Source: Chitinophaga pinensis (GTDB lineage Bacteria > Bacteroidota > Bacteroidia > Chitinophagales > Chitinophagaceae). From it: a stretch of 64,000 nt of DNA. The stretch lies in NCBI GenBank assembly GCA_943371565.1, contig CALRVH010000010.1, positions 23,940 through 87,939 of the forward strand. The letters run 5' to 3'. Shown one piece after another: positions 1-64,000 of the stretch. Below the pieces are notes generated by a model, which was not told where the DNA came from, made no database searches, and saw only the letters and a program-made list of their open reading frames with translations. Position numbers and translations under genes: made by a program. Numbering within the stretch: the stretch's first letter is position 1; each line of letters begins with the position of its first letter.

Positions 1-1649
1 TGGTACTGCGATTCAATCTTACCAATTCAGCAGATTCAACGGCCAATGCCTGGTTCTTTCCTGGGTTCTATTACAAAGACATAAAACTGTTCCGGCTGGA
101 AGGAACGACTTTAAAAGCTATCCCTCCTGTTCTTCCTCCTGTTGCTGACAGTGTTGGTTTCCGGCTTATCTCTTTGCCGGCAAAAGATTCTGCTACGATC
201 TATGCCGAACTCAGTTTTGTAAAGACCTACGTCAATACTATCCGGCCGAGGCTCATCAACATTGATTATACCAAAGCCTTTATTGCAGAACTGCGAAGTA
301 CCCTCAATGAAAGCGACCTGATGACGTATATCTTTTGCGGCCTGCTGCTGATGATGATATTTTTTTCAATGGCTAATTTTTTACAGGGTGCCAATCCTGA
401 GTTTTTATACTATTCCGGCTATGCTTTCTTTCTTGGTGGAATGCTGCTGACAAAAACAATGTTTGGTTTTCGCAGCAGCCAGATCAGCTTCTTCTTTGAA
501 GCCTATATGGATTTTATCATGCAGGGACTGGGAATCATGTTCTACATGATATTTATGCAACGTTTCCTTGACACAAAAAATAATCATCCGTTTCTTTACA
601 AATTGTACAATGCTGGCATCGCCCTTTTAACGATTTCCCTGCTCAGCTATACTTATTTCCATTATTTCACTGATAATTACACTATTGAGTATTTGATAGA
701 AAATGCTACCAAGGTATTATTACTGGCAATGGTGATTATTTTTCTCGTTTATAGTTTACGGAGTTGGAAAGACAAGTTAATGCGCTATTTATTTTGGGGG
801 AATCTATGTCTGTTCATTTTCTCACTTGTATCGCAGATCGCCGTATTACTCGATAATGTTTTTAAAGAATTTCCCGGTATCCTTGGCTCCTCCCTTTTTT
901 ATTATGAGACAGGGTTAGTGCTGGAGCTTGTTTTTTTCCTGGCAGGGCTTAACCGGAAGAATCGTCGCCAGATAATTGACCAGACAAAAGAACGGGAAAC
1001 ATTAAAAGCCCAGAACCAGTTGAAAGAATATGAAAAAGAAATTGCTGTCTATAAAGCTCAGCAAGCAGAGCGGGAACGTATTTCTGCAGACATGCATGAT
1101 GAACTGGGATCCGGCATGACAGCTATCCGATTGATGAGTGAAATTGCCCGTAAAAAAATGAAAGAGAATACTCCGGTAGAAATTGATAAAATTTCTTCTT
1201 CTGCTGATGACGTTCTGAATAAAATGAATGCCATCATCTGGAGTATGAATAGCGGCAATGACACCCTTGACAACCTTGTATCGTATATCCGATCCTACGC
1301 ATTAGAGTATTTTGATAAAACGCCAATTGAATGTAAAGTAAATACACCGGCCACTATTCCTGACATGGAAATAACGGGAGATAAAAGGAGAAATATCTTC
1401 TTGTGCGTTAAAGAAACCCTGAACAATGTATTGAAGCATTCGAAAGCAACCCTGGTCACAATAAACATTGAAGCCAATCATAGCCTCAACATTGAGATTG
1501 CTGATAACGGAGTCGGGATAGATCTGCAAAACCTCCGCCAGTTTGGTAATGGATTGAAAAATATTGCCCGCCGGATGGAGGTTATCGGCGGCACTTTCAC
1601 AATTGAAAATAAAAAGGGGACAATTACCAATCTTGAGCTTGTGCTCTGA
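1..1649 (+). CDS. Sensor histidine kinase, multi-TM receptor type (5' partial, N-terminus off window)
   Basis: The reading frame stays open from base 3 through the ORF-track TTG at 174, so the gene is truncated by the window edge. It has about 7 hydrophobic helices, then a HisKA_3-type H-box (ISADMHDELGSGMTAI) and HATPase_c boxes (KETLNNVLKHS, DNGVGI, GNGLKNI). Confidence 0.85.
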   Translation, partial: VLRFNLTNSADSTANAWFFPGFYYKDIKLFRLEGTTLKAIPPVLPPVADSVGFRLISLPAKDSATIYAELSFVKTYVNTIRPRLINIDYTKAFIAELRSTLNESDLMTYIFCGLLLMMIFFSMANFLQGANPEFLYYSGYAFFLGGMLLTKTMFGFRSSQISFFFEAYMDFIMQGLGIMFYMIFMQRFLDTKNNHPFLYKLYNAGIALLTISLLSYTYFHYFTDNYTIEYLIENATKVLLLAMVIIFLVYSLRSWKDKLMRYLFWGNLCLFIFSLVSQIAVLLDNVFKEFPGILGSSLFYYETGLVLELVFFLAGLNRKNRRQIIDQTKERETLKAQNQLKEYEKEIAVYKAQQAERERISADMHDELGSGMTAIRLMSEIARKKMKENTPVEIDKISSSADDVLNKMNAIIWSMNSGNDTLDNLVSYIRSYALEYFDKTPIECKVNTPATIPDMEITGDKRRNIFLCVKETLNNVLKHSKATLVTINIEANHSLNIEIADNGVGIDLQNLRQFGNGLKNIARRMEVIGGTFTIENKKGTITNLELVL

Positions 1650-2042
1650 TTACTTTTTTTTAAAAGCGGCCATCAAAAGAAATAGCCAGCCGATAATAAA
1701 GAACAGTCCTCCTAATGGGGTTATCGGCCCTGCAAATTTTACCGCACTGCTTTCCTGTATTTTTAAGAAAGTAAGAAGATATAACGATCCGGAAAAAAGA
1801 AAAATGCCGGCGATAAAACTGTTACCCGCCCATTTCAACCACTTGCCCGGCAACTTATCCCATAAAATTGCAACAAACAACAACGCCAGTGCATGATACA
1901 TCTGGTATTGCACCCCGGTCTGAAAACCATGTATTATTTTTTCGTCTTTTGTAATACCCTCCAGTCCATGTGCTCCAAAAGCACCAAGGGCTACAGCCAA
2001 TCCGCCAAAGATGGCAGCGGCAATTAAAAATTTCTTATGCAT
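1650..2042 (-). CDS. DUF423 family membrane protein
   Basis: 130 aa with 4 hydrophobic helices and the GAFGAHGL motif typical of DUF423/YgdD-like proteins. It abuts the kinase stop codon with a 0-bp gap. Confidence 0.8.
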   Translation of the reverse strand: MHKKFLIAAAIFGGLAVALGAFGAHGLEGITKDEKIIHGFQTGVQYQMYHALALLFVAILWDKLPGKWLKWAGNSFIAGIFLFSGSLYLLTFLKIQESSAVKFAGPITPLGGLFFIIGWLFLLMAAFKKK

Positions 2043-2541
2043 GAAATATTTTTTCGATCAAATGTTCTAACTGAAGGGGTTCTTCATCTATGGTGACATT
2101 TGCCTGTTCGTAATAAATTTTTCTGTCGGCAAATTTTTTGCCAATAAAGCCTTTCAATTGCTCGTCTGAAAGTTGCCTGATCAAAGGACGTTTCTCTTTT
2201 TCAAGGACCAGCCGTTGAAATAAAGTTTCCAGCGGCGTGTTGATCCAGGCAGTAGTTCCAGACTGGTTCATGTATTCTATATTATTAAAGTAGCAGGGAG
2301 AACCGCCCCCGCAAGCCATGATAAAGCTGTCATGACTCTCCGTAATAATATATAACACTTCCTTTTCCAGCAGCCGGAAATGTTCCTCGCCTTCCGTTGC
2401 GAATATTTCAGGGATTGGCTTGCCGGCATGTTCCACCACCTGTTCATCAAGGTCAAAGAACCGCATACCGAGTTTTTCGCTCAGTAAACGTCCCCAGTGT
2501 GTTTTACCGGAACCCATGAAGCCGATGAGGAAGATTTTCAT
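2035..2541 (-). CDS. aroK: Shikimate kinase
   Basis: Walker A motif GFMGSGKT near the N-terminus. Length (168 aa) and overall pattern (FFDLDE, GGG) fit shikimate kinase. Confidence 0.9.
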   Translation of the reverse strand: MKIFLIGFMGSGKTHWGRLLSEKLGMRFFDLDEQVVEHAGKPIPEIFATEGEEHFRLLEKEVLYIITESHDSFIMACGGGSPCYFNNIEYMNQSGTTAWINTPLETLFQRLVLEKEKRPLIRQLSDEQLKGFIGKKFADRKIYYEQANVTIDEEPLQLEHLIEKIFHA

Positions 2542-2545
2542 TGTC

Positions 2546-2639
2546 GTGAAATGTGAAAATGCGGGGAATATGAAAATGTGAAAACAAAAATATCCTGCTC
2601 TAAATTTTCACATTCACACATTTTCATACTTCCACATTT
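2546..2639. repeat. Array of TGTGAAAAT-type words in both orientations (gcdH-aroK spacer)
   Basis: atgtgaaaat occurs at 2551-2560 and aatgtgaaaa at 2575-2584. Reverse-complement copies are ttttcacatt at 2605-2614 and cacattttcat at 2618-2628. The 2575-2584/2605-2614 pair is a perfect 10-bp stem. Confidence 0.6.
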
Positions 2640-2646
2640 GTATTAC

Positions 2647-3831
2647 TTATTTAAACGCATTCAACCCAGTTACATCCATTCCTGTAATTAACAAATGAAT
2701 ATCATGAGTGCCTTCGTATGTAATCACACTTTCCAGGTTCATCATATGACGCATTACCGGGTACTCACCAGTAATACCCATGCCACCGAGCATTTGTCTT
2801 GCATCACGGCAGATATTCGTAGCTACTTCACAGGCGTTTCGCTTTGCCATACTTACCTGCTGCGGTGTTACTTTTCCTTCATTCATTAATACACCCAACC
2901 GCCAGTTCAATAACTGTGCTTTTGTTATTTCAGTGATCATCTCCGCCAGTTTCTTTTGCTGTAACTGGAAACCGCCAATAGGTCGGCCAAACTGTTCCCG
3001 TTCTTTTGAATAGCGTAATGCCGTATCATAACAATCCATAGCAGCGCCAATAACACCCCAGGCTATACCATATCTTGCTTTTGTCAAACAACCCAACGGC
3101 CCTTTTAACCCTTTTACATTGGGTAAAATATTTTCTTTAGGAACCTTTACATTATCAAATACTAATTCTCCGGTGGCAGATGCCCGCAAACTCCATTTGC
3201 CGTGTGTGGTCGGTGTAGAGAATCCTTCCATGCCTCTTTCTACAATCAAACCTTGTATTTCTCCTGCTTCATTTTTGGCCCATACCACGGCTACTTGAGA
3301 AAATGGCGCATTACTGATCCACATTTTCGCACCATTTAAAATTACATGATCACCTGCATCTTTAATATTTGTCAGCATGCTTGATGGATCGCTGCCATGA
3401 TCAGGTTCTGTTAATCCAAAACAACCCAACCACTCACCACTTGCCAGTTTAGGCAAATATTTTTTCCGCTGCTCTTCACTTCCATATTGATAGATTGGAA
3501 ACATAACCAACGAACCCTGCACTGATGCGGTAGAACGTACACCACTATCACCTCTTTCCAATTCCTGCATCATCAGTCCATAAGAAATATAATCAAGGCC
3601 GCCTCCACCGTACTCCATGGGAACGGTTGGACCGAAACAGCCAAGGTCACCTAATTGTTTTACTATTTGTTGAGGGAATTCTGCCCGCTGTGCATAATCT
3701 TCAATAATGGGAGAAATTTCTTTCTTTACATAACTCCGAACCGACTCACGGATGAGTTTATGTTCTTCTGTCAATAATTCATCTACATTAAAATAATCCG
3801 GACTTGTAAAAAGGTCTGTGCGGGCCGCCAT
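2647..3831 (-). CDS. gcdH: Glutaryl-CoA dehydrogenase
   Basis: Acyl-CoA dehydrogenase fold. Blocks closely resemble glutaryl-CoA dehydrogenase as I recall it (GCFGLTEPDHGSDPSSM, GKWSLRASATGELVFDNVKVP, ARYGIAWGVIGAA, YEGTHDIHLLITG). Confidence 0.88.
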   Translation of the reverse strand: MAARTDLFTSPDYFNVDELLTEEHKLIRESVRSYVKKEISPIIEDYAQRAEFPQQIVKQLGDLGCFGPTVPMEYGGGGLDYISYGLMMQELERGDSGVRSTASVQGSLVMFPIYQYGSEEQRKKYLPKLASGEWLGCFGLTEPDHGSDPSSMLTNIKDAGDHVILNGAKMWISNAPFSQVAVVWAKNEAGEIQGLIVERGMEGFSTPTTHGKWSLRASATGELVFDNVKVPKENILPNVKGLKGPLGCLTKARYGIAWGVIGAAMDCYDTALRYSKEREQFGRPIGGFQLQQKKLAEMITEITKAQLLNWRLGVLMNEGKVTPQQVSMAKRNACEVATNICRDARQMLGGMGITGEYPVMRHMMNLESVITYEGTHDIHLLITGMDVTGLNAFK

Positions 3832-3869
3832 AAAGCAATCATTTTTGTTGGCCCAAAGGTAACGGATAA

Positions 3870-4325
3870 ATGAAAAAGGGGGATATTTGGTTTATGTATA
3901 CATCGGGTAAAGAAATTGTCAGAAATGTTTTCTCCGTAGTGGCAGGTGTGCTAGTATCCGCTGCGCTTTATATGCTCTTCGGACTTATCCTGCTATTATT
4001 TATTGCCAGCAAAGCAAAAGGACATGGCGAAGAGAGTGGATTAGAAAGAATCTCCACCACACTTGATATTGCATCGACTATTGCACTGATTATATGTTGT
4101 CTATTGGGTGGCTTTGCAACCGGCAGCCTCTCTACAAAAAAGGATATGATTCACGGGGCAATTACTGCCATTGTATCAAGCATCCTTTTAGCCAGTATTA
4201 ATGAGCTTGATTTCCAAATACAGTCTATCGCCTATTATCTTACAGGCATTTTTGCAACTATCTTTGGAACATACCTTGCAATTAAATTAAAAAAGAAAAA
4301 GGCCTTGCAAAACCTGAACCGGTAA
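3870..4325 (+). CDS. Hypothetical integral membrane protein
   Basis: 151 aa with 4 hydrophobic segments. No family recognised. Confidence 0.5.
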   Translation: MKKGDIWFMYTSGKEIVRNVFSVVAGVLVSAALYMLFGLILLLFIASKAKGHGEESGLERISTTLDIASTIALIICCLLGGFATGSLSTKKDMIHGAITAIVSSILLASINELDFQIQSIAYYLTGIFATIFGTYLAIKLKKKKALQNLNR

Positions 4326-4346
4326 ATCTTTTACTAAATTTTATAT

Positions 4347-4775
4347 ATGAAAAATATATTCCCCCTGATTGTTTCGCTTATGCTGATTAATATTTCAGCC
4401 TATTCTCAAAAAGACTCCACTACTAAAAAGCCAGAAGAAAAGATCAAGCAGTTCTGGCTGGTAGTACTCAAAACAGGCCCGATGGATAAAGAGATCACAG
4501 ATTCTGTGAAGCGAAAGGAAATCTTTGCCGGCCATTTCTCCAATATGGAAAGATTGTACAATGAAGGCATTTTAAAAGCGGCCGGCCCATTTGGTAAAAA
4601 CGATTTTACATGGCGGGGTCTTTTTATTATAGACTGTAAAACAAAAGAAGAAGCAGAAAATTATGTAAAAACAGACCCGGCTGTTGCCGCAGGTGTTTTT
4701 GTGATGGATATTGTTCCCTGGTATAGCCAGGCAACAGGAAGCTTTGTGCCGGGTAAACCGAAGAAAGAAAATTAA
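4347..4775 (+). CDS. YciI-like domain protein with signal peptide
   Basis: N-terminal signal peptide (..INISAYSQ). The core (LVVLKTGP ... AAGPF ... DPAVAAGV) resembles the YCII-related fold. The family call is tentative. Confidence 0.55.
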
Positions 4776-5575
4776 AGAAGATAATCTTTCATTTCATTTT
4801 GATATTCTGCTGCAATGTTTCTGGCTGCTTCCGCAAAATCTTCCCCGCCTGAAGCATAAATAATAGCCCGGCTTGCATTTACCAGGATACCGCAATCTTT
4901 TGTCATGGCCTCTTTAGAAACATCTTTCAGACTTCCCCCCTGGGCACCAACACCGGGGACAAGATAAAAATGATGAGGCGTAAGTTTTCGTATACTACTG
5001 AACTCACCCGCCCTTGTTGCGCCTATTACAAACATTAAATTTTCCTCAGTTCCCCACAAAGAAACTGTTTCCAATACTTTTTCATAAAAGAACTCACCGC
5101 CAGTATGAAGCAGTTCAAAATCATTAGCCCCTTTATTAGAAGTCAGGCCAAGTACAATTGCCCACTTACCTTTATGTTGCAAAAAAGGTTTTACACTGTC
5201 TTCACCCATATAAGGAGCTACCGTAATTGCATCAAATGGCATTGTTTCAAAAAACGCTTTCGCATACTGGTCGGATGTGTTGCCAATATCACCCCGTTTT
5301 GCGTCAGCAATTTTAAAATGTTCATCGCCGATATAATGAACCGTTTTTTCCATGGCTTCCCACCCCCTTACTCCTAATGCCTCATAAAAAGCTGTATTGA
5401 TTTTATAGCCAACGCACAGATCTTTTGTAGCATCAATAATAGCTTTATTAAATGCAAACACCGGGTCAGCCTCTGAGAAAAGATGCTTGGGAATTTTTGT
5501 AATGTCGGTATCTAAACCAACGATTAGATAGGATTTCTTTTTTTGTATTTCTTCGATGAGTTGTTTGCGGGTCAT
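4772..5575 (-). CDS. pyrF: Orotidine 5'-phosphate decarboxylase (type 2)
   Basis: Contains LIVGLDTD and [12 protein letters not shown] catalytic motifs. Length is 267 aa. Confidence 0.9.
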
Positions 5576-5583
5576 GCGCCAAA

Positions 5584-5697
5584 GTTAATTAGTTAAACGG
5601 TTAATTTGTTTATTAGGAAATACAAAAGTCTGAAAACATGTAAAGCCTTTTACTCTTTGAAACCCCATCAACCAATAAACTAATTAACCGATTAACC
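5584..5697. repeat. Inverted-repeat element built from GTTAATT/TTTATTAGG words (copy 1)
   Basis: The left arm gttaattagttaaacggttaatttgtttattagg (5584-5617) faces the right arm accaataaactaattaaccgattaacc (5671-5697). The right arm encodes the last residues and the TAA stop of kmo. Confidence 0.65.
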
Positions 5698-7030
5698 TGC
5701 CCAGAATGACATTTTCAATTTCAAGACTCTCCCACTTCCCTTCAATCCCTTCCATCTTCATCACTTCCTGCATTATAGCTTCCTGCTTCTGCCCTCTTTG
5801 TAAGGCTTCGCTATAACGGATATGCGGACTGAAAGTGACCTGCGAGTAAGCTGGAATCCATTTATCAGGATATTTCTCGTGGAGTCTGGCCTCTATCTTT
5901 TTTTGTAGCAGAAATTTCGGATCGGCAGTTCTGTCCCTCATCTCGGTAAAATTATTAATGGCAAGATCTGCAATCGCATCTGCATCCGGTTTACGCAGCG
6001 TTTGATATTGTTGTAGAATAGTTGTCCAATCGTCGCCATTTTTTTCAATCAATTCATCTAATATTCTGCAATCCTCAAAACCGCAATTCATTCCCTGTCC
6101 AAAGAAAGGAACAATGGCATGAGCCGCATCGCCTATCAATGCAAACTTATCTTCCCGTATCCACGGGAAACATTTCACTGTTACCAGCGATGAAGTAGGA
6201 TTATTGAAAAACTCGTTCACATAATCCGGCATCAACTTCACCGCATCAGGAAAAGTTTTCTCAAAAAATACTTTTACTTTTTCGGCTGTATCCAACTTAG
6301 AAAACGAAGCTTCTCCCTCAAACGGAAAAAACAACGTACAGGTAAAACTCTTATCTAAATTAGGTAATGCGATCAGCATATAATCTTTGCGGGGCCAGAT
6401 ATGCAAGGCGTTTACTTCCATGGCAAATTCACCTTCGGCCGTTGGCGGAATAGTTAATTCCTTATACCCACAATCAATATAATATTGCTGGTAATCGAAT
6501 TTATCATGTCGTAGCTGGTGTTGAAGTCTGGCAGCTGAAAAAGCCCCATCGGCACCAAAAACAATATCTGCTTTTGAAGATGGCACTTGTTTACCACTGG
6601 TATTCTCGAACTCCATTACATCTTTATCCCAATCCAGGTTGGTGCATTTTTCATTGAAGAAGATCTCCACCCCGTTTTCTTCTGCAATATCCATTAACCG
6701 TTTGTTCAATTCACCTCTCGAAACAGAATTGATAAACTGCCCTTCTTTTCCGTAAGGCTGAAAAGCTGTTGTTCCATCCAAATTATGAATGAACCTGCCA
6801 TGCATGGGAATAGATATCTTTTTTATTGCTGAGGCTAAACCAACTTTTTCCAACGCCAGCAAACCTCTGTCGCTTAATGCAAGGTTGATAGAACGTCCGG
6901 CTGCGACATTTTCTTTCCTCATATCGTTGCGGCGTTCATACACTTTTACTTTGTGCCCTCTTTTAGATAAATAGATTGAGAGTAAAGAGCCCACAAGTCC
7001 TGAACCGATGATAGTAATTTCTTTTTTCAT
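5684..7030 (-). CDS. kmo: Kynurenine 3-monooxygenase
   Basis: FAD GxGxxG motif (IIGSGLVGS) immediately follows the Met at 7030, so the ORF-track start at 7063 is probably an extension. It also has GDAAH and a C-terminal region typical of KMO, and it is adjacent to kynU. Confidence 0.88.
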   Translation of the reverse strand: MKKEITIIGSGLVGSLLSIYLSKRGHKVKVYERRNDMRKENVAAGRSINLALSDRGLLALEKVGLASAIKKISIPMHGRFIHNLDGTTAFQPYGKEGQFINSVSRGELNKRLMDIAEENGVEIFFNEKCTNLDWDKDVMEFENTSGKQVPSSKADIVFGADGAFSAARLQHQLRHDKFDYQQYYIDCGYKELTIPPTAEGEFAMEVNALHIWPRKDYMLIALPNLDKSFTCTLFFPFEGEASFSKLDTAEKVKVFFEKTFPDAVKLMPDYVNEFFNNPTSSLVTVKCFPWIREDKFALIGDAAHAIVPFFGQGMNCGFEDCRILDELIEKNGDDWTTILQQYQTLRKPDADAIADLAINNFTEMRDRTADPKFLLQKKIEARLHEKYPDKWIPAYSQVTFSPHIRYSEALQRGQKQEAIMQEVMKMEGIEGKWESLEIENVILGRLIG

Positions 7031-7031
7031 A

Positions 7032-7114
7032 AACCACAGAGGCACGGGGGCACAAAGTAACACAGAGGAAATTTCACACCCCGTGAATCTCCGTGTCTTT
7101 GTGTCTCCGTGGTT
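7032..7114. repeat. GC-rich structured inverted repeat (kynU-kmo spacer)
   Basis: aaccacagaggcac (7032-7045) pairs with gtgtctccgtggtt (7101-7114) over 14 positions with 1 mismatch and 1 GU pair. An inner pair is cacgggg (7043-7049) with ccccgtg (7078-7084). The words cacagagg (x2) and ccgtg (x3) recur. Confidence 0.6.
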
Positions 7115-8387
7115 AATTTAATATATCATTAATAATTTTTCCAAATCTATAAATATCCTCAAACGAATTGTACAACGGCACTGGAGCAATACGAATCACA
7201 TTCGGTTCCCGCCAATCAGCAATCACTCCCTGCTTTGTTAATTCATTAAAAACCTCCTTGCCGTTCTTCAACATCAGCATAGATACCTGGCAACCTCTTT
7301 CCTTTTCTTGTCTTGGTGTAATCACTTCTATAATTTTTTCAGCAGCATTCGAATTACAATCATCAATAATGAATAATAAATAATCAAACAGTTTCTTTCT
7401 CTTTTCATTTAATCTTTCCATTCCAGCTTCTTCAAAAATATCCAGTGATGCCTTGTGCGCCGCCATACTTAATACAGGAGCATTGCTCAATTGCCAGCCT
7501 TCAGCTGTTGGTATCGGGTCGAACCCTTTTTCCATTTTAAATCTGGTTTCTTTATTATTTCCCCACCAACCGGCAAATCTTGGCAAGTCATTATTCGCTA
7601 TATGTTTTTCATTGATAAAAACTCCTGCCACCCCACCCGGGCCACTGTTCAAATATTTATACGAACACCAGCAGGCAAAATCAACATTCCAGTCATGCAA
7701 GTGTAATTCTACATTTCCGGCGGCATGTGCCAAATCAAATCCCGCATAAGCACCCACTGCATGAGCAGACTCCGTGATGGCTTTAATATCAAACAACTGC
7801 CCCGTATAATAGTTTACACCTCCGAATAAAACAACGGCTGTTGAATCGCCATGCTGTTTGATAGTTGCTAAAATATCTTCTTTTCGCAATACATGTTCGC
7901 CATCTCTCGGCGAAACTTCTATTACTGCATCAGCAGGATTAAACCCATGATACTTTGCCTGTGTTTCAAATGCATATTGATCAGAAGGAAATGCTTTTGC
8001 TTCACAGATGATTTTATATCGCTGCTTAGTTGGTCTGTAAAAGCTAACCATCAGCAAATGCAAATTCACCGTTAGTTGATTCATTACCACTACTTCATTT
8101 TCTTTGCAGCCAACAATTTTTGATAATTGCTTAGGGAATATTTCATGGTAAGGCATCCACGGATTTTTTGCATGGAAATGCCCTTCCACTCCCAGCTTTG
8201 CCCAATCATCTAATTCCTGTTGTACATACTGCGAAGTTGTTTTGGCTTGCAGGCCGAGTGAGTTACCTGTCAGGTACACAGAATCTTTTCCTTGATGTTG
8301 TGGGATGAAGAATTTTTTCCGAAAATCCTTTAGTGAGTCATTAGTATCTAACTCTCTGGCAAAATCAATTGTATTTTGAAAACTCAT
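7113..8387 (-). CDS. kynU: Kynureninase
   Basis: PLP-dependent class V fold with the lysine motif SYKYLNSGPG. The N-terminal FxxP...VYLTGNSLG block is typical of kynureninase. Confidence 0.92.
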   Translation of the reverse strand: MSFQNTIDFARELDTNDSLKDFRKKFFIPQHQGKDSVYLTGNSLGLQAKTTSQYVQQELDDWAKLGVEGHFHAKNPWMPYHEIFPKQLSKIVGCKENEVVVMNQLTVNLHLLMVSFYRPTKQRYKIICEAKAFPSDQYAFETQAKYHGFNPADAVIEVSPRDGEHVLRKEDILATIKQHGDSTAVVLFGGVNYYTGQLFDIKAITESAHAVGAYAGFDLAHAAGNVELHLHDWNVDFACWCSYKYLNSGPGGVAGVFINEKHIANNDLPRFAGWWGNNKETRFKMEKGFDPIPTAEGWQLSNAPVLSMAAHKASLDIFEEAGMERLNEKRKKLFDYLLFIIDDCNSNAAEKIIEVITPRQEKERGCQVSMLMLKNGKEVFNELTKQGVIADWREPNVIRIAPVPLYNSFEDIYRFGKIINDILN

Positions 8388-8389
8388 AA

Positions 8390-8806
8390 TCAGTCTATTG
8401 TTGCTATCACTTTTAATTCAATCGCAATCGGGGTAGGTAAACTTTTTACTTCAACAGTAGTTCTACAAGCCTGCACTGAAGTAAAATACTCCGCATATAT
8501 TTTATTATAAACTGGAAAATCCTTTTTCATATTTGTAAGAAACACTGTGACATCAATTATTTTTTCCCAACTGCTGCCGCTGGCTTCCAGCACTGCTTTT
8601 ATATTGGCAAAAACAGAATGGCACTCTGCTTCTATATCATATTTTACAATATTTCCTTCTGCATCTAATTCAAGACCAGGAATAGAATTGTCCCTCGGAT
8701 TTCTTGGTCCGATACCGGAAAGAAAAAGAAGGTTGCCTACTTTTCGGGCATGAGGGTATGCACCGAGTGGTGTTGATGCGTTTTCTGTTTTAATAATTTC
8801 ATTCAT
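8390..8806 (-). CDS. RidA/YjgF family deaminase (candidate 2-aminomuconate deaminase)
   Basis: 138 aa with a RidA-like pattern (GNLLFLSGIGP ... RTTVEV). Its position between kynU and the semialdehyde dehydrogenase supports the role. 2-aminomuconate deaminases of the nitrobenzene/aminophenol pathways belong to this family. Confidence 0.75.
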   Translation of the reverse strand: MNEIIKTENASTPLGAYPHARKVGNLLFLSGIGPRNPRDNSIPGLELDAEGNIVKYDIEAECHSVFANIKAVLEASGSSWEKIIDVTVFLTNMKKDFPVYNKIYAEYFTSVQACRTTVEVKSLPTPIAIELKVIATID

Positions 8807-8816
8807 AATATAGAGT

Positions 8817-8895
8817 GGAACGCAGATTATTATGATGGTTAAGATTATTATGAAACACCTGCGTCAATCATGATAATCATAACAATCTGCGTTCC
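8817..8895. repeat. Long imperfect hairpin (ALDH-RidA spacer)
   Basis: ggaacgcagatt (8817-8828) and aatctgcgttcc (8884-8895) form a perfect 12-bp inverted repeat. It extends to 20 bp with one mismatch (attatgat/atcataac). A further arm pairs gattattatga with tcatgataatc. Confidence 0.7.
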
Positions 8896-10352
8896 TATAA
8901 TTCAATACAAACATTCTTCGCCTCCGTAAAAAATCGCAATGCTTCCCAACCACCTTCTCTTCCAACGCCGCTGTTCTTCAAACCGCCAAATGGAGTTCTT
9001 AAATCTCGAAGTAACCAGCAATTGATCCAGATAATTCCACTTTCTACTTTTGCAGCAACACGGTTGGCTCTTGAAATATCTTTTGCCCAGATACTTGCCG
9101 CTAACCCATATTGTGTAGCATTGGCTAATTGTATGGCATCCTCTTCCGTTTTAAAGGATTGTATCGTTACTACTGGACCAAATATTTCTTCCTGGTTAGT
9201 TTGGCAATTTTGATTCAGACCTTCGATGATTGTTGGTTGAATAAAATAACCATTCGCACATCTGCCTTCTACTTTCACTGCAGTACCGCCACATAAAATT
9301 GTTCCACCCTCCTGCTTTGCAGTTTCGATGCAACGTAATATTTTTTCATAATGCACTTTACTAACGATAGCTCCTTGTTTGGATTCTGCCAACAATGGAT
9401 CACCAACCGTTAGCTTTTTAGCCCAGGCAACAAAATCAGTTTTAAATTTTTCATACACTGATTCTTCAATTAAAATGCGACTGCCACATAAACAAATTTG
9501 CCCCTGGTTGCCAAATGAAGAACGAATTGTATTAAACAACATTTTTTCCCACTCACAATCTGCAAAAATGATATTGGGATTTTTGCCGCCGAGTTCCAAT
9601 GACAGCTTTTTGAATTTTGGCGCAGCAATAGACGCAATTCGTTCACCAGCTTTTGTACTTCCGGTAAATGAAATAGCTTTTATAGAGGGATGTGATACGA
9701 TGGCTTCGCCAACATTAGGGCCAGTGCCGTGCAAAATATTCAACACTCCATCGGGCAAACCAGCTTCTTTACAAATTTTAGCCAGCAGGTAGGCGGTAAC
9801 AGGAGTTACTTCGCTTGGTTTGGCAATTACACAATTACCAGCAGCCAATGGAGGAGTAATTTTCCAGGTAAATAAATACAGCGGTAAATTCCAGGGAGAG
9901 ATACAACCAACGATACCGATCGGTTGACGAAGCGTATAATTCACCGCCTTGTCTTCCATATTATGGCTTTCCGTAGCAAAGTGCATGATGCCCGTTGCAA
10001 AAAATCGAAAATTGGCTGATGCTCTTGGAATATCCACTTCTTTACTTAGCCAAAGCGGTTTCCCGTTATCATTTGTTTCGGCGAGTGCAAGTGCTTCTAA
10101 ATTTTCATCAATGAGCTCTGCAATACGATTGAGAATCTTAAATCGTTCTTCAACTGGCGACACACTCCAGGTTATAAATGCATTTTGGGCAGCATGCACA
10201 GCAGCGTCTACATCTTTTTCGTTACTATCAGGAATTTGTCCATACACTTCTCCCGTGGCGGGATTGATGTTGTCGATAAATTTTCCACTAAGTGGACCAA
10301 TAAGATTCCCTCCAATATAATTCTCTAAGTGATATGCGATTTTTAAATCCAT
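8895..10352 (-). CDS. NAD-dependent aldehyde dehydrogenase (2-aminomuconate-6-semialdehyde dehydrogenase-like)
   Basis: ALDH motifs ELGGKNP and catalytic Cys block GQICLCGSR are present. I place the start at the ATG at 10352 (MDLKIAYHLENYIGG). The ORF-track extension to 10388 runs into an intergenic hairpin. Confidence 0.85.
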   Translation of the reverse strand: MDLKIAYHLENYIGGNLIGPLSGKFIDNINPATGEVYGQIPDSNEKDVDAAVHAAQNAFITWSVSPVEERFKILNRIAELIDENLEALALAETNDNGKPLWLSKEVDIPRASANFRFFATGIMHFATESHNMEDKAVNYTLRQPIGIVGCISPWNLPLYLFTWKITPPLAAGNCVIAKPSEVTPVTAYLLAKICKEAGLPDGVLNILHGTGPNVGEAIVSHPSIKAISFTGSTKAGERIASIAAPKFKKLSLELGGKNPNIIFADCEWEKMLFNTIRSSFGNQGQICLCGSRILIEESVYEKFKTDFVAWAKKLTVGDPLLAESKQGAIVSKVHYEKILRCIETAKQEGGTILCGGTAVKVEGRCANGYFIQPTIIEGLNQNCQTNQEEIFGPVVTIQSFKTEEDAIQLANATQYGLAASIWAKDISRANRVAAKVESGIIWINCWLLRDLRTPFGGLKNSGVGREGGWEALRFFTEAKNVCIEL

Positions 10353-10410
10353 GTTGAATTTTAAATGGCAAATGTTGAATGAACTCATTTAAAATTCATC
10401 ATTCAACATT
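10351..10410. repeat. Nested inverted repeats overlapping the ALDH start codon
   Basis: aatgttgaatga (10371-10382) and tcattcaacatt (10399-10410) form a perfect 12-bp inverted repeat. gaattttaaat (10356-10366) and atttaaaattc (10387-10397) form a perfect 11-bp inverted repeat. atgttgaat is directly repeated at 10351 and 10372. Confidence 0.7.
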
Positions 10411-10415
10411 CATAA

Positions 10416-11201
10416 TTATATTGAGCCAGTTCTTCCTCCATCCACCGGAATACTTACACCATTTACATAGGATGCTGCAGGCGATGCAAGGAAAACGGCC
10501 ACAGCTGCAATCTCAGAAGCATCGGCAAAACGTTTCATGGGCACTTCTTCTACCATATTCTTCTCTACCAAATCAATAACGGTATTTCCTTTCTTCGCAA
10601 TATTTTCAATTAAGGTTGACAATCGTTTTGTGCTGGTAAATCCGGGCAATACATTATTGACAGTAATATTAAACTGTCCCAGCTCATTCGCCATACTTTT
10701 TGCCCAACTGGCCACTGCACCACGAATTGTATTGGATACTCCCAGGTTCTTCAACGGAATCTTAACCGAAGTAGAAATAATATTGATAATTCGTCCATAC
10801 CCTTCCTTTTTCATAGATGGCACAACAGCTTTTGTCAAAATATGATTACAGATCAAATGCTGGTTGAATGTATTTAAAAAGGCTTCTTCGGTTGCTTCGA
10901 TAATAGGGCCTGCCGCAGGGCCGCCGGTATTGTTTATTAAAATATGAACAAGGGTCCTTGTCACATGTGCATCAATTACTTTCCTCACTTCATCAGGCTT
11001 ATTAAAATCAGCAACCAGGTAACTATGCTGTTGCCTTAACTGGGTGTCTAACTTCAGTACGGCATCCTTCAGAGCTTCTTCATTTCTTGCTACTAATGTG
11101 CAATTGGCACCCAGCAAAGCCAGTTCTTCTGCAATAGCCAGACCAATACCTTGTGTGCTGCCACAAACAACCGCATTTTTTCCTTCCAGAGAGAGATTCA
11201 T
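10416..11201 (-). CDS. Atypical short-chain dehydrogenase/reductase (catalytic Tyr/Lys not conserved)
   Basis: Rossmann motif CGSTQGIG and NNTG are present. An ungapped alignment to the FabG active-site block puts Ser and Arg (VSNTIRGAV) where YxxxK (NYAAAKAGL) is expected. Confidence 0.8.
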   Translation of the reverse strand: MNLSLEGKNAVVCGSTQGIGLAIAEELALLGANCTLVARNEEALKDAVLKLDTQLRQQHSYLVADFNKPDEVRKVIDAHVTRTLVHILINNTGGPAAGPIIEATEEAFLNTFNQHLICNHILTKAVVPSMKKEGYGRIINIISTSVKIPLKNLGVSNTIRGAVASWAKSMANELGQFNITVNNVLPGFTSTKRLSTLIENIAKKGNTVIDLVEKNMVEEVPMKRFADASEIAAVAVFLASPAASYVNGVSIPVDGGRTGSI

Positions 11202-11266
11202 AAAGTCAAACCTAAAGAAAATTGTTGTAATTTTTCGACCTTATTACACCTCTAAAAACCAGCTAT

Positions 11267-11791
11267 ATGGCCGTAATTGCTCCTTTCAACCTAAAAAAAT
11301 GGATTGACGATAACCGTGACCTGCTGAAACCTCCGGTGGGCAACCAATGTGTGTATAAAGACGCTGAGAATTTTATCGTAATGGTGGTAGGCGGACCCAA
11401 TGCCCGAAAAGATTACCATTTTAATGAAACAGAAGAGCTCTACTACCAGGTGGAAGGCGATATCGTAGTGAAAATTATAGATAATGGCGAGTTCAAGGAC
11501 ATTCCCATTAAAGAGGGTGAGATATTTCTTTTGCCACCCAAAACTCCCCATTCGCCACAACGGGGACCCGGCACCGTCGGGTTGGTCATTGAAAAGAAAA
11601 GAGAATCAGAAGACGATGGATTCCTCTGGTTCTGTGAAAAATGTGGCAACAAATTATATGAAGAAACATTACATGTGGATGATATTGTAAAACAACTGCC
11701 GCCGGTGATGAATAGATTCTGGGAAGATATGATGCACCGGACTTGTGAGAAATGCGGAGCAGTGATGGAGCCGCCTGTTAAGAAAGGTTAA
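11267..11791 (+). CDS. nbaC: 3-hydroxyanthranilate 3,4-dioxygenase
   Basis: Cupin core (VMVVGGPNARKDYHFNETEELYYQVEGD, LLPPKTPHSPQR) plus a C-terminal CxxC...CxxC site (CEKCGNK, CEKCGAV), as in bacterial HAO. Confidence 0.9.
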   Translation: MAVIAPFNLKKWIDDNRDLLKPPVGNQCVYKDAENFIVMVVGGPNARKDYHFNETEELYYQVEGDIVVKIIDNGEFKDIPIKEGEIFLLPPKTPHSPQRGPGTVGLVIEKKRESEDDGFLWFCEKCGNKLYEETLHVDDIVKQLPPVMNRFWEDMMHRTCEKCGAVMEPPVKKG

Positions 11792-11940
11792 TTGGGCTAT
11801 TGGTTAATTGGGGTCGTGATAAAGCGAATGTCTTTTAACATGCTACACCACTTGTATTCCCCAAAAACCTAATTAATCAATTAAAAATTAAAAGACTCCT
11901 GTTTTCCCAATAAACTAATTAACTATTATACCAATTAACC
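11786..11940. repeat. Inverted-repeat element built from GGTTAATTGG/TTTATTGGG words (copy 2)
   Basis: The left arm ggttaattgggctattggttaattgggg (11786-11813) contains the nbaC TAA stop. The right arm cccaataaactaattaactattataccaattaacc (11906-11940) ends 5 nt before the ACMSD start. Confidence 0.7.
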
Positions 11941-11945
11941 ATTCC

Positions 11946-12956
11946 ATGAAAATAGACATCCACACACACATCATGCCCGACAAAATGCCAAACTGGACCC
12001 AAAAGTTTGGCTATGGCGAATTCATACATTTAGAACACCGCAGTTGCGAAGCCTGTATGATGAAAGGCGATAAGCTTTTTCGGGTAGTGGAAGAAAACTG
12101 CTACAAGGCAGACATACGGTTAAAACAGATGGAAGAAACCGAAGTGTCTATACAGGTACTCTCTACTATTCCCGTTCTTTTTAATTACTGGGCAAAGCCT
12201 GCTGATGGTTTAGAGACATCCCGTTTTCTGAACGACCATATCGCTGAGACAGTAGATAAAGAACCCAATCACTTTATAGGACTAGGCACTGTTCCCTTAC
12301 AAGACACTGATCTTGCTATCAAAGAAATGGAACGATGTGTAAAAAAATTAAAAATGCCGGGATTGGAGATCGGCTCCAACATCAATGGAAAAAATCTTTC
12401 TGACCCGTGCTTCTTTCCTTTTTATGAAGCTGCTGAAAAATTGAACTGTGCTTTATTCATTCACCCCTGGGAAATGATGGGCGAAACACAAATGGAAAAA
12501 TACTGGTTGCCCTGGCTGGTGGGTATGCCTGCTGAAACATCAAGGGCCATTTGCTCAATACTATTCAGCGGAGTACTTGAAAAATTTCCTAAACTGAGAA
12601 TTTCTTTTGCGCATGGCGGCGGTTCATTCCCGATCACTATTGGCCGGATAGAACATGGTTTTAAAGTACGACCGGATTTAGTGGCTGTTGATAACCCCAT
12701 TAACCCAAGAGATTACATCGGCAAATTCTGGGTTGATAGTTTAGTACATGATAAAAAGGCGTTCAACTATTTATTAGATGTAATGGGAGAAGACCATATC
12801 TGCCTCGGCAGTGACTATCCCTTTCCATTGGGGGAACATAAACCAGGAAGGCTGATAGAAAAAATGGATCTTGGCAAGAAGACGACAAGAAAACTACTTT
12901 ACAAAAATGCGTTGGATTGGCTGGGCTTAAGTGAAAAAAATCTTCCTGAGTTTTAA
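11946..12956 (+). CDS. 2-amino-3-carboxymuconate-6-semialdehyde decarboxylase (amidohydrolase_2 family)
   Basis: N-terminal metal-binding motif IDIHTHIMP, then FIHPW and a C-terminal LGSDYPFP block typical of ACMSD. It lies directly downstream of nbaC. Confidence 0.85.
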   Translation: MKIDIHTHIMPDKMPNWTQKFGYGEFIHLEHRSCEACMMKGDKLFRVVEENCYKADIRLKQMEETEVSIQVLSTIPVLFNYWAKPADGLETSRFLNDHIAETVDKEPNHFIGLGTVPLQDTDLAIKEMERCVKKLKMPGLEIGSNINGKNLSDPCFFPFYEAAEKLNCALFIHPWEMMGETQMEKYWLPWLVGMPAETSRAICSILFSGVLEKFPKLRISFAHGGGSFPITIGRIEHGFKVRPDLVAVDNPINPRDYIGKFWVDSLVHDKKAFNYLLDVMGEDHICLGSDYPFPLGEHKPGRLIEKMDLGKKTTRKLLYKNALDWLGLSEKNLPEF

Positions 12957-12962
12957 TCCGAC

Positions 12963-13889
12963 TTACTCAGTAAACAAATTCGGATAATCACTAATAATTC
13001 CATCTACTCCCATCGCTTTCAATTCTGCAATCTTCTCTTTTGTATTCACCGTCCACGGAATTATTTTCATATTCTGACTATGGCAACTCTTTATCAACTT
13101 TTCATTTACATGAACAAAGGCCGGGCTGTAAATTGTCGGGATAAAGCCTAACGCTTTTATTTGCTCCGCCAGGCTACGTTTATCAGAATCCTCGATCAGC
13201 ATTGCTGTTTTTATGTGGGGATATTTTTGATGTAAATATTGCAAGGTCCTGAAATCAAATGATTGGATGATCACAAAATCTTCAATCTGCTTTTCCTTTA
13301 TCACAGCCATCAGTAGTTCTACAAACTCTTCCGGTTTTGGATGAAAGACTCTGTCAAACTCCGGGTTGGTTTTTGTTTCAATATTATAATATGGGAAAGG
13401 TCTTCTTCTCGTCATCATATCTGCCTTTATGCTATCTATCACATCCGCCAGCAAGGGTTTCGTCACTTTCATTTTTTGCTGTTGTGGAAAACGGGGATGT
13501 GGTTTCATTCCCACATCAAAGGTCTTTGTTTGCTCATAGGTCATCCAGTAAATATTATAGGTCCGTTCTTCCCTGGGGCCCATAAATGTTCCGTCAGGCT
13601 TAGTAGTTATTTCCTGTCCAAACCATTGCTCATGGGAAAGGATAACTTTTTTATCTTTTGTGATCACTACATCCATTTCCAATGTAGTAACACCCATGCC
13701 CACTGCATACAACATAGCAGGCACCGTATTCTCCGGCATCAGTCCCCGGCAACCCCGGTGACCTTGCTTATCAAACTCCCCCTGTACATACGTTTCCTTA
13801 CCTGTATCAGTAGAAGCATCCCTCATCTTCTTTGTATTTGAACATGATAAAGTAAATACCAGCAACCCGGTCAACAAATAATTTCTCAT
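12963..13889 (-). CDS. Glycerophosphodiester phosphodiesterase (lipoprotein)
   Basis: Lipobox-like signal (FTLSCS) and the GDPD catalytic block GHRGCRGLMPENT ... EMDV. Confidence 0.85.
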   Translation of the reverse strand: MRNYLLTGLLVFTLSCSNTKKMRDASTDTGKETYVQGEFDKQGHRGCRGLMPENTVPAMLYAVGMGVTTLEMDVVITKDKKVILSHEQWFGQEITTKPDGTFMGPREERTYNIYWMTYEQTKTFDVGMKPHPRFPQQQKMKVTKPLLADVIDSIKADMMTRRRPFPYYNIETKTNPEFDRVFHPKPEEFVELLMAVIKEKQIEDFVIIQSFDFRTLQYLHQKYPHIKTAMLIEDSDKRSLAEQIKALGFIPTIYSPAFVHVNEKLIKSCHSQNMKIIPWTVNTKEKIAELKAMGVDGIISDYPNLFTE

Positions 13890-14521
13890 GATGGGAATAC
13901 TTTTGATTTCCTTTTTTCCATTATGGCAGCAATATTTTTTGCATCGCCGTCTTTTTGCTTCAGTTGCTGAATAATGTTGTCATAACTTTTCTCGTCCCGG
14001 TCCTGGCTTAGCTTAAATACATGCTGCAAGTCATTGACCACAATTTCAAAAGGCACAATGGCTTTCATCATTCTTTCCGTGTATTCAGCAGGTAAATTAT
14101 CAAACACCGTTGCTGAGGCCGGATTATTATTCTCATAATGAAGCGTAAGCCGTTTGAGAATAGATATCAATTCATCCGTATCACCAAACCGAATGGTACC
14201 TTTTGCATGCACACTCATATAATTCCAGGTACTCCCCACGGATGGATTAGCATACCAGGTAGCACTTACATAAGTGTGTGGTCCGGTAAATACTGCTAAC
14301 ACATCAGCGTTTTGTTCAAATGCTTTATGATGGTCTGTATTTCGCATGATATGACCTGTGAGAGAATATCTTCCGTCTTTTTCATCGATAAAAACAGGGA
14401 TTTGCGTAGCCACAGGTTTATTCGCTGAACCTGCCCCCGTTAAAAAAACAAAGGGGTGATCTTTCATGAACTGAATAATTTCTTCATGATTTTTTTCTTT
14501 GTGATGCGGCAAGTCGTACAT
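13886..14521 (-). CDS. FMN-binding PaiB-family regulator-like protein
   Basis: 211 aa. The overall pattern resembles PaiB (split-barrel) family proteins. Confidence 0.7.
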   Translation of the reverse strand: MYDLPHHKEKNHEEIIQFMKDHPFVFLTGAGSANKPVATQIPVFIDEKDGRYSLTGHIMRNTDHHKAFEQNADVLAVFTGPHTYVSATWYANPSVGSTWNYMSVHAKGTIRFGDTDELISILKRLTLHYENNNPASATVFDNLPAEYTERMMKAIVPFEIVVNDLQHVFKLSQDRDEKSYDNIIQQLKQKDGDAKNIAAIMEKRKSKVFPS

Positions 14522-14538
14522 GAAATACTATTTTGAGA

Positions 14539-15633
14539 TTATACCGTCTCTGCAATTTTCTCTGCACTGATATTCGCATTTCGCATTGCAATACTTCTCA
14601 CTACCTGTGCTGTAAATCCTTCAAATGCTTTTTTGGTAATCAGATCATCACTCATCATGATGGGTACTCCCAGGTCACCGCCTTCCCGAATGCTCTGTAC
14701 CAGCGGAATTTGCCCAAGAAAAGGAATATCATATTCGTCCGCTAATCTTTTCCCGCCATCTTTTCCAAAAATGTAATATTTGTTATCGGGCAGTTCTGCC
14801 GGAGTAAAATAACTCATGTTTTCCACTAACCCTATCACTGGCACATTCAGTTGGGCCTGCCCAAACATAGCGATACCTTTCTTTGCATCTGCAAGGGCCA
14901 CATCCTGCGGGGTAGTTACAATTACAGCACCGGTAACCGGCACCGTTTGCATCAGCGTTAAATGTATATCACCGGTTCCGGGTGGCATATCCACCACTAA
15001 GTAATCCAGCTCACCCCAATACACATCCGTTACAAATTGACGGATGGCACTGCTCGCCATCGGGCCCCTCCACACTACTGCATTTTTTTCATCTACTAAA
15101 AAACCGATGCTTATTAATTTCAACCCATACCGTTCCAGCGGTGCAATCATAGGTTTTTCACCACCTACCTCTACCATCATGGGTCGTTCGCCCCTTACAC
15201 CAAACATTATTGGTACACTGGGTCCATAAATATCCGCATCCATCAAACCCACTTTAGCTCCGCCTTGCGATAAGGCCAGAGCAAGGTTGGCAGCCACGGT
15301 CGATTTACCTACTCCACCCTTTCCACTTACTACTGCAATAATGTTTTTTACATTTGGCAATACTGCACCGGTATCAGTTCTTTTAGTAGTAGTATTGGAA
15401 GTAAACTTCACATTGACTGTCGCTTCTTTATTTACCAGCAGTTTAATAGCATTTACACAGGCATTTTTCATCATATCCTTCATAGGACAGGCGGGAGTAG
15501 TCAATACAATGGTAAAGGAAACATAGTTGCCTTCAATTTCAATATCCTGAATCATGTTTAACGTTACCAGGTCTTTACCCAAATCAGGTTCCTGTACATT
15601 ACTCAACGCTTCCAGTACTTTTTCTTTCGTCAT
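14539..15633 (-). CDS. apbC: Mrp/NBP35-family Fe-S cluster carrier ATPase
   Basis: N-terminal DUF59-like domain, deviant Walker A motif SGKGGVGKST, and a CPXC-region equivalent. Length is 364 aa. Confidence 0.9.
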   Translation of the reverse strand: MTKEKVLEALSNVQEPDLGKDLVTLNMIQDIEIEGNYVSFTIVLTTPACPMKDMMKNACVNAIKLLVNKEATVNVKFTSNTTTKRTDTGAVLPNVKNIIAVVSGKGGVGKSTVAANLALALSQGGAKVGLMDADIYGPSVPIMFGVRGERPMMVEVGGEKPMIAPLERYGLKLISIGFLVDEKNAVVWRGPMASSAIRQFVTDVYWGELDYLVVDMPPGTGDIHLTLMQTVPVTGAVIVTTPQDVALADAKKGIAMFGQAQLNVPVIGLVENMSYFTPAELPDNKYYIFGKDGGKRLADEYDIPFLGQIPLVQSIREGGDLGVPIMMSDDLITKKAFEGFTAQVVRSIAMRNANISAEKIAETV

Positions 15634-15734
15634 TTTCCAAGTATTTGTTAAAAGTCTTTATTAACGCCAAAGTTAACCAATACAAGGGGCAATTTGTTTT
15701 ACGAAATCAGCAACTTGTCTTTATTTTTGGCGCA

Positions 15735-16376
15735 GTGAAGAAAATTATACTTTATACAGGTTTACTGTTATTTATCCTCCCCCGAACTGCCCGGGCCCAG
15801 TTCGAAACGTCCCGTGATTCTGTGGTACAATTGTATGGCGTCATTATGACGGCGGACAGCCTGGTGGGCATCCCCGCCGTAAGTGTGATGGTAAAGGGAC
15901 AAAACAGGGGCACTATCTCCAATTCACAAGGTGTATTTTCTATCGTAGTGCTAAAAGGCGACCAGGTCGAGTTTACCCACGTTACTTACAAGTCTAAAAC
16001 CATTTCTATTCCCCGCACTTTAGAAGGCAATCAGTATAGTGTGGTGCAGTTAATGGTTGTTGATACGGTTTATCTCCCTGCTACTATTATTCGTCCGAGA
16101 CCAACCGCAGAACAATTTGCCCGGGATTTTGCAAAGACCAAAGTACCCGATGATGATATTGAAATAGCCCGGCAAAATACCAGTGCCACCAAACGAAGGG
16201 TGCTGATGCGTACCGTTCCCGGCGATGGCGGCGAAGCCAGCAAAGTACAGTTCAACAAAATTGCAACCCGTGCCGTTTACCAGGGTCAAACTCCTCCTAT
16301 GAACATATTCAACCCCGCAGCATGGGGCGAATTTATACAGGCCTGGAAACGGGGAGATTTTAAGAATAAAAACTAA
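15735..16376 (+). CDS. Carboxypeptidase-regulatory-like domain protein (exported)
   Basis: An in-frame GTG at 15735 gives a signal peptide (VKKIILYTGLLLFILPRTARAQ). The ORF-track TTG start at 15645 is probably too far upstream. A CarbopepD_reg-like block is present (GVIMTADSLVGIPAVSVMVKGQNRGTISNSQGVFSI). Confidence 0.55.
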   Translation: MKKIILYTGLLLFILPRTARAQFETSRDSVVQLYGVIMTADSLVGIPAVSVMVKGQNRGTISNSQGVFSIVVLKGDQVEFTHVTYKSKTISIPRTLEGNQYSVVQLMVVDTVYLPATIIRPRPTAEQFARDFAKTKVPDDDIEIARQNTSATKRRVLMRTVPGDGGEASKVQFNKIATRAVYQGQTPPMNIFNPAAWGEFIQAWKRGDFKNKN

Positions 16377-16651
16377 TGATATCCCACCTCATGCCCTGTC
16401 CCTAAAGGGAACTTAGATTAATGAGTCACTATAAGATATTATAATTTCCCAGCGATAGTTTTCATGGTATCTCTGTTGCGAACTTGTTCTGTTATCCTTT
16501 TTTCAAGGAAAGGAAAGAATAACCACACTTGTACTTCCGGTCCATTGGGCAACAAATACAATCTCCTTACATTTGTTAGTGAAACAATCACTTTTACATA
16601 AAGTGAAATTTATAATTCTCCCCTTTAGGGGAATAGTAAAAACTAATCTGT

Positions 16652-17551
16652 ATGAATCTTAAAGGGGGCGTTGTATCTGTTATCGGCGCAGGCACCATGG
16701 GCAATGGCATTGCTCATGTATTTGCACAAGCAGGATTTAAAGTAACCATTGTAGATATTTCGCTGGCACAGCTTGACAAAGCAGTTGCTAATATCACCAA
16801 AAACCTGGACCGGCAAATTGCCAAAGGCACTGCTACCGAAGAACAAAAGAAAATAACCCTTGCTAATATCAGTGTCGAGTCTGATCTGCTTGATGGAGTA
16901 AAGGATGCGGTCCTGATCGTAGAAGCCGCCACAGAAAATGTAGAACTGAAACTAAAGATCTTCGAACAGTTGGATAACTATGCTCCCAAAGATGCTATCC
17001 TGGCCACTAATACATCGAGTATTTCCATTACAAAGATCGCAGCAGTCACCAACCGGGCCAGTAAAGTGATCGGCATGCATTTTATGAATCCCGTACCGGT
17101 GATGAAACTGGTAGAGATCATTAATGGCTATGCGACTAAAAAAGAAGTAACTGACGCTATTGTTGAATTAAGCAAACAATTGGGCAAAGTGCCTTGTGTG
17201 GTAAATGATTATCCCGGCTTTATTGCCAACCGCATATTGATGCCGATGATCAATGAAGCAATTTACAGTTTATACGAAGGGGTCGCCGGTGTAGAAGAAA
17301 TAGATACCGTAATGAAATTGGGTATGGCCCACCCGATGGGGCCGTTGCAATTGGCCGACTTTATAGGTTTAGATATTTGTCTTTCCATACTACATGTGTT
17401 GCATGATGGTTTTGGTAATCCCAAATATGCTCCTTGCCCTTTATTGGTAAATATGGTGATGGCGGGTAAGCTGGGCGTAAAAAGCGGCGAAGGATTTTAT
17501 ACCTATACACCGGGGAGCAAGGAATTGGTGGTGAGTGAGAGGTTTAGGTAA
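16652..17551 (+). CDS. hbd: 3-hydroxybutyryl-CoA dehydrogenase
   Basis: NAD-binding motif IGAGTMGNGIA and the 3HCDH N- and C-domain pattern (MHFMNPVP, GFIANR). Confidence 0.9.
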   Translation: MNLKGGVVSVIGAGTMGNGIAHVFAQAGFKVTIVDISLAQLDKAVANITKNLDRQIAKGTATEEQKKITLANISVESDLLDGVKDAVLIVEAATENVELKLKIFEQLDNYAPKDAILATNTSSISITKIAAVTNRASKVIGMHFMNPVPVMKLVEIINGYATKKEVTDAIVELSKQLGKVPCVVNDYPGFIANRILMPMINEAIYSLYEGVAGVEEIDTVMKLGMAHPMGPLQLADFIGLDICLSILHVLHDGFGNPKYAPCPLLVNMVMAGKLGVKSGEGFYTYTPGSKELVVSERFR

Positions 17552-17602
17552 GGTGTTACCGATTTTCGGGGGATTTAGTATCTTCCTTATAATAAATTCT
17601 TG

Positions 17603-19024
17603 ATGAAACCAAGATCTGCTCAGTCCCTATTATTTGTACTTTTCCAAGTAATGACTTTATGTTATTATTCGGGAGTAAATGCTCAACGTAATTATCATGA
17701 CTATAGTAAGGACTTGACTGGAGTTTTACTAGATGACCAATTCAATTCTTTACAAAATAAATGGAATCTACATAACTCAAAGATTGAAAATGGCGTTTTG
17801 AGTGTAAGAGACCCAGGCGGGAGTATCAAAAACCCAAAGACCTCAATAAAGGTCCCTATTGATGAAACAAAGGATTTTGAGATAGAATACACTGCACGGC
17901 ATATGGGGGGATTAGTTACTGCTTCGCTTTTTTGGAATGGATATCGTTGGCAAATATCAAAAAAATCTTCAACTATTGAACGAACAAAGACGTTTGGCTC
18001 CGCATTGTTGGCTATGGTTTCGAATGGCTTTAGGGGAGAAGAATTTCAAAAATTCACGATTAGGAAGATAGCTAACTATCTATATTTTTATTTGGATGAG
18101 GGATACTTAAACAACACTTTATACAAACAAGCTGAATTTGACGGAATTCTTGATATTGGGTCAATTGGTAAAATTGATTTCGATTACATAACTGTAAGCT
18201 ATTTGACAAAAAACGAAAATGGTATCCCAGAAAAAAAAATATCAACACAACCTACACGGACACAAAATAATACGGATGGTCTTACACCAATAACTACTGA
18301 GATAAAAAAAGGCGGCAAGTATTATGCATTAATTGTTGGCGTATCAAAATATGATGAGCCTAAATTAAATCTTGACAAACCAGAAAAAGATGCGGAAAAA
18401 ATAAAAGAAATTTTTGTCAAACAATATTCATTTGCTGACTCAACGACTTTCTTACTCAAAAACCCCACCCGCCAAAAGATAATTTCAGAATTATACAGGC
18501 TAAGAAAAATAATAGGCTCCAATGATAACCTGCTTATCTTCTATGCCGGTCACGGTTTCTGGGACGAAGATGCGAGACAAGGTTATTGGTGGGCAAAAGA
18601 TGCTGTGCCCGATGATCCTTCCACCTGGCTATCCAACAGCGATCTGCGGGAACAAATTAGAAGTATTAAATCGGCTCATACCTTGCTGATATCCGACGCC
18701 TGTTTCAGTGGTGGCATTTTCAAAACAAGAAGTGGTAATGATATTCAAAATGCTTCGAGAGATATCCAGATGTTATACCAGATGCCAAGCCGTCGTGCCA
18801 TTACCAGCGGCACGATGACAGCTGTACCAGACAATTCTGTTTTCCTGGAGTATTTATCCAAACGATTAACAGATAATAAGAACAAGTTCCTTTCTTCCCA
18901 GCAATTGTTCGACAGCTTCAGGGCTGCCGTTATTAATAATTCATCTGCTGTTCCGCAGGATGGTGTTATTGCCGAAACCGGTGATGAAGGAGGCGATTTT
19001 ATTTTTATATTGAAGGAGAAATAA
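17603..19024 (+). CDS. Exported caspase-fold (peptidase C14) protein with N-terminal beta-rich domain
   Basis: Signal peptide ends ..SGVNAQ. The C-terminal half has a caspase His (LLIFYAGHG) and Cys (LLISDACFSGG) dyad after YALIVGVSKY. The N-terminal region of about 210 aa is unassigned. Confidence 0.8.
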   Translation: MKPRSAQSLLFVLFQVMTLCYYSGVNAQRNYHDYSKDLTGVLLDDQFNSLQNKWNLHNSKIENGVLSVRDPGGSIKNPKTSIKVPIDETKDFEIEYTARHMGGLVTASLFWNGYRWQISKKSSTIERTKTFGSALLAMVSNGFRGEEFQKFTIRKIANYLYFYLDEGYLNNTLYKQAEFDGILDIGSIGKIDFDYITVSYLTKNENGIPEKKISTQPTRTQNNTDGLTPITTEIKKGGKYYALIVGVSKYDEPKLNLDKPEKDAEKIKEIFVKQYSFADSTTFLLKNPTRQKIISELYRLRKIIGSNDNLLIFYAGHGFWDEDARQGYWWAKDAVPDDPSTWLSNSDLREQIRSIKSAHTLLISDACFSGGIFKTRSGNDIQNASRDIQMLYQMPSRRAITSGTMTAVPDNSVFLEYLSKRLTDNKNKFLSSQQLFDSFRAAVINNSSAVPQDGVIAETGDEGGDFIFILKEK

Positions 19025-19132
19025 ATTCAGATAAAGCATTTCTAAAACAAGTAGCCTTAATCAATAAATGAATTAAAACACTTTACTGCCAGTACAATTT
19101 CGCCTTCACCACTGGTTCAGTTTGATACATTC

Positions 19133-19783
19133 TTATGGCAGAATTTTCTTCCTCATTCTGCTAAATGATTCTGGTTTCATATTCACAAAAGAAGCAATTT
19201 CCTTTATAGTAAATGACTGAAAGAGATGATCATATGATGAATAAATAGCCGCAACTTTTTCTAAATTATTCAAACGCAGTAATTGTGAAACCTCTTTTTC
19301 ATGCTCTAATGCCAAACCAAATATTTTTTCAATCATTGATTTATATAATGCCTGATAGCCAGCGCCAAACAGTGATTGTATTTTGGCCCCATCTATTTCA
19401 AGCACTTTGCATTCGCTGCAGGTTTTAAATGAGTAATTTGAAGGCAACCCCATGAACAGGTTGTTTATTGAACCCACAAAACCTCCATTTCCTATAAGGT
19501 TAAGCACCTGGATTTCAGCATTAGCTGATCTAAACACTTTTACACCGCCATCAATAATATATTGAACATTAGTATTGTTATCCCCTTCCTTTATAAGAAA
19601 TATTCCTTTTCTATAAACCTTATAAATAAAATTTTCAAGAATTATTCTGATTGCCCTTTTCTCAATCGGAAACCCAAGATAATAACAAAGTTTTTCAAAC
19701 TGATGTGCACCAAAATCTAAATAGTCGTATTTCCTGGTTCCCCTACAAACCTCATTGCTATAAACCTTATTATAAATCACCAT
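19133..19783 (-). CDS. Crp/Fnr-family transcriptional regulator
   Basis: cNMP-binding-like beta-roll (LIKEGDNNTNVQYIIDGGVKVF) and a C-terminal HTH (IKEIASFVNMKPESFSRMRK). I prefer the ATG at 19783 over the ORF-track TTG at 19804. Confidence 0.7.
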   Translation of the reverse strand: MVIYNKVYSNEVCRGTRKYDYLDFGAHQFEKLCYYLGFPIEKRAIRIILENFIYKVYRKGIFLIKEGDNNTNVQYIIDGGVKVFRSANAEIQVLNLIGNGGFVGSINNLFMGLPSNYSFKTCSECKVLEIDGAKIQSLFGAGYQALYKSMIEKIFGLALEHEKEVSQLLRLNNLEKVAAIYSSYDHLFQSFTIKEIASFVNMKPESFSRMRKKILP

Positions 19784-20185
19784 TTGCAGTAGTTGTGTAA
19801 ACAAAGATATTGAACAATTAAAACTCCTTGAATCGTTTAAAAATTAAACACCCGTAAACAAATAACTACTTTACTAATAAAAATATTTTTGATTTATAAA
19901 AAAATCCAAAATAATTGACAAATGTCATCGATTTCATCAAATCACTATTTTACAGTTTCAAATGCTTGCTTTCTAATTAAGGTGACTTTACATTTGCCAT
20001 CCCAAAGCTTTTCCGTTCGTTTTACCTCAAGCACAATTTTCTCAAAGCACATTTTCTCAAAGCCTGTCACTGCTACATTAATGCAGTGTCTAAAGTCGTA
20101 TTAGCTGGGCTATAACAAATAGCAGGCTGATACATATAAATATGTACATGTATCAACGCTTTCTGTCACCCAAAAAAGGATAAAA

Positions 20186-22111
20186 ATGAAAATTAAACTG
20201 TACCCACCCCAAAAAAAGAAAATTAAAAGCAACGGATTTTTGTTTCGTGTTTCTATTGTTTCCTACTTCTTGTTTTTTACTGTTCTTGACGCTTTTGCCG
20301 CAACATCTTTTATTTCGACCAACGCTACCATTTGCAAAAATTCAAACGTCACATTTTCTGTAAACAGACTGGCATTATCTTCAAACACCAATTTGCCGGC
20401 ACCGTTTGAAGCAATAAGGATGTACCTGCATAATGGCACCTCGTTTGTTTTGATACCAGCAAATGACCCCATCTTCACGCTGTTAACTGATAATAATGGA
20501 AATACTTTTAAAGAGGAGTTTAGAGTCAATATGACCAATGACCCCACTTTTATTGGTATTAAAATAATTAGAATTGAATGTGTAGATAACGCAGGCAATG
20601 TTGCTGTAATGGATATAACACTAACTGTTGGGGATTGTCAGACCTATACCATGGATTATGGTGATGCACCAGACGCTTCTGTCGGTACGGGTGTTGGGAA
20701 TTACAATACTACTGCAGCAGACAATGGTGCAGGTCATATTATCAGCCCCCTTTTATTCATTGGAAACGTTGCTCCTGACAGTGATCCGGGCAATTTACAG
20801 AAGGCCGGAGCGATGATTGACGACATCAGCAATACCGGAGCTATTGATGATGAAGAAGGCGTTACTATTTTCCCTGGTTTATATACTCTTGCAACCTCCT
20901 ATTCACTAACCGTTACTGTTACCAATAATACAAATACCGATGCCACACTTTCTGGCTGGATTGACTTTAATAAAAATGGGGTGTTCGAACTAAATGAAAG
21001 AGTACAAGCGGTTATCGCACCGGGTGCTACATCTGCCACATTAACCTGGACTGGTATTGCAGGTCTTACAAGCGGTGATACCTATGCAAGATTTAGAATT
21101 GCTACAGATCTATTGCAAGTAGAAGATGCAACTGGCATTGCCGGTTCTGGTGAAGTGGAAGACTATAAAGTTATTATAAAACCGAGTTATACAGTTTGTG
21201 GGAATGTCTTTCTTGATCTCAATGGGCTGATCGATAATTTGGTGAGTGGTGAAGGCACAAACGGGGATGACAGGATTTATGCAATTTTAGTCAATAGTAG
21301 TGGTAATGTAGTGGCTGATACTCTTGTCGCCACTAATGGAACATATTGCTTCACTAATGTTATACCACAAACCTATTCAGTTATCTTGAGTACTACTCCA
21401 GGAACTATTAATTCACCGGCACCTTCTCCGTCTTTACCTCCAATATGGAGATTCTCAGGTGAAAACATTGGAGCCACTCCCGGCAACGATGGTCAGACTG
21501 ATGGTATTTTACATTTCACTGTTTCTAACAGCAACATAAATGAAGTCAATTTTGGTGTGCAGTCCCCGGCGATAATTGGGTTGCCACTCAAACTGTCACA
21601 TTTCTCTGCCACACAACAAAATTGTACTGCTTACCTGAAATGGGAAACTGTTCAGGAGATAAATTCAGCAAGATTTGATGTTGAATTAAGCACTGACGGC
21701 GGACGTTCATTTACTATCATCACTAACATTGCAGCTGCTGGCAACAGTGACAATCTAAGAAGATATGAATACAGCCACCCTCTTATGCCCGGACTAAATA
21801 TTTTCAGATTAAGTATGGTAGATATTGATGGCACTTCAAAATATAGTTCAGTTGTTTTCTTGAAATGTGGAACTGAAACCCGTATCTCGGTCTTCCCTAA
21901 CCCAGCTACAACGAACATCAATGTTGTTGGAATGTCAACTGGTAAAAAAGAAGTAAGTATTGCCTCTATTAATGGTAGTATTTTGGGTGTGTATGAAACA
22001 ACTACCAGCTATATTTCTATAAATACCGCCAATTTGCCTGCAGGTATTTATATATTGAAAATTAAGGATCCAATGAATGTTGTAACGAATTACAAGTTCA
22101 TCAAACAATAA
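20186..22111 (+). CDS. T9SS-sorted surface protein with GEVED domain
   Basis: Contains the GSGEVEDYKV motif. The C-terminal ~80 aa match the type A T9SS sorting domain pattern (ISVFPNPATTNINV ... GIYILKIKD). An N-terminal signal is present. Confidence 0.8.
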   Translation: MKIKLYPPQKKKIKSNGFLFRVSIVSYFLFFTVLDAFAATSFISTNATICKNSNVTFSVNRLALSSNTNLPAPFEAIRMYLHNGTSFVLIPANDPIFTLLTDNNGNTFKEEFRVNMTNDPTFIGIKIIRIECVDNAGNVAVMDITLTVGDCQTYTMDYGDAPDASVGTGVGNYNTTAADNGAGHIISPLLFIGNVAPDSDPGNLQKAGAMIDDISNTGAIDDEEGVTIFPGLYTLATSYSLTVTVTNNTNTDATLSGWIDFNKNGVFELNERVQAVIAPGATSATLTWTGIAGLTSGDTYARFRIATDLLQVEDATGIAGSGEVEDYKVIIKPSYTVCGNVFLDLNGLIDNLVSGEGTNGDDRIYAILVNSSGNVVADTLVATNGTYCFTNVIPQTYSVILSTTPGTINSPAPSPSLPPIWRFSGENIGATPGNDGQTDGILHFTVSNSNINEVNFGVQSPAIIGLPLKLSHFSATQQNCTAYLKWETVQEINSARFDVELSTDGGRSFTIITNIAAAGNSDNLRRYEYSHPLMPGLNIFRLSMVDIDGTSKYSSVVFLKCGTETRISVFPNPATTNINVVGMSTGKKEVSIASINGSILGVYETTTSYISINTANLPAGIYILKIKDPMNVVTNYKFIKQ

Positions 22112-22128
22112 ACTGAAAACTGCATTAA

Positions 22129-22167
22129 TAAAAAAGCTATCCGGTAATTTCCGGATAGCTTTTTTTA
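22129..22167. terminator. Bidirectional rho-independent terminator
   Basis: An A-run is followed by the stem agctatccgg (22135-22144), loop taattt, stem ccggatagct (22151-22160) and a T7 run. It sits between convergent genes, and the T-run overlaps the yigZ stop codon. Confidence 0.8.
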
Positions 22168-22770
22168 GCATTTCTCCACTTCTACCCTTCTCAAATCCTT
22201 CAATTTATTCAGCACTTCCTCCAGCCTGTCCCTTGGTACAGCAATCTCCAAAGAACAGAACAATTGTGTTTCTTGTTTTTGAATCACACAATCATGTTGC
22301 TTCACTATTTTCATCACATCATTCATTTGGGTGTAATCAAATTGCAGCCGGTAATTGATAAGAATTGGTTTCTGTATAATTGAATTTTCGTCAAAGGCCA
22401 GTGCAGTTGCCGTTTTATACGCATTTATTAATCCAGGTACACCAAGTAAAGTGCCACCAAAATATCGTACCACTATTATCAATACATTCGTTACCTGCTT
22501 ACTGTCGATTTGCCCAAGTATCGGTCGTCCGGCAGATCCTGATGGCTCGCCGTCATCACTAACACGGAAATTAGTGCCGTCCATACCGATCCGATAAGCA
22601 AAACAATGATGTACTGCTTTGGAATGTTCCTTTTTTAAAGCCGCCAGCCGCTCCTTAAAATCGGTGACACCAGAAATGGGATACGCATAGGCAATGAATT
22701 TGCTGCCCCTGTCTTTAAATTCGGCTACAGAAGGTCTTTCTATCGTATTGTAGTGAGAATCGGAAGTCAT
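22165..22770 (-). CDS. yigZ: YigZ/IMPACT family protein
   Basis: 201 aa with the UPF0029 pattern (KGSKFIAYAYP ... HHCFAYRIG ... DDGEPSGSAGRPIL). Confidence 0.85.
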   Translation of the reverse strand: MTSDSHYNTIERPSVAEFKDRGSKFIAYAYPISGVTDFKERLAALKKEHSKAVHHCFAYRIGMDGTNFRVSDDGEPSGSAGRPILGQIDSKQVTNVLIIVVRYFGGTLLGVPGLINAYKTATALAFDENSIIQKPILINYRLQFDYTQMNDVMKIVKQHDCVIQKQETQLFCSLEIAVPRDRLEEVLNKLKDLRRVEVEKC

Positions 22771-23822
22771 TAGTCGTTAGCCTGGTATTTCGGTTGGTAT
22801 ATTTCAATGCTATCAGAAAGGATCTTTTGCTCAGATACTTTTACACCATGATTTAGCACCGGTGCAGGGAGGCCATTATTAATTATCAATTCTTCATTCT
22901 TAATTATTCTCGCCTCATCCCAAACGCCATTATCAATAAACGATTGGAGCAGCGTGGCTCCGCCTTCCACCAGCACACTTTGTATTTTCAAACTGTGCAA
23001 AGCTTTCATCATCTGTGCAACAAGATTTTCGCCTTTTTCCAATTTATAATAAACCAGGTTTTCTTTTTCTTCCTGCTTTACTGAATTAAAGATGATGGTC
23101 TTAGCTTTATCATTAAAAACTTTTAGTGAAGCCGGAAGCCGCAGGTTCATATCTACTAACACCCGTACAGGTGAAGGCCCCGGCCATGATCTTGTTGTGA
23201 GCTCCGGATCATCCAACAAAGCTGTATTTGTTCCTATCAATATCGCAGCCTCTTCACTTCGCCACTTATGGATCAGCTTGTTTGTATACTCATTGCTGAT
23301 AAATAGCCGGTCACTACTGCCGGATGATATTTTTGCATCGGCAGTCTGCGCCCATTTTAAAACAACATAAGGCCGTTGTTTCGTATGAAAAGTAAAGAAC
23401 CGTTTATTTAATTCTTTACAATCCGATTCAAGTAATCCAACCTCCACTTCTAATCCTGCTGCTTTCAGTTTCTCAATGCCCTTTCCATTTACTTGCTCAA
23501 AAGGATCCCTGCAGCCTATTATTATTCTTGGAATTTTGCATTGAATAATCAAATCGGCACAAGGTGGCGTTTTTCCAACATGAGAACAGGGCTCTAAAGA
23601 AACATACATGGTAGATTGGGAAATGAGCTCCTTGTCTTCCTTTTTTACAGAATGAATACAATTGACTTCTGCATGTGCTTCGCCATATTTTTGATGCCAA
23701 CCTTCACCTATTATTCTGTCCTCATATACGAGGACGGCACCCACCATCGGGTTGGGAGCAACAAACCCTGCCCCAAGCTTTGCCAATTCAAGGCAGCGTT
23801 GCATGTAGTTGTCCGGTAACAT
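22770..23822 (-). CDS. ribD: Bifunctional riboflavin biosynthesis deaminase/reductase
   Basis: Cytidine-deaminase zinc motifs HAEV and PCSHVGKTPPC, plus a C-terminal RibD_C reductase domain. The start is at the ATG at 23822 (MLPDNYMQRCLELA). The ORF-track extension to 23969 overlaps prmC. Confidence 0.9.
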   Translation of the reverse strand: MLPDNYMQRCLELAKLGAGFVAPNPMVGAVLVYEDRIIGEGWHQKYGEAHAEVNCIHSVKKEDKELISQSTMYVSLEPCSHVGKTPPCADLIIQCKIPRIIIGCRDPFEQVNGKGIEKLKAAGLEVEVGLLESDCKELNKRFFTFHTKQRPYVVLKWAQTADAKISSGSSDRLFISNEYTNKLIHKWRSEEAAILIGTNTALLDDPELTTRSWPGPSPVRVLVDMNLRLPASLKVFNDKAKTIIFNSVKQEEKENLVYYKLEKGENLVAQMMKALHSLKIQSVLVEGGATLLQSFIDNGVWDEARIIKNEELIINNGLPAPVLNHGVKVSEQKILSDSIEIYQPKYQAND

Positions 23823-23857
23823 AATTGGCGCAAAAGTAAATGAATTAAGTTTGCGGC

Positions 23858-24712
23858 ATGACCATGCAGGAAGCCACTTATTTCTTGTTGAATAAAATCC
23901 GCAGCATTTACCCGGAAGGAGAAGCAAGCCAGGTGACTGACTGGGTGTTGGAACACCTGACCGGATCAAAGAAAACAGAACGAATGCTGTATAAAAACAC
24001 AGCGATTACCACTAATGAAGAAGTTCAATTACAACAATACACTAAAAGATTAATGGAACATGAACCTGTTCAGTATGTATTGAACGAATCCTGGTTTTGT
24101 GGTATGCGATTTTATGTAGATAAAAACGTACTGATACCAAGACCGGAAACAGAGGAACTGGTGGAATGGATCATCGGCAACTGCAAGTTTCCTGTTGATA
24201 AATTAAACATCCTGGACATAGGCAGCGGCAGCGGCTGCATACCCATTTCACTAAAAAGAAAGATACAAAGAGCTGAAGTATGGAGTTGCGATATAAGCCA
24301 ACAAGCATTAGCGGTTGCGAAAAAGAATGCTCTTACCCTCGGAACAGATATTAACTTTATCCAACTTGATTTTCTTGATAGTAACAACTGGAAACAGCTC
24401 CCGTTGTTTGATATTATCGTAAGTAATCCGCCTTATGTTCCGGTAAAAAATAAAGAACAAATGCAATTGAATGTGCTGCAATATGAACCCGGCACAGCCC
24501 TGTTTGTTCCCGATAACGATCCATTGGTATTTTATAACGCCATAGCTGAATTTGGCAAAACACATCTCAACAAATCCGGAAACATCTATACCGAAATACA
24601 TGAAGATCTCGGCGAACAAACGATGGCCCTATTCAATTCCGCAGGATATACAACTGAACTCAAAAAGGATATGCAACAAAAAGACCGGATGATTAAATCC
24701 GGCCTTGTATAA
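23858..24712 (+). CDS. prmC: Release factor glutamine N5-methyltransferase
   Basis: SAM motif LDIGSGSGCI and catalytic NPPY (IVSNPPYV). Confidence 0.9.
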   Translation: MTMQEATYFLLNKIRSIYPEGEASQVTDWVLEHLTGSKKTERMLYKNTAITTNEEVQLQQYTKRLMEHEPVQYVLNESWFCGMRFYVDKNVLIPRPETEELVEWIIGNCKFPVDKLNILDIGSGSGCIPISLKRKIQRAEVWSCDISQQALAVAKKNALTLGTDINFIQLDFLDSNNWKQLPLFDIIVSNPPYVPVKNKEQMQLNVLQYEPGTALFVPDNDPLVFYNAIAEFGKTHLNKSGNIYTEIHEDLGEQTMALFNSAGYTTELKKDMQQKDRMIKSGLV

Positions 24713-24736
24713 TTATTACTGAAGTATATCGAAACG

Positions 24737-25138
24737 TTAATCAACTCTTGCCACCACTTTCGCCGTATCTCTCTTTGCCACCCGCATGATGCGGAATACA
24801 TCACCATAATAAGCGGCCGTGTCAGCATTGATAACTACAGTCGGCGTATCTACAAATGCCTTGTATTTTTTAATCTCAAGTCTGAGCATGGAATCAAAAA
24901 TGGCTGATTCTATTTTAGTCGTTCCGATAAAATATTGCTGATCCTTATCAATAGAAACCATGATATTTTGCTTAGCCTTGGTATCTTTTGTACCACGGGG
25001 CAGTCCTACTTTCACTACATTAGGATTAGCCAGCGTAGCTACGATGAGGAAGAACATCAGCAATATGAACAGGATATCATTGAGCGAATCCGTGAAGACC
25101 TCGCCTGATTCTCCCTTATGTTTTTTTCTGAATTTCAT
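24737..25138 (-). CDS. exbD: ExbD/TolR biopolymer transport protein
   Basis: 133 aa with a single N-terminal TM helix (ILFILLMFFLIV) and an ExbD-type periplasmic domain. It is adjacent to exbB. Confidence 0.85.
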   Translation of the reverse strand: MKFRKKHKGESGEVFTDSLNDILFILLMFFLIVATLANPNVVKVGLPRGTKDTKAKQNIMVSIDKDQQYFIGTTKIESAIFDSMLRLEIKKYKAFVDTPTVVINADTAAYYGDVFRIMRVAKRDTAKVVARVD

Positions 25139-25147
25139 TCTTATAGT

Positions 25148-25843
25148 TTAGCGGGTAGGTTCTTGTAAAATATCAAGAAAATCTGATGAGGCTGCTTCCA
25201 TTTTGTTAGAGGTCTTGTCAATCTGGGTATTCAGGTAACTGTAACCAAGAAAAGCACCCAGTCCGATAACAAGACCAGATATAGAGGTAATAAGTTTGGT
25301 GTAGATACCGCCAGAGATTGTACTTACTTCAAATTCGTTGGAAGTGGTAATACTTGAAAACATTTGCATTAGCCCCATCAATGTTCCGACAAATCCAAAA
25401 ATGGGTGCCGCTTTTGAAATTACAGAAAGTATGCCCAGGTTTTTTTCCAGCTTATACATTTCCAGGGTCCCAACATTGTCCATGCTCTTTTCAATACTAT
25501 CCAGCGGTTTACCGATACGTTGGATGCCTTTATCAATGATCCTGGCCACCGGAGTATTGTTATTTTTTGCAAAACTCCTGGCAGCTGTAATGTTACCACT
25601 GACAATATTATCCCGGATGATGTTCATGAAATTACCATCAATTTTTGCAGCATTGCGGATGGCTATCGAACGTTCTGAAAAAACGTATACAGCAAGTATT
25701 AGCATAATGGCCAACGGAATCATGATCCAGCCACCGGTGATCAATAATTCGCCAAATCCTAAACTACCATCTCCGTTTCTGTCGCCGGCCACTTTTTTTA
25801 TTACCTGTGCGGCAGTGTCTGCAATTTGTAAAAGGTCAATCAT
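25148..25843 (-). CDS. exbB: MotA/TolQ/ExbB proton channel protein
   Basis: 3 TM helices and the conserved C-terminal block (APIFGFVGTLMGLMQMF). Confidence 0.85.
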   Translation of the reverse strand: MIDLLQIADTAAQVIKKVAGDRNGDGSLGFGELLITGGWIMIPLAIMLILAVYVFSERSIAIRNAAKIDGNFMNIIRDNIVSGNITAARSFAKNNNTPVARIIDKGIQRIGKPLDSIEKSMDNVGTLEMYKLEKNLGILSVISKAAPIFGFVGTLMGLMQMFSSITTSNEFEVSTISGGIYTKLITSISGLVIGLGAFLGYSYLNTQIDKTSNKMEAASSDFLDILQEPTR

Positions 25844-26010
25844 AATTTTTGTTCTTTAGGTGTAAAAGTAGGGGTTGCCTGATAATTTGTTTTTTCGTCT
25901 TATCAACAATTGTCAATAATAATTTCCTTGAACGAGAAAAATAATGCCACGTTGTATGACGCCGACAAGTTTTTGAGTTCTTTAACAGGAAAAGGTTGAA
26001 ACCTGAAAGC

Positions 26011-26057
26011 AAAAAGCCCGAAAGACACCTCGTATTTTACAGAGATTTCTTTCGGAC
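26011..26057 (-). terminator. Possible rho-independent terminator after SPFH gene
   Basis: Stem gcccgaaaga (26016-26025) pairs with tctttcggac (26048-26057), with one mismatch at the outermost pair (g26016 opposite c26057 does pair; the arms are otherwise complementary over 8-9 bp). On the minus strand a T5 run follows (A-run 26011-26015 on plus). The 22-nt loop is long, so confidence is modest. Confidence 0.4.
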
Positions 26058-26085
26058 TTCCCAGGTTCTTGTCTTTTTGACAAAA

Positions 26086-27021
26086 CTATACGCCTGCCTG
26101 TTTCACCATCAGGGCCTGTATTTGCCGCATCGTTTTTTCCATTCCTTCCGCACTTCCATCCAGGAAGATGATATTGCCTTTGCCATATTCCGCAAAATTC
26201 TTTACCGCTTCTGTCCACATACTAAACAGGATAACATTTGTATCTAAGTTGGCCTGTTTCATTTGCTCAGCCGCCTCTGTCATACCTTTTGCCACTTCCT
26301 GGCGGAACAAAGCAACACCCTGTCCACGGAGTTGGGCAGCAGTTCTTTCCGCTTCGGCAGATATTTTTATAGAATTACCTTCCGCTTCGGCCGCTTTTGT
26401 TTTAGTTATCAGTAATGCCTGGCCTTCATTTTCAGCTGCCGCTTTCAGGTTGTTAGATGCTACCACTTTACTCATTGAATCAAGAATCACTTTATCAAAC
26501 GTAATATCATTGATCTGTAAGTCCAGCAGGTGGTATCCCCATTCTTCTAAGGTATGGTCAATTTCAACTTTTACATATTCAACGATCTCACGACGAAGCC
26601 CTAACACTTCTGCCTGTTTTTTAGTAGCCACGAACGAACGGATATTACCTTCAATCGTTCTGATAAGAGCCTGCATCAAATCCTTATCACTGATGAACTT
26701 AAAAGCTACTTTTTTTATCGTTTCCTCATTGGCATTTTGTACTGCAAAGAGCATCATCACTTTAAAATACACATTGGCCTGGTCCTGTGTTACGGCCTGG
26801 AATTCCAGTTCTACTGAACGATTTTGAATAGAAAGCTTTTTATAGATCTGCTCGATAAGCGGTATTTTAAACCGCAAACCCGGACCTGCAATCCTCCTGT
26901 ACTTTCCGAACATCGTTACAACTGCAATTGTACCCTGGTTTACAGTGTATAATCCGCTAAAGAAAAAGAAAGCAAGTAAAAGCACCCACCAATACTCTGC
27001 AAATAATTTGGCGTAATCCAT
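26086..27021 (-). CDS. SPFH/Band 7 (prohibitin-like) membrane protein
   Basis: N-terminal TM helix, an SPFH core, and an Ala/Glu-rich coiled region (AAENEGQALLITKTKAAEAEG). Confidence 0.85.
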   Translation of the reverse strand: MDYAKLFAEYWWVLLLAFFFFSGLYTVNQGTIAVVTMFGKYRRIAGPGLRFKIPLIEQIYKKLSIQNRSVELEFQAVTQDQANVYFKVMMLFAVQNANEETIKKVAFKFISDKDLMQALIRTIEGNIRSFVATKKQAEVLGLRREIVEYVKVEIDHTLEEWGYHLLDLQINDITFDKVILDSMSKVVASNNLKAAAENEGQALLITKTKAAEAEGNSIKISAEAERTAAQLRGQGVALFRQEVAKGMTEAAEQMKQANLDTNVILFSMWTEAVKNFAEYGKGNIIFLDGSAEGMEKTMRQIQALMVKQAGV

Positions 27022-27054
27022 AACTTTTAAATTTAATTGTAATGTAATGTACGA

Positions 27055-28302
27055 TTAACTTTTCTCTTCGCATATCTGCACCAGGTGCACCATTGTCTCC
27101 ACCGCTTTGTTCATATCCTGCACACTGATCCATTCTAATTTTGAATGGATAGCCTGTTCCCCTGCAAACAAATTAGGGCAAGGCAAACCCATAAAAGATA
27201 AGCGGCTTCCATCTGTACCGCCACGAATACTTTCCATTTTTAATACAAGGCCTGCCCTTGTAATAGCTTCCCGGGCAAAATCGACCACATGGGGATTTAT
27301 ATCCAGTACTTCTTTCATATTCCTGTATTGTTCGGTTACATGAAATTCAAATGATGCTTTGGGATAAGTCCGTAACCTTTCTTCAATCTGTGTTCTCAGG
27401 TAATCTTCTTTTTTTGCCAGGCCTTCTGTGTCAAAATCACGGATGATAAAATCAATAGTGCATTTTTCTGCAATCCCTTCCAACCTTACCGGGTGAATAA
27501 AACCTCTTTTCCCATCGGTTGATTCCGGAGATAGCCTGTCTTTGGGCAATGCCGCCAGGATTTCACCAGCAATCTTCATTGCATTGATCATTTTATCTTT
27601 TGCATATCCCGGATGTGCGATGACACCATGAATAATCACTTGCACACCGTCTGCACTAAAGGTCTCATCCTCTAAAGAACCAGCTTCTCCCCCATCTAAT
27701 GTATACCCAAAATCAGCTCCCAATTTTTTCATGTTAACATTTGCCACCCCTTTTCCAACTTCTTCATCGGGTGTAAAAAGAATTTTTATTTCTCCATGCT
27801 TCACCCCTTTATTAGTAAGTAAGAAGTTTGCCAGATCCATTATCTCTGCTACACCTGCTTTATCATCAGATCCTAATAATGTAGTTCCTGAAGCAGTGAT
27901 GATATCATTACCAATTTGTGTTTTCAGATATGGATACTCACTAAGTCGCAGCACCTGGGATTTATCATCGGGTAAAACAATATCCTGACCCTGGTAATTT
28001 TGATGTAAAATGGGCTTCACTCCTTTTCCGCTGCAATCTGGTGCCGTATCCACATGGGCGCAAAAACAAATCACCGGTACTTTTTTATCTGTTGTAGATG
28101 GAATCGTTGCATATACATAACCCCACTCATCCATATGAGCATCTGCTATGCCCATTTGCTTTAATTCGTCTGCCAATATTTTACTCAGATCTTTCTGCTT
28201 TTGGGTAGTAGGAAAGGTCAAAGATTGCGGGTCGCTTTGTGTATCAATTTGTACATACCGCTGAAATCGTTCTGCCGCAGTAAATTTGTAATTTTCAAAC
28301 AT
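27055..28302 (-). CDS. pepT: Peptidase T (tripeptide aminopeptidase, M20B)
   Basis: M20 metal ligand blocks (CAHVDTAPD, LGSDDKAG, FTPDEEVG). Length is 415 aa. Confidence 0.9.
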   Translation of the reverse strand: MFENYKFTAAERFQRYVQIDTQSDPQSLTFPTTQKQKDLSKILADELKQMGIADAHMDEWGYVYATIPSTTDKKVPVICFCAHVDTAPDCSGKGVKPILHQNYQGQDIVLPDDKSQVLRLSEYPYLKTQIGNDIITASGTTLLGSDDKAGVAEIMDLANFLLTNKGVKHGEIKILFTPDEEVGKGVANVNMKKLGADFGYTLDGGEAGSLEDETFSADGVQVIIHGVIAHPGYAKDKMINAMKIAGEILAALPKDRLSPESTDGKRGFIHPVRLEGIAEKCTIDFIIRDFDTEGLAKKEDYLRTQIEERLRTYPKASFEFHVTEQYRNMKEVLDINPHVVDFAREAITRAGLVLKMESIRGGTDGSRLSFMGLPCPNLFAGEQAIHSKLEWISVQDMNKAVETMVHLVQICEEKS

Positions 28303-28333
28303 ATTTTTCTTTTTGGGGTATCGAATATACGCT

Positions 28334-28365
28334 AAAAAAAATGGCTTAAGGGGAAACCTTAAACC
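28334..28365 (-). terminator. Rho-independent terminator of the FKBP gene
   Basis: Stem ggcttaagg (28343-28351) pairs with ccttaaacc (28357-28365), 9 bp with 1 mismatch, loop ggaaa. On the minus strand a T8 run follows (A8 at 28334-28341). Confidence 0.7.
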
Positions 28366-28391
28366 ATTAAATCGTTAAGAGTTTAGCCTTA

Positions 28392-28847
28392 TCAGGGCAT
28401 TATGATCAATGGACCAGCACCAACTATCTCTACCAGCTCCAGGTCAAAGATTAAATCCTGTCCTGCCAGTGGATGATTAGCATCGAGCATCACAACGGCA
28501 TCTTTGATCTCCACCACTGTTACCTGGAATTGATGCCCTTCCTGGTCACTCATTCCCAATGGCATACCTATTTCTATTTCCATGTCTTTTGGAAACCGGT
28601 CTTTTGGCATTTCGATTACCATTTCCGGGTTTCTCGGTCCGTATGCTTCATCATAAGGAATATTGACCGTTTTCTTTTCACCAACTGCCATACCTGTAAC
28701 ACCTTCATCAAAGCCCTTGATTACTTGTCCGCTACCTACTTCAAATTCCAGCGGCTCACGGCCTGCTGATGAATCGAAAGTTTCTCCGGAAGTTAATTTG
28801 CCATGATAGTGTACTTTAATTTTATCGCCGCTTTTTACCTGGGACAT
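28392..28847 (-). CDS. FKBP-type peptidyl-prolyl isomerase (SlyD-like)
   Basis: VHYHGKL..GETFDSS ... FEVG.GQVIKGFDEG with an insert-in-flap region. The start is at the ATG at 28847 (MSQVKSGDKIKV). Confidence 0.85.
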   Translation of the reverse strand: MSQVKSGDKIKVHYHGKLTSGETFDSSAGREPLEFEVGSGQVIKGFDEGVTGMAVGEKKTVNIPYDEAYGPRNPEMVIEMPKDRFPKDMEIEIGMPLGMSDQEGHQFQVTVVEIKDAVVMLDANHPLAGQDLIFDLELVEIVGAGPLIIMP

Positions 28848-28993
28848 ATTTATTTGTTTTAAATGATTGATTTTTCCTAAAAACCGGGTTGCAAGGTAGG
28901 CCAAAACAGGCAACGCAACCGTTTAAATATTTAGCACTGTCTGAGTAGATATTTTCAGTATTTTGACACCCTAAGCAGTTTAAAACGTTTGAT

Positions 28994-30271
28994 ATGAAAT
29001 TACTCCAGCCATTTCTTCCGGTCTTATTTGCAGCCGCTATTTTTTCGGCACCTACAACAACGGCTCAATCTGTGGCTGCGGAACAATCAAAAGTAATAGC
29101 CGGGGCCGAAAGAATAAATGTATATATGCCACTGATCAAAGGAAGAACCATTGGCATTTTTGCCAACCAGACTTCGATGGTAGGCAATACACACCTGGTG
29201 GATACGCTTATGAAACTTGGTGTTGACATTAAGGTAATATTTGGACCGGAGCATGGTTTTCGTGGCACTGCCGATGCCGGTGAAAAAGTTGGCAATTATA
29301 TTGATGAAAAAACAGGCATCCCGGTAGTATCCCTGTATGGAAGTAAGAGAAGGCCTTCTGCAGAGGATGTAAAAGATGTCGACCTGCTCATTTTTGATAT
29401 ACAGGATGTAGGAGTTCGTTTCTACACATTCATTTCTTCGCTGGAAGAATTCATGGAAGGTGCTTTTGAATTAGGCAAACCATTGATGATCCTCGACCGG
29501 CCCAATCCCAATGGTCATTATGTAGATGGACCTGTGCTGGATATAAAATACAGATCCTTTGTGGGCCGACAACCCATTCCGATTGTATACGGAATGACGA
29601 TGGCTGAATATGCCATGATGATTGCCGGGGAAAAATGGTTAAGTGAAAAATCCAACGCAAAATATGCTTATTACAAAACTGCTGAAAATTCAGCAGACAC
29701 ACCTTTCCATTTCCAGGTGATCAAATGCAAAGGTTATGACCACAAAACAAAATATGTGTTGCCCGTAAAACCTTCGCCCAATCTTCCCAATATTCAATCC
29801 ATTTATTTATATCCGTCAACCTGTTTTTTTGAAGGAACAGTTTTAAGCGAAGGAAGGGGAACTAATAAACAATTCCAGGTATTTGGTCATCCATCATTGC
29901 CAAAAAACCTCTACTCCTTCACTCCTAACCCCAACGAAGGGGCCAAAAACTCTAAATTATTCGGTCAACTTTGTTATGGCTGGGATTTATCGGGCACACC
30001 AGAAGAGGTACTGGCCAAAGTGGATAATAAAGTACAATTGAAATGGCTTATCGAAGCCTATAAATTATTTCCTGAAAAAGATAAATTTTTCCTGCTACCC
30101 AAATCTGGCAAGATGGAAGAATCCTTTTTCGATAAACTGGCCGGCAATAATGACTTATGGCAGCAGGTAAAAGAGGGAAAAAGCGAACAGGAAATCAGAA
30201 AAAGCTGGGAACCTAAATTAAGTGAGTTTAAAAAAATACGTAAGAAGTATTTGCTGTACGATGATTTTTAA
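28994..30271 (+). CDS. DUF1343 family protein (NamZ-like exo-beta-N-acetylmuramidase)
   Basis: Signal peptide plus the DUF1343 pattern (IGIFANQTS ... FGPEHGFRG ... LIFDIQDVGVRFYT). Confidence 0.8.
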   Translation: MKLLQPFLPVLFAAAIFSAPTTTAQSVAAEQSKVIAGAERINVYMPLIKGRTIGIFANQTSMVGNTHLVDTLMKLGVDIKVIFGPEHGFRGTADAGEKVGNYIDEKTGIPVVSLYGSKRRPSAEDVKDVDLLIFDIQDVGVRFYTFISSLEEFMEGAFELGKPLMILDRPNPNGHYVDGPVLDIKYRSFVGRQPIPIVYGMTMAEYAMMIAGEKWLSEKSNAKYAYYKTAENSADTPFHFQVIKCKGYDHKTKYVLPVKPSPNLPNIQSIYLYPSTCFFEGTVLSEGRGTNKQFQVFGHPSLPKNLYSFTPNPNEGAKNSKLFGQLCYGWDLSGTPEEVLAKVDNKVQLKWLIEAYKLFPEKDKFFLLPKSGKMEESFFDKLAGNNDLWQQVKEGKSEQEIRKSWEPKLSEFKKIRKKYLLYDDF

Positions 30272-30275
30272 ATGC

Positions 30276-30890
30276 TCATATCAGTTGAAGTTGTGTTGCT
30301 ATGCGGACAAGGGAAGCCGTATTTTTCGCTTCCAGTTTTGCCAATAAATTTTTACGATGCGTATCTACTGTAGCCGGGCTGATAAACAGTTTCTGTGCAA
30401 TTACGTTATTGGTCAAGCCTTCCGCAATCAATTCCAGTACTTCTTTTTCCCTGCGGGTAAGGATAACACTGGCTGATTCACTTTTTTGTAACGTTTTAGA
30501 AGCTTCATCGCTAAAATAAGTTTTTCCCTTAGCCGCTGTTTCAATAGCCTCCATTAATTCTTCCTGCGAAGCATTCTTCAACACATACCCGGAAGCTCCG
30601 CTATCCATCATTTTTTGAATAAAACTCAGCTGGTTGAATGTGCTTAACCCAATAATAAAAACAGAAGGATATTTCTGCTTTACCTCCTTACATAAATCTA
30701 TCCCGTTTATATCAGGCAAGTTGATGTCCATTAAAATAACATCCGGTTGTTCCTGTCGCAAAAATGCAAGACAAGAAGCGGCATTTGTTGCATGCCCTGT
30801 CCATTCGATACTCCTTTCATTTTGCAACAAAGAACGGATGCCTTCAATTACCATGTAATGGTCATCAACGATAAAAACTTTTATTTTCAT
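30276..30890 (-). CDS. NarL/LuxR-family response regulator
   Basis: Receiver domain (VDDH ... DVILMDINLPD) plus a LuxR HTH (LTRREKEVLELIAEGLTNNVIAQKLFISPATVDTHRKNL). It abuts the kinase gene with a 0-bp gap. Confidence 0.9.
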   Translation of the reverse strand: MKIKVFIVDDHYMVIEGIRSLLQNERSIEWTGHATNAASCLAFLRQEQPDVILMDINLPDINGIDLCKEVKQKYPSVFIIGLSTFNQLSFIQKMMDSGASGYVLKNASQEELMEAIETAAKGKTYFSDEASKTLQKSESASVILTRREKEVLELIAEGLTNNVIAQKLFISPATVDTHRKNLLAKLEAKNTASLVRIATQLQLI

Positions 30891-32837
30891 CTAAGCAGTT
30901 AATTCAATATGAACTGAAGTTCCCTTTCCCGGTTCGGACTGTACATCTAATTTACCTTTTAAATATTCAATCCGACTCTGGATATTGCTCCACCCCATTC
31001 CCTTTGTCCCTTGTAAAATTGCCGGGTTAAACCCTTTCCCATCATCTTCAACTGTAATATTAATTCCACTACCTTCTTTACTCACTTGTACTATAGCAGT
31101 TTTAGCGGCAGCATGTTTCATTGTATTGTTTATCAATTCCTGAACAATCCGATAAATGGCAATACTGGTGGATTGCTCTATAACAGCATTCTCCATTCCA
31201 ATGGACTGGTAACTGACCTGCAGGGCTCCTGATTGATTGATATCATTACAAAAGTCATTCAAGGCCGTATCTAATCCAAATTTCACAAGGGCTTCCGGCA
31301 TCATATTATGTGCCACCCGTCGCATTTCCTTGATAGAACTGTCCAGCATATCCATACTGCGTTCAAATGCCTGCTGATTGTCAGGCGTCATTACCAGGTT
31401 TCCTTTCATGGTTTGAAATGAATATTTAATGCCTGACAACATTCCTCCTAATCCGTCATGCAGGTCTTTTGCCAGGCGGGTTCTTTCCTGCTCCTCTCCT
31501 TGTAAAACTGCTTCGGCGGCAGCTAAATGTTTTTCAGTTTCCAATTCGCTGATACGTTGTTGCTGTAATTTTCTTTTTTGCCGGTAATTGCGGTAACTTA
31601 ATAATGAAACAAGAAGCAATGTGGCAGCACTGCCAATGAGAATATAATTGAATGTGCTTTTTCGTTGAATCTCTACTTTCTGCAATTTGATTTGAGTATC
31701 TTTTTTTTCAGTCTCGTATTTTTTTTCCAGATCAGCCGTACTCTTTAATACCTTTTCATTCAAAAAAGTATCACTAATTGAGTCAGCTTTCTGTTTTGCC
31801 ATGATGGAAGTAGCATAATCTCCATCCCTTGCAGCAATATAAGAAAGTACGGAATAGCTGTTTTTGAGTTCATCCCGTAAAGAATCCTGTATGGCTATGG
31901 CGAGTGCTTCGTTAATATTTTTTTTTGCCTCCGCATTATTTCCATTGAAAAACTGTGCATAGGCTATATTATACAAAGAACTGGCAAGCATTTGCCTGCT
32001 TTGTAACTCCCGGGATAGCAAAAGGGATTTTTGAGCAGCACTGAGCATATCGGCAAACCTGTTCATGCCAGCAAGCAGATTGCATTTGTATCCATATATC
32101 GCCCCTTCGGCATACTTATCATTCAGTCGTACTGATTCTTTAATGGCTACATCATAATAATACAATGCACTATCCTTCATACGGAGACCGTCATAACACT
32201 GCGCTAATGTTGCATAAGCCCGGTTGACATAATCATTTCGCAAGTTGAGTTTTGACCAGAGGTAAATCGAATAACCGGCTGCCTCTATCCCTTTTCTATA
32301 CTGACCGAGATTGTGATAAGAGTTTGACAAGTTGTGGTATATACCGGACAACTTTGTTGAGTCCTTTATTTTTTCGATAATTGTCATTACCTGCAATGTA
32401 TAATTCAACTGGTCGGCAAAATTTCCAAAATAGCCTTGTATGATCCCCATGTTATTCAACATGGCAATCACCTTGGATGAATCTTTTAATTTCCTTGCCA
32501 ACGTCAGCCCTTCTACAGACGTCTTCATGGCTGCATCATAATTCCCTTTTGTAAACGAAAGCACTGCACTCTGCTGATAATAATAGTACATCCCCTTGTC
32601 GAATTGCAAAGACTCCGACAAAGCTTTTCCCTTTTGCAGGTAATAAAATGAAGAATCCTGGTTATTCGTCTCATACCAGCTACCCAGCGTTAGTAGAATC
32701 ATAGCTTTACCTGTATCCTCTTTTGCTGTTACAAGTAATTTTAATAAACTGTCTACTTTTTGAGCCTGGTCAGTCCGTTGTGCTACGGCGACAACAGAAA
32801 AACAAGACACTGCCAGTATAAAAAAAAGTTTCCTCAT
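30891..32837 (-). CDS. TPR-repeat sensor histidine kinase (HisKA_3 type)
   Basis: ATG at 32837 gives a signal peptide (MRKLFFILAVSCFSVVAVAQ). This is followed by about 380 aa of TPR-like repeats, one TM helix (YILIGSAATLLLVSLL), the H-box LAKDLHDGLGGMLSGI and an HATPase_c domain. Confidence 0.85.
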   Translation of the reverse strand: MRKLFFILAVSCFSVVAVAQRTDQAQKVDSLLKLLVTAKEDTGKAMILLTLGSWYETNNQDSSFYYLQKGKALSESLQFDKGMYYYYQQSAVLSFTKGNYDAAMKTSVEGLTLARKLKDSSKVIAMLNNMGIIQGYFGNFADQLNYTLQVMTIIEKIKDSTKLSGIYHNLSNSYHNLGQYRKGIEAAGYSIYLWSKLNLRNDYVNRAYATLAQCYDGLRMKDSALYYYDVAIKESVRLNDKYAEGAIYGYKCNLLAGMNRFADMLSAAQKSLLLSRELQSRQMLASSLYNIAYAQFFNGNNAEAKKNINEALAIAIQDSLRDELKNSYSVLSYIAARDGDYATSIMAKQKADSISDTFLNEKVLKSTADLEKKYETEKKDTQIKLQKVEIQRKSTFNYILIGSAATLLLVSLLSYRNYRQKRKLQQQRISELETEKHLAAAEAVLQGEEQERTRLAKDLHDGLGGMLSGIKYSFQTMKGNLVMTPDNQQAFERSMDMLDSSIKEMRRVAHNMMPEALVKFGLDTALNDFCNDINQSGALQVSYQSIGMENAVIEQSTSIAIYRIVQELINNTMKHAAAKTAIVQVSKEGSGINITVEDDGKGFNPAILQGTKGMGWSNIQSRIEYLKGKLDVQSEPGKGTSVHIELTA

Positions 32838-32965
32838 AGCTTCAAAATAAGCCTTTACTTGTGCATTACAAAGTAACAGCCGCTTTTTACAGGCACACTC
32901 CCCTTTTTCCATGATTTTTTATAACATAATAAAAATCCTGTTTTTCAGGGATAGGTTTTCATTTC

Positions 32966-32984
32966 ATCAAATAGCATATTTGAT
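32966..32984. promoter_or_regulatory. Perfect 8-3-8 palindrome in the divergent control region (candidate operator)
   Basis: atcaaata-gca-tatttgat lies 18 nt upstream of the gene A start codon, inside the 164-bp kinase/gene A intergenic region. Confidence 0.3.
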
Positions 32985-33001
32985 AAAGCAAATTCATTTG
33001 T

Positions 33002-35590
33002 ATGAAAATTTATTTAATATCCGCTTTACTCTTTGTATCTGCTGTTGCATATTCACAACCCGTTAAGAAACCTGTACCGCAAAAAGAACCCACCACTTCT
33101 CAGCCTGATATGAATAAGCTGATGGAAGAAGCCATGAAGGGTATGAGCAAAGAAGAACAGGAAGAAATGAAAAAGCTGATGAAAGATATAATGCCAGCTT
33201 TGGAACAACATAACAAAACAGTAGCAGACTATCCGGAATTTACCACTAACAGCCAGCTAATACCCAAAAAAGACCCGGTACGAATAGCTACTATGTCTAA
33301 AAAAGCGCTGACCAAAACAGAAATAGCGGGTTATGCCAATGGGCTTTATAATAAAATGATGCTAAAGAGTGATCCGGCTGAAATAGCCATTGTTAAAAAG
33401 GTAATAGCTCAAACACCAAAAGCTTCCGATATAGGAAGCGCTGCTGTGCTGACGATGCTGCAAGGCCATCCCCAGGCAGCACTTGCATTAAGTATAAAAG
33501 CTGCGGCACTGGATCCGGCCAATCTTAACTGGCAAAACAATATGGCGGCTTTACTCACCAGCTATGGTTATCCTCAACAAGCCTTGCCTTTATTGAAAAA
33601 ACTACAAGAAGACCTTCCGCTGAACAGTACAATAATGAATAACATCGGGCAGGCTTGGCTCGGTCTCGGTGAACTTGACAGTGCCAAACGTTTTTTCTCA
33701 TTTGCATCCCGTATTAACCCCTATCACCCTGAAGCTAAGCTTTGCGGTGGTCTGATAGAGGAACTACAGGGAGACCCGGTAAAAGCGGAAGATTATTACA
33801 AAGAGGCGCTGGAAAATACTCCCAATCCTTTTACCGAACAGGTACTAAAGAACCATAACAAAAATTATAAGCTACAGGACCTCGATTTTGAAAAAATCAA
33901 AAAATTGATTGCCATCTATGAATACTTCCCCAAAAACTGGATGCCCGAACCACCTAAATTATCAAACAATGTTAAACATTACAATGAGGACTATGCCACC
34001 AAAAAGGCCTATGCTAAAATGGTTGACAACTTCAAAAACAAAATAGATGTAATGACCGATGAGCTGGACCAGGAGCTACAGGAGACAGTTAATAAAGGAG
34101 AAGAAACCTTTATTAAAGAAATGGCTACTGAAACTATAAAGGGTTTAAGCTTTATAAGCAAATCTGCCACCATCGTACTCGGCGTATTAGGTGCCTACCA
34201 GCTTAAGTGGCAACAAGATCATGCGGAAGAGATTAAGAAAATGCTGGCCTGGAAAGAACAGTTACGAATAGATAAACAACAAAAAATTGATGCCATCTAT
34301 AAGACAATAAGTGATAGCAAAGGCACCCGTTGCGAAACATTCAAAAGCCAGCTGGATGGTCTGGAGAATGATTATATGAGAGCAGTGAACACCCGATTCC
34401 GGGATTACCTCACTAAAAAAATAGAAGAATTCAGACAATGGCTGAATGCCTGGTGTACCTGGAACTGGTATGTGGCGGGTAATGTAAAAAATAATATCCT
34501 GTTGCAGGATGTTGGATTCACCGGATACCTGGCTGAACTCTATGGCAGCATTACAGATGCTATGGAAACCCGCACAGAACATTGTAGCCCGCGGACATAT
34601 GAAGTGAAGAAGGAATTCGTTGAGCCGGAGGTGCCCAACTTTACCTGCCCGGCAGTTGTAAGTATTCCTGCAGGACCCGAATGGCAGCAATTAGTAGCCG
34701 GAGCAAAAGATTTTGACAAAAATGGTTATGGCATCAAAAAAACAGACAAGCCAGTTCCCAATGTAACAGTTGCGACTGGTTCCGGTAAAATGGTGGCCCA
34801 GCCGGGAATCAGCCCTTCTTACAAAACAGCTAATGGTGGCATAACCCCAGGAAGTGCTGATGTGGAAGCCGCCATAGACAAAGGCTTACTGGCGGCGCTT
34901 CGGAGAGTAAATGGCAACCCCAACCCTTCAGATGGACAAGTAACCGATGCCATAGACAAAGGATTATCTGATGCCATGAAAAGAATGCAGGAAAAACGGA
35001 AGCAAGGTGTTCTGGGTGATGATGATGAGCTGGTTCCTCTCCCCAATATTCCCAGGGATGAACTTACCCCACTCGATCCAAAATTGCTCAATAAATATAA
35101 ATTATTCAAAGAACTGATGAATAAGATGCTTACTGCAGACTGTAAGAATGTAAAAACCCCCAAAGAAAACCTGAAAGAACAATTGGACAAGATGATGAAA
35201 AAAGTGAAGGAACTGGAAGCATATGAAAATGTGATAGAACAGATCAAAGAACTGGAAAGACAAATTGAACAAAAAGAAGCTGACGAAACGAAAAAGGAAG
35301 AGTTCAGAAAGAAAATTGAAGCATTCCAAAAAAATGTTGATGCGCTGGACGTTTATGAACAAATGAATGAGTTTCTTAAAAAAGCAGAACAATTCAGTAA
35401 GGAAATGGATGCGATGGACGACAAAAAAGCATTTAGAGATAATACACAAAAAATTATGAAGATGGTGGAGGAAATGGAAAATACTTCTACCAACCTGAAA
35501 GATATTCAGCAGAATGGGCTGCAGCCTTCTATTAGCAGTGGTTTGCAGGCACCGGGCACTTTTACACCCAACAAAACACTCTTTCAGTAA
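33002..35590 (+). CDS. Exported TPR + coiled-coil protein, function unknown (locus gene A)
   Basis: Signal peptide (..SAVAYS/Q). TPR-like helices span about aa 140-280, and the K/E-rich heptad-like C-terminal region is about 170 aa. The exact 14-nt repeat gccatagacaaagg at 34871 and 34949 encodes a duplicated AIDKGL motif. No family recognised. Confidence 0.7.
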   Translation: MKIYLISALLFVSAVAYSQPVKKPVPQKEPTTSQPDMNKLMEEAMKGMSKEEQEEMKKLMKDIMPALEQHNKTVADYPEFTTNSQLIPKKDPVRIATMSKKALTKTEIAGYANGLYNKMMLKSDPAEIAIVKKVIAQTPKASDIGSAAVLTMLQGHPQAALALSIKAAALDPANLNWQNNMAALLTSYGYPQQALPLLKKLQEDLPLNSTIMNNIGQAWLGLGELDSAKRFFSFASRINPYHPEAKLCGGLIEELQGDPVKAEDYYKEALENTPNPFTEQVLKNHNKNYKLQDLDFEKIKKLIAIYEYFPKNWMPEPPKLSNNVKHYNEDYATKKAYAKMVDNFKNKIDVMTDELDQELQETVNKGEETFIKEMATETIKGLSFISKSATIVLGVLGAYQLKWQQDHAEEIKKMLAWKEQLRIDKQQKIDAIYKTISDSKGTRCETFKSQLDGLENDYMRAVNTRFRDYLTKKIEEFRQWLNAWCTWNWYVAGNVKNNILLQDVGFTGYLAELYGSITDAMETRTEHCSPRTYEVKKEFVEPEVPNFTCPAVVSIPAGPEWQQLVAGAKDFDKNGYGIKKTDKPVPNVTVATGSGKMVAQPGISPSYKTANGGITPGSADVEAAIDKGLLAALRRVNGNPNPSDGQVTDAIDKGLSDAMKRMQEKRKQGVLGDDDELVPLPNIPRDELTPLDPKLLNKYKLFKELMNKMLTADCKNVKTPKENLKEQLDKMMKKVKELEAYENVIEQIKELERQIEQKEADETKKEEFRKKIEAFQKNVDALDVYEQMNEFLKKAEQFSKEMDAMDDKKAFRDNTQKIMKMVEEMENTSTNLKDIQQNGLQPSISSGLQAPGTFTPNKTLFQ

Positions 35591-35611
35591 TACGATAAAA
35601 TATAATTCTCT

Positions 35612-37183
35612 ATGAAGAATAAAACAAATAAAATGAAAAGTATAAAATTCAGGCCCGTTATTGTATTGTTGCTGTTTAGTGCCTTTTCGCTGACAATGCA
35701 GGCACAGATACTGAATAAAATAAAACGCAAGGTTGAGAATACAGTAACCAAACCTTCAGATAAGCCAGCGGAGAACAAAGAACAAACCAGTACAAATGAT
35801 ACCAAGGAGGTAAATAACACTCCCCCAACAACCGACAATACAAAAACAGGGTCGGTAAAACCAACTGAAGAAAACAAAATCACCGGGGAGTCTGATTTCA
35901 TTCCCGGTTCTACCGTACTTTACTTTGATAATTTTATAAATGAACGTACCGGTGATAGTCCGGCCGGATGGCTTACTACCCGTTCTGCAGAAGTAGTTGG
36001 CCTTGATGGTTTGAAAGGGAAATGGCTAAAACTGGCATCGGTCAGTTCAAATCATATTACCCGTAATAAGAAGCAAAGCTGGGGCAACAGTTTTACAGTG
36101 GAGTTCGACCTCCTGATTATAAAGAAAGATTATGACCCGAGAATAGATTTTGCCCTTATCAATACCGGTGGCAGCCTGGTAACAGACGAAATGATATTAA
36201 GAAACGGCAAGAACATGGTGTATGTAAGTACCATACTGGGAAATGAAGGTAAAACGGCCCGGGTTTCACTTTATAACAATAACAATATTAACAAACCGGT
36301 AGCAGATAAAATGTCCGAGCAACTTGCCTACAGCAATACTATTCCTGTTCATGTGAGTATGTGTGTACAAGGAAAAAGGTTTCGGTTCTGGTGGGATGAT
36401 AAAAAAATCTTTGACATGGAAACGGTCAATGAGCAATACATGCCCAACCAACTTGGAATCAATTTTGGAAGTGTGGGTGGTTCTGAATATTATATTACCA
36501 ATATCAGGATAGCTAAAGATATACCCGCTACCCGTCCAGCCACTCCGGCTGCGGATAAGAGTACCGATCAGGTTGAGAATACTGTCCCGGCAAAAACGGA
36601 CGGCAAAATAAATGCATCAGCAGAAGGTCCTGCAACAGTGAATCTTCAAAGTAAAATACTTACTACCAGCCTGCCCTATGCCCAGATCATGAAAACAGGA
36701 GAATTCACTTACACTTTTATTGCCACAAAGGAAGAAGGCAACAATAAGGAAAACTATTTAAAAATCAAATTAGAAACCGGTAATACAACGCTCAAAGCGG
36801 AAACATTCAATTTCAAAGAGATCAACAAAAAAAATCCGCTGTACGGGACAAAAAAATATCCAGAGATATCCGCTACTGAAGCAGTATTATATTATGGAGC
36901 TACAAAAAAACCTTACATCTATAAATTCTCCCCGATCATTGCGAACGGAACAATGGCTTCGTATGTTGACGAATCTCTGGCCAGAAATTTACCGGCAGTA
37001 TCACCCAACAGCAAGTTCGTAATAGAAAAAATAGAGAATGGGAAAGCTAGCGGTTATTTCATTATGGGTATCATGATACAGGGTTTAAAACCGGTTACAA
37101 AAGGAGATGCCATGACAGAAACATTCACTGATGGCTTTTCGGGTGAACTAAAATGTACTTTTTCCAATGTGCCTGTCTATTAA
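35612..37183 (+). CDS. Exported protein with jelly-roll-like module shared with gene C (locus gene B)
   Basis: Signal peptide (..SLTMQAQ), a T/N/P-rich linker, then a module at 35897-36520 (YFDNF..SPAGW..GKWLKL..FTVEFDL..YITNIRIAK). The C-terminal ~190 aa are unassigned. Confidence 0.7.
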   Translation: MKNKTNKMKSIKFRPVIVLLLFSAFSLTMQAQILNKIKRKVENTVTKPSDKPAENKEQTSTNDTKEVNNTPPTTDNTKTGSVKPTEENKITGESDFIPGSTVLYFDNFINERTGDSPAGWLTTRSAEVVGLDGLKGKWLKLASVSSNHITRNKKQSWGNSFTVEFDLLIIKKDYDPRIDFALINTGGSLVTDEMILRNGKNMVYVSTILGNEGKTARVSLYNNNNINKPVADKMSEQLAYSNTIPVHVSMCVQGKRFRFWWDDKKIFDMETVNEQYMPNQLGINFGSVGGSEYYITNIRIAKDIPATRPATPAADKSTDQVENTVPAKTDGKINASAEGPATVNLQSKILTTSLPYAQIMKTGEFTYTFIATKEEGNNKENYLKIKLETGNTTLKAETFNFKEINKKNPLYGTKKYPEISATEAVLYYGATKKPYIYKFSPIIANGTMASYVDESLARNLPAVSPNSKFVIEKIENGKASGYFIMGIMIQGLKPVTKGDAMTETFTDGFSGELKCTFSNVPVY

Positions 37184-37235
37184 TTCCGGCAGGCAAATTA
37201 ACTCCCAAAGGCTGAAAGAAACTTTAAATAAAAAT

Positions 37236-39107
37236 ATGCGACTACTAATTTTTTTATCAGTACTTATTGTTAGCAACTACACATTTGCCCAAAAACACAA
37301 TGAGGCATATGAAGATTTATCCCTGGGCTGGATGAAGATCTACAAATTTAAAGGCGCAAGCAAACCGGCCCAGGTGGATGAGAAAAAATATTCAATAGCA
37401 CAGCTATCGGTCATAGACTCATTTGCCAACTGGATGCAGGCAAGCTATACACCCAAAGGCAGTTTAGGAGATATAAAAAAGTATGTAACACCTAAAAAAA
37501 ATGTATACCATGAGAGGTATAATGAAGCGGTACCGCACAGTTACGGTGCTAGTGCTTACAGCTATACTTTTTTAAAGCAAACCAATGGTAAATGGCAGCC
37601 TTATATGAATTTTGCAAACTACTGGACCATTGCCGCCAATGAAATACCACTTACCTACAGGGAAATTGAATTTAACACCAATAAAACCTGTTTGTTTATG
37701 CTGCCGCTTTACGATGAAAAAAGTCTGGCAGACGATCCCAATTCTTTAGACGCAAAAACAAAAAAACTGTTTGACCTCTCTGCACACCCAATCCTGAAAA
37801 AATATATCTACTACAATTTAAAAGCATATAATAAAGATTTTGGGAATAATCTCGTCATACTCAGCAAAAACAACAAGTTTCCCTTTTTACCAGTTAGCAT
37901 TGGCGAGGCTTTGCAGTTTGCAGAAGATGCTTTTCCGGTTAAATATGCTGAACAAAAGAAAACAGCCACTGAACAAAACTCTTATGATGCCAGACACTTA
38001 CAATCGGCCATGAAAAATCTTGATGAAAAATTCAGCAAAGCCAGGGCTACCATCATAAAACTCAGAGAAAAATATCAGAGCCAATTGAATGAACAGGCTT
38101 ACATGAAATATGGAGGCTACTCCATACAGAGCTTAACCAATGGCTCAGACATTTTTGAGAATGGAAATACAAGGCAAGACGGGAGTTTTAATAAGAGTTA
38201 CCCCCTTTTTAGAGTTGATCCTGAGATGCAGGCAAAATGCAGTACAGATAAACCACAATGGATAGTTATTAAATGGTTCGGTGGTTTAATGGATGAAATT
38301 GCATTTAAACACATGCATGAATCCATCATCAATAATTTTGATTTCGACTATTTATATAATTTCTTTTTTGCCCCGGAGAAAGTAAAAGGAGTAACGTACA
38401 AACCACTTCGTTCACCCAATAGGGAAGAAAAAACTATTACTACTGAAAAATCTGAAGCATCAAAAAATATGGAAGCCGATGCGTCTGTTTTTTTCTTTGA
38501 AGATTTTTCGGGTACTCCTGCAGGTCAAAAACCGGCAGGCTGGAAATCTTCTATGAATTCAGACGCCAAATATTCATCCGTTACGGTACTTCCCGGAAAG
38601 GAAGGAAAATGGCTGGAAATAAAGGGACATCCCAATTTGGTTCCCGAAAATCTTAAAAAACCACTGCCTCAAAATTTTGAATTATCGTTTGATCTAGCGG
38701 TGCCTAAAGACATTCAGTGGGGTGCAAAAGCCTTAGAGTTTTATATAGGCACAAATAACAAATACGACGAAAGTGTTCCTTCCTTGAATTTACGGTTAAG
38801 GGCTGGTTTTTCTGGAAGAGCTGGCGAAGGATCTATTGCCGGCAAGTTTGGAAATGGATATTTTAATACATACAAGTATTTCGAGGCAACAGGTTTCTCA
38901 AACGATAAAGAAATCAACAATGTAAAAATCACCTTGAGGAAGAACGGTGAATTGTTTGAATTATATATTGACAAAAACAAAATTGCTGATATACCAAAAG
39001 CATTTCCGGCCAATACTTTATTCAACTGGCTTCAGTTCAAACATCTGAATAGTGACGCAGATAATCAAAAATACTTTATTAGTAATATTAAAATTACCCG
39101 AATATAA
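37236..39107 (+). CDS. Exported protein, unknown N-domain + C-terminal module shared with gene B (locus gene C)
   Basis: ATG at 37236 gives a signal peptide (MRLLIFLSVLIVSNYTFAQ). The C-terminal 208 aa (38481-39104) are FFEDF..KPAGW..GKWLEI..FELSFDL..FISNIKITR, parallel to gene B. Confidence 0.7.
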   Translation: MRLLIFLSVLIVSNYTFAQKHNEAYEDLSLGWMKIYKFKGASKPAQVDEKKYSIAQLSVIDSFANWMQASYTPKGSLGDIKKYVTPKKNVYHERYNEAVPHSYGASAYSYTFLKQTNGKWQPYMNFANYWTIAANEIPLTYREIEFNTNKTCLFMLPLYDEKSLADDPNSLDAKTKKLFDLSAHPILKKYIYYNLKAYNKDFGNNLVILSKNNKFPFLPVSIGEALQFAEDAFPVKYAEQKKTATEQNSYDARHLQSAMKNLDEKFSKARATIIKLREKYQSQLNEQAYMKYGGYSIQSLTNGSDIFENGNTRQDGSFNKSYPLFRVDPEMQAKCSTDKPQWIVIKWFGGLMDEIAFKHMHESIINNFDFDYLYNFFFAPEKVKGVTYKPLRSPNREEKTITTEKSEASKNMEADASVFFFEDFSGTPAGQKPAGWKSSMNSDAKYSSVTVLPGKEGKWLEIKGHPNLVPENLKKPLPQNFELSFDLAVPKDIQWGAKALEFYIGTNNKYDESVPSLNLRLRAGFSGRAGEGSIAGKFGNGYFNTYKYFEATGFSNDKEINNVKITLRKNGELFELYIDKNKIADIPKAFPANTLFNWLQFKHLNSDADNQKYFISNIKITRI

Positions 39108-39170
39108 ATCTCCTTTTTCAGGAATATAATTGCTTGGTAAAGCAACCCTTTTAAACTGAAAACAGTTGAT

Positions 39171-40220
39171 ATGAAAAAAATCTTTCTTCCCCTGATTATT
39201 CTTAGCCTGTCTGTTATTGCTTTTGCACAGGAACAAGAAACATTTGACATTATTACATATACTCCTCCGCCGGGTGGCGGATGGAAAGCTGAGCAAAAGC
39301 AAAATGTAATAGGCTATACAATTACAGATAAAATTAAAAAGACCTGGTGCCAATTAGGGATTTACAAAAGCACTGCCAGCAAAGGAAACATTGAAAGCGA
39401 TTTCAAAAACGAATGGGATGAACTGGCTGTTAAACAATATAAGGCTACCGGGCTTACAGAAAACGAAGTAATAACAACTGATGGATGGAAAATAAAAGCC
39501 GGTGGCGGAAAATTCAAGTTCAACAATGCAGACGCTATGGTCTTGCTAACTACTATTACGGGGTATAAAGTTTGTGTAAGCATTCTCGCCATTACCAATA
39601 CCGAGGATTATATTGACGAAGTACAAGCCTTGCTTGAATCCATTGACTTAAAAATACCGGATACTACTAAAGCGAATGTGCCGCCAGGAAACAATCCTCC
39701 TGCTAATACAAACACTGCCAATGCAACCATTGCAGGCACCTGGATAAAATCAGGCAGTGTAAACCCGGTATATGGCAATCCCGTATCATGGGGGACTGGT
39801 GGCTATACCAAAGATGAATATATTTTATACCCAAACGGCACTTTTAAATTTTACTCCAAATCATTTGGCTATTCAATTACCAACCTGATTTTTGTAAAGG
39901 AAAGCGGCACTTACAACATCAACGGCAATAGCATCACCCTTACTCCAAAATCAAGTATAGTAGAAGCCTGGAGTAAAAAAGACGGCACTGATAACTGGGG
40001 CAAATTAGTCAGCAGTAACAAGCGGAATAATGAAACAGTCACTTATACCTTTACTAAACATTATTTCAGCGGTATTCAACAATGGAATCTCGTATTACAA
40101 ACAGCCAAACCCACCAACAGAGATGGAAGCTTCAGCAGCAATACGCTATTCCCCAATGCTTATTATTATGCACCCGTATCCGTAAATAATACAGCCATTA
40201 ATTTGCCTCCCGGCAACTAA
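39171..40220 (+). CDS. Exported two-domain protein, paralogous N-domain with gene E (locus gene D)
   Basis: Signal peptide (..VIAFAQ), an N-module at aa 21-161, a PPGNNPPANTNTANA linker, and a C-terminal lipocalin-like pattern (GTWIK...YILYPNGTFKF...GTYNINGNSITL). Confidence 0.7.
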   Translation: MKKIFLPLIILSLSVIAFAQEQETFDIITYTPPPGGGWKAEQKQNVIGYTITDKIKKTWCQLGIYKSTASKGNIESDFKNEWDELAVKQYKATGLTENEVITTDGWKIKAGGGKFKFNNADAMVLLTTITGYKVCVSILAITNTEDYIDEVQALLESIDLKIPDTTKANVPPGNNPPANTNTANATIAGTWIKSGSVNPVYGNPVSWGTGGYTKDEYILYPNGTFKFYSKSFGYSITNLIFVKESGTYNINGNSITLTPKSSIVEAWSKKDGTDNWGKLVSSNKRNNETVTYTFTKHYFSGIQQWNLVLQTAKPTNRDGSFSSNTLFPNAYYYAPVSVNNTAINLPPGN

Positions 40221-40270
40221 ATCAAAAAGTATAATCAGCAATATGAAAATCATAAAAGAGTAAACTATCA

Positions 40271-41641
40271 ATGATGAAAAAAGTATTTTTCCTTAGCGTC
40301 TTCTGTGTTTCTACGGTCATCTCATTTGCCCAAAAAGAAACATTTGACCTTACTACTTACACTTCACCTACAGGATGGGAGAAAAAACCTTCTGAAAGTG
40401 GTATTCAGTTTACAAAAGAGGATGTGACAAAAGGAGCTTATTGTATAATAACATTGTTTAAAGCGGTACCAGGAACTTCCAATTCAAAAGAAAATTTTGA
40501 TCTTGCATGGACTTCTATAGTCAAAGAAATGGTAACCGTTTCAACTGCACCTGAAATGCAGCCCGTCGCTACCGAAAATGGGTGGGAGGCACAAAGTGGC
40601 TATGCCCCTTTTGAAAGCGATGGCAATAAAGGTATTGTCTTATTAATAACTTCAAGTGGCTTTGAAAAGATGGTCAACATTATTATCCTTACCAATACGG
40701 ATATATATGAAAAAGACATGACTGAGTTTTTGGAATCAGTTAGTTTAATTAAGCCTGCAGGAGGAACCAGTAAAATAAACAACCCAGCCACGAACCAGGT
40801 AAAATCACCGCCGGTAAAGACAACGGCCAAAGCAGATGGATATGCATTTACAACCACTAATTTTGATGATGGCTGGACCAGTACCGTACACGAAGATTGG
40901 GTAGAAGTAAAGAAAGCTGATATTAAAGTACTGATCCATTATCCCAATAAATCTGCAGATACATACAATTCTGTTGTAATGTATGGACTAAAAAATGCAT
41001 GGAATGTTTTGGTTGCACCCAAATACAGCACAGCAAGTAATTTTGAATTTAAACCCATAACTGGCTGGCAGTCTATTGAATTTGCAGAAGCCGATGCGGT
41101 GGAAAAAGGAACAAACAAATCAGTTCATGTTGTATTGTTTAAAATGAATTATTCTGGTGGCAATGGAAGATATTTAGAGTTTATAACTTCCAGTAAAAAT
41201 TCTTTTGAACAGGAATTTGGTGCATACCATCAAACTACATCCGGATGGGAGCAAATGGAGAAGATGGCAAACTATAACAAGTTTGCTGTAGCTAATTCTG
41301 ACCTGAAAGGCAAATGGACCAGCAATTTTACCGGAATGCAACAATATGTAAATGCTTACACAGGTACCAGTGCTGGTGCAGATACCCATGCCTCAAATGA
41401 AAATTTTGAATTTGGCCCTGCCAATACTTATAAATGGGACCTGGGTGTTGCGAGTGGGTTTGTAGGAAATATTAAGTTTCAAAGTGCAAAGTCAAATGGA
41501 AAATTTTCATTACCCAACAACTGGCAGGTGAGTTTCTCAGATATCGAAGGCAAACCAAAAATCTACAATACCTTTTTCTCCTGTGTAAAAGGTGCGAGGG
41601 TATTATGGATTGGTGATACTGGTTTTGGCAAAATAGAATAA
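40271..41641 (+). CDS. Exported two-domain protein, paralogous N-domain with gene D (locus gene E)
   Basis: Signal peptide (..VISFAQ). The N-module at aa 21-161 is collinear with gene D (ETFDxxTYTxPxGW, C..I..FK, GW, LL.T, IL.TNT, LESxxL). The C-terminal ~270 aa are unassigned. Confidence 0.7.
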   Translation: MMKKVFFLSVFCVSTVISFAQKETFDLTTYTSPTGWEKKPSESGIQFTKEDVTKGAYCIITLFKAVPGTSNSKENFDLAWTSIVKEMVTVSTAPEMQPVATENGWEAQSGYAPFESDGNKGIVLLITSSGFEKMVNIIILTNTDIYEKDMTEFLESVSLIKPAGGTSKINNPATNQVKSPPVKTTAKADGYAFTTTNFDDGWTSTVHEDWVEVKKADIKVLIHYPNKSADTYNSVVMYGLKNAWNVLVAPKYSTASNFEFKPITGWQSIEFAEADAVEKGTNKSVHVVLFKMNYSGGNGRYLEFITSSKNSFEQEFGAYHQTTSGWEQMEKMANYNKFAVANSDLKGKWTSNFTGMQQYVNAYTGTSAGADTHASNENFEFGPANTYKWDLGVASGFVGNIKFQSAKSNGKFSLPNNWQVSFSDIEGKPKIYNTFFSCVKGARVLWIGDTGFGKIE

Positions 41642-41671
41642 ATATTTCTGGAAATAATAAAACAATTGAAT

Positions 41672-42724
41672 ATGAAAAAAATATTGCTAATAGTTTGCTT
41701 TTTACCAACATTGAATGCAATGGCTTTTGATACCTGGTGGCATGCAGAATGTACCCGCAAGGCAATGGTGGCAAACGGATTTTCAGGGGATGCCAGACTG
41801 GCAACCCAAGTATCAAACTATATTACGGATTTTCAATCTGCTGCTTTATTTGGCACCGGCATACCCGAAAAACAAAGAGTTGAAGTATTTAAGCTCAAGC
41901 AGGAAATGTCATATGAGTACATGCACTTTGATGCGATTTACTCAACTGCGGATATAGAAAAAAACTGGCAAAGCATTTATGAAAATACTATTCAGACGCT
42001 AAAAAAATATAATAATAACCCGGATGTAAAAAGCGGCTTTCGGTTAATTATTTTATTCAATATCATTGGCGCCTCGCTGCACATAGTGCAGGATTATTAC
42101 TCACACTCTAACTGGGTAAATACATATACATTACTTAACAAAAGCCCAATTCCCACCTGGTATGAGGAGGATAGTGTCTACCGGAAAAGTCTGTATTTAT
42201 ATACCGGAGCTTACCCCGACGGTTCGGCTAAAGGAAAAAAAAATCATTCCGAGTTAAATAAAGATTGCTCAAGCTTAGACCTTAACAAAGAAGCAGTAGA
42301 AGTTGCAGAAAGAGCCTCCATAGAATGGATTAAAAAAATAGTCGCGGCTACCCCTGAACTGCCATGGGCTGAATTGAAAAATTATAATATACAAAATGAC
42401 CCTATACTGAAAAATTTTCTTGTAAAACTCGATGCAACTTTCCTTACATCAAGTTCTATTGTGGCCGGACACCTCGATGGCAGCAAACCAGCTAAATTTA
42501 TCTTTTCTGCTGAAAAAAATTTAGTAAAGGAACAATCTATGGCCCTGGCTGCACTTAATCTTACTATCGGCGAATACTCCGCTTATTTGACGCTGGAAAG
42601 GAATATTTACAAAATCCCTTCCCCATATTGGGCTGGATTCAGGGTTTATTTTATAACACGGGATATTGCAAATGGATTAAGCCACAGCAATAAGAAATAT
42701 GTTAAACCACCTAAAACAAACTAA
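41672..42724 (+). CDS. Exported protein with HFDA and LHxxQDYYSHSNW motifs (putative metal-dependent hydrolase; locus gene F)
   Basis: ATG at 41672. Signal peptide ends ..LNAMA/FD. The motifs MHFDAIY and SLHIVQDYYSHSNWV resemble, from memory, the N-terminal domain of VWA7-like proteins (HFDAE, LHALQDFYSHSNWVE). His/Asp spacing is reminiscent of zinc PLC/S1-P1 nuclease sites. Confidence 0.65.
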   Translation: MKKILLIVCFLPTLNAMAFDTWWHAECTRKAMVANGFSGDARLATQVSNYITDFQSAALFGTGIPEKQRVEVFKLKQEMSYEYMHFDAIYSTADIEKNWQSIYENTIQTLKKYNNNPDVKSGFRLIILFNIIGASLHIVQDYYSHSNWVNTYTLLNKSPIPTWYEEDSVYRKSLYLYTGAYPDGSAKGKKNHSELNKDCSSLDLNKEAVEVAERASIEWIKKIVAATPELPWAELKNYNIQNDPILKNFLVKLDATFLTSSSIVAGHLDGSKPAKFIFSAEKNLVKEQSMALAALNLTIGEYSAYLTLERNIYKIPSPYWAGFRVYFITRDIANGLSHSNKKYVKPPKTN

Positions 42725-42788
42725 TCTGGTGCTTTTACATCATGTTTTGTAATTTAAAAATATATTTAGCCTTTGTATCTTCGCAGCA

Positions 42789-43736
42789 ATGAAAGATCTT
42801 CATTCATTGCGAATCGTTTTCATGGGCACTCCCGAATTTGCTGTTGCTTCTCTTGACGCCCTGGTAAAGGCAGATTGCAATATTGTTGGTGTAATAACAG
42901 CCCCTGATAAACCTGGTGGAAGAGGTATGCAGTTACAACAAAGTGCAGTGAAGAAATATGCCATTGAGCACAACCTGGATGTTCTTCAACCGGAGAAACT
43001 AAAGAGCCTGCAATTTTTAGAAGATCTTAGAGCATTAAAAGCTGATTTGCAGATAGTCGTTGCTTTCCGTATGCTCCCTGAGTTTGTCTGGAATATGCCC
43101 CCAATGGGAACTATCAATCTCCATGGATCTTTGTTACCACAGTATCGTGGTGCTGCACCCATCAATTGGGCTGTTATCAACGGAGAAAAAGAAACCGGCG
43201 TTACCACTTTCAAATTGAAGCATGAGATTGATACCGGAGATATTTTACTACAGGAAAGTTTTCCGATTGGTGAAGACCAAACTGCCGGGGAAGTACACGA
43301 TACAATGAAAGCGATTGGGGCGAACCTATTGGTGAAAACAGTAAAGGGGATTACTGATGGAAGCTTGAAAGAGACTCCGCAAATAATATTGTCAGACGGA
43401 GACCGTCAGACAATATTGAAACATGCACCAAAAATCCATACCGATACCTGCCGGATAAACTGGAGCCAACCAGTAGAAACTGTTCACAACCTTATTCGTG
43501 GACTAAGCCCCTACCCCGGTGCTTATACTATCATGAATGAAAAAATGTTTAAAATATTCCGCTCAAAAAAAGAAGTGACTTTACCCAGGGGTACAGAAGG
43601 AGATTATGAAACGGATGGCAAAACATTTTTGAAATTCGCCTGCGCAGATGGGTACATCCACTTAATTGAAGTGCAATTAGAAGGGAAAAAGAAAATGGGA
43701 ATTACTGATTTCCTGAAAGGATACCGGTTCAATTAA
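42789..43736 (+). CDS. fmt: Methionyl-tRNA formyltransferase
   Basis: Contains the HGSLLPQYRGAAPI motif and N- and C-domain architecture. Length is 315 aa. Confidence 0.93.
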   Translation: MKDLHSLRIVFMGTPEFAVASLDALVKADCNIVGVITAPDKPGGRGMQLQQSAVKKYAIEHNLDVLQPEKLKSLQFLEDLRALKADLQIVVAFRMLPEFVWNMPPMGTINLHGSLLPQYRGAAPINWAVINGEKETGVTTFKLKHEIDTGDILLQESFPIGEDQTAGEVHDTMKAIGANLLVKTVKGITDGSLKETPQIILSDGDRQTILKHAPKIHTDTCRINWSQPVETVHNLIRGLSPYPGAYTIMNEKMFKIFRSKKEVTLPRGTEGDYETDGKTFLKFACADGYIHLIEVQLEGKKKMGITDFLKGYRFN

Positions 43737-44713
43737 TAATTCACCTTTACAATAAACTTATCCTGCTCTGTAATATTCAATGCTGAGGCAGCTGCATTGC
43801 TGATACGGATGTTTAATCCTTCGTTCTGACGAATGCCACTCATTTCCCCCAGGACCTTGGCATAAATAGTACTATTGTTTGAAGGATTTATCACTTTTAC
43901 GATGGTTCCGGGTGCTACTTTATCAATTAGCAGGTAGTACTTCGCATCCTGCCAGCCACTTGTTGTTTTAAAAATACCAGCCGTTACCGTTTCGTTTTTT
44001 GTAATTGGATTCGTTTTTATTTGCTGATCAAAATGTGTTTTAAAATATCCTTGCTCTTTTGATACAGGTGCTGTTGTTTCCTTTTTTTCTATAACTGGCT
44101 CAGGTTTGTTTTTCTCTTCCTTTTTTTCTGCCTTTTCTTCAGCCTTAGCTTCTTTTTCCTCAGCCTTCTTTACATCTTCTGCTTTAACAGGCTCGACGGT
44201 TACAGGTTTTTCTTCTGCTTTTACCGCAGGATCTTCCTCTACTGGCTTATTTTTAATGGTTACTGCAGGCATACCATTACTATGCAAAAAACCAATAACA
44301 ATTTTTGCACCTTCTTTCAATTCATCTTTCGAAAGGTTATTCCATAAGCGAAGGTTAGCCAGTGACACTTTATTATGCTTATTGCTTACGGTCATCAATC
44401 CTTCCTTTTCACCAACTTTATAATAAACGGGTGTACCAACATTTCCCTGTTGTGTAAAATTTGTATCAGTAAGTGGAATACGTAATTTCTGGTCTATCTG
44501 CAGACCTTTATTTATATCCAGTTTATTAAAAGAAGCGATAAATTTTGGGCTTACATTATACTTACGGCCCACCGCATAAAAACTCTCTTTTGAAGCTACT
44601 TTATGCTCAAGATATAAACCTTTGTCACCACTTTTCACCATCAGCTCTTTTTGGGCCGATACCAGGTGAGCCGTCAACACAAACACAAAAAACGAAAGGA
44701 AAAACTTCTTCAT
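43733..44713 (-). CDS. LysM domain protein with K/E-rich linker
   Basis: ATG at 44713 gives a signal peptide (MKKFFLSFFVFVLTAHLVSAQ). It has two LysM-like segments, a linker (EEKPVTVEPVKAEDVKKAEEKEAKAEEK...), and a C-terminal beta-rich domain possibly of RlpA/DPBB type. Confidence 0.7.
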   Translation of the reverse strand: MKKFFLSFFVFVLTAHLVSAQKELMVKSGDKGLYLEHKVASKESFYAVGRKYNVSPKFIASFNKLDINKGLQIDQKLRIPLTDTNFTQQGNVGTPVYYKVGEKEGLMTVSNKHNKVSLANLRLWNNLSKDELKEGAKIVIGFLHSNGMPAVTIKNKPVEEDPAVKAEEKPVTVEPVKAEDVKKAEEKEAKAEEKAEKKEEKNKPEPVIEKKETTAPVSKEQGYFKTHFDQQIKTNPITKNETVTAGIFKTTSGWQDAKYYLLIDKVAPGTIVKVINPSNNSTIYAKVLGEMSGIRQNEGLNIRISNAAASALNITEQDKFIVKVNY

Positions 44714-44764
44714 ACTGGCAAGATTTGACTGCAAAGATGTGGAATTTTTACTTTTTCCAGCAGA

Positions 44765-46117
44765 TTACTTGTCCTTTAATATCCTCATTTCCTTTGGGTA
44801 ATAATTGTTAATACGGTTGGATAATACATTTACCCATCCCAGGGAGTGTCCTTTATAATTAACCAACTGCCACCCTTTTTTTTCTATCTCCATTTTCAGG
44901 TCTTTCCGTTGCAGGTATTGAATAGATTGTTCGTAATCCAACTCTGTTCGGGGGATTGCTTCATCGGTTATATTACTCAATGCCAGGGCATGGTCGGGCA
45001 CCAATTTATCCCGCATAAGTTCACCTGTTAATGTACCGGAATAAATTACCCGGAGCTGTTCCAATAAAAAACTGAAATCACTCAGATGTATTACGGGCCA
45101 GGCATATACCGTATTAAGGTGTTTGATAAAAGTCCTGTCTTCCTTCTTCACCCACTTCTCAACGAAATCCATTTCCTTTCTACTCGTCTGCTCCGGTTTA
45201 TTTCTTATCCTGACAGAAGCGTCTGTGTCCCCATCTTTTTTTCTGAAGCAGGCCAAAAAGAAACCTTCTCCCTTTACTTTATCCGGCCAAAAACGATAGC
45301 CTCCGTCTGATTCGACAATACCCCAGGTACTGTTTACCTGCAATGGGCAACTGACAGCTGACATTTCGGATAACAGCCAATCCATAATAACTTCATCTTC
45401 TTCTATTGAATAAGAACAAGTGGAATAAATAAGAATTCCATCTTGTTTTAATGCCGGCCAGACATCAGCAAGAATTCGTTGTTGCCGCTGTGAACATAAT
45501 TGCACATTATTTTCACTCCACTCTTCAATGGCAGCCGGGTCACGGCGAAAAAGACCACTACCGCTACAAGGGGCATCAACGACGATCACATCAAAATAAT
45601 TTTCCAGTTTTGAAAATTCTTTCGGGTCATTATTGGTGACTACTACATTTTCACATCCCCATTTAATGATATTATCTTTTAAAACGTTCGCCCTTGAACG
45701 GATCACTTCATTGCTCACCAGCAAACTATCTTTCGAAATCAATGATTGAATATGGGTCGATTTCCCGCCGGGAGATGCACAGAGATCAAGCACCTTTATT
45801 GGCTTTGACAAATCAACAGTTTGCTTTAAAGCCTGCTCTAAAAACATACTGCTGGCTTCCTGCACATAATAGCAACCGGCATGAAAAAGCGGATCGAAAG
45901 TGAAGGAAGGACGGGATTGTAAGTAATAACCGAGTTCTGTCCAGGGGATTTTGGTTAATTGGTTTATTGGGATATTAGTTAATTGGGTGATATTTTTAGA
46001 AGGGTTTATTCGTATTGAAGTTAGCTGATCACGGAAAGCATGCACTTGTTCAAAAGCTTCTTTATCGAAGCCTTTTGCATCAATCAGCGATTCTAATAAT
46101 GGAGGAGGAAGTTGCAC
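44765..46117 (-). CDS. RsmB/RsmF-family SAM-dependent RNA m5C methyltransferase
   Basis: Motifs YYVQEASSM, LDLCASPGGKST, DAPCSGSG and STCS are present, with a GTG start at 46117. The region between the N-terminal helix and the core holds the repeat-encoded peptide NITQLTNIPINQLTKIP. Confidence 0.8.
   Translation of the reverse strand: MQLPPPLLESLIDAKGFDKEAFEQVHAFRDQLTSIRINPSKNITQLTNIPINQLTKIPWTELGYYLQSRPSFTFDPLFHAGCYYVQEASSMFLEQALKQTVDLSKPIKVLDLCASPGGKSTHIQSLISKDSLLVSNEVIRSRANVLKDNIIKWGCENVVVTNNDPKEFSKLENYFDVIVVDAPCSGSGLFRRDPAAIEEWSENNVQLCSQRQQRILADVWPALKQDGILIYSTCSYSIEEDEVIMDWLLSEMSAVSCPLQVNSTWGIVESDGGYRFWPDKVKGEGFFLACFRKKDGDTDASVRIRNKPEQTSRKEMDFVEKWVKKEDRTFIKHLNTVYAWPVIHLSDFSFLLEQLRVIYSGTLTGELMRDKLVPDHALALSNITDEAIPRTELDYEQSIQYLQRKDLKMEIEKKGWQLVNYKGHSLGWVNVLSNRINNYYPKEMRILKDK
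45953..45987. repeat. GGTTAATTGG/TTTATTGGG word element embedded in coding sequence (copy 3)
   Basis: ggttaattggtttattgggatattagttaattggg uses the same words as the arms at 11786-11813 and 11906-11940. It is read in-frame on the minus strand. Confidence 0.65.
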
Positions 46118-46147
46118 GGTGTAAAACTACAAACCACAAATTATAAA

Positions 46148-47611
46148 CTACAAATTCTTTATTTCCCCTATCAGATCCTGCAACACTTTCTTGGCATCAC
46201 CAAACAACATCGATGTTTTGGGCTGGAAAAATAATTCGTTTTCTATACCAGCATACCCGGGCTTCATACTTCGTTTATTGACAATCACATTTTTGGCCAG
46301 TTCTACATCCAGTATTGGCATTCCATAAATAGGAGAAGCCGGATCTGTTTTGGCAGCAGGATTTACCACATCATTGGCACCGAGGATCAATACCACATCT
46401 GTTGCAGGAAATTCATCATTGGCTTGTTCCATCTCCAGCAATTTCTCATAAGGAACATCTGCTTCGGCGAGCAAAACGTTCATGTGACCGGGCATACGTC
46501 CTGCAACCGGGTGAATGGCATATTTAACTTCTACTCCTTTGCTTTCTAATAATTTTTCCAACTCATGACAGGCATGTTGTGCCTGCGCAACAGCCAATCC
46601 GTAACCGGGAACGATATAAACTTTACTGGAATAGCTCATCAAGACAGCTGTATCGCTCAGTGAAATTTCTTTATAGCTACCCTGGGCTTTGGCCTCACCA
46701 GTTGCCGCTTTACTTCCACCTCCAAATGATCCAATCAAAACATTTGCCAGTGAACGGTTCATCGCTTTACACATCAATATCGTTAATAAAGTACCTGCAG
46801 CTCCAACCAGGATACCACCAGTGAGCATCACTTTATTATTATACAAAAAGCCACCGCAAGCTGCAGCAACACCTGTAAAGGAGTTTAATAAAGAAATTAC
46901 AACCGGCATATCTGCACCGCCAATCGGGAAAACAAAAAAGACGCCATACAACAACGATAAGGCAAATATTGCGTAGAATACTAGTGAGGCATTAACAGGG
47001 GTCCATCCAATAATATAGGCAGCAAGTCCAACTATGATAAGCAACAATACAATATTGAAAATATGCTGTCCTGGGAAGGAAAAATCTTTGACTTTTCCAT
47101 TCAGCTTTCCCCATGCAACCATGCTTCCGGCGAAAGAAACTGAACCTATAATAAGACCAAGAACAATAATTAATATATGACCTGTCGTCGGGAGTTCTGG
47201 AATTTGAGTTGGGCCAAGTGATGACAGTGGCGGAAATAATATCCATGCCTCACCTGAAAAAAACATTGAAATATGATCGAACTCTACAATACTGATCAAA
47301 GCCGCACAAGCTCCACCCATACCATTAAACATACTCACCATTTCCGGCATAGCCGTCATCTTTACTTTTTTGGCTGCTAAAAACCCGATTACAGTCCCGA
47401 CAGCAATGCCACCAAATATCCAGGGATAGTTACCGAGCTTTTGTCCGCCTTCCTCGTACAAAAAGATAGTACCAAGAATAGCAATGATCATCCCGCCGGC
47501 AGCTATCAAGTTTCCTTTTCTTGCCGTAGCAGGATTGGATAACATTTTTAATCCAAGAATAAATGTTACCGAACCAATCAGATAACAAAGTGTAAGTATA
47601 TTGATCTCCAT
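46148..47611 (-). CDS. pntB: NAD(P) transhydrogenase subunit beta
   Basis: A multi-TM N-terminal half and the dIII NADP(H) domain (YGLAVAQAQH ... AIHPVAGRMPGHMNVLLAEA). Confidence 0.92.
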   Translation of the reverse strand: MEINILTLCYLIGSVTFILGLKMLSNPATARKGNLIAAGGMIIAILGTIFLYEEGGQKLGNYPWIFGGIAVGTVIGFLAAKKVKMTAMPEMVSMFNGMGGACAALISIVEFDHISMFFSGEAWILFPPLSSLGPTQIPELPTTGHILIIVLGLIIGSVSFAGSMVAWGKLNGKVKDFSFPGQHIFNIVLLLIIVGLAAYIIGWTPVNASLVFYAIFALSLLYGVFFVFPIGGADMPVVISLLNSFTGVAAACGGFLYNNKVMLTGGILVGAAGTLLTILMCKAMNRSLANVLIGSFGGGSKAATGEAKAQGSYKEISLSDTAVLMSYSSKVYIVPGYGLAVAQAQHACHELEKLLESKGVEVKYAIHPVAGRMPGHMNVLLAEADVPYEKLLEMEQANDEFPATDVVLILGANDVVNPAAKTDPASPIYGMPILDVELAKNVIVNKRSMKPGYAGIENELFFQPKTSMLFGDAKKVLQDLIGEIKNL

Positions 47612-47645
47612 GTTTTCGCCTTAATCATTATTAATCAAGAAAATC

Positions 47646-47960
47646 TTAGTTCTTTTTTTTCTTCTTAAACATCTCCAGCATCCTGTCTGTCACTACAAAT
47701 CCACCTACCACATTCACTGTACCCACAATTACCGCAATGAAACCTAATATTAATGCGAGATAATTATCACTCTCCGCTTTGCCCATTACAATAATAGCAC
47801 CGATGATCACAACTCCATGGATGGCATTGGCGCCGCTCATCAGCGGCGTATGCAGTACACTCGGCACACGGCCTATCACTTCTATGCCTACAAAGATCAT
47901 CAGGATGACGATGTATATCATTTGCTGGTTAGCCGAGATCCAGTTCAGAATATTTTCCAT
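47646..47960 (-). CDS. pntA: NAD(P) transhydrogenase subunit alpha, part 2
   Basis: A 104-aa membrane protein with 3 TM helices, located between pntA part 1 and pntB. Confidence 0.85.
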   Translation of the reverse strand: MENILNWISANQQMIYIVILMIFVGIEVIGRVPSVLHTPLMSGANAIHGVVIIGAIIVMGKAESDNYLALILGFIAVIVGTVNVVGGFVVTDRMLEMFKKKKKN

Positions 47961-47965
47961 TCAAT

Positions 47966-49075
47966 TTATTTTATTCGTTCGTTTGTTATTTCTCCATCAT
48001 GTGTTATACAACTTCCTTTTACCAAATCATCTGCCCAGTTCAGGTTGATACTTCCTTCTTTTGTCACAATCAGTTGTAGAAAATTCAATACATTTTTCCC
48101 GTATAATTTACTTGCATCACTGGGCATTGTTGATTGCAAACTGGAGTTACCAAGTATGCTTACTCCATTATAATTAACTGTTTCATTATTTTTTGTAACC
48201 GGTGTGTTACCACCTGTAGCAGCGGCAAGGTCAATAATTATCGACCCATTCCGCATCGCTTGTATCATTTCTTCCGTAATAAGTATCGGGGCTTTCTTGC
48301 CGGGAATCTGTGCTGTTGTAATTACAATATCAGCTTTTGCAATACTCTCTGCAATCCTTGCTTTCTGACGCTGTAAAAAGTCTTCGCTTTGCTCAACAGC
48401 GTATCCGCCAGCTTCACTTGCATCTGCAGCCCCTTCCACCTCCACGAATTTTGCACCAAGGCTCATTACTTCTTCTTTCACCGCGGGTCTTGTATCAAAT
48501 ACTTCTACTACGGCACCTAATCTTTTGGCCGTAGCGATAGCTTGTAATCCTGCAACGCCTGCACCAAGTATCAACAATTTTGCCGGAGCAATGCTTCCAG
48601 CAGCAGTCATAAACATGGGAAAATATCTTCCATACAAACCGGCAGCAGTTAGTACAGCTTTATAGCCTGCAATATTTGCCTGCGAACTCAAAACGTCCAT
48701 TGCCTGCGCCCTTGTAGTTCGGGGCAGCATATCCAGTGAAAACGTAGTAATTCCAGCGGCTGCCCATTGCTTCATCGAATCAATATTAAACAAAGGCTGA
48801 TAAACACCGATGAGAATTTTCGATTTCAGCTGTTGTATTTCTGATTGTTCGGGCTTATGAATGATCAGAATTATGTCAGATGCAGACAGCACCTCCTGAC
48901 GGGTCTTAATTTCTGCCCCGGCTTTTTCATAATCAGCATTGCTGCAAAAGGCTTTTTCGCCTGCGCCATTTTCTGCAATAACTGTGATTCCTTTTTTGGT
49001 GAGGGTAGCAACCGCCTCCGCCAGAAGCGACACTCTTGTTTCATGTACAGGTTCTTTTAAAACACCAATCGTCAT
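47966..49075 (-). CDS. pntA: NAD(P) transhydrogenase subunit alpha, part 1
   Basis: Alanine-dehydrogenase/PNT N- and C-domains with the Rossmann motif LILGAGVAGLQAI. Confidence 0.9.
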   Translation of the reverse strand: MTIGVLKEPVHETRVSLLAEAVATLTKKGITVIAENGAGEKAFCSNADYEKAGAEIKTRQEVLSASDIILIIHKPEQSEIQQLKSKILIGVYQPLFNIDSMKQWAAAGITTFSLDMLPRTTRAQAMDVLSSQANIAGYKAVLTAAGLYGRYFPMFMTAAGSIAPAKLLILGAGVAGLQAIATAKRLGAVVEVFDTRPAVKEEVMSLGAKFVEVEGAADASEAGGYAVEQSEDFLQRQKARIAESIAKADIVITTAQIPGKKAPILITEEMIQAMRNGSIIIDLAAATGGNTPVTKNNETVNYNGVSILGNSSLQSTMPSDASKLYGKNVLNFLQLIVTKEGSINLNWADDLVKGSCITHDGEITNERIK

Positions 49076-49199
49076 AATGAATCTGGGTTATAGAGATAGA
49101 AAATTGAATTTCCGGTGGCCGTGAAGGTATTGATTTTTTGGGGAGCGGCACAGCACGGAGCCTTGATTTTCTTCATCCCCGGGCCTGTTGTTTATCAGC

Positions 49200-49997
49200 T
49201 CAAAACCGGATACTGAAATGCTGTTTTTCACTGAATTCCTCCCTGAAAAATACGATACCAATAAAAAAAAGATCAATACTGCAGCGGACAGCGGGATGTG
49301 ACTTAATGGTTTCCCAGGCCTGTTCCATTTCCTTGCTCCAGTGTATATCATCAAAAATTATAATGGACTCATTGTGTGTTTTAGAGAGCATCTCCTTAAA
49401 ATATCTTTCTGTAGGCTCCTGCCGGTGATTACCGTCAATAAAAGCAAAGTCCACGGTCGTCAAACCAGAAACCACAGCAGATAGTGTGTTGTCAAAATTT
49501 CCTTCGATCAGCGAATAGTTTTTGAGGCCTAAAGTTTGGAAGTTTTCGTTTGCAGTTTTGGCTACTTCTTTTGCACCTTCCAGGGTTATCAGTTTAGCTT
49601 CGGGCCTTGCCAATGATAAATAAGATGTAGTAATACCTAAAGATGTACCCAGTTCTACTATTGTTGGAGGTTGGTATTCTCGTATAATTCTAAAAAGTAG
49701 CTGCCCAAACTTTTTCGGTTTGGCTGAGTTTTTTGCAATTTCTGCAACTGTTCGTTTGTTGGTTTTATTGACAGCAGAACCGGCTCCAAAATCTGCGATT
49801 GTTAATTCGGTTTTATCCGCTAATAACTTATTGCGGAGATTTTCAACTTTCTCATATGCCGGGTAAGGCATTTTATCATTCAATACCTTAGTAATAAATT
49901 GAAATACAAAAGGAGAATGAATGCCGTGACCTTTACCGTTTGATGCGGTGAAATAGTAGTTGAGATATTTAAGTGCTAGCTGGGTCTTTGTGTACAT
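49200..49997 (-). CDS. Class I SAM-dependent (O-)methyltransferase
   Basis: Motif I VELGTSLG and FIDGNH, resembling O-methyltransferase family 3-like proteins. Confidence 0.65.
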   Translation of the reverse strand: MYTKTQLALKYLNYYFTASNGKGHGIHSPFVFQFITKVLNDKMPYPAYEKVENLRNKLLADKTELTIADFGAGSAVNKTNKRTVAEIAKNSAKPKKFGQLLFRIIREYQPPTIVELGTSLGITTSYLSLARPEAKLITLEGAKEVAKTANENFQTLGLKNYSLIEGNFDNTLSAVVSGLTTVDFAFIDGNHRQEPTERYFKEMLSKTHNESIIIFDDIHWSKEMEQAWETIKSHPAVRCSIDLFFIGIVFFREEFSEKQHFSIRF

Positions 49998-50034
49998 AAT
50001 TGAAATATAGAAAATTCACTTTCATATCTGCAAA

Positions 50035-50526
50035 TCAAATCCGCTCCCACACCTGAAACGAATAATTGTAATCATTCTTTTCATCCGCCTCATGATTTTT
50101 CTGGCTGGCGAGATGCCAATCCCCCGGATGCAAGGAGGGAAAAAAAGTATCTGCTTCAGGTTCGGCCTCCACCCTTGTCAGGTAAATACGTTTTGCCTTG
50201 TCGAAAAGTGCTTTGTATATCTCTCCTCCCCCAATTACCATCACTTCAAGGGCATCGGTTTGTTTGGCAACAAACAAGGCATCTTCAATCGTTTTCACCG
50301 TTACGGTACCTTCTATTTTCAAACCGGGCTGACGGGAAATAATAATATTCTTTCGCCCCGGCAGCACTTTACCTAATGATTCAAATGTCTTTCTTCCCAT
50401 TACGACGGGCATGCCCCATGTAACATTTTTAAAATGCTTCATATCATTAGGCAAGTGCCATGGCATTTGACCATCTTTTCCAATGGCATTATTAGTTGCT
50501 GCTGCTACTACGAGGGAAATAGTCAT
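50035..50526 (-). CDS. folA: Dihydrofolate reductase
   Basis: Contains IGKDGQMPWHLPNDMKHFK and VMGRKTFES motifs. Length is 163 aa. Confidence 0.9.
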   Translation of the reverse strand: MTISLVVAAATNNAIGKDGQMPWHLPNDMKHFKNVTWGMPVVMGRKTFESLGKVLPGRKNIIISRQPGLKIEGTVTVKTIEDALFVAKQTDALEVMVIGGGEIYKALFDKAKRIYLTRVEAEPEADTFFPSLHPGDWHLASQKNHEADEKNDYNYSFQVWERI

Positions 50527-50538
50527 TATAAAAATAAT

Positions 50539-51333
50539 TTAAACTGCTACCGGTGCTTTTATAGCCGGATGACATTCATAATTTTCCAATGTAAAATCTT
50601 CAAATTTAAATTCAAATATATCTTTTACCTCCGGGTTTAGCCTCATAGTTGGCAACGGAAATGGAATTCTGCTCAATTGTAAATTTACCTGCTCAACATG
50701 ATTACTATAAATATGTACGTCTCCAAATGTGTGAACGAAGTCTCCGGGTTTTAAATCACAGACCTGTGCAATCATCATTGTCAACAATGCATAAGAAGCA
50801 ATATTAAAAGGAACACCCAGGAAAACATCTGCACTGCGCTGATACAACTGGCAACTTAATTTTCCATCGGCCACATAGAATTGAAACATATTGTGACAAG
50901 GCATTAATGCCATTTCAGGCAACTCCGCCACATTCCATGCACTCACAATCAATCGCCGGCTATCGGGGTTCTTTTTTATCTGTGCAATCAATTCTGATAT
51001 CTGGTCTGTTACTTTTCCATCTTTACCCTCCCAACTGCGCCATTGTTTACCATATACAGGCCCCAGTTCTCCATTTTCATTTGCCCATTCGTCCCAAATT
51101 TTTACGCCATGTTCTTTCAGGTAGGCAATATTGGTTTCGCCTTTCAGAAACCATAGCAACTCATAAATAATACTTTTCAGGTGCACTTTCTTGGTTGTTA
51201 CCAATGGAAATCCTTTTTGCAGATCAAACCGCATCTGGTAGCCAAATACGCTTTGCGTACCTGTACAGGTGCGGTCAGTTTTGTGAGTTCCTGTATCTAA
51301 TATATGCTTAAGAAGGTCGAGGTACTGTTGCAT
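50539..51333 (-). CDS. thyA: Thymidylate synthase
   Basis: Highly conserved ThyA blocks (DRTGTGT-like [41 protein letters not shown]). Confidence 0.95.
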
Positions 51334-51464
51334 TCCTGCAAGTTAGGAAAAAGCTCAATGGAGAATGGCCAACATGAATATCTGTGGGCAAACTGTGGAT
51401 TGCAGCATTCATGCAACGTAAACGGTCTTGATTGTATCTTTACCGATAGTTTTAAAAAATCGTC

Positions 51465-52469
51465 ATGAAATTCACTGTAAAATCAGCTACCCTTTTATTT
51501 GCTTCATTTTTGCTTGCTGCACCAATTGTATTCTGCCAGGCCGATACGGCAAAGCTTGAGAAGCCCATATCCATACTCAATAAAAAGATCTTCTTCAATT
51601 TTCCGGCTTCGGCGGTGGTAAGCCCCCGAGTGGCCGACATTATGGCTGCCGACCCCAACGAAAACCGGGAGACCAGGGTTATTGTTGATAATGGAAAAAT
51701 GCGGCTGGTGTTTTTCGCACAGGAACTATTTGCATATAGCGGAAACACTTTGTTTGAAGATATTTCAAAAGAAATTGAACCTGATTTTGATTTTAAAAGA
51801 AAAATACTGGTCGACAGCGATTCGCTGACGACCATCATCTCAACGCCATCTCTTTTTGATTCCTCTGCCTCTGCTATTCTTATCAACAGCCTGCTGATAA
51901 AATCCCCGGATAATACTGTGAGCAGAATTGATGTGTATATTAATCCTGACGCCTACTCACAGAAAGATAGTTATATAAGACTGACAGAAAATATTTTTAA
52001 AACTATTACAAAGGGGACAAGAAGGATACAACTTGACGCAAGAGAAGAGAGTTATAAGATATTCGGGGTTGCTACTAAATTTCTGTTCAAACTGCCCGCA
52101 CATTACTATGTAACCGTTGACGAAAAATATGACTTCGGGGTTTTCAAATTAACGAAATACAAAAAAAGTCTTACCGATACTACTTATACCAGTGTTACCA
52201 TTTATACTGGTCACCACCCTTCTTACTTTCATAAAGAATATGGTTATACAGAGGATAAAGCGGTGAAAACAAAAGGGCAATTTTTACAAGCCCCTGTTGA
52301 CTGGTTATACCTGAAAGACGAACCACAAAACTTTTTCCTGAAAGAACAATTCATCCCGGCAGATACCATTGAAAAAGGGCTTATACTGCATGTAGCGATG
52401 CTAAGTAATAAAAAGGAAGTGATAGAAGAATTATCTAAAATTGTTGAGAGTATTAAGGCTGTGAAATGA
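51465..52469 (+). CDS. Hypothetical exported protein
   Basis: Signal peptide (..APIVFCQA). No family recognised. Confidence 0.5.
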   Translation: MKFTVKSATLLFASFLLAAPIVFCQADTAKLEKPISILNKKIFFNFPASAVVSPRVADIMAADPNENRETRVIVDNGKMRLVFFAQELFAYSGNTLFEDISKEIEPDFDFKRKILVDSDSLTTIISTPSLFDSSASAILINSLLIKSPDNTVSRIDVYINPDAYSQKDSYIRLTENIFKTITKGTRRIQLDAREESYKIFGVATKFLFKLPAHYYVTVDEKYDFGVFKLTKYKKSLTDTTYTSVTIYTGHHPSYFHKEYGYTEDKAVKTKGQFLQAPVDWLYLKDEPQNFFLKEQFIPADTIEKGLILHVAMLSNKKEVIEELSKIVESIKAVK

Positions 52470-52537
52470 TTTTAGAATATAACTGTTAATTAACTCTTTC
52501 GACAAAAGATTGACAACTTATCATAGTCGAGTATAAA

Positions 52538-53911
52538 TCAGTTCAAGATAGGAATTAATCGCTGAAAATCAGGCTCCTTAATGACATAATCAGCAACAGC
52601 ATCTACCAAATTACTGGTAGAGCAAAACGAGATACCAATACCAGCCTTTTTAAGACAGCAGATATCGTTTTCTCCATCTCCAATCATCAGTGTGTTTTTC
52701 AACTCTACTTTATATTGCCCGCAGATTTTAATCATAGCATTTAATTTACAATAATCATGTTTGCACTGACTATCCTCCCCGGATACAAATAAAGAGGGGA
52801 TTTTAACTTCACCTGTAGCAAAACTTCTTGAGAATTCCAGTTCGTTGGAAATTGTAAAATCAAACCCAAATTTATTCTTTAGATGATTGGTAACACAATC
52901 ATAACTATCACTAATAATTCCAGTGATATAACCCTGCTTTTTTAACTCAATCACAATTTTATCTAGATTAGGTGTTACGTCAATTCCATCGGTCAATTCC
53001 AATAAATCACCGATTGATTTCCCTTTCAGTAATGCGGCAATCAATTTAGTACGGATAAACGGATTGTTATTAGTCGTAACAATATCTACCAATTGCTTTT
53101 TGAACCCAAGTTTTTCTGCCGCAGTATTAATAAAACTTGTTCTTAAAATTGTATTGTCCAGATCAAAGACGGCAATTTTTTTTAATGACATAAGTCCTTC
53201 CCGGATAGCAAACTCCATCTGCTCCCGTATTAACTGGATATTTTCATACGTTTCCAGGTTTTTTGCATCTGCACTCCGGGATTTTTTCATAATTGCCCTT
53301 GCCACCTCACGACTCATCTTGCCAAGCTGCTCCAAGGGCTGCATCTTGTTTTCAATATTACCTATACTTACCTCGTTAATTTTTGCACCCAGGTTGTGCA
53401 TGTCAATCAAAATACCAATATCCACACCATAACCCTCTTCAAATTCGATTTTTGCAAATAAGCTTTTCTTTCCCGCAATCATGCCACTCAGCGGCTGCTT
53501 AAAATTTGGAAAGGACGGATATAATATAGAAAGTAAAGGTTTTGCAACCAACTCTGTCACCCTTCCAGCCTGTCTTGAAAAATAAGATTTTACAAAATCT
53601 GCCTCATCCTTTAGCAAAGGTTTAGTTAAAATTTCTACTACATCTTTAGGATAGGTAATTATGTCAGCATCAAGAAAGGCAATAATTTCATTTTTTGCGA
53701 CAAGTATCCCATCCTTCATGGAAACTCCTTTTCCAAGTTTAGTACTGGTTATTACAGTAGCACCTTCCTTTCTGGCTTCCGCAATCGTGTTATCCATAGA
53801 TTTATCATCCACTACTATAACTTCTGATACATGGGCAGAATTATTAGCAAGATGCACAACCTTCCGGATTGTTTTTTCTTCGTTTAGGGCTGGTATAATT
53901 ACAGTAATCAT
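52538..53911 (-). CDS. GT81 glucosyl-3-phosphoglycerate-synthase-like glycosyltransferase fused to HAD phosphatase domain
   Basis: ATG at 53911 (MITVIIPALNEE). The N-terminal half shares blocks with mycobacterial GpgS as I recall it (GRVTELVAKPLL, QPLSGMIAG, GYGVDIGILIDM, MSREVA), plus DAD. The C-terminal half has HAD motifs (FDLDNTIL, GDGENDI). Confidence 0.75.
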   Translation of the reverse strand: MITVIIPALNEEKTIRKVVHLANNSAHVSEVIVVDDKSMDNTIAEARKEGATVITSTKLGKGVSMKDGILVAKNEIIAFLDADIITYPKDVVEILTKPLLKDEADFVKSYFSRQAGRVTELVAKPLLSILYPSFPNFKQPLSGMIAGKKSLFAKIEFEEGYGVDIGILIDMHNLGAKINEVSIGNIENKMQPLEQLGKMSREVARAIMKKSRSADAKNLETYENIQLIREQMEFAIREGLMSLKKIAVFDLDNTILRTSFINTAAEKLGFKKQLVDIVTTNNNPFIRTKLIAALLKGKSIGDLLELTDGIDVTPNLDKIVIELKKQGYITGIISDSYDCVTNHLKNKFGFDFTISNELEFSRSFATGEVKIPSLFVSGEDSQCKHDYCKLNAMIKICGQYKVELKNTLMIGDGENDICCLKKAGIGISFCSTSNLVDAVADYVIKEPDFQRLIPILN

Positions 53912-54045
53912 AAATAAGTAAATAATTAAAAAGAGGCCACACAAATCTAGCTGCGGCCTCTATACTAAAACGCACCGTCGAAAACTGACCATTTTCCAAG
54001 AGAAGGCCCGGAGATGTTTTTATTATAGGTATTGAAATACCAGAT

Positions 54046-55674
54046 TCACTTCGAATCAGCAATCCATTTTTTTAACATCCCGACATATCCGGTCACAGCT
54101 TCATTATCCTGATCCATTGCCAGGTATTTTTCAAACCAGCTTAAAGATGTTGGATAATCCTTTGTTATGTTTGCTTCATATCCACCCAGGTATCCATATG
54201 CCTTCAACAACATTTTTTTATTCACTTTCTTATTTCGCTCACCTATTTCCACTACTTTATTATAATATGGAATCGCTAATGCGTTTGTCATACTAGTATC
54301 AATGGCGGCATTGGCCTGTGCCCTCCAGTAATATCCATAAATATCTACCGGGTAACGGGTTGTATAAAGACCAAACACACTGTCTGTTTGAGAGTATTCT
54401 TTAGCAGTGTAATGAGCCAGCCCCCAATTAAAGAGGTCAACATTATTTGACTTTTCTTTCCACTGGTACAATTTTCCAAGCCAGATAGCCTGGTGGCTGT
54501 AATCTTCAGTTTGTTTATACATATCCGCAATCTTAGTTGCGTATTTCACTTTTTTGATTATTGCTGTGTCCATTTCTGTGGCAATGGCATAATATTCAAT
54601 CGCAGCTTCTTTAGCCCCGGTTACTTTTTCTGTCAGCTGTGCTCTCAATTCAAAATCAGCTGCTATAAACTTATCAGGATCTTCCTTACTGAAATACTCA
54701 GCGATATACTGAATTGCCTGCATTGAATCACCGGCCTTAGCCGAAGAATAAGCCATCAGTTTATAAAGACGGGGCTGACTTTCTTCCATTTTTTTTTCTA
54801 TTATACTTTTTGCTGCTTGTATTGCACTGGTATACTCTCCGTTCAAATAAAGAATATCAGTCATATAATAATCATTCTGCTCCGAGTAATCTGAATTAGC
54901 AATATACTTATCAAGGTATTTTTTTGCTTCCTTTATATCCCTGTAATAATAATATTTATATAATTCGTCCAGAACGGGTGCATAGGTAGAATCAATCTGG
55001 TAGGCTTTGGTAAAATGCTCCAGGTACACATCCGGGTTCTTTTGTGCGGTAAATATTTTTCCAATCAGGTAATGAGCTTTCAGGCTTTGAGGATCTTTTT
55101 TCAATGCCTCCTGGTAAGCAACAAAGGCATTGCTGGCATCTGATAATTTTCGGTATGCAAGTCCTTTTAAAATATCAATTGCTGAATTATTTTTATCCCG
55201 TTTTTCAGCCATATCCAACCAACTGATAGCAGCCCGGGCATCTCCATCCTTTTCATCAATATTGGCTTCTGCCATTGCAATTAACAATGAAGGATTTTTC
55301 TGATTCTTTTTTTCATTAAGAAGTGAAGCAAATATTTCATCTGCCGCAGGCTTATTTCCTGTACCCATTAAGTAACGGGCATAAGCAATTTTGTCCATTG
55401 CATTAGCATTGTTGCTTATAGCCGGAAGCAAATAATCATCTATATATTTTTTAGCTTCATCTGTCTTCTCCTGATTAAGATATGTTTTCACCAATAAGTA
55501 GCTTGCCTCCGTTTCAACAGGTACTGCAGTGGCCGCTTTTTCCAATATTACTTCGGCACTTTGATATCTTTCGTTTTCTATGAATTGTTTTGCTTCGGCC
55601 AGTTCTTGTGCATCCAATAGACCGGTTTTAAATAAAACAGCGGTAAACAATATTATTAGTTTAGTAGTTTTCAT
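54046..55674 (-). CDS. Exported tetratricopeptide-repeat protein
   Basis: Signal peptide, with TPR-like 34-aa helical repeats throughout. Confidence 0.7.
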   Translation of the reverse strand: MKTTKLIILFTAVLFKTGLLDAQELAEAKQFIENERYQSAEVILEKAATAVPVETEASYLLVKTYLNQEKTDEAKKYIDDYLLPAISNNANAMDKIAYARYLMGTGNKPAADEIFASLLNEKKNQKNPSLLIAMAEANIDEKDGDARAAISWLDMAEKRDKNNSAIDILKGLAYRKLSDASNAFVAYQEALKKDPQSLKAHYLIGKIFTAQKNPDVYLEHFTKAYQIDSTYAPVLDELYKYYYYRDIKEAKKYLDKYIANSDYSEQNDYYMTDILYLNGEYTSAIQAAKSIIEKKMEESQPRLYKLMAYSSAKAGDSMQAIQYIAEYFSKEDPDKFIAADFELRAQLTEKVTGAKEAAIEYYAIATEMDTAIIKKVKYATKIADMYKQTEDYSHQAIWLGKLYQWKEKSNNVDLFNWGLAHYTAKEYSQTDSVFGLYTTRYPVDIYGYYWRAQANAAIDTSMTNALAIPYYNKVVEIGERNKKVNKKMLLKAYGYLGGYEANITKDYPTSLSWFEKYLAMDQDNEAVTGYVGMLKKWIADSK

Positions 55675-55685
55675 AATTTTTAGTT

Positions 55686-56552
55686 TTAAGTGAACTGAAC
55701 TCTATCCTGTTGATGTGCTATTGTCAGCACTGGTATATCCGATTCGTTGTATAGATGTTTACCTCTTAATCTATTCCACCATCCTTTTAGTAGCGATTCC
55801 TTTCCCGTGTTTACTACTATCAGATCTGCTTTTATATTTCTGGCATAAGCTAGTGTACTGGCAGGATTATCATAATTTTCCGGTAGTGAACAGTGTATTT
55901 TAATATGGCCATGATCACTCAACAACTGATAAGCTTTTATAAGATATCTTCTTTTTTCTCTGCCAGCATATGAGCCCCCACAACCCATCAGGTGAATGCT
56001 GCCTCTACCCATCCGGCATATATAAGTAGCAATCGAAAGTTTTCTAATCGGCAAGGAATCATTAATGGGTACTACGATATTTTGTAAGCGATTTACATTA
56101 AAAGAACGGGTTACCGTAAGCACAGGGCATTGTGTTTGTTGTGACAGTTTGTTTAAATCAATTTGTTGTATCAGGGCAGTTCTAAATTTTATCCGGTTCC
56201 GTGGTATTATCACAAGATCAATATGCTCAGAAATAATAGTTTGTTTCAATACTGATTGCCAGTTTCCCATAACAATGGCGGATGTAATCAATAGCCCATC
56301 ATGTAATTTATCTTTACATCTGTCCCTCAGTTCTGTAAGCTTACTTTGACACTTTTTAACAGATTCCCTTGTAAAACATCCAGGAAAGAAACCAGAATAT
56401 AAAAAAGGAATAGTAGCTGCCGGTGTCTGAACGTGTATCAAATGGATGTCACAATCAAAATAGTTGGCCATCTGGATAGCTTTATCCAATGCTAAACCAG
56501 TATTACGGTTGAAATTGACCGGAACCAATATTTTAGAAAATAGCTTTTGCAT
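55686..56552 (-). CDS. Tandem universal stress protein (UspA family)
   Basis: Two Usp-like halves (ILVPVNF...DIHLIHV and IVVPIND...IHLMG). Confidence 0.7.
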   Translation of the reverse strand: MQKLFSKILVPVNFNRNTGLALDKAIQMANYFDCDIHLIHVQTPAATIPFLYSGFFPGCFTRESVKKCQSKLTELRDRCKDKLHDGLLITSAIVMGNWQSVLKQTIISEHIDLVIIPRNRIKFRTALIQQIDLNKLSQQTQCPVLTVTRSFNVNRLQNIVVPINDSLPIRKLSIATYICRMGRGSIHLMGCGGSYAGREKRRYLIKAYQLLSDHGHIKIHCSLPENYDNPASTLAYARNIKADLIVVNTGKESLLKGWWNRLRGKHLYNESDIPVLTIAHQQDRVQFT

Positions 56553-56618
56553 ACCCGCAAGCTATATTGCGGAAATTAAAGCGGGGTTAATCTCAGATTA
56601 GATTTGAATTAGAATTTC

Positions 56619-57995
56619 TCATTTCTTCAAAGTAGGAAGTAAAACTGTGATATGTGTACCTGAGTCATGTAGTGATTGGATGACGAGGTTTCCTTTGTGC
56701 AAACCAATGATTCTCCTGGCAAGTGTTAACCCAAGGCCTACGCCTGGTTTGCTATCTGAATTAGCCCCCCTGTAAAAAGGCTCGAAGATTCTTTCAATTT
56801 CTTCAGTGGAAATAAAATCACTTTTATTACTGAATATAATCTCTGCCTCGGTTCCTTTAAGTTGCAACCCGATAGTTGTTTTCTTATCAGGAGAATATTT
56901 GCAGCCATTCTCCATAATATTCTTGAATGCGCTGTGCAATAAATGTATATTACCAAAAACCAGGCATTCATTTTCATCCTCCGGTAACTCAGGAAATGCT
57001 AATTCAATTTTATATCCGTCGTTTTGCCGCAAAACTTCACTATGGGCCTTTATTAAAATTTCATCCAGCCGTACTTTCTCAAGTGAAATAGCACCATGTG
57101 TACCTGCTTTAGCAATTTCGAGCAGGTTTCTTGTAAGAAAATGAAGACCCTGAACATCCTTTAGTACTGATGCCAATACTTTTTCATATTCAGTAGTAGT
57201 TCTGGACTGCAGCAGTGCTACCTGTATCTGACTTGAAATGGAGGTAAGTGGAGTAGATAATTCATGGGAAGCATTTGATATAAAACGCTTTTCCATGGCA
57301 AATGATTCTTCCAACCTGTTAAGCAAATCATTAAACGTTCCATTTAGCTCGGCCAGTTCATCTTTTCTTTTACCAGTGTAAAGACGGTGTGAGAGATTCT
57401 GGGAAGTTATCAGCTTCACATCACTGATTGTTTCCTTGACTGGCTTAATAATTGTTCTTGAAAATAAATAGCCTGCAATTAAAGTAACCAGAACCGCCAC
57501 CGGAAAATAGATAATAAAAATTTTCTTAAGGTTATTGATATACTCTTTCCCAGCAATATTTTCTGCTGCTACCATTACAATAACCGGAAAATTATCAGTA
57601 TCGCCATAGTAAACATAAATTTCCTTCTCATTACGACTGAAAAAATATTCGCCTTTCATTTTTCCATTAAATAACCATGCAGTGTCTGCCTTTAATTCTC
57701 CGGCGTTAAAATCATGAAACTCATACAACTCTATATAGTCGGGATTATAAATGCTGATACTTTTATTAACTAATGTAGGTGGGGTATTTGCATCCAGCGA
57801 TTTTAGCAGATTCGTCGTATCATTCCTGAACACAGAATATAAATAAGCGGCTCTTGCCGCACGGGTTTTTAGACGTTGCCTGAACTCCTGGTGAACATTA
57901 CTGCGGCTCAGATTAAATATCAGAATAATCATTCCTAATAGAATGCCAGTAACAATAACAGTAAATAAAAGATTTATTTTAAAAGATAGTTTCAT
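56619..57995 (-). CDS. Sensor histidine kinase (HAMP-HisKA-HATPase_c)
   Basis: Two TM helices flank a periplasmic domain of about 130 aa. H-box FISNASHELSTPLTSI, plus N/G boxes. Confidence 0.9.
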   Translation of the reverse strand: MKLSFKINLLFTVIVTGILLGMIILIFNLSRSNVHQEFRQRLKTRAARAAYLYSVFRNDTTNLLKSLDANTPPTLVNKSISIYNPDYIELYEFHDFNAGELKADTAWLFNGKMKGEYFFSRNEKEIYVYYGDTDNFPVIVMVAAENIAGKEYINNLKKIFIIYFPVAVLVTLIAGYLFSRTIIKPVKETISDVKLITSQNLSHRLYTGKRKDELAELNGTFNDLLNRLEESFAMEKRFISNASHELSTPLTSISSQIQVALLQSRTTTEYEKVLASVLKDVQGLHFLTRNLLEIAKAGTHGAISLEKVRLDEILIKAHSEVLRQNDGYKIELAFPELPEDENECLVFGNIHLLHSAFKNIMENGCKYSPDKKTTIGLQLKGTEAEIIFSNKSDFISTEEIERIFEPFYRGANSDSKPGVGLGLTLARRIIGLHKGNLVIQSLHDSGTHITVLLPTLKK

Positions 57996-58684
57996 CAGCT
58001 TTTGTCTTTCAATATATAGCCCATTCCTATTTGTGTATGTATTAATGGAGATTCAAAATCCTTATCTATTTTCTTCCGTAAATAATTCACATATACATCA
58101 ATAACATTAGTACCGCTGTCGAAATCTATATCCCATACATTTAAAGCAATATCCGCACGGGATAAAACCCTGTTTTTATTCCGCAAAAAATATTCCAGCA
58201 ATTGAAACTCTTTTGCCGTCAGCAGTATTGATTTGCCCTCACGGGAAACTTCTTTAGAATCAAGGTTCATTATTAGTTCGCCAGCTCGTAATGAGACTCC
58301 TGTAGCAACGGTATTATGGGTCCTCTTCAACAAAGCCCGGACACGGACAAGTAATTCTCTAAAATCAAATGGCTTGATAATATAGTCATCAGCTCCGGCA
58401 TCAAATCCCTCAATTTTATTATCCACACTACTCATGGCTGTAAGCATCATAACAGGAACAGCAGGGTTAATATTTCTGATCATCTTGCATAAATCATACC
58501 CATTAAGTCCGGGAAGATTAATGTCAAGGATTACTAAATGAAATATGCCCTCTTTAAAAAGATTTAGTCCCAAATTACCGTCATACGCCACTTGTGCCTG
58601 AAAGGAGTTTTCCCTAAGACCCTGGCTAAGTGAGTCAGCAATTTTTTTTTCATCTTCGACAATAAGAATCTGAATATCCTGCAT
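57995..58684 (-). CDS. OmpR-family response regulator
   Basis: Receiver domain (ILIVEDE ... LDINLPGLNG ... KPF) plus a winged-helix domain (LTAKEFQLLEYF ... GMGYIL). It overlaps the kinase gene by 1 nt. Confidence 0.9.
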   Translation of the reverse strand: MQDIQILIVEDEKKIADSLSQGLRENSFQAQVAYDGNLGLNLFKEGIFHLVILDINLPGLNGYDLCKMIRNINPAVPVMMLTAMSSVDNKIEGFDAGADDYIIKPFDFRELLVRVRALLKRTHNTVATGVSLRAGELIMNLDSKEVSREGKSILLTAKEFQLLEYFLRNKNRVLSRADIALNVWDIDFDSGTNVIDVYVNYLRKKIDKDFESPLIHTQIGMGYILKDKS

Positions 58685-58870
58685 ATTTTTCTATTATGTC
58701 GCTACCACAAAGCTAAGTTAATAAGCAGCCCATTCCATACACCCTTTGGTAGAAAGTGAATTGCAATAATGGCATAGTACAAGAATGCTAAAAAACCAAT
58801 GATAGCAGACCAAATGGGTATAAAGAAGGCGGATTGAAATAATGAAGGCAGAAAAGTTGATAGGAAGAAA

Positions 58871-60100
58871 CTACTTTTGCCTTCTCTCCAGTTCTTTTTT
58901 AATCAGTGCCAGCTCTCTTCCGGTTTGTCCTTTCACAGAAGTGTTTTCCTGTGCCCGGCGCATCAGGTAAGGTATTACATCTTTAATAGGACCAAATGGA
59001 AGGTACTTGCTTACCAAGCAGCCTGCATGTGCAAGGTTAAAAGTTATGTTATCACTCATACCATATAGCTGACTCCAGTGAACATGAGGATGGTTCAGCG
59101 GCAATCCCTTCTGCTGCATTAATTGTGCTGCATAAAGGTTGCTATATTCATTATGAGAAGCTACCACCAACGCAACCCTTTCAATATTATCAATACAAAA
59201 TTTCACTCCTTCATTGTAATCCCTGTCACTGCTTTCCTTATCAAGCTGAATGGGAGAAGGATAGCCCATTTCTTCGGCTCTTTTTCTTTCCTTCTCCATA
59301 TAAGCACCACGAACAAGTTTGGCACCTAATATGAAATTTCTTTCAATAGCAGCTTCATAACTATCTTTTAAAAACTGTATTCTGTCATGACGATAATGTT
59401 GTAATGTATTATATACAACAGCCCACTCTTTATTAAAAGTATCCATCATCAGGATGGTTAACGCATCAACAGGATCCTGAACCCAGGTTTCTTCAGCGTC
59501 AATAAATACACCCACTTGTTTTGCTGCTCCTGCTTCGCAGACCCTCATAACCCTGTGACGAACCCGATGCCATTCTTCTTTCTCTTCTGCCGACAAGCTA
59601 TCAATTGCTTTCAGGTATCTTTTCATTAATGTTCCTTCGAAGGAATGCATTATGGTATCCAGTCTTTCTAACAAAGCAAATCTTGCAAAACCCGTCACTT
59701 TCACACTCATGAAAGGGATATTTGGCTGTGTTGCTGCATAGTTAATAACCCGGATGAATTCCTCACAGGCATGATCAAAATTATCTTCCCCTTCTTTTCC
59801 TTCCACACCATAATCAAGGATTACCTGGACATTATATTCCCCTAGTTTTTTGGCCACCACTGCAGTTTCTTCGAGTGTTTCGCCGCCAACAAATTGTGCA
59901 AAGATTGTATTACGGATAATACCATTTACAGGCAACCCGGCCCTGATAGACCAGGGAGCTAATCTTGTGCCTGCTTTTACAAGCCAGGGATTACCCATCA
60001 TGGAAAAAAGGAACTGGGCTTTCTTTAGCTGTTTATCAGTTTTATATTCAAATGCAAATTCAGTATTATCAAATGAAATAATGGGCATTGTTGTATCCAT
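58871..60100 (-). CDS. Proline dehydrogenase
   Basis: A monofunctional PRODH TIM-barrel pattern typical of Bacteroidota (VILDYGVEG, AKLVRGAYME, ASHN, LYGM). Confidence 0.85.
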   Translation of the reverse strand: MDTTMPIISFDNTEFAFEYKTDKQLKKAQFLFSMMGNPWLVKAGTRLAPWSIRAGLPVNGIIRNTIFAQFVGGETLEETAVVAKKLGEYNVQVILDYGVEGKEGEDNFDHACEEFIRVINYAATQPNIPFMSVKVTGFARFALLERLDTIMHSFEGTLMKRYLKAIDSLSAEEKEEWHRVRHRVMRVCEAGAAKQVGVFIDAEETWVQDPVDALTILMMDTFNKEWAVVYNTLQHYRHDRIQFLKDSYEAAIERNFILGAKLVRGAYMEKERKRAEEMGYPSPIQLDKESSDRDYNEGVKFCIDNIERVALVVASHNEYSNLYAAQLMQQKGLPLNHPHVHWSQLYGMSDNITFNLAHAGCLVSKYLPFGPIKDVIPYLMRRAQENTSVKGQTGRELALIKKELERRQK

Positions 60101-60172
60101 ATGGCAAATGTAAGATGTCGCAAAAATAGACGAAAGCCTTTATTCTGAAGAATGAGTTTTATCAACTATTTC

Positions 60173-60889
60173 TTATATGGCCTGATGATTAAAGGGTTGT
60201 AAAACCATCTCGCTTACTACGCCACTGACGGGCTGCTGGCATAAGAACCAGATAGCTTTAGCCGCTTCTTCTGACTGGATCATTTTCTCCCGTTGTACCC
60301 GCAGGTCGATACTGTCCCAAAAAGGAGAATCGACCCCGCCCATAAAAATATTGGTGACCCGTATATCAGTCCGTTTGATTTCTTCCCGGATACTTTGCAT
60401 CATTCCCACTAATCCGAATTTGCTGGCACTATAAGCAGCAGCTCCCGCCATCGGTACTTTACCTAAAACCCCGGGAATATTTATTATGAGGCCTTTCTTT
60501 GCTTCTTTCATGGCCGGCAAAAAGGTTTTTACCAGCAGGAAGGGTCCGAATAAATTATAATTAATTGTCTGAAGAAATTCTGCTTCCGTCAGTGTATCAA
60601 GGGGTTTAATGATACCAATACCGGCTGCATTTATTAAAATATCCAGGGTGGGATAAACCGAAAAAAAGTGATCCTTCAATGCAACTACATCACCTGGCTG
60701 GGAAATATCTGCAACAAATGTTTTATCATCACCCACTCCAGCTGAAGAGGCGACAGCAGCCAATTTTTCCGGGTTGCGGCCCACTAAAAAAAGATTGGCG
60801 CCGCTACCAGCCAACAATTTTGCTAACCTTGATCCTATACCGCCTGTTGCTCCAACCAGCAGTATGTTTTTTCCTTTTACCGGCTCCAT
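60173..60889 (-). CDS. Classical SDR-family oxidoreductase
   Basis: ATG at 60889 (MEPVKGKNILLVGATGGIGS). NAAG and the catalytic YSASK are intact. Confidence 0.85.
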   Translation of the reverse strand: MEPVKGKNILLVGATGGIGSRLAKLLAGSGANLFLVGRNPEKLAAVASSAGVGDDKTFVADISQPGDVVALKDHFFSVYPTLDILINAAGIGIIKPLDTLTEAEFLQTINYNLFGPFLLVKTFLPAMKEAKKGLIINIPGVLGKVPMAGAAAYSASKFGLVGMMQSIREEIKRTDIRVTNIFMGGVDSPFWDSIDLRVQREKMIQSEEAAKAIWFLCQQPVSGVVSEMVLQPFNHQAI

Positions 60890-61033
60890 AACTTGTTTTG
60901 AATGCAACAAATAATCACCCTGTTTGTTGAGATTTTGCAAAGGAAATAATAGATGTAGCTGCTGTTATATTTCCACATCAGTTTTTTAAACCGATATTTT
61001 AGATGCAGCATATTTTCTGGCAACAACAAACAA

Positions 61034-61186
61034 ATGAAACAAAAGCGTAAGGCAGAGTTGCCGCAAAAGATTTGCATCGTGTGTAACCGACCCTATACCT
61101 GGCGGAAGAAATGGGAAAAAATATGGGAAGAGATAAAGTATTGCAGCGATAAATGCCGGATGAACCGTAATAAGACCAGCCGCTAA
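61034..61186 (+). CDS. DUF2256 small zinc-ribbon-like protein (50 aa, absent from ORF track)
   Basis: ATG at 61034, TAA at 61184-61186. The translation is [50 protein letters not shown]. The CxxC...W(R/K)KKWE...YCSxxCR pattern matches DUF2256 as I recall it. Confidence 0.75.
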
Positions 61187-61461
61187 CGTTTGCTTATTTT
61201 ATTTCCTGAAACAGTTCTTTGCCTGCTGCATTTAAAACGACTAACATTATCACTCCGAAGCGATTGATGCTTCGTATTCCTGCCATTCATTCTTTTTCGC
61301 CACATTAAAAAACTACTACTTTTCATTTGTCGTCTCATCAACCTGATTACTTCTTTTTCAGGTAGTCCAAACTGAATTTTGATAGCTTCAAATGGGGTAC
61401 GGTCTTCCCAGGCCATTTCTATGATCCGGTCTATTTGCCTTTCTGTTAAAGATTCTTTCAT
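61183..61461 (-). CDS. TIGR03643/DUF2805 family protein
   Basis: Carries the signature [15 protein letters not shown]. At 92 aa, it overlaps the DUF2256 gene by 4 nt (convergent). Confidence 0.8.
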
Positions 61462-61545
61462 AAAATCAGGTAAATACTAAAACAATTTTGCCTGCTTCTA
61501 TCTATACAACCATTAAGAGTTGAATTTGTTATATAAAAAAAAAGG

Positions 61546-62673
61546 ATGAACTTTTCAACGGATTATAAAAAGATATTGAACAAGGTAGATGCCATTGATG
61601 CAATTCAGTATGGGAAAACAAGAAACTATTTTGATGGTGATGTAACATTTCTTTCCCCCTACATTTCAAGAGGTGTAATTAGTACAAAGCAGATACTGAA
61701 TGCTGTACTTGCAAAAGGATACAATAAATTTCAGCTAAAAAAATTTATACAGCAGCTGGCCTGGCGGGAATATTTTCAACGGGTTTGGCAACACCTGGAA
61801 GATGATATATTCGATGATATACGCCAACGCTATACAGGAATCAAACACCGGCAAATTCCTTTGGCGTTAGTAAATGCCGGTACAGGTATTCATGCTGTTG
61901 ATAAAGCGATAGGAATGTTATATGAAACCGGCTATATGCATAATCATTTAAGAATGTACACGGCCAGTATAGCCAGCAATTTTGGGAAAGCCTATTGGCA
62001 AATGCCATCCCAATGGATGTATTATCATTTGCTTGATGGCGACCTGGCCAGCAACACCTGCAGCTGGCAATGGGTAGCCGGAACTTTTTCTTCAAAGCAA
62101 TACTTTTGCAACCAGGAGAATATTAATAAGTACACCGGAATCAAACAACAACATACTTTTTTAGATAAGCCGTATGATGAATTCCCGGTTCAGGAAACAC
62201 CTGACGTCCTTTCTCCTGTTACTTTACTTCAGTTAAAAACTATATTACCAGAAAAGAAAATTCCTGAACTGGATGGTTCTCTCCCTTTACTTATCTACAC
62301 ATCTTATAATCTTGATCCGCAATGGAGGCAAGATATAAAAGCCAACCGGTTACTGTTACTGGAACCATCTCATTTCAAACAATACCCTGTTAGTGAGAAA
62401 GTAATAACGTTTATCATAGACCTTGCTAAGAATATAGATGGTTTGCAGGTATTTGTAGGAGAGGCTAATGAAATTCCTTTGCTTAATCAGTTCCCGGACA
62501 TTTATTCAAAAGAACATCCCGCATTTAATCACCTTCCGGGTAAAAAAGATGAAAGGGATTGGTTGTTCCCTGAAGTAAAGGGTTACTATAATTCTTTTTT
62601 TAGCTTTTGGAAAAAATGTGAAAAAACACTTCAGAAAAAAGAAAGTTTCATGCCCGAACTGATACGGGCCTGA
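61546..62673 (+). CDS. Photolyase/cryptochrome-related protein starting with the FAD-binding helical domain
   Basis: LSPYISRGVIS, QQLAWREYF, TGYMHNHLRMYTASI and DGDLASNTCSWQWVAG align with the C-terminal FAD-binding domain of DNA photolyases. They occupy aa ~35-210. No N-terminal alpha/beta domain precedes them. Confidence 0.8.
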   Translation: MNFSTDYKKILNKVDAIDAIQYGKTRNYFDGDVTFLSPYISRGVISTKQILNAVLAKGYNKFQLKKFIQQLAWREYFQRVWQHLEDDIFDDIRQRYTGIKHRQIPLALVNAGTGIHAVDKAIGMLYETGYMHNHLRMYTASIASNFGKAYWQMPSQWMYYHLLDGDLASNTCSWQWVAGTFSSKQYFCNQENINKYTGIKQQHTFLDKPYDEFPVQETPDVLSPVTLLQLKTILPEKKIPELDGSLPLLIYTSYNLDPQWRQDIKANRLLLLEPSHFKQYPVSEKVITFIIDLAKNIDGLQVFVGEANEIPLLNQFPDIYSKEHPAFNHLPGKKDERDWLFPEVKGYYNSFFSFWKKCEKTLQKKESFMPELIRA

Positions 62674-62713
62674 TAGCGGCTTCACCTTGCTTATCTTTGT
62701 CTAAATATATTAC

Positions 62714-63229
62714 ATGGAAGCAAAAAAATCAGCCGGCAGTTTAATTATCATGACAGAAATTGTACTACCGAACGATACCAACATATTCGGCAACCTGATG
62801 GGTGGCCGGCTTATGTACTGGATGGATATTGCAGCTGCATTATCTGCACAAAAACATTGCAACGCACCGGTTGTAACTGCCTCGGTAGATAATATATCTT
62901 TTGAAAACCCCATCAAACTTGGCAACGCTGTTCATATAGAAGCTAAAGTCAGCAGAGCCTTTAACAGTTCCATGGAAGTACACCTGAAAGTATGGGGAGA
63001 AGACATGATACAGCAGTTTAAATACAAAAGTAACGAAGCCTATTATACATTTGTAGCACTTGACCCCAACCGTAAACCCCGGCCTGTTCCCCAACTGGAA
63101 GTAGAAACAGAAGAAGAGAAAAAACTATTTGATGGTGCATTAAGAAGAAGGCAACTACGATTAATTCTTGGAGGAAAGATGAAACCCGATGATGCGGTGG
63201 AACTCAAGGCGTTCTTTTTGAAAGATTAA
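62714..63229 (+). CDS. Acyl-CoA thioesterase (hotdog fold, YciA-like)
   Basis: Contains the LPNDTNIFGNLMGGRLMYWMD block. Length is 171 aa. Confidence 0.85.
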   Translation: MEAKKSAGSLIIMTEIVLPNDTNIFGNLMGGRLMYWMDIAAALSAQKHCNAPVVTASVDNISFENPIKLGNAVHIEAKVSRAFNSSMEVHLKVWGEDMIQQFKYKSNEAYYTFVALDPNRKPRPVPQLEVETEEEKKLFDGALRRRQLRLILGGKMKPDDAVELKAFFLKD

Positions 63230-63241
63230 TCACTGCTATTC

Positions 63242-64000
63242 TCAGGTACTGGTCGTCTGCCAATGATGCCGGCCCATCATCATATATTTTTTACTTTGCT
63301 CAATTGAATCCATGATTTGAGCCAGTATAATTTCAGTTGGTGCTTCATAGTCAATGACCAAAGGCTCCTTAAAAGTGATAGAAAGTAATGAGCCTTTCTT
63401 TTTGAACTTCAATCCCTTTTTGTTAAATGCCCTCCAGAATCCACTTATCACCACAGGAATAACAATTGGTTTCGTTTGCTTGATGATTAATGCCGTTCCT
63501 TTTCTCCCCGGAGCAAATGGCTTGGTTGTTCCCTGGGGAAAGGTAATGACCCAGTTATTTTCCAATGCCCTGTATATTTTTCTTGTATCAGATGGGTCAA
63601 GCCCTTTTCTTTTTTCTTTTACCTCTTTATTCCAGGTACGTTTAACTGTTATTCCTCCTGCCAATAAAAATAAACGACTGATAAGGCTTCCTTTCATAGT
63701 GGCTTCTGCAGCCACATAATTAACCCTGGTAAATGGATTCAATAAATAATAAGGAATCCCTAACCGGTTCATTTTACCCCATTTCACAGCGCAGAAAATG
63801 TGCAGAAAAGTAATGACGTCTGCAAAATAGGTTTGATGGTTACTTACAAATAAAACTTTTGATTTCGGCAGGTCCTTAAGATGTTCTGTTCCTGTTATCT
63901 TAAGTTTATTCACCATAGCAAGACCCGGGTAAGAAAACAGCCCCACAAAGAAGTAAACTATTTTTCTGACCGGATGAAAATTCCTTAACCTTTCGCCAAT
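63242..64000 (-). CDS. 1-acyl-sn-glycerol-3-phosphate acyltransferase family protein (5' end may lie beyond window)
   Basis: HxxxxD block (SNHQTYFAD) and FPQGTT block. The frame stays open upstream of the ORF-track GTG (63946) through base 64000. Confidence 0.8.
   Translation of the reverse strand: MGERLRNFHPVRKIVYFFVGLFSYPGLAMVNKLKITGTEHLKDLPKSKVLFVSNHQTYFADVITFLHIFCAVKWGKMNRLGIPYYLLNPFTRVNYVAAEATMKGSLISRLFLLAGGITVKRTWNKEVKEKRKGLDPSDTRKIYRALENNWVITFPQGTTKPFAPGRKGTALIIKQTKPIVIPVVISGFWRAFNKKGLKFKKKGSLLSITFKEPLVIDYEAPTEIILAQIMDSIEQSKKYMMMGRHHWQTTST

Follow-up and report, generated by a model that had tools for sequence, protein, structure and literature searches.

A candidate modular two-component regulon of exported envelope proteins in Bacteroidota

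The locus analysed here lies in a 64-kb window (the whole stretch of DNA that was examined), and we read it, with a slight rather than a strong preference, as one instance of a two-component regulon for envelope proteins that is modular, autoregulated and widespread in Bacteroidota. Central to this reading is an 18 bp palindrome with the consensus ATCCYnTTTTTnRGGGAT, which precedes a -7-like box of the Bacteroidota type by exactly 22 nt. Within the window it is found before gene A (exact), before gene D (degenerate) and before the kinase operon (variant), and the same palindrome-plus-box architecture recurs before cassette genes of relatives. The cassette proteins are exported by the Sec route, are not lipoproteins and combine a small set of shuffled binding modules, namely TPRs, a family-specific alpha/beta domain, ConA-like jelly rolls, PsbP/DcrB-like sandwiches and small beta-barrels.

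Gene layout and promoter elements

Eight ORFs were confirmed, a response regulator and a sensor kinase on the minus strand and A to F on the plus strand (Table 1). A preliminary description of this DNA had reported six co-directional genes with gaps of 21-63 nt, with the housekeeping genes NamZ to the left and Fmt to the right. Both observations hold, with intergenic gaps from A to F of 21, 52, 63, 50 and 30 nt in order, and the same namZ...fmt-lysM-rsmF frame recurs around Chitinophagaceae loci. The 164-bp divergent spacer also given there is correct if the kinase starts at 32837 (MRKLFF). A longer kinase ORF starts at 32912, upstream of promoter elements found in the spacer; the promoter geometry points to the 32837 start.

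Table 1. Coordinates of the genes and control elements of the locus in the window.
Feature	Position	Strand	Remark
NarL/LuxR-type response regulator (REC + GerE HTH)	30276..30890	-	Pfam
Sensor kinase: signal peptide or TM1, periplasmic TPR array, TM, HisKA_3, HATPase_c	30891..32837	-	
-7-like box TACTTTGT of kinase/regulator promoter	32868..32875	-	22 nt after S1, kinase-ward
S1, degenerate palindrome CTCCCCTTTTTCCATGATTTT, kinase side of spacer	32898..32918	.	one exact match in window
S2, 18-bp palindrome ATCCTGTTTTTCAGGGAT, putative regulator operator of A promoter	32935..32952	+	exact match
-7-like box CATATTTG of A promoter	32975..32982	+	22 nt from S2
A: exported, Met-rich N-terminal segment, TPRs, u2-like middle domain, K/E coiled coil	33002..35590	+	
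B: exported jelly-roll protein, C-terminal domain without assigned fold; accessory	35612..37183	+	
C: exported core protein, alpha/beta N-domain aa 20-400, ConA-like jelly roll aa 415-623	37236..39107	+	
S2', degenerate palindrome ATCTCCTTTTTCAGGAAT, C-D gap	39108..39125	+	two mismatches, PWM 15 bits
D: exported, E-like N-terminal module, C-terminal module related to E beta-barrel	39171..40220	+	
E: exported, two PsbP/Mog1/DcrB-like domains + beta-barrel	40271..41641	+	
F: exported Het-C/VWA7_N-type predicted metal-dependent phosphoesterase; neighbour, not cassette core	41672..42724	+	

The domains expected of the divergent pair, a TPR HisKA_3 kinase with a signal peptide and a NarL-type regulator, were all recovered with Pfam. 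The kinase matches TPR_12, HisKA_3 (7.8e-12) and HATPase_c (1.1e-14), which places it among the HisKA_3 sensor kinases, and its translation, read by eye, has one internal transmembrane segment. The regulator has the Response_reg (6.5e-28) and GerE (4e-21) domains of the NarL/FixJ (LuxR-type) regulators, and its phospho-acceptor context is visible in the translation (DD at residues 9-10 and the D in LMDINLP). It fell below every NCBIfam equivalog cut-off (best MctR, 196.7 vs 300; NarL, 131.6 vs 250), giving no named orthologue among NarL, NarP, UhpA, MctR and others.

The S2 palindrome before A is the sole exact site in the 64-kb window, with a PWM score of 36 bits, and the spacing from S1 to its box equals that from S2 to its own, 22 nt. 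In related spacers 'ACAAATAAA' is kept at the position of the kinase-side box. Besides S2, only the site in the C-D gap (S2') exceeds 14 bits in the window, and it too is followed after 22 nt by a box, CTTTTAAA. S2' is probably an internal promoter, and with this promoter-like site inside the series, A to F probably form two transcription units. The site is weak, at 15 bits compared with 36 for S2.

Recurrence of the genes and of the palindrome

Synteny was assessed in 39 related loci anchored on C, each flanked to left and right by 6 kb or more. C was linked to A-like TPR genes in 23 of these, to D/E-family genes in 27 and to both in 20. Linkage of the kinase/regulator pair to exported-protein genes, as suggested by the arrangement in the window, is conserved in relatives (14 of the 39 loci) and is accompanied by a shared operator-like palindrome. 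Related loci were found in Chitinophagaceae, in Cyclobacteriaceae and other Cytophagales, in Chryseolinea and in some Bacteroidales MAGs, and they vary widely in gene content and paralogue number. As one conserved unit, A to F did not survive the comparison: B-like genes occur in 4/39 loci, the slot between A and C being filled by u11 or u5 in relatives, and F occurs in 1/39, its homologues elsewhere lying beside unrelated genes. The conserved core consists of an A-like TPR protein, C and D/E-family proteins, with B and F as accessories.

These data bear directly on the proposal that A to F form one dedicated periplasmic or surface machine, or an enzyme-plus-binding set, with F as a phosphoesterase acting on lipid or nucleic acid. 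It draws on the six closely spaced, co-directional genes, on the export of all six products and on the Het-C active-site signature in F described below. However, the rarity of F and B-like genes, the unrelated neighbours of F homologues, the variable content of related loci, the promoter-like site within the supposed operon and the lack of any membrane-embedded or energy-coupling component at the locus make such a machine decidedly unlikely. Of the regulated, multi-component extracytoplasmic machine put forward in the preliminary description, a regulated, extracytoplasmic and undescribed system is retained, while the single machine with F as its catalytic heart is not.

The palindrome was found at 59 sites in relatives with at most one mismatch, every one of them on the cassette strand. 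Although the surrounding DNA is 90% coding, 54 of the 59 sites are intergenic, and the 22-nt spacing from palindrome to box is kept in 34 of 44 related sites. Nearly all spacers adjoining a kinase gene contain S1 together with S2, S1 being seen in the divergent spacer in most relatives where the kinase is linked, and many relatives have good S2 sites in the gap between C and the D/E-family gene.

A metagenome scan using the palindrome motif alone returned 124 sites on 120 contigs. A downstream ORF was absent for 34 of the 124 sites, and some of the motif matches are probably due to chance. Signal-peptide-like N-termini were seen in 70 of the 79 unique downstream ORFs, compared with 162 of 468 in the background. 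Full-length regulator homologues (49-78% identity) were present on 22 of the 120 contigs and kinase homologues on 40. The genes downstream of the motif include A-like, jelly-roll and u11/u24/u27 families as well as a T9SS cargo protein, a VWA lipoprotein, an astacin-like peptidase and an OmpA_C fusion; M48 peptidase and TPR proteins were also among the motif-defined members, some of which carry Por_Secre_tail. A control site that precedes so many unrelated exported proteins fits a regulon and not a fixed complex.

It could still be asked whether there is a system here at all, or whether unrelated exported-protein genes came to lie beside a two-component pair by chance. None of the proteins has a functional annotation, and C stands without a cassette partner or kinase within 7 kb in 9 of the 39 fully flanked loci. 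Nevertheless, chance assembly is very improbable, and the counts for both synteny and motif already speak against it: the linkage recurs across Bacteroidota families, one control site, in a fixed promoter geometry, is common to the genes, and the motif-only search leads back to these gene families and to this family of regulators.

Exported proteins and their modules

Signal-peptide-like N-termini were observed on all seven proteins for which they had been described, A to F and the kinase. The A-x-A/Q-like cleavage pattern is accurate for the kinase and for five of the six cassette proteins, in which A-x-A is followed by Q, while F ends in AMA before FD. The reported absence of a lipobox and of a T9SS C-terminal domain was upheld, as no lipobox was seen by eye in the N-termini of A to F and no Por_Secre_tail match was obtained for them in Pfam or NCBIfam. 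The PADLOC models for anti-phage defence likewise gave no match for A to F. At the sequence level, the statement that A to E belong to no recognisable family is nearly correct: neither Pfam nor NCBIfam gave a match for C, D or E, A contains TPRs, and B has a sub-threshold match to DUF6250, its sole family match. The modules said to be shared by B and C, and by D and E, were recovered.

A carries its exported TPRs at approximately aa 130-300 and the K/E coiled coil noted earlier at aa 691-845 (32% K+E). Its N-terminal 300 aa are kept in 23 of the 39 loci, and the remainder is homologous to the stand-alone family u2 (hhalign 99.9%). Residues 100-171 of B align with 416-491 of C (30% identity, E 7e-7; hhalign Cj-Bn 98%). 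Other module links obtained with hhalign were u5-Cn (95%), u1-X (94%) and Y-Z2 (66%).

A Foldseek comparison, proposed in the preliminary description for all six proteins, was run on C and E, and gave a jelly roll for C and PsbP/DcrB-like domains for E. For C (AF2 model, pLDDT 91), aa 415-623 match the BoNT Hc-N lectin-like domain, GH16 enzymes and phage LamG proteins with probability 1.0 and TMt up to 0.65, which assigns this region to the ConA-like lectin/glucanase fold; both runs with C were dominated by the jelly roll, and the matches speak for that domain only. The N-domain of C is family-specific, with 212 representatives among 1.84e9 proteins, and every one of the 693 homologues of C is annotated as hypothetical.

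Because the ConA-like jelly rolls of B and C resemble GH16 and lectin domains, it is conceivable that the cassette serves nutrient scavenging, with lectin- or lipocalin-like proteins that bind a glycan or lipid substrate in the periplasm and are controlled, like a PUL, by sensing of the substrate. Lipocalin-like modules do occur in some relatives, and the left neighbour is NamZ. However, the 26-46 kb region contains no SusC/SusD pair with glycan enzymes, no TonB-dependent transporter or inner-membrane transporter was found, and no SusC/SusD stood out in related loci among the selected families scanned. The locus gave no glycoside-hydrolase Pfam match, and the ExDxxE motif of GH16 was not seen in the C jelly roll when its translation was read by eye, so that the domain does not qualify as GH16. 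The members found by the motif are adhesin-, OmpA- and protease-like and not catabolic. We regard a scavenging role as rather unlikely.

The AF2 model of E (pLDDT 78) contains two alpha/beta domains that superpose on proteins of the PsbP/Mog1/DcrB/Tsi3 fold. Foldseek matched E to PsbP structures (E 5e-4, TMt 0.59-0.62), which gives it a PsbP/Mog1-like fold, and also to DcrB, Tsi3 and MTC28 (TMt 0.35-0.65 overall, probability 1.0). Sequence similarity of E or D to PsbP, DcrB, Tsi3 or MTC28 was absent, there was no Pfam PsbP match, and none of more than 1890 homologues of E carries a Pfam domain. D shares the first of the two domains by sequence (D1-180 with E2-184, 32% identity, E 1e-23), suggesting a PsbP-like N-terminal module by homology, and its C-terminal module is related to the E barrel (hhalign 66%). 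The PsbP-type fold modelled for E is a generic binding scaffold and leaves function unfixed.

F fell just below the Pfam cut-off for VWA7_N (1.3e-5, 25.2 bits vs 27.5) and further below that for Het-C (0.015, 14.3 vs 21), while precomputed PF25107 matches were present in 118/120 among the F homologues listed. Its homologues conserve the motifs FDTWWH, HFD, HxxxDxxxH and NHSE, and H24, H85-F-D87, H137/D141/H145 and H192 of NHSE (191-194) are invariant in 39 F sequences. The catalytic-looking His/Asp motifs that had been noticed in F correspond to the Het-C signature published by Zhang et al. (2012), in which H, HxD, HxxxDxxxH and Nxx[DE] are conserved; in F these are H24, H85-F-D87, H137/D141/H145 and N191-E194. 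Het-C (Tox-HET-C), whose signature residues F shares, is predicted to be related to Zn-dependent phospholipase C and S1-P1 nuclease; Tox-HET-C is a C-terminal toxin module, F a stand-alone, Sec-exported protein. Neither a single-sequence nor a profile search of the PDB with F returned a PLC or nuclease. F is likely to be an independent secreted Zn phosphoesterase, whose co-transcription here would be due to its position alone.

As Het-C is a toxin domain of polymorphic toxin systems (PMC3482391), the locus might alternatively be a conflict island, with F as a secreted toxin and D, E and the paralogue arrays as periplasmic immunity proteins or decoys induced on attack. The match of the E domains to the T6SS immunity protein Tsi3 (TMt 0.6-0.65), the paralogue arrays and variable content among relatives, and exported Hcp-like and tail-fibre-like genes in some of them are compatible with this. 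However, the Tsi3 match is generic, because PsbP, DcrB and MTC28 match E equally well, and E is highly conserved (63-84% identity over 120 clusters), unlike fast-evolving immunity genes. Moreover, F is not generally linked to D/E, and no T6SS genes, toxin-immunity pairs or PADLOC matches were found. A conflict island is thus unlikely.

Proposed regulation and relation to known systems

In the envelope regulon that we favour, the phosphorylated regulator would bind the palindrome as a dimer and activate promoters that lack a -33 element, together with its own operon. The link between regulator and palindrome is drawn from their co-occurrence, and the palindrome is a putative operator; because it overlaps the -33 region, the regulator could repress and not activate. 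The products may be periplasmic or envelope factors that bind ligands or proteins, and would serve envelope or cell-surface remodelling or a stress response and not form an enzyme machine. A role in envelope or surface remodelling is probable, as judged from generic binding folds only.

FimS of P. gingivalis is likewise a Bacteroidota kinase whose TPR sensor is extracytoplasmic. The match of the present kinase to NCBIfam HK_Porph_FimS (E 7.4e-11) is confined to its N-terminal TPRs, and with 41 bits against a cut-off of 600 it is not a FimS orthologue. FimS controls fimbrial genes, and such genes are absent at the present locus.

The LiaFSR/VraSR systems of Firmicutes, which respond to cell-envelope stress, are made up of the same classes of protein, a HisKA_3 kinase and a NarL-family regulator. 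LiaS senses within the membrane and has LiaF as its partner, whereas the present kinase has a periplasmic TPR sensor of ~370 aa and scored 83 bits with NCBIfam LiaS against a cut-off of 450. The two systems also differ in operator sequence, and their target proteins are unrelated. The NarL-family regulator LiaR binds in front of both its target operon and the operon that encodes it (PMC4482077); its sites before an envelope-protein operon and its own operon have putative equivalents here in S2 and S1.

In Proteobacteria, the envelope stress systems Cpx, Rcs and sigma-E similarly connect an extracytoplasmic sensor to a scattered regulon of exported proteins, among them chaperone-like, protease and outer-membrane-associated proteins, as compared with the M48, astacin-like, OmpA_C fusion and TPR members here. 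No component is homologous, however, and the stress role is inferred in the present case.

No published description of the regulon was found. Tentatively, the TPR-kinase/NarL pair, its operator and a regulon of shuffled modules may constitute a major unrecognised envelope-sensing pathway of environmental Bacteroidota. If so, it would be a functional counterpart of Cpx, Rcs or Lia, with outputs drawn from protein families of which no member has been characterised, the N-domain of C among them.

Gene layout and exported products

The eight open reading frames (ORFs) of the preliminary description were recovered at the same coordinates (see table), with gaps of 21, 52, 63, 50 and 30 nt between the six co-directional genes A to F, and its observation of the locus is confirmed. 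Signal peptides, in which a positively charged N-region precedes a hydrophobic core, are carried by A–F and by the divergently encoded kinase; they end in the A-x-A/Q pattern of Bacteroidota in the kinase and five of the six A–F products, and in AMA/FD in F. As had been reported, no lipobox was visible by eye in the N-termini, no Por_Secre_tail match (Pfam, NCBIfam) pointed to a T9SS domain in A–F, and the flanking genes are those of NamZ and Fmt. The modules said to be shared by B and C and by D and E were likewise recovered (B100-171 with C416-491, E 7e-7; D1-180 with E2-184, E 1e-23).

Searches of Pfam and NCBIfam identified the regulator as Response_reg plus GerE and the kinase as TPR, HisKA_3 and HATPase_c, while TPRs were the sole domain matches in A. 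Matches to DUF6250 in B and to VWA7_N and Het-C in F were sub-threshold, and C, D and E had none. PADLOC and PHROGs scans of A–F found nothing, as did queries of the PDB with B, C, E and F, whether by sequence or by profile.

The AlphaFold model of C, built on 76 homologues, is confident (pLDDT 91). Its aa 20-400 form an alpha/beta N-domain that includes a long helical hairpin, and the C-terminal part is a jelly roll, which Foldseek likened to lectin-like BoNT Hc-N domains, GH16 enzymes and phage LamG proteins. Searches of the PDB and BFVD with the full-length model gave matches to the jelly roll only, and because it dominated both, no match to the N-domain was visible. A phmmer search of 1.84 billion representatives returned only 212 relatives of the N-domain, with lengths of ~390 aa (the domain alone) or ~620 aa (jelly roll included). 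The model of E (pLDDT 78) combines two sandwiches resembling PsbP/Mog1/DcrB/Tsi3 with a beta-barrel at the C-terminus.

In F, PF25107 was found in 118 of the 120 homologues listed. Invariant over 39 homologues are FDTWWH at the mature N-terminus, H85-F-D87, H137xxxD141xxxH145 and H192 of the NHSE motif (191-194), residues that fit the published Het-C signature. The Het-C domain is predicted to have its fold and active site in common with Zn-phospholipase C and S1-P1 nuclease (PMC3482391).

Near its N-terminus (aa 36-70), A is rich in methionine (7 Met per 35 aa, DMNKLMEEAMKGMSKEEQEEMKKLMKDIM), and the Met positions are kept among A-like proteins. The segment matches the CpxP/Spy-like Metal_resist family very weakly (E 0.33) and might have a chaperone-like or metal-binding role.

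Features of the locus, with the spacing from each palindrome copy to the -7-like box
Feature	Position (strand)	Placement	PWM score	Geometry
Regulator gene	30276-30890 (-)			
Kinase gene	30891-32837 (-)	divergent from A		
Rejected kinase N-terminal extension	32838-32912 (-)			
S1, degenerate copy of S2	32898-32918	kinase side of spacer		22 nt to TACTTTGT, toward kinase
S2, exact	32935-32952	before A	36 bits	22 nt to CATATTTG, before A
Gene A, start	33002 (+)			
Met-rich segment of A	33107-33211			
Gene B, start	35612 (+)			
Gene C, start	37236 (+)			
S2 copy, 2 mismatches	39108-39125	C-D gap	15 bits	22 nt to CTTTTAAA, before D
Gene D, start	39171 (+)			
Gene E, start	40271 (+)			
Gene F, start	41672 (+)			
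S2-like, 2 mismatches, rejected	49239-49256 (-)		<14 bits	
S2-like, 2 mismatches, rejected	55195-55212 (+)		<14 bits	

Core and accessory genes in related loci

A pattern scan, with one genome per species, supplied 80 related loci encoding C homologues, which were compared by tblastn, ORF clustering and hhalign. Linkage was counted in the 39 loci having at least 6 kb on each side of C. An A-like TPR gene lay near C in 23 of these, a D/E-family gene in 27, both together in 20, the kinase/regulator pair in 14 and a B-like gene in four; C stood without any cassette partner in nine. Judged from sequence comparison, the cassette (the A–E-type genes and their equivalents in relatives) is combinatorial. 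The non-TPR remainder of A forms a separate gene family (u2; hhalign 99.9%), the C N-domain and the PsbP-like module each occur alone (families u5 and u1; hhalign 95% and 94%), and some relatives encode fusions of D-type with E-type C-terminal modules. C and the D/E family commonly form paralogue arrays, and in many Chitinophagaceae the cassette sits in the same namZ...fmt-lysM-rsmF frame as in the window.

The preliminary description had proposed a six-gene machine around F, and this does not hold: F was found near C in 1/39 loci, and its homologues occur elsewhere beside M48 peptidase and SET-domain genes, FabH, or a His_Phos_1 gene. These unrelated neighbourhoods make F an independently distributed neighbour rather than the system's catalytic centre. 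In several relatives (L001:14801-15607, L011, L018, L081:5188-5997; L numbers denote related loci or metagenome contigs) F comes after a gene for an M48 metallopeptidase lipoprotein, often with two SET-domain genes near; the window lacks this M48 gene, and F therefore directly follows E.

Some cassette-linked proteins of ~170 aa (family u15 in L004, L005, L014, L018, L027 and L047, and L012:3665-4180) match T6SS_HCP (Pfam 2.5e-10) and start with a signal peptide, which is unusual for an Hcp-like protein. The closest relatives also hold a second, paralogous TPR-kinase/regulator pair (L001:16791-21858, L005:19400-21860; regulator 46% identical) with its own S1/S2-like spacer and other exported genes (tail-fibre-like u6, a PsbP-like protein), so that several such modules per genome are possible. 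Taxonomy labels of metagenome-assembled genomes (MAGs) among the related loci are sometimes unreliable, and the labels Bordetella parapertussis, Thiobacillus, Tepidiphilus, Gemmatimonadales, Acidobacteriota and Aminicenantes on seven contigs with cassette genes (L002, L033, L034, L054, L055, L058, L060) probably reflect mis-binning or wrong labels.

A palindrome in fixed promoter geometry

Two blocks are common to the spacers between the kinase and the first divergent gene, across loci in which C is only ~40% identical. On the cassette side lies an 18-bp palindrome, ATCCYnTTTTTnRGGGAT (S2), and on the kinase side its degenerate copy, CTCCCCTTTTTCCATGAT (S1). With a position weight matrix (PWM) built from the sites of related loci, no S2 site above 14 bits was found in the 64-kb window beyond those before A and in the C-D gap; the two weaker S2-like sequences were regarded as chance rather than regulon sites.

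The 80 related loci contain 59 S2 sites that have one mismatch or none; every one of them is on the cassette strand and 54 are intergenic, though the DNA is 90% coding. They lie upstream of A-like genes, of D/E-family genes (as a rule between C and the D/E-family gene) and of several small exported families, a placement that holds also where no kinase is encoded within 10 kb. Alignment of the sequences on S2 revealed a second conserved block, cAtTTTTa, which starts 22 nt past S2 and ends at 30 nt in 34 of 44 sites, with the start codon ~20 nt further; we take this box to resemble the Bacteroidota -7 element TAnnTTTG. The S2/box geometry points to transcription of the cassette as two or more units, A-B-C and D-E(-F). 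Scans for sigma-70 promoters and intrinsic terminators were uninformative: counts were close to those of shuffled sequence, and the consensus does not suit Bacteroidota.

That S2 instead forms an RNA hairpin or terminator is unlikely: it lies upstream of the -7-like box, even in the divergent spacer, where there is nothing to terminate, and no T-run follows it. On the other strand, the S1/box geometry sets the start of the kinase gene at 32837. The longest ORF, opening MEKGECACKK..., was rejected, its ATG at 32912 falling within the conserved S1 and upstream of the box; the 'MEKGE' reading recurs in the relative L005, an illustration of how conservation at the DNA level can be mistaken for a coding sequence.

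Public metagenome contigs were also queried with the motif alone (S2, 23 N, ANTTT), giving at least 124 sites on at least 120 contigs; the matches listed include some chance hits. Among them, an ORF starts within 160 nt downstream at 90 of 124 sites, and 70 of 79 unique downstream ORFs have signal-peptide-like N-termini, compared with 162 of 468 non-cassette ORFs of the first 80 loci. Cassette families downstream in the listed matches were A-like (11), jelly-roll (11), u27 (7) and u11 (6), along with u24, u6, u10 and others; new motif-preceded members are a small T9SS-CTD protein, a VWA lipoprotein, an astacin-like peptidase and a jelly-roll protein fused to OmpA_C. The 795 kb of motif-selected DNA held, among matches listed, full-length regulator homologues 49-78% identical to the window's on 22 contigs and kinase homologues on 40. 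The DNA element thus travels with the regulator family and with genes for exported proteins. Listed matches also place the motif upstream of a full-length kinase gene and of stand-alone kinase-core genes. In four metagenome contigs (L088, L165, L180, L186) the S2-plus-box promoter precedes soluble proteins of ~173 aa that consist of the kinase's HisKA_3/HATPase core only, lacking sensor and transmembrane segment.

A candidate envelope regulon

The kinase/regulator pair is conserved, its operon and the cassette genes have a common promoter architecture, and the cassette products are exported and built of binding modules. All regulatory claims made here are computational. GerE/LuxR-type HTH dimers bind inverted repeats, and a dimer of the regulator would bind the palindrome, with the kinase's periplasmic TPR array as the putative sensor. 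LiaR, a NarL-family regulator of envelope stress, binds upstream of both liaXYZ and liaFSR (PMC4482077). Because S2 is in fixed phase with the -7-like box, at the position expected of a -33 element, the regulator would activate the cassette promoters and, by positive autoregulation, its own operon. A regulator bound at the palindrome could also repress by occlusion, which is a possible reading of the same sites. We favour a regulon for envelope or cell-surface remodelling or stress over a dedicated machine, since the core products lack any catalytic signature, and peptidases, an OmpA_C fusion and adhesin-like proteins are among the members of the motif-defined regulon; the functional label itself is tentative.

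By their domains, the kinase and regulator are ordinary HisKA_3 and NarL family members, and NCBIfam gave no named orthologue of either above cut-off. In the way it would work, the system comes closest to Lia/Vra and to the Cpx/Rcs regulons, but sensor domain, operator and output proteins are all unlike their counterparts there, and literature searches found no published description of the system. We read it as a candidate two-component envelope regulon of familiar general logic with uncharacterised outputs; the finding itself is real, occurs widely and can now be tested.

To our knowledge, envelope stress and surface-remodelling signalling in Bacteroidota is poorly mapped beyond a few gut and oral species. 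The locus offers three handles, a candidate sensor, a candidate regulator and an 18-bp putative operator with fixed promoter geometry, in lineages often found in soil, freshwater and activated sludge. The motif defines a regulon of uncharacterised exported protein families, and the putative operator would allow regulons to be predicted genome by genome and the inducing signal to be sought in reporter screens.
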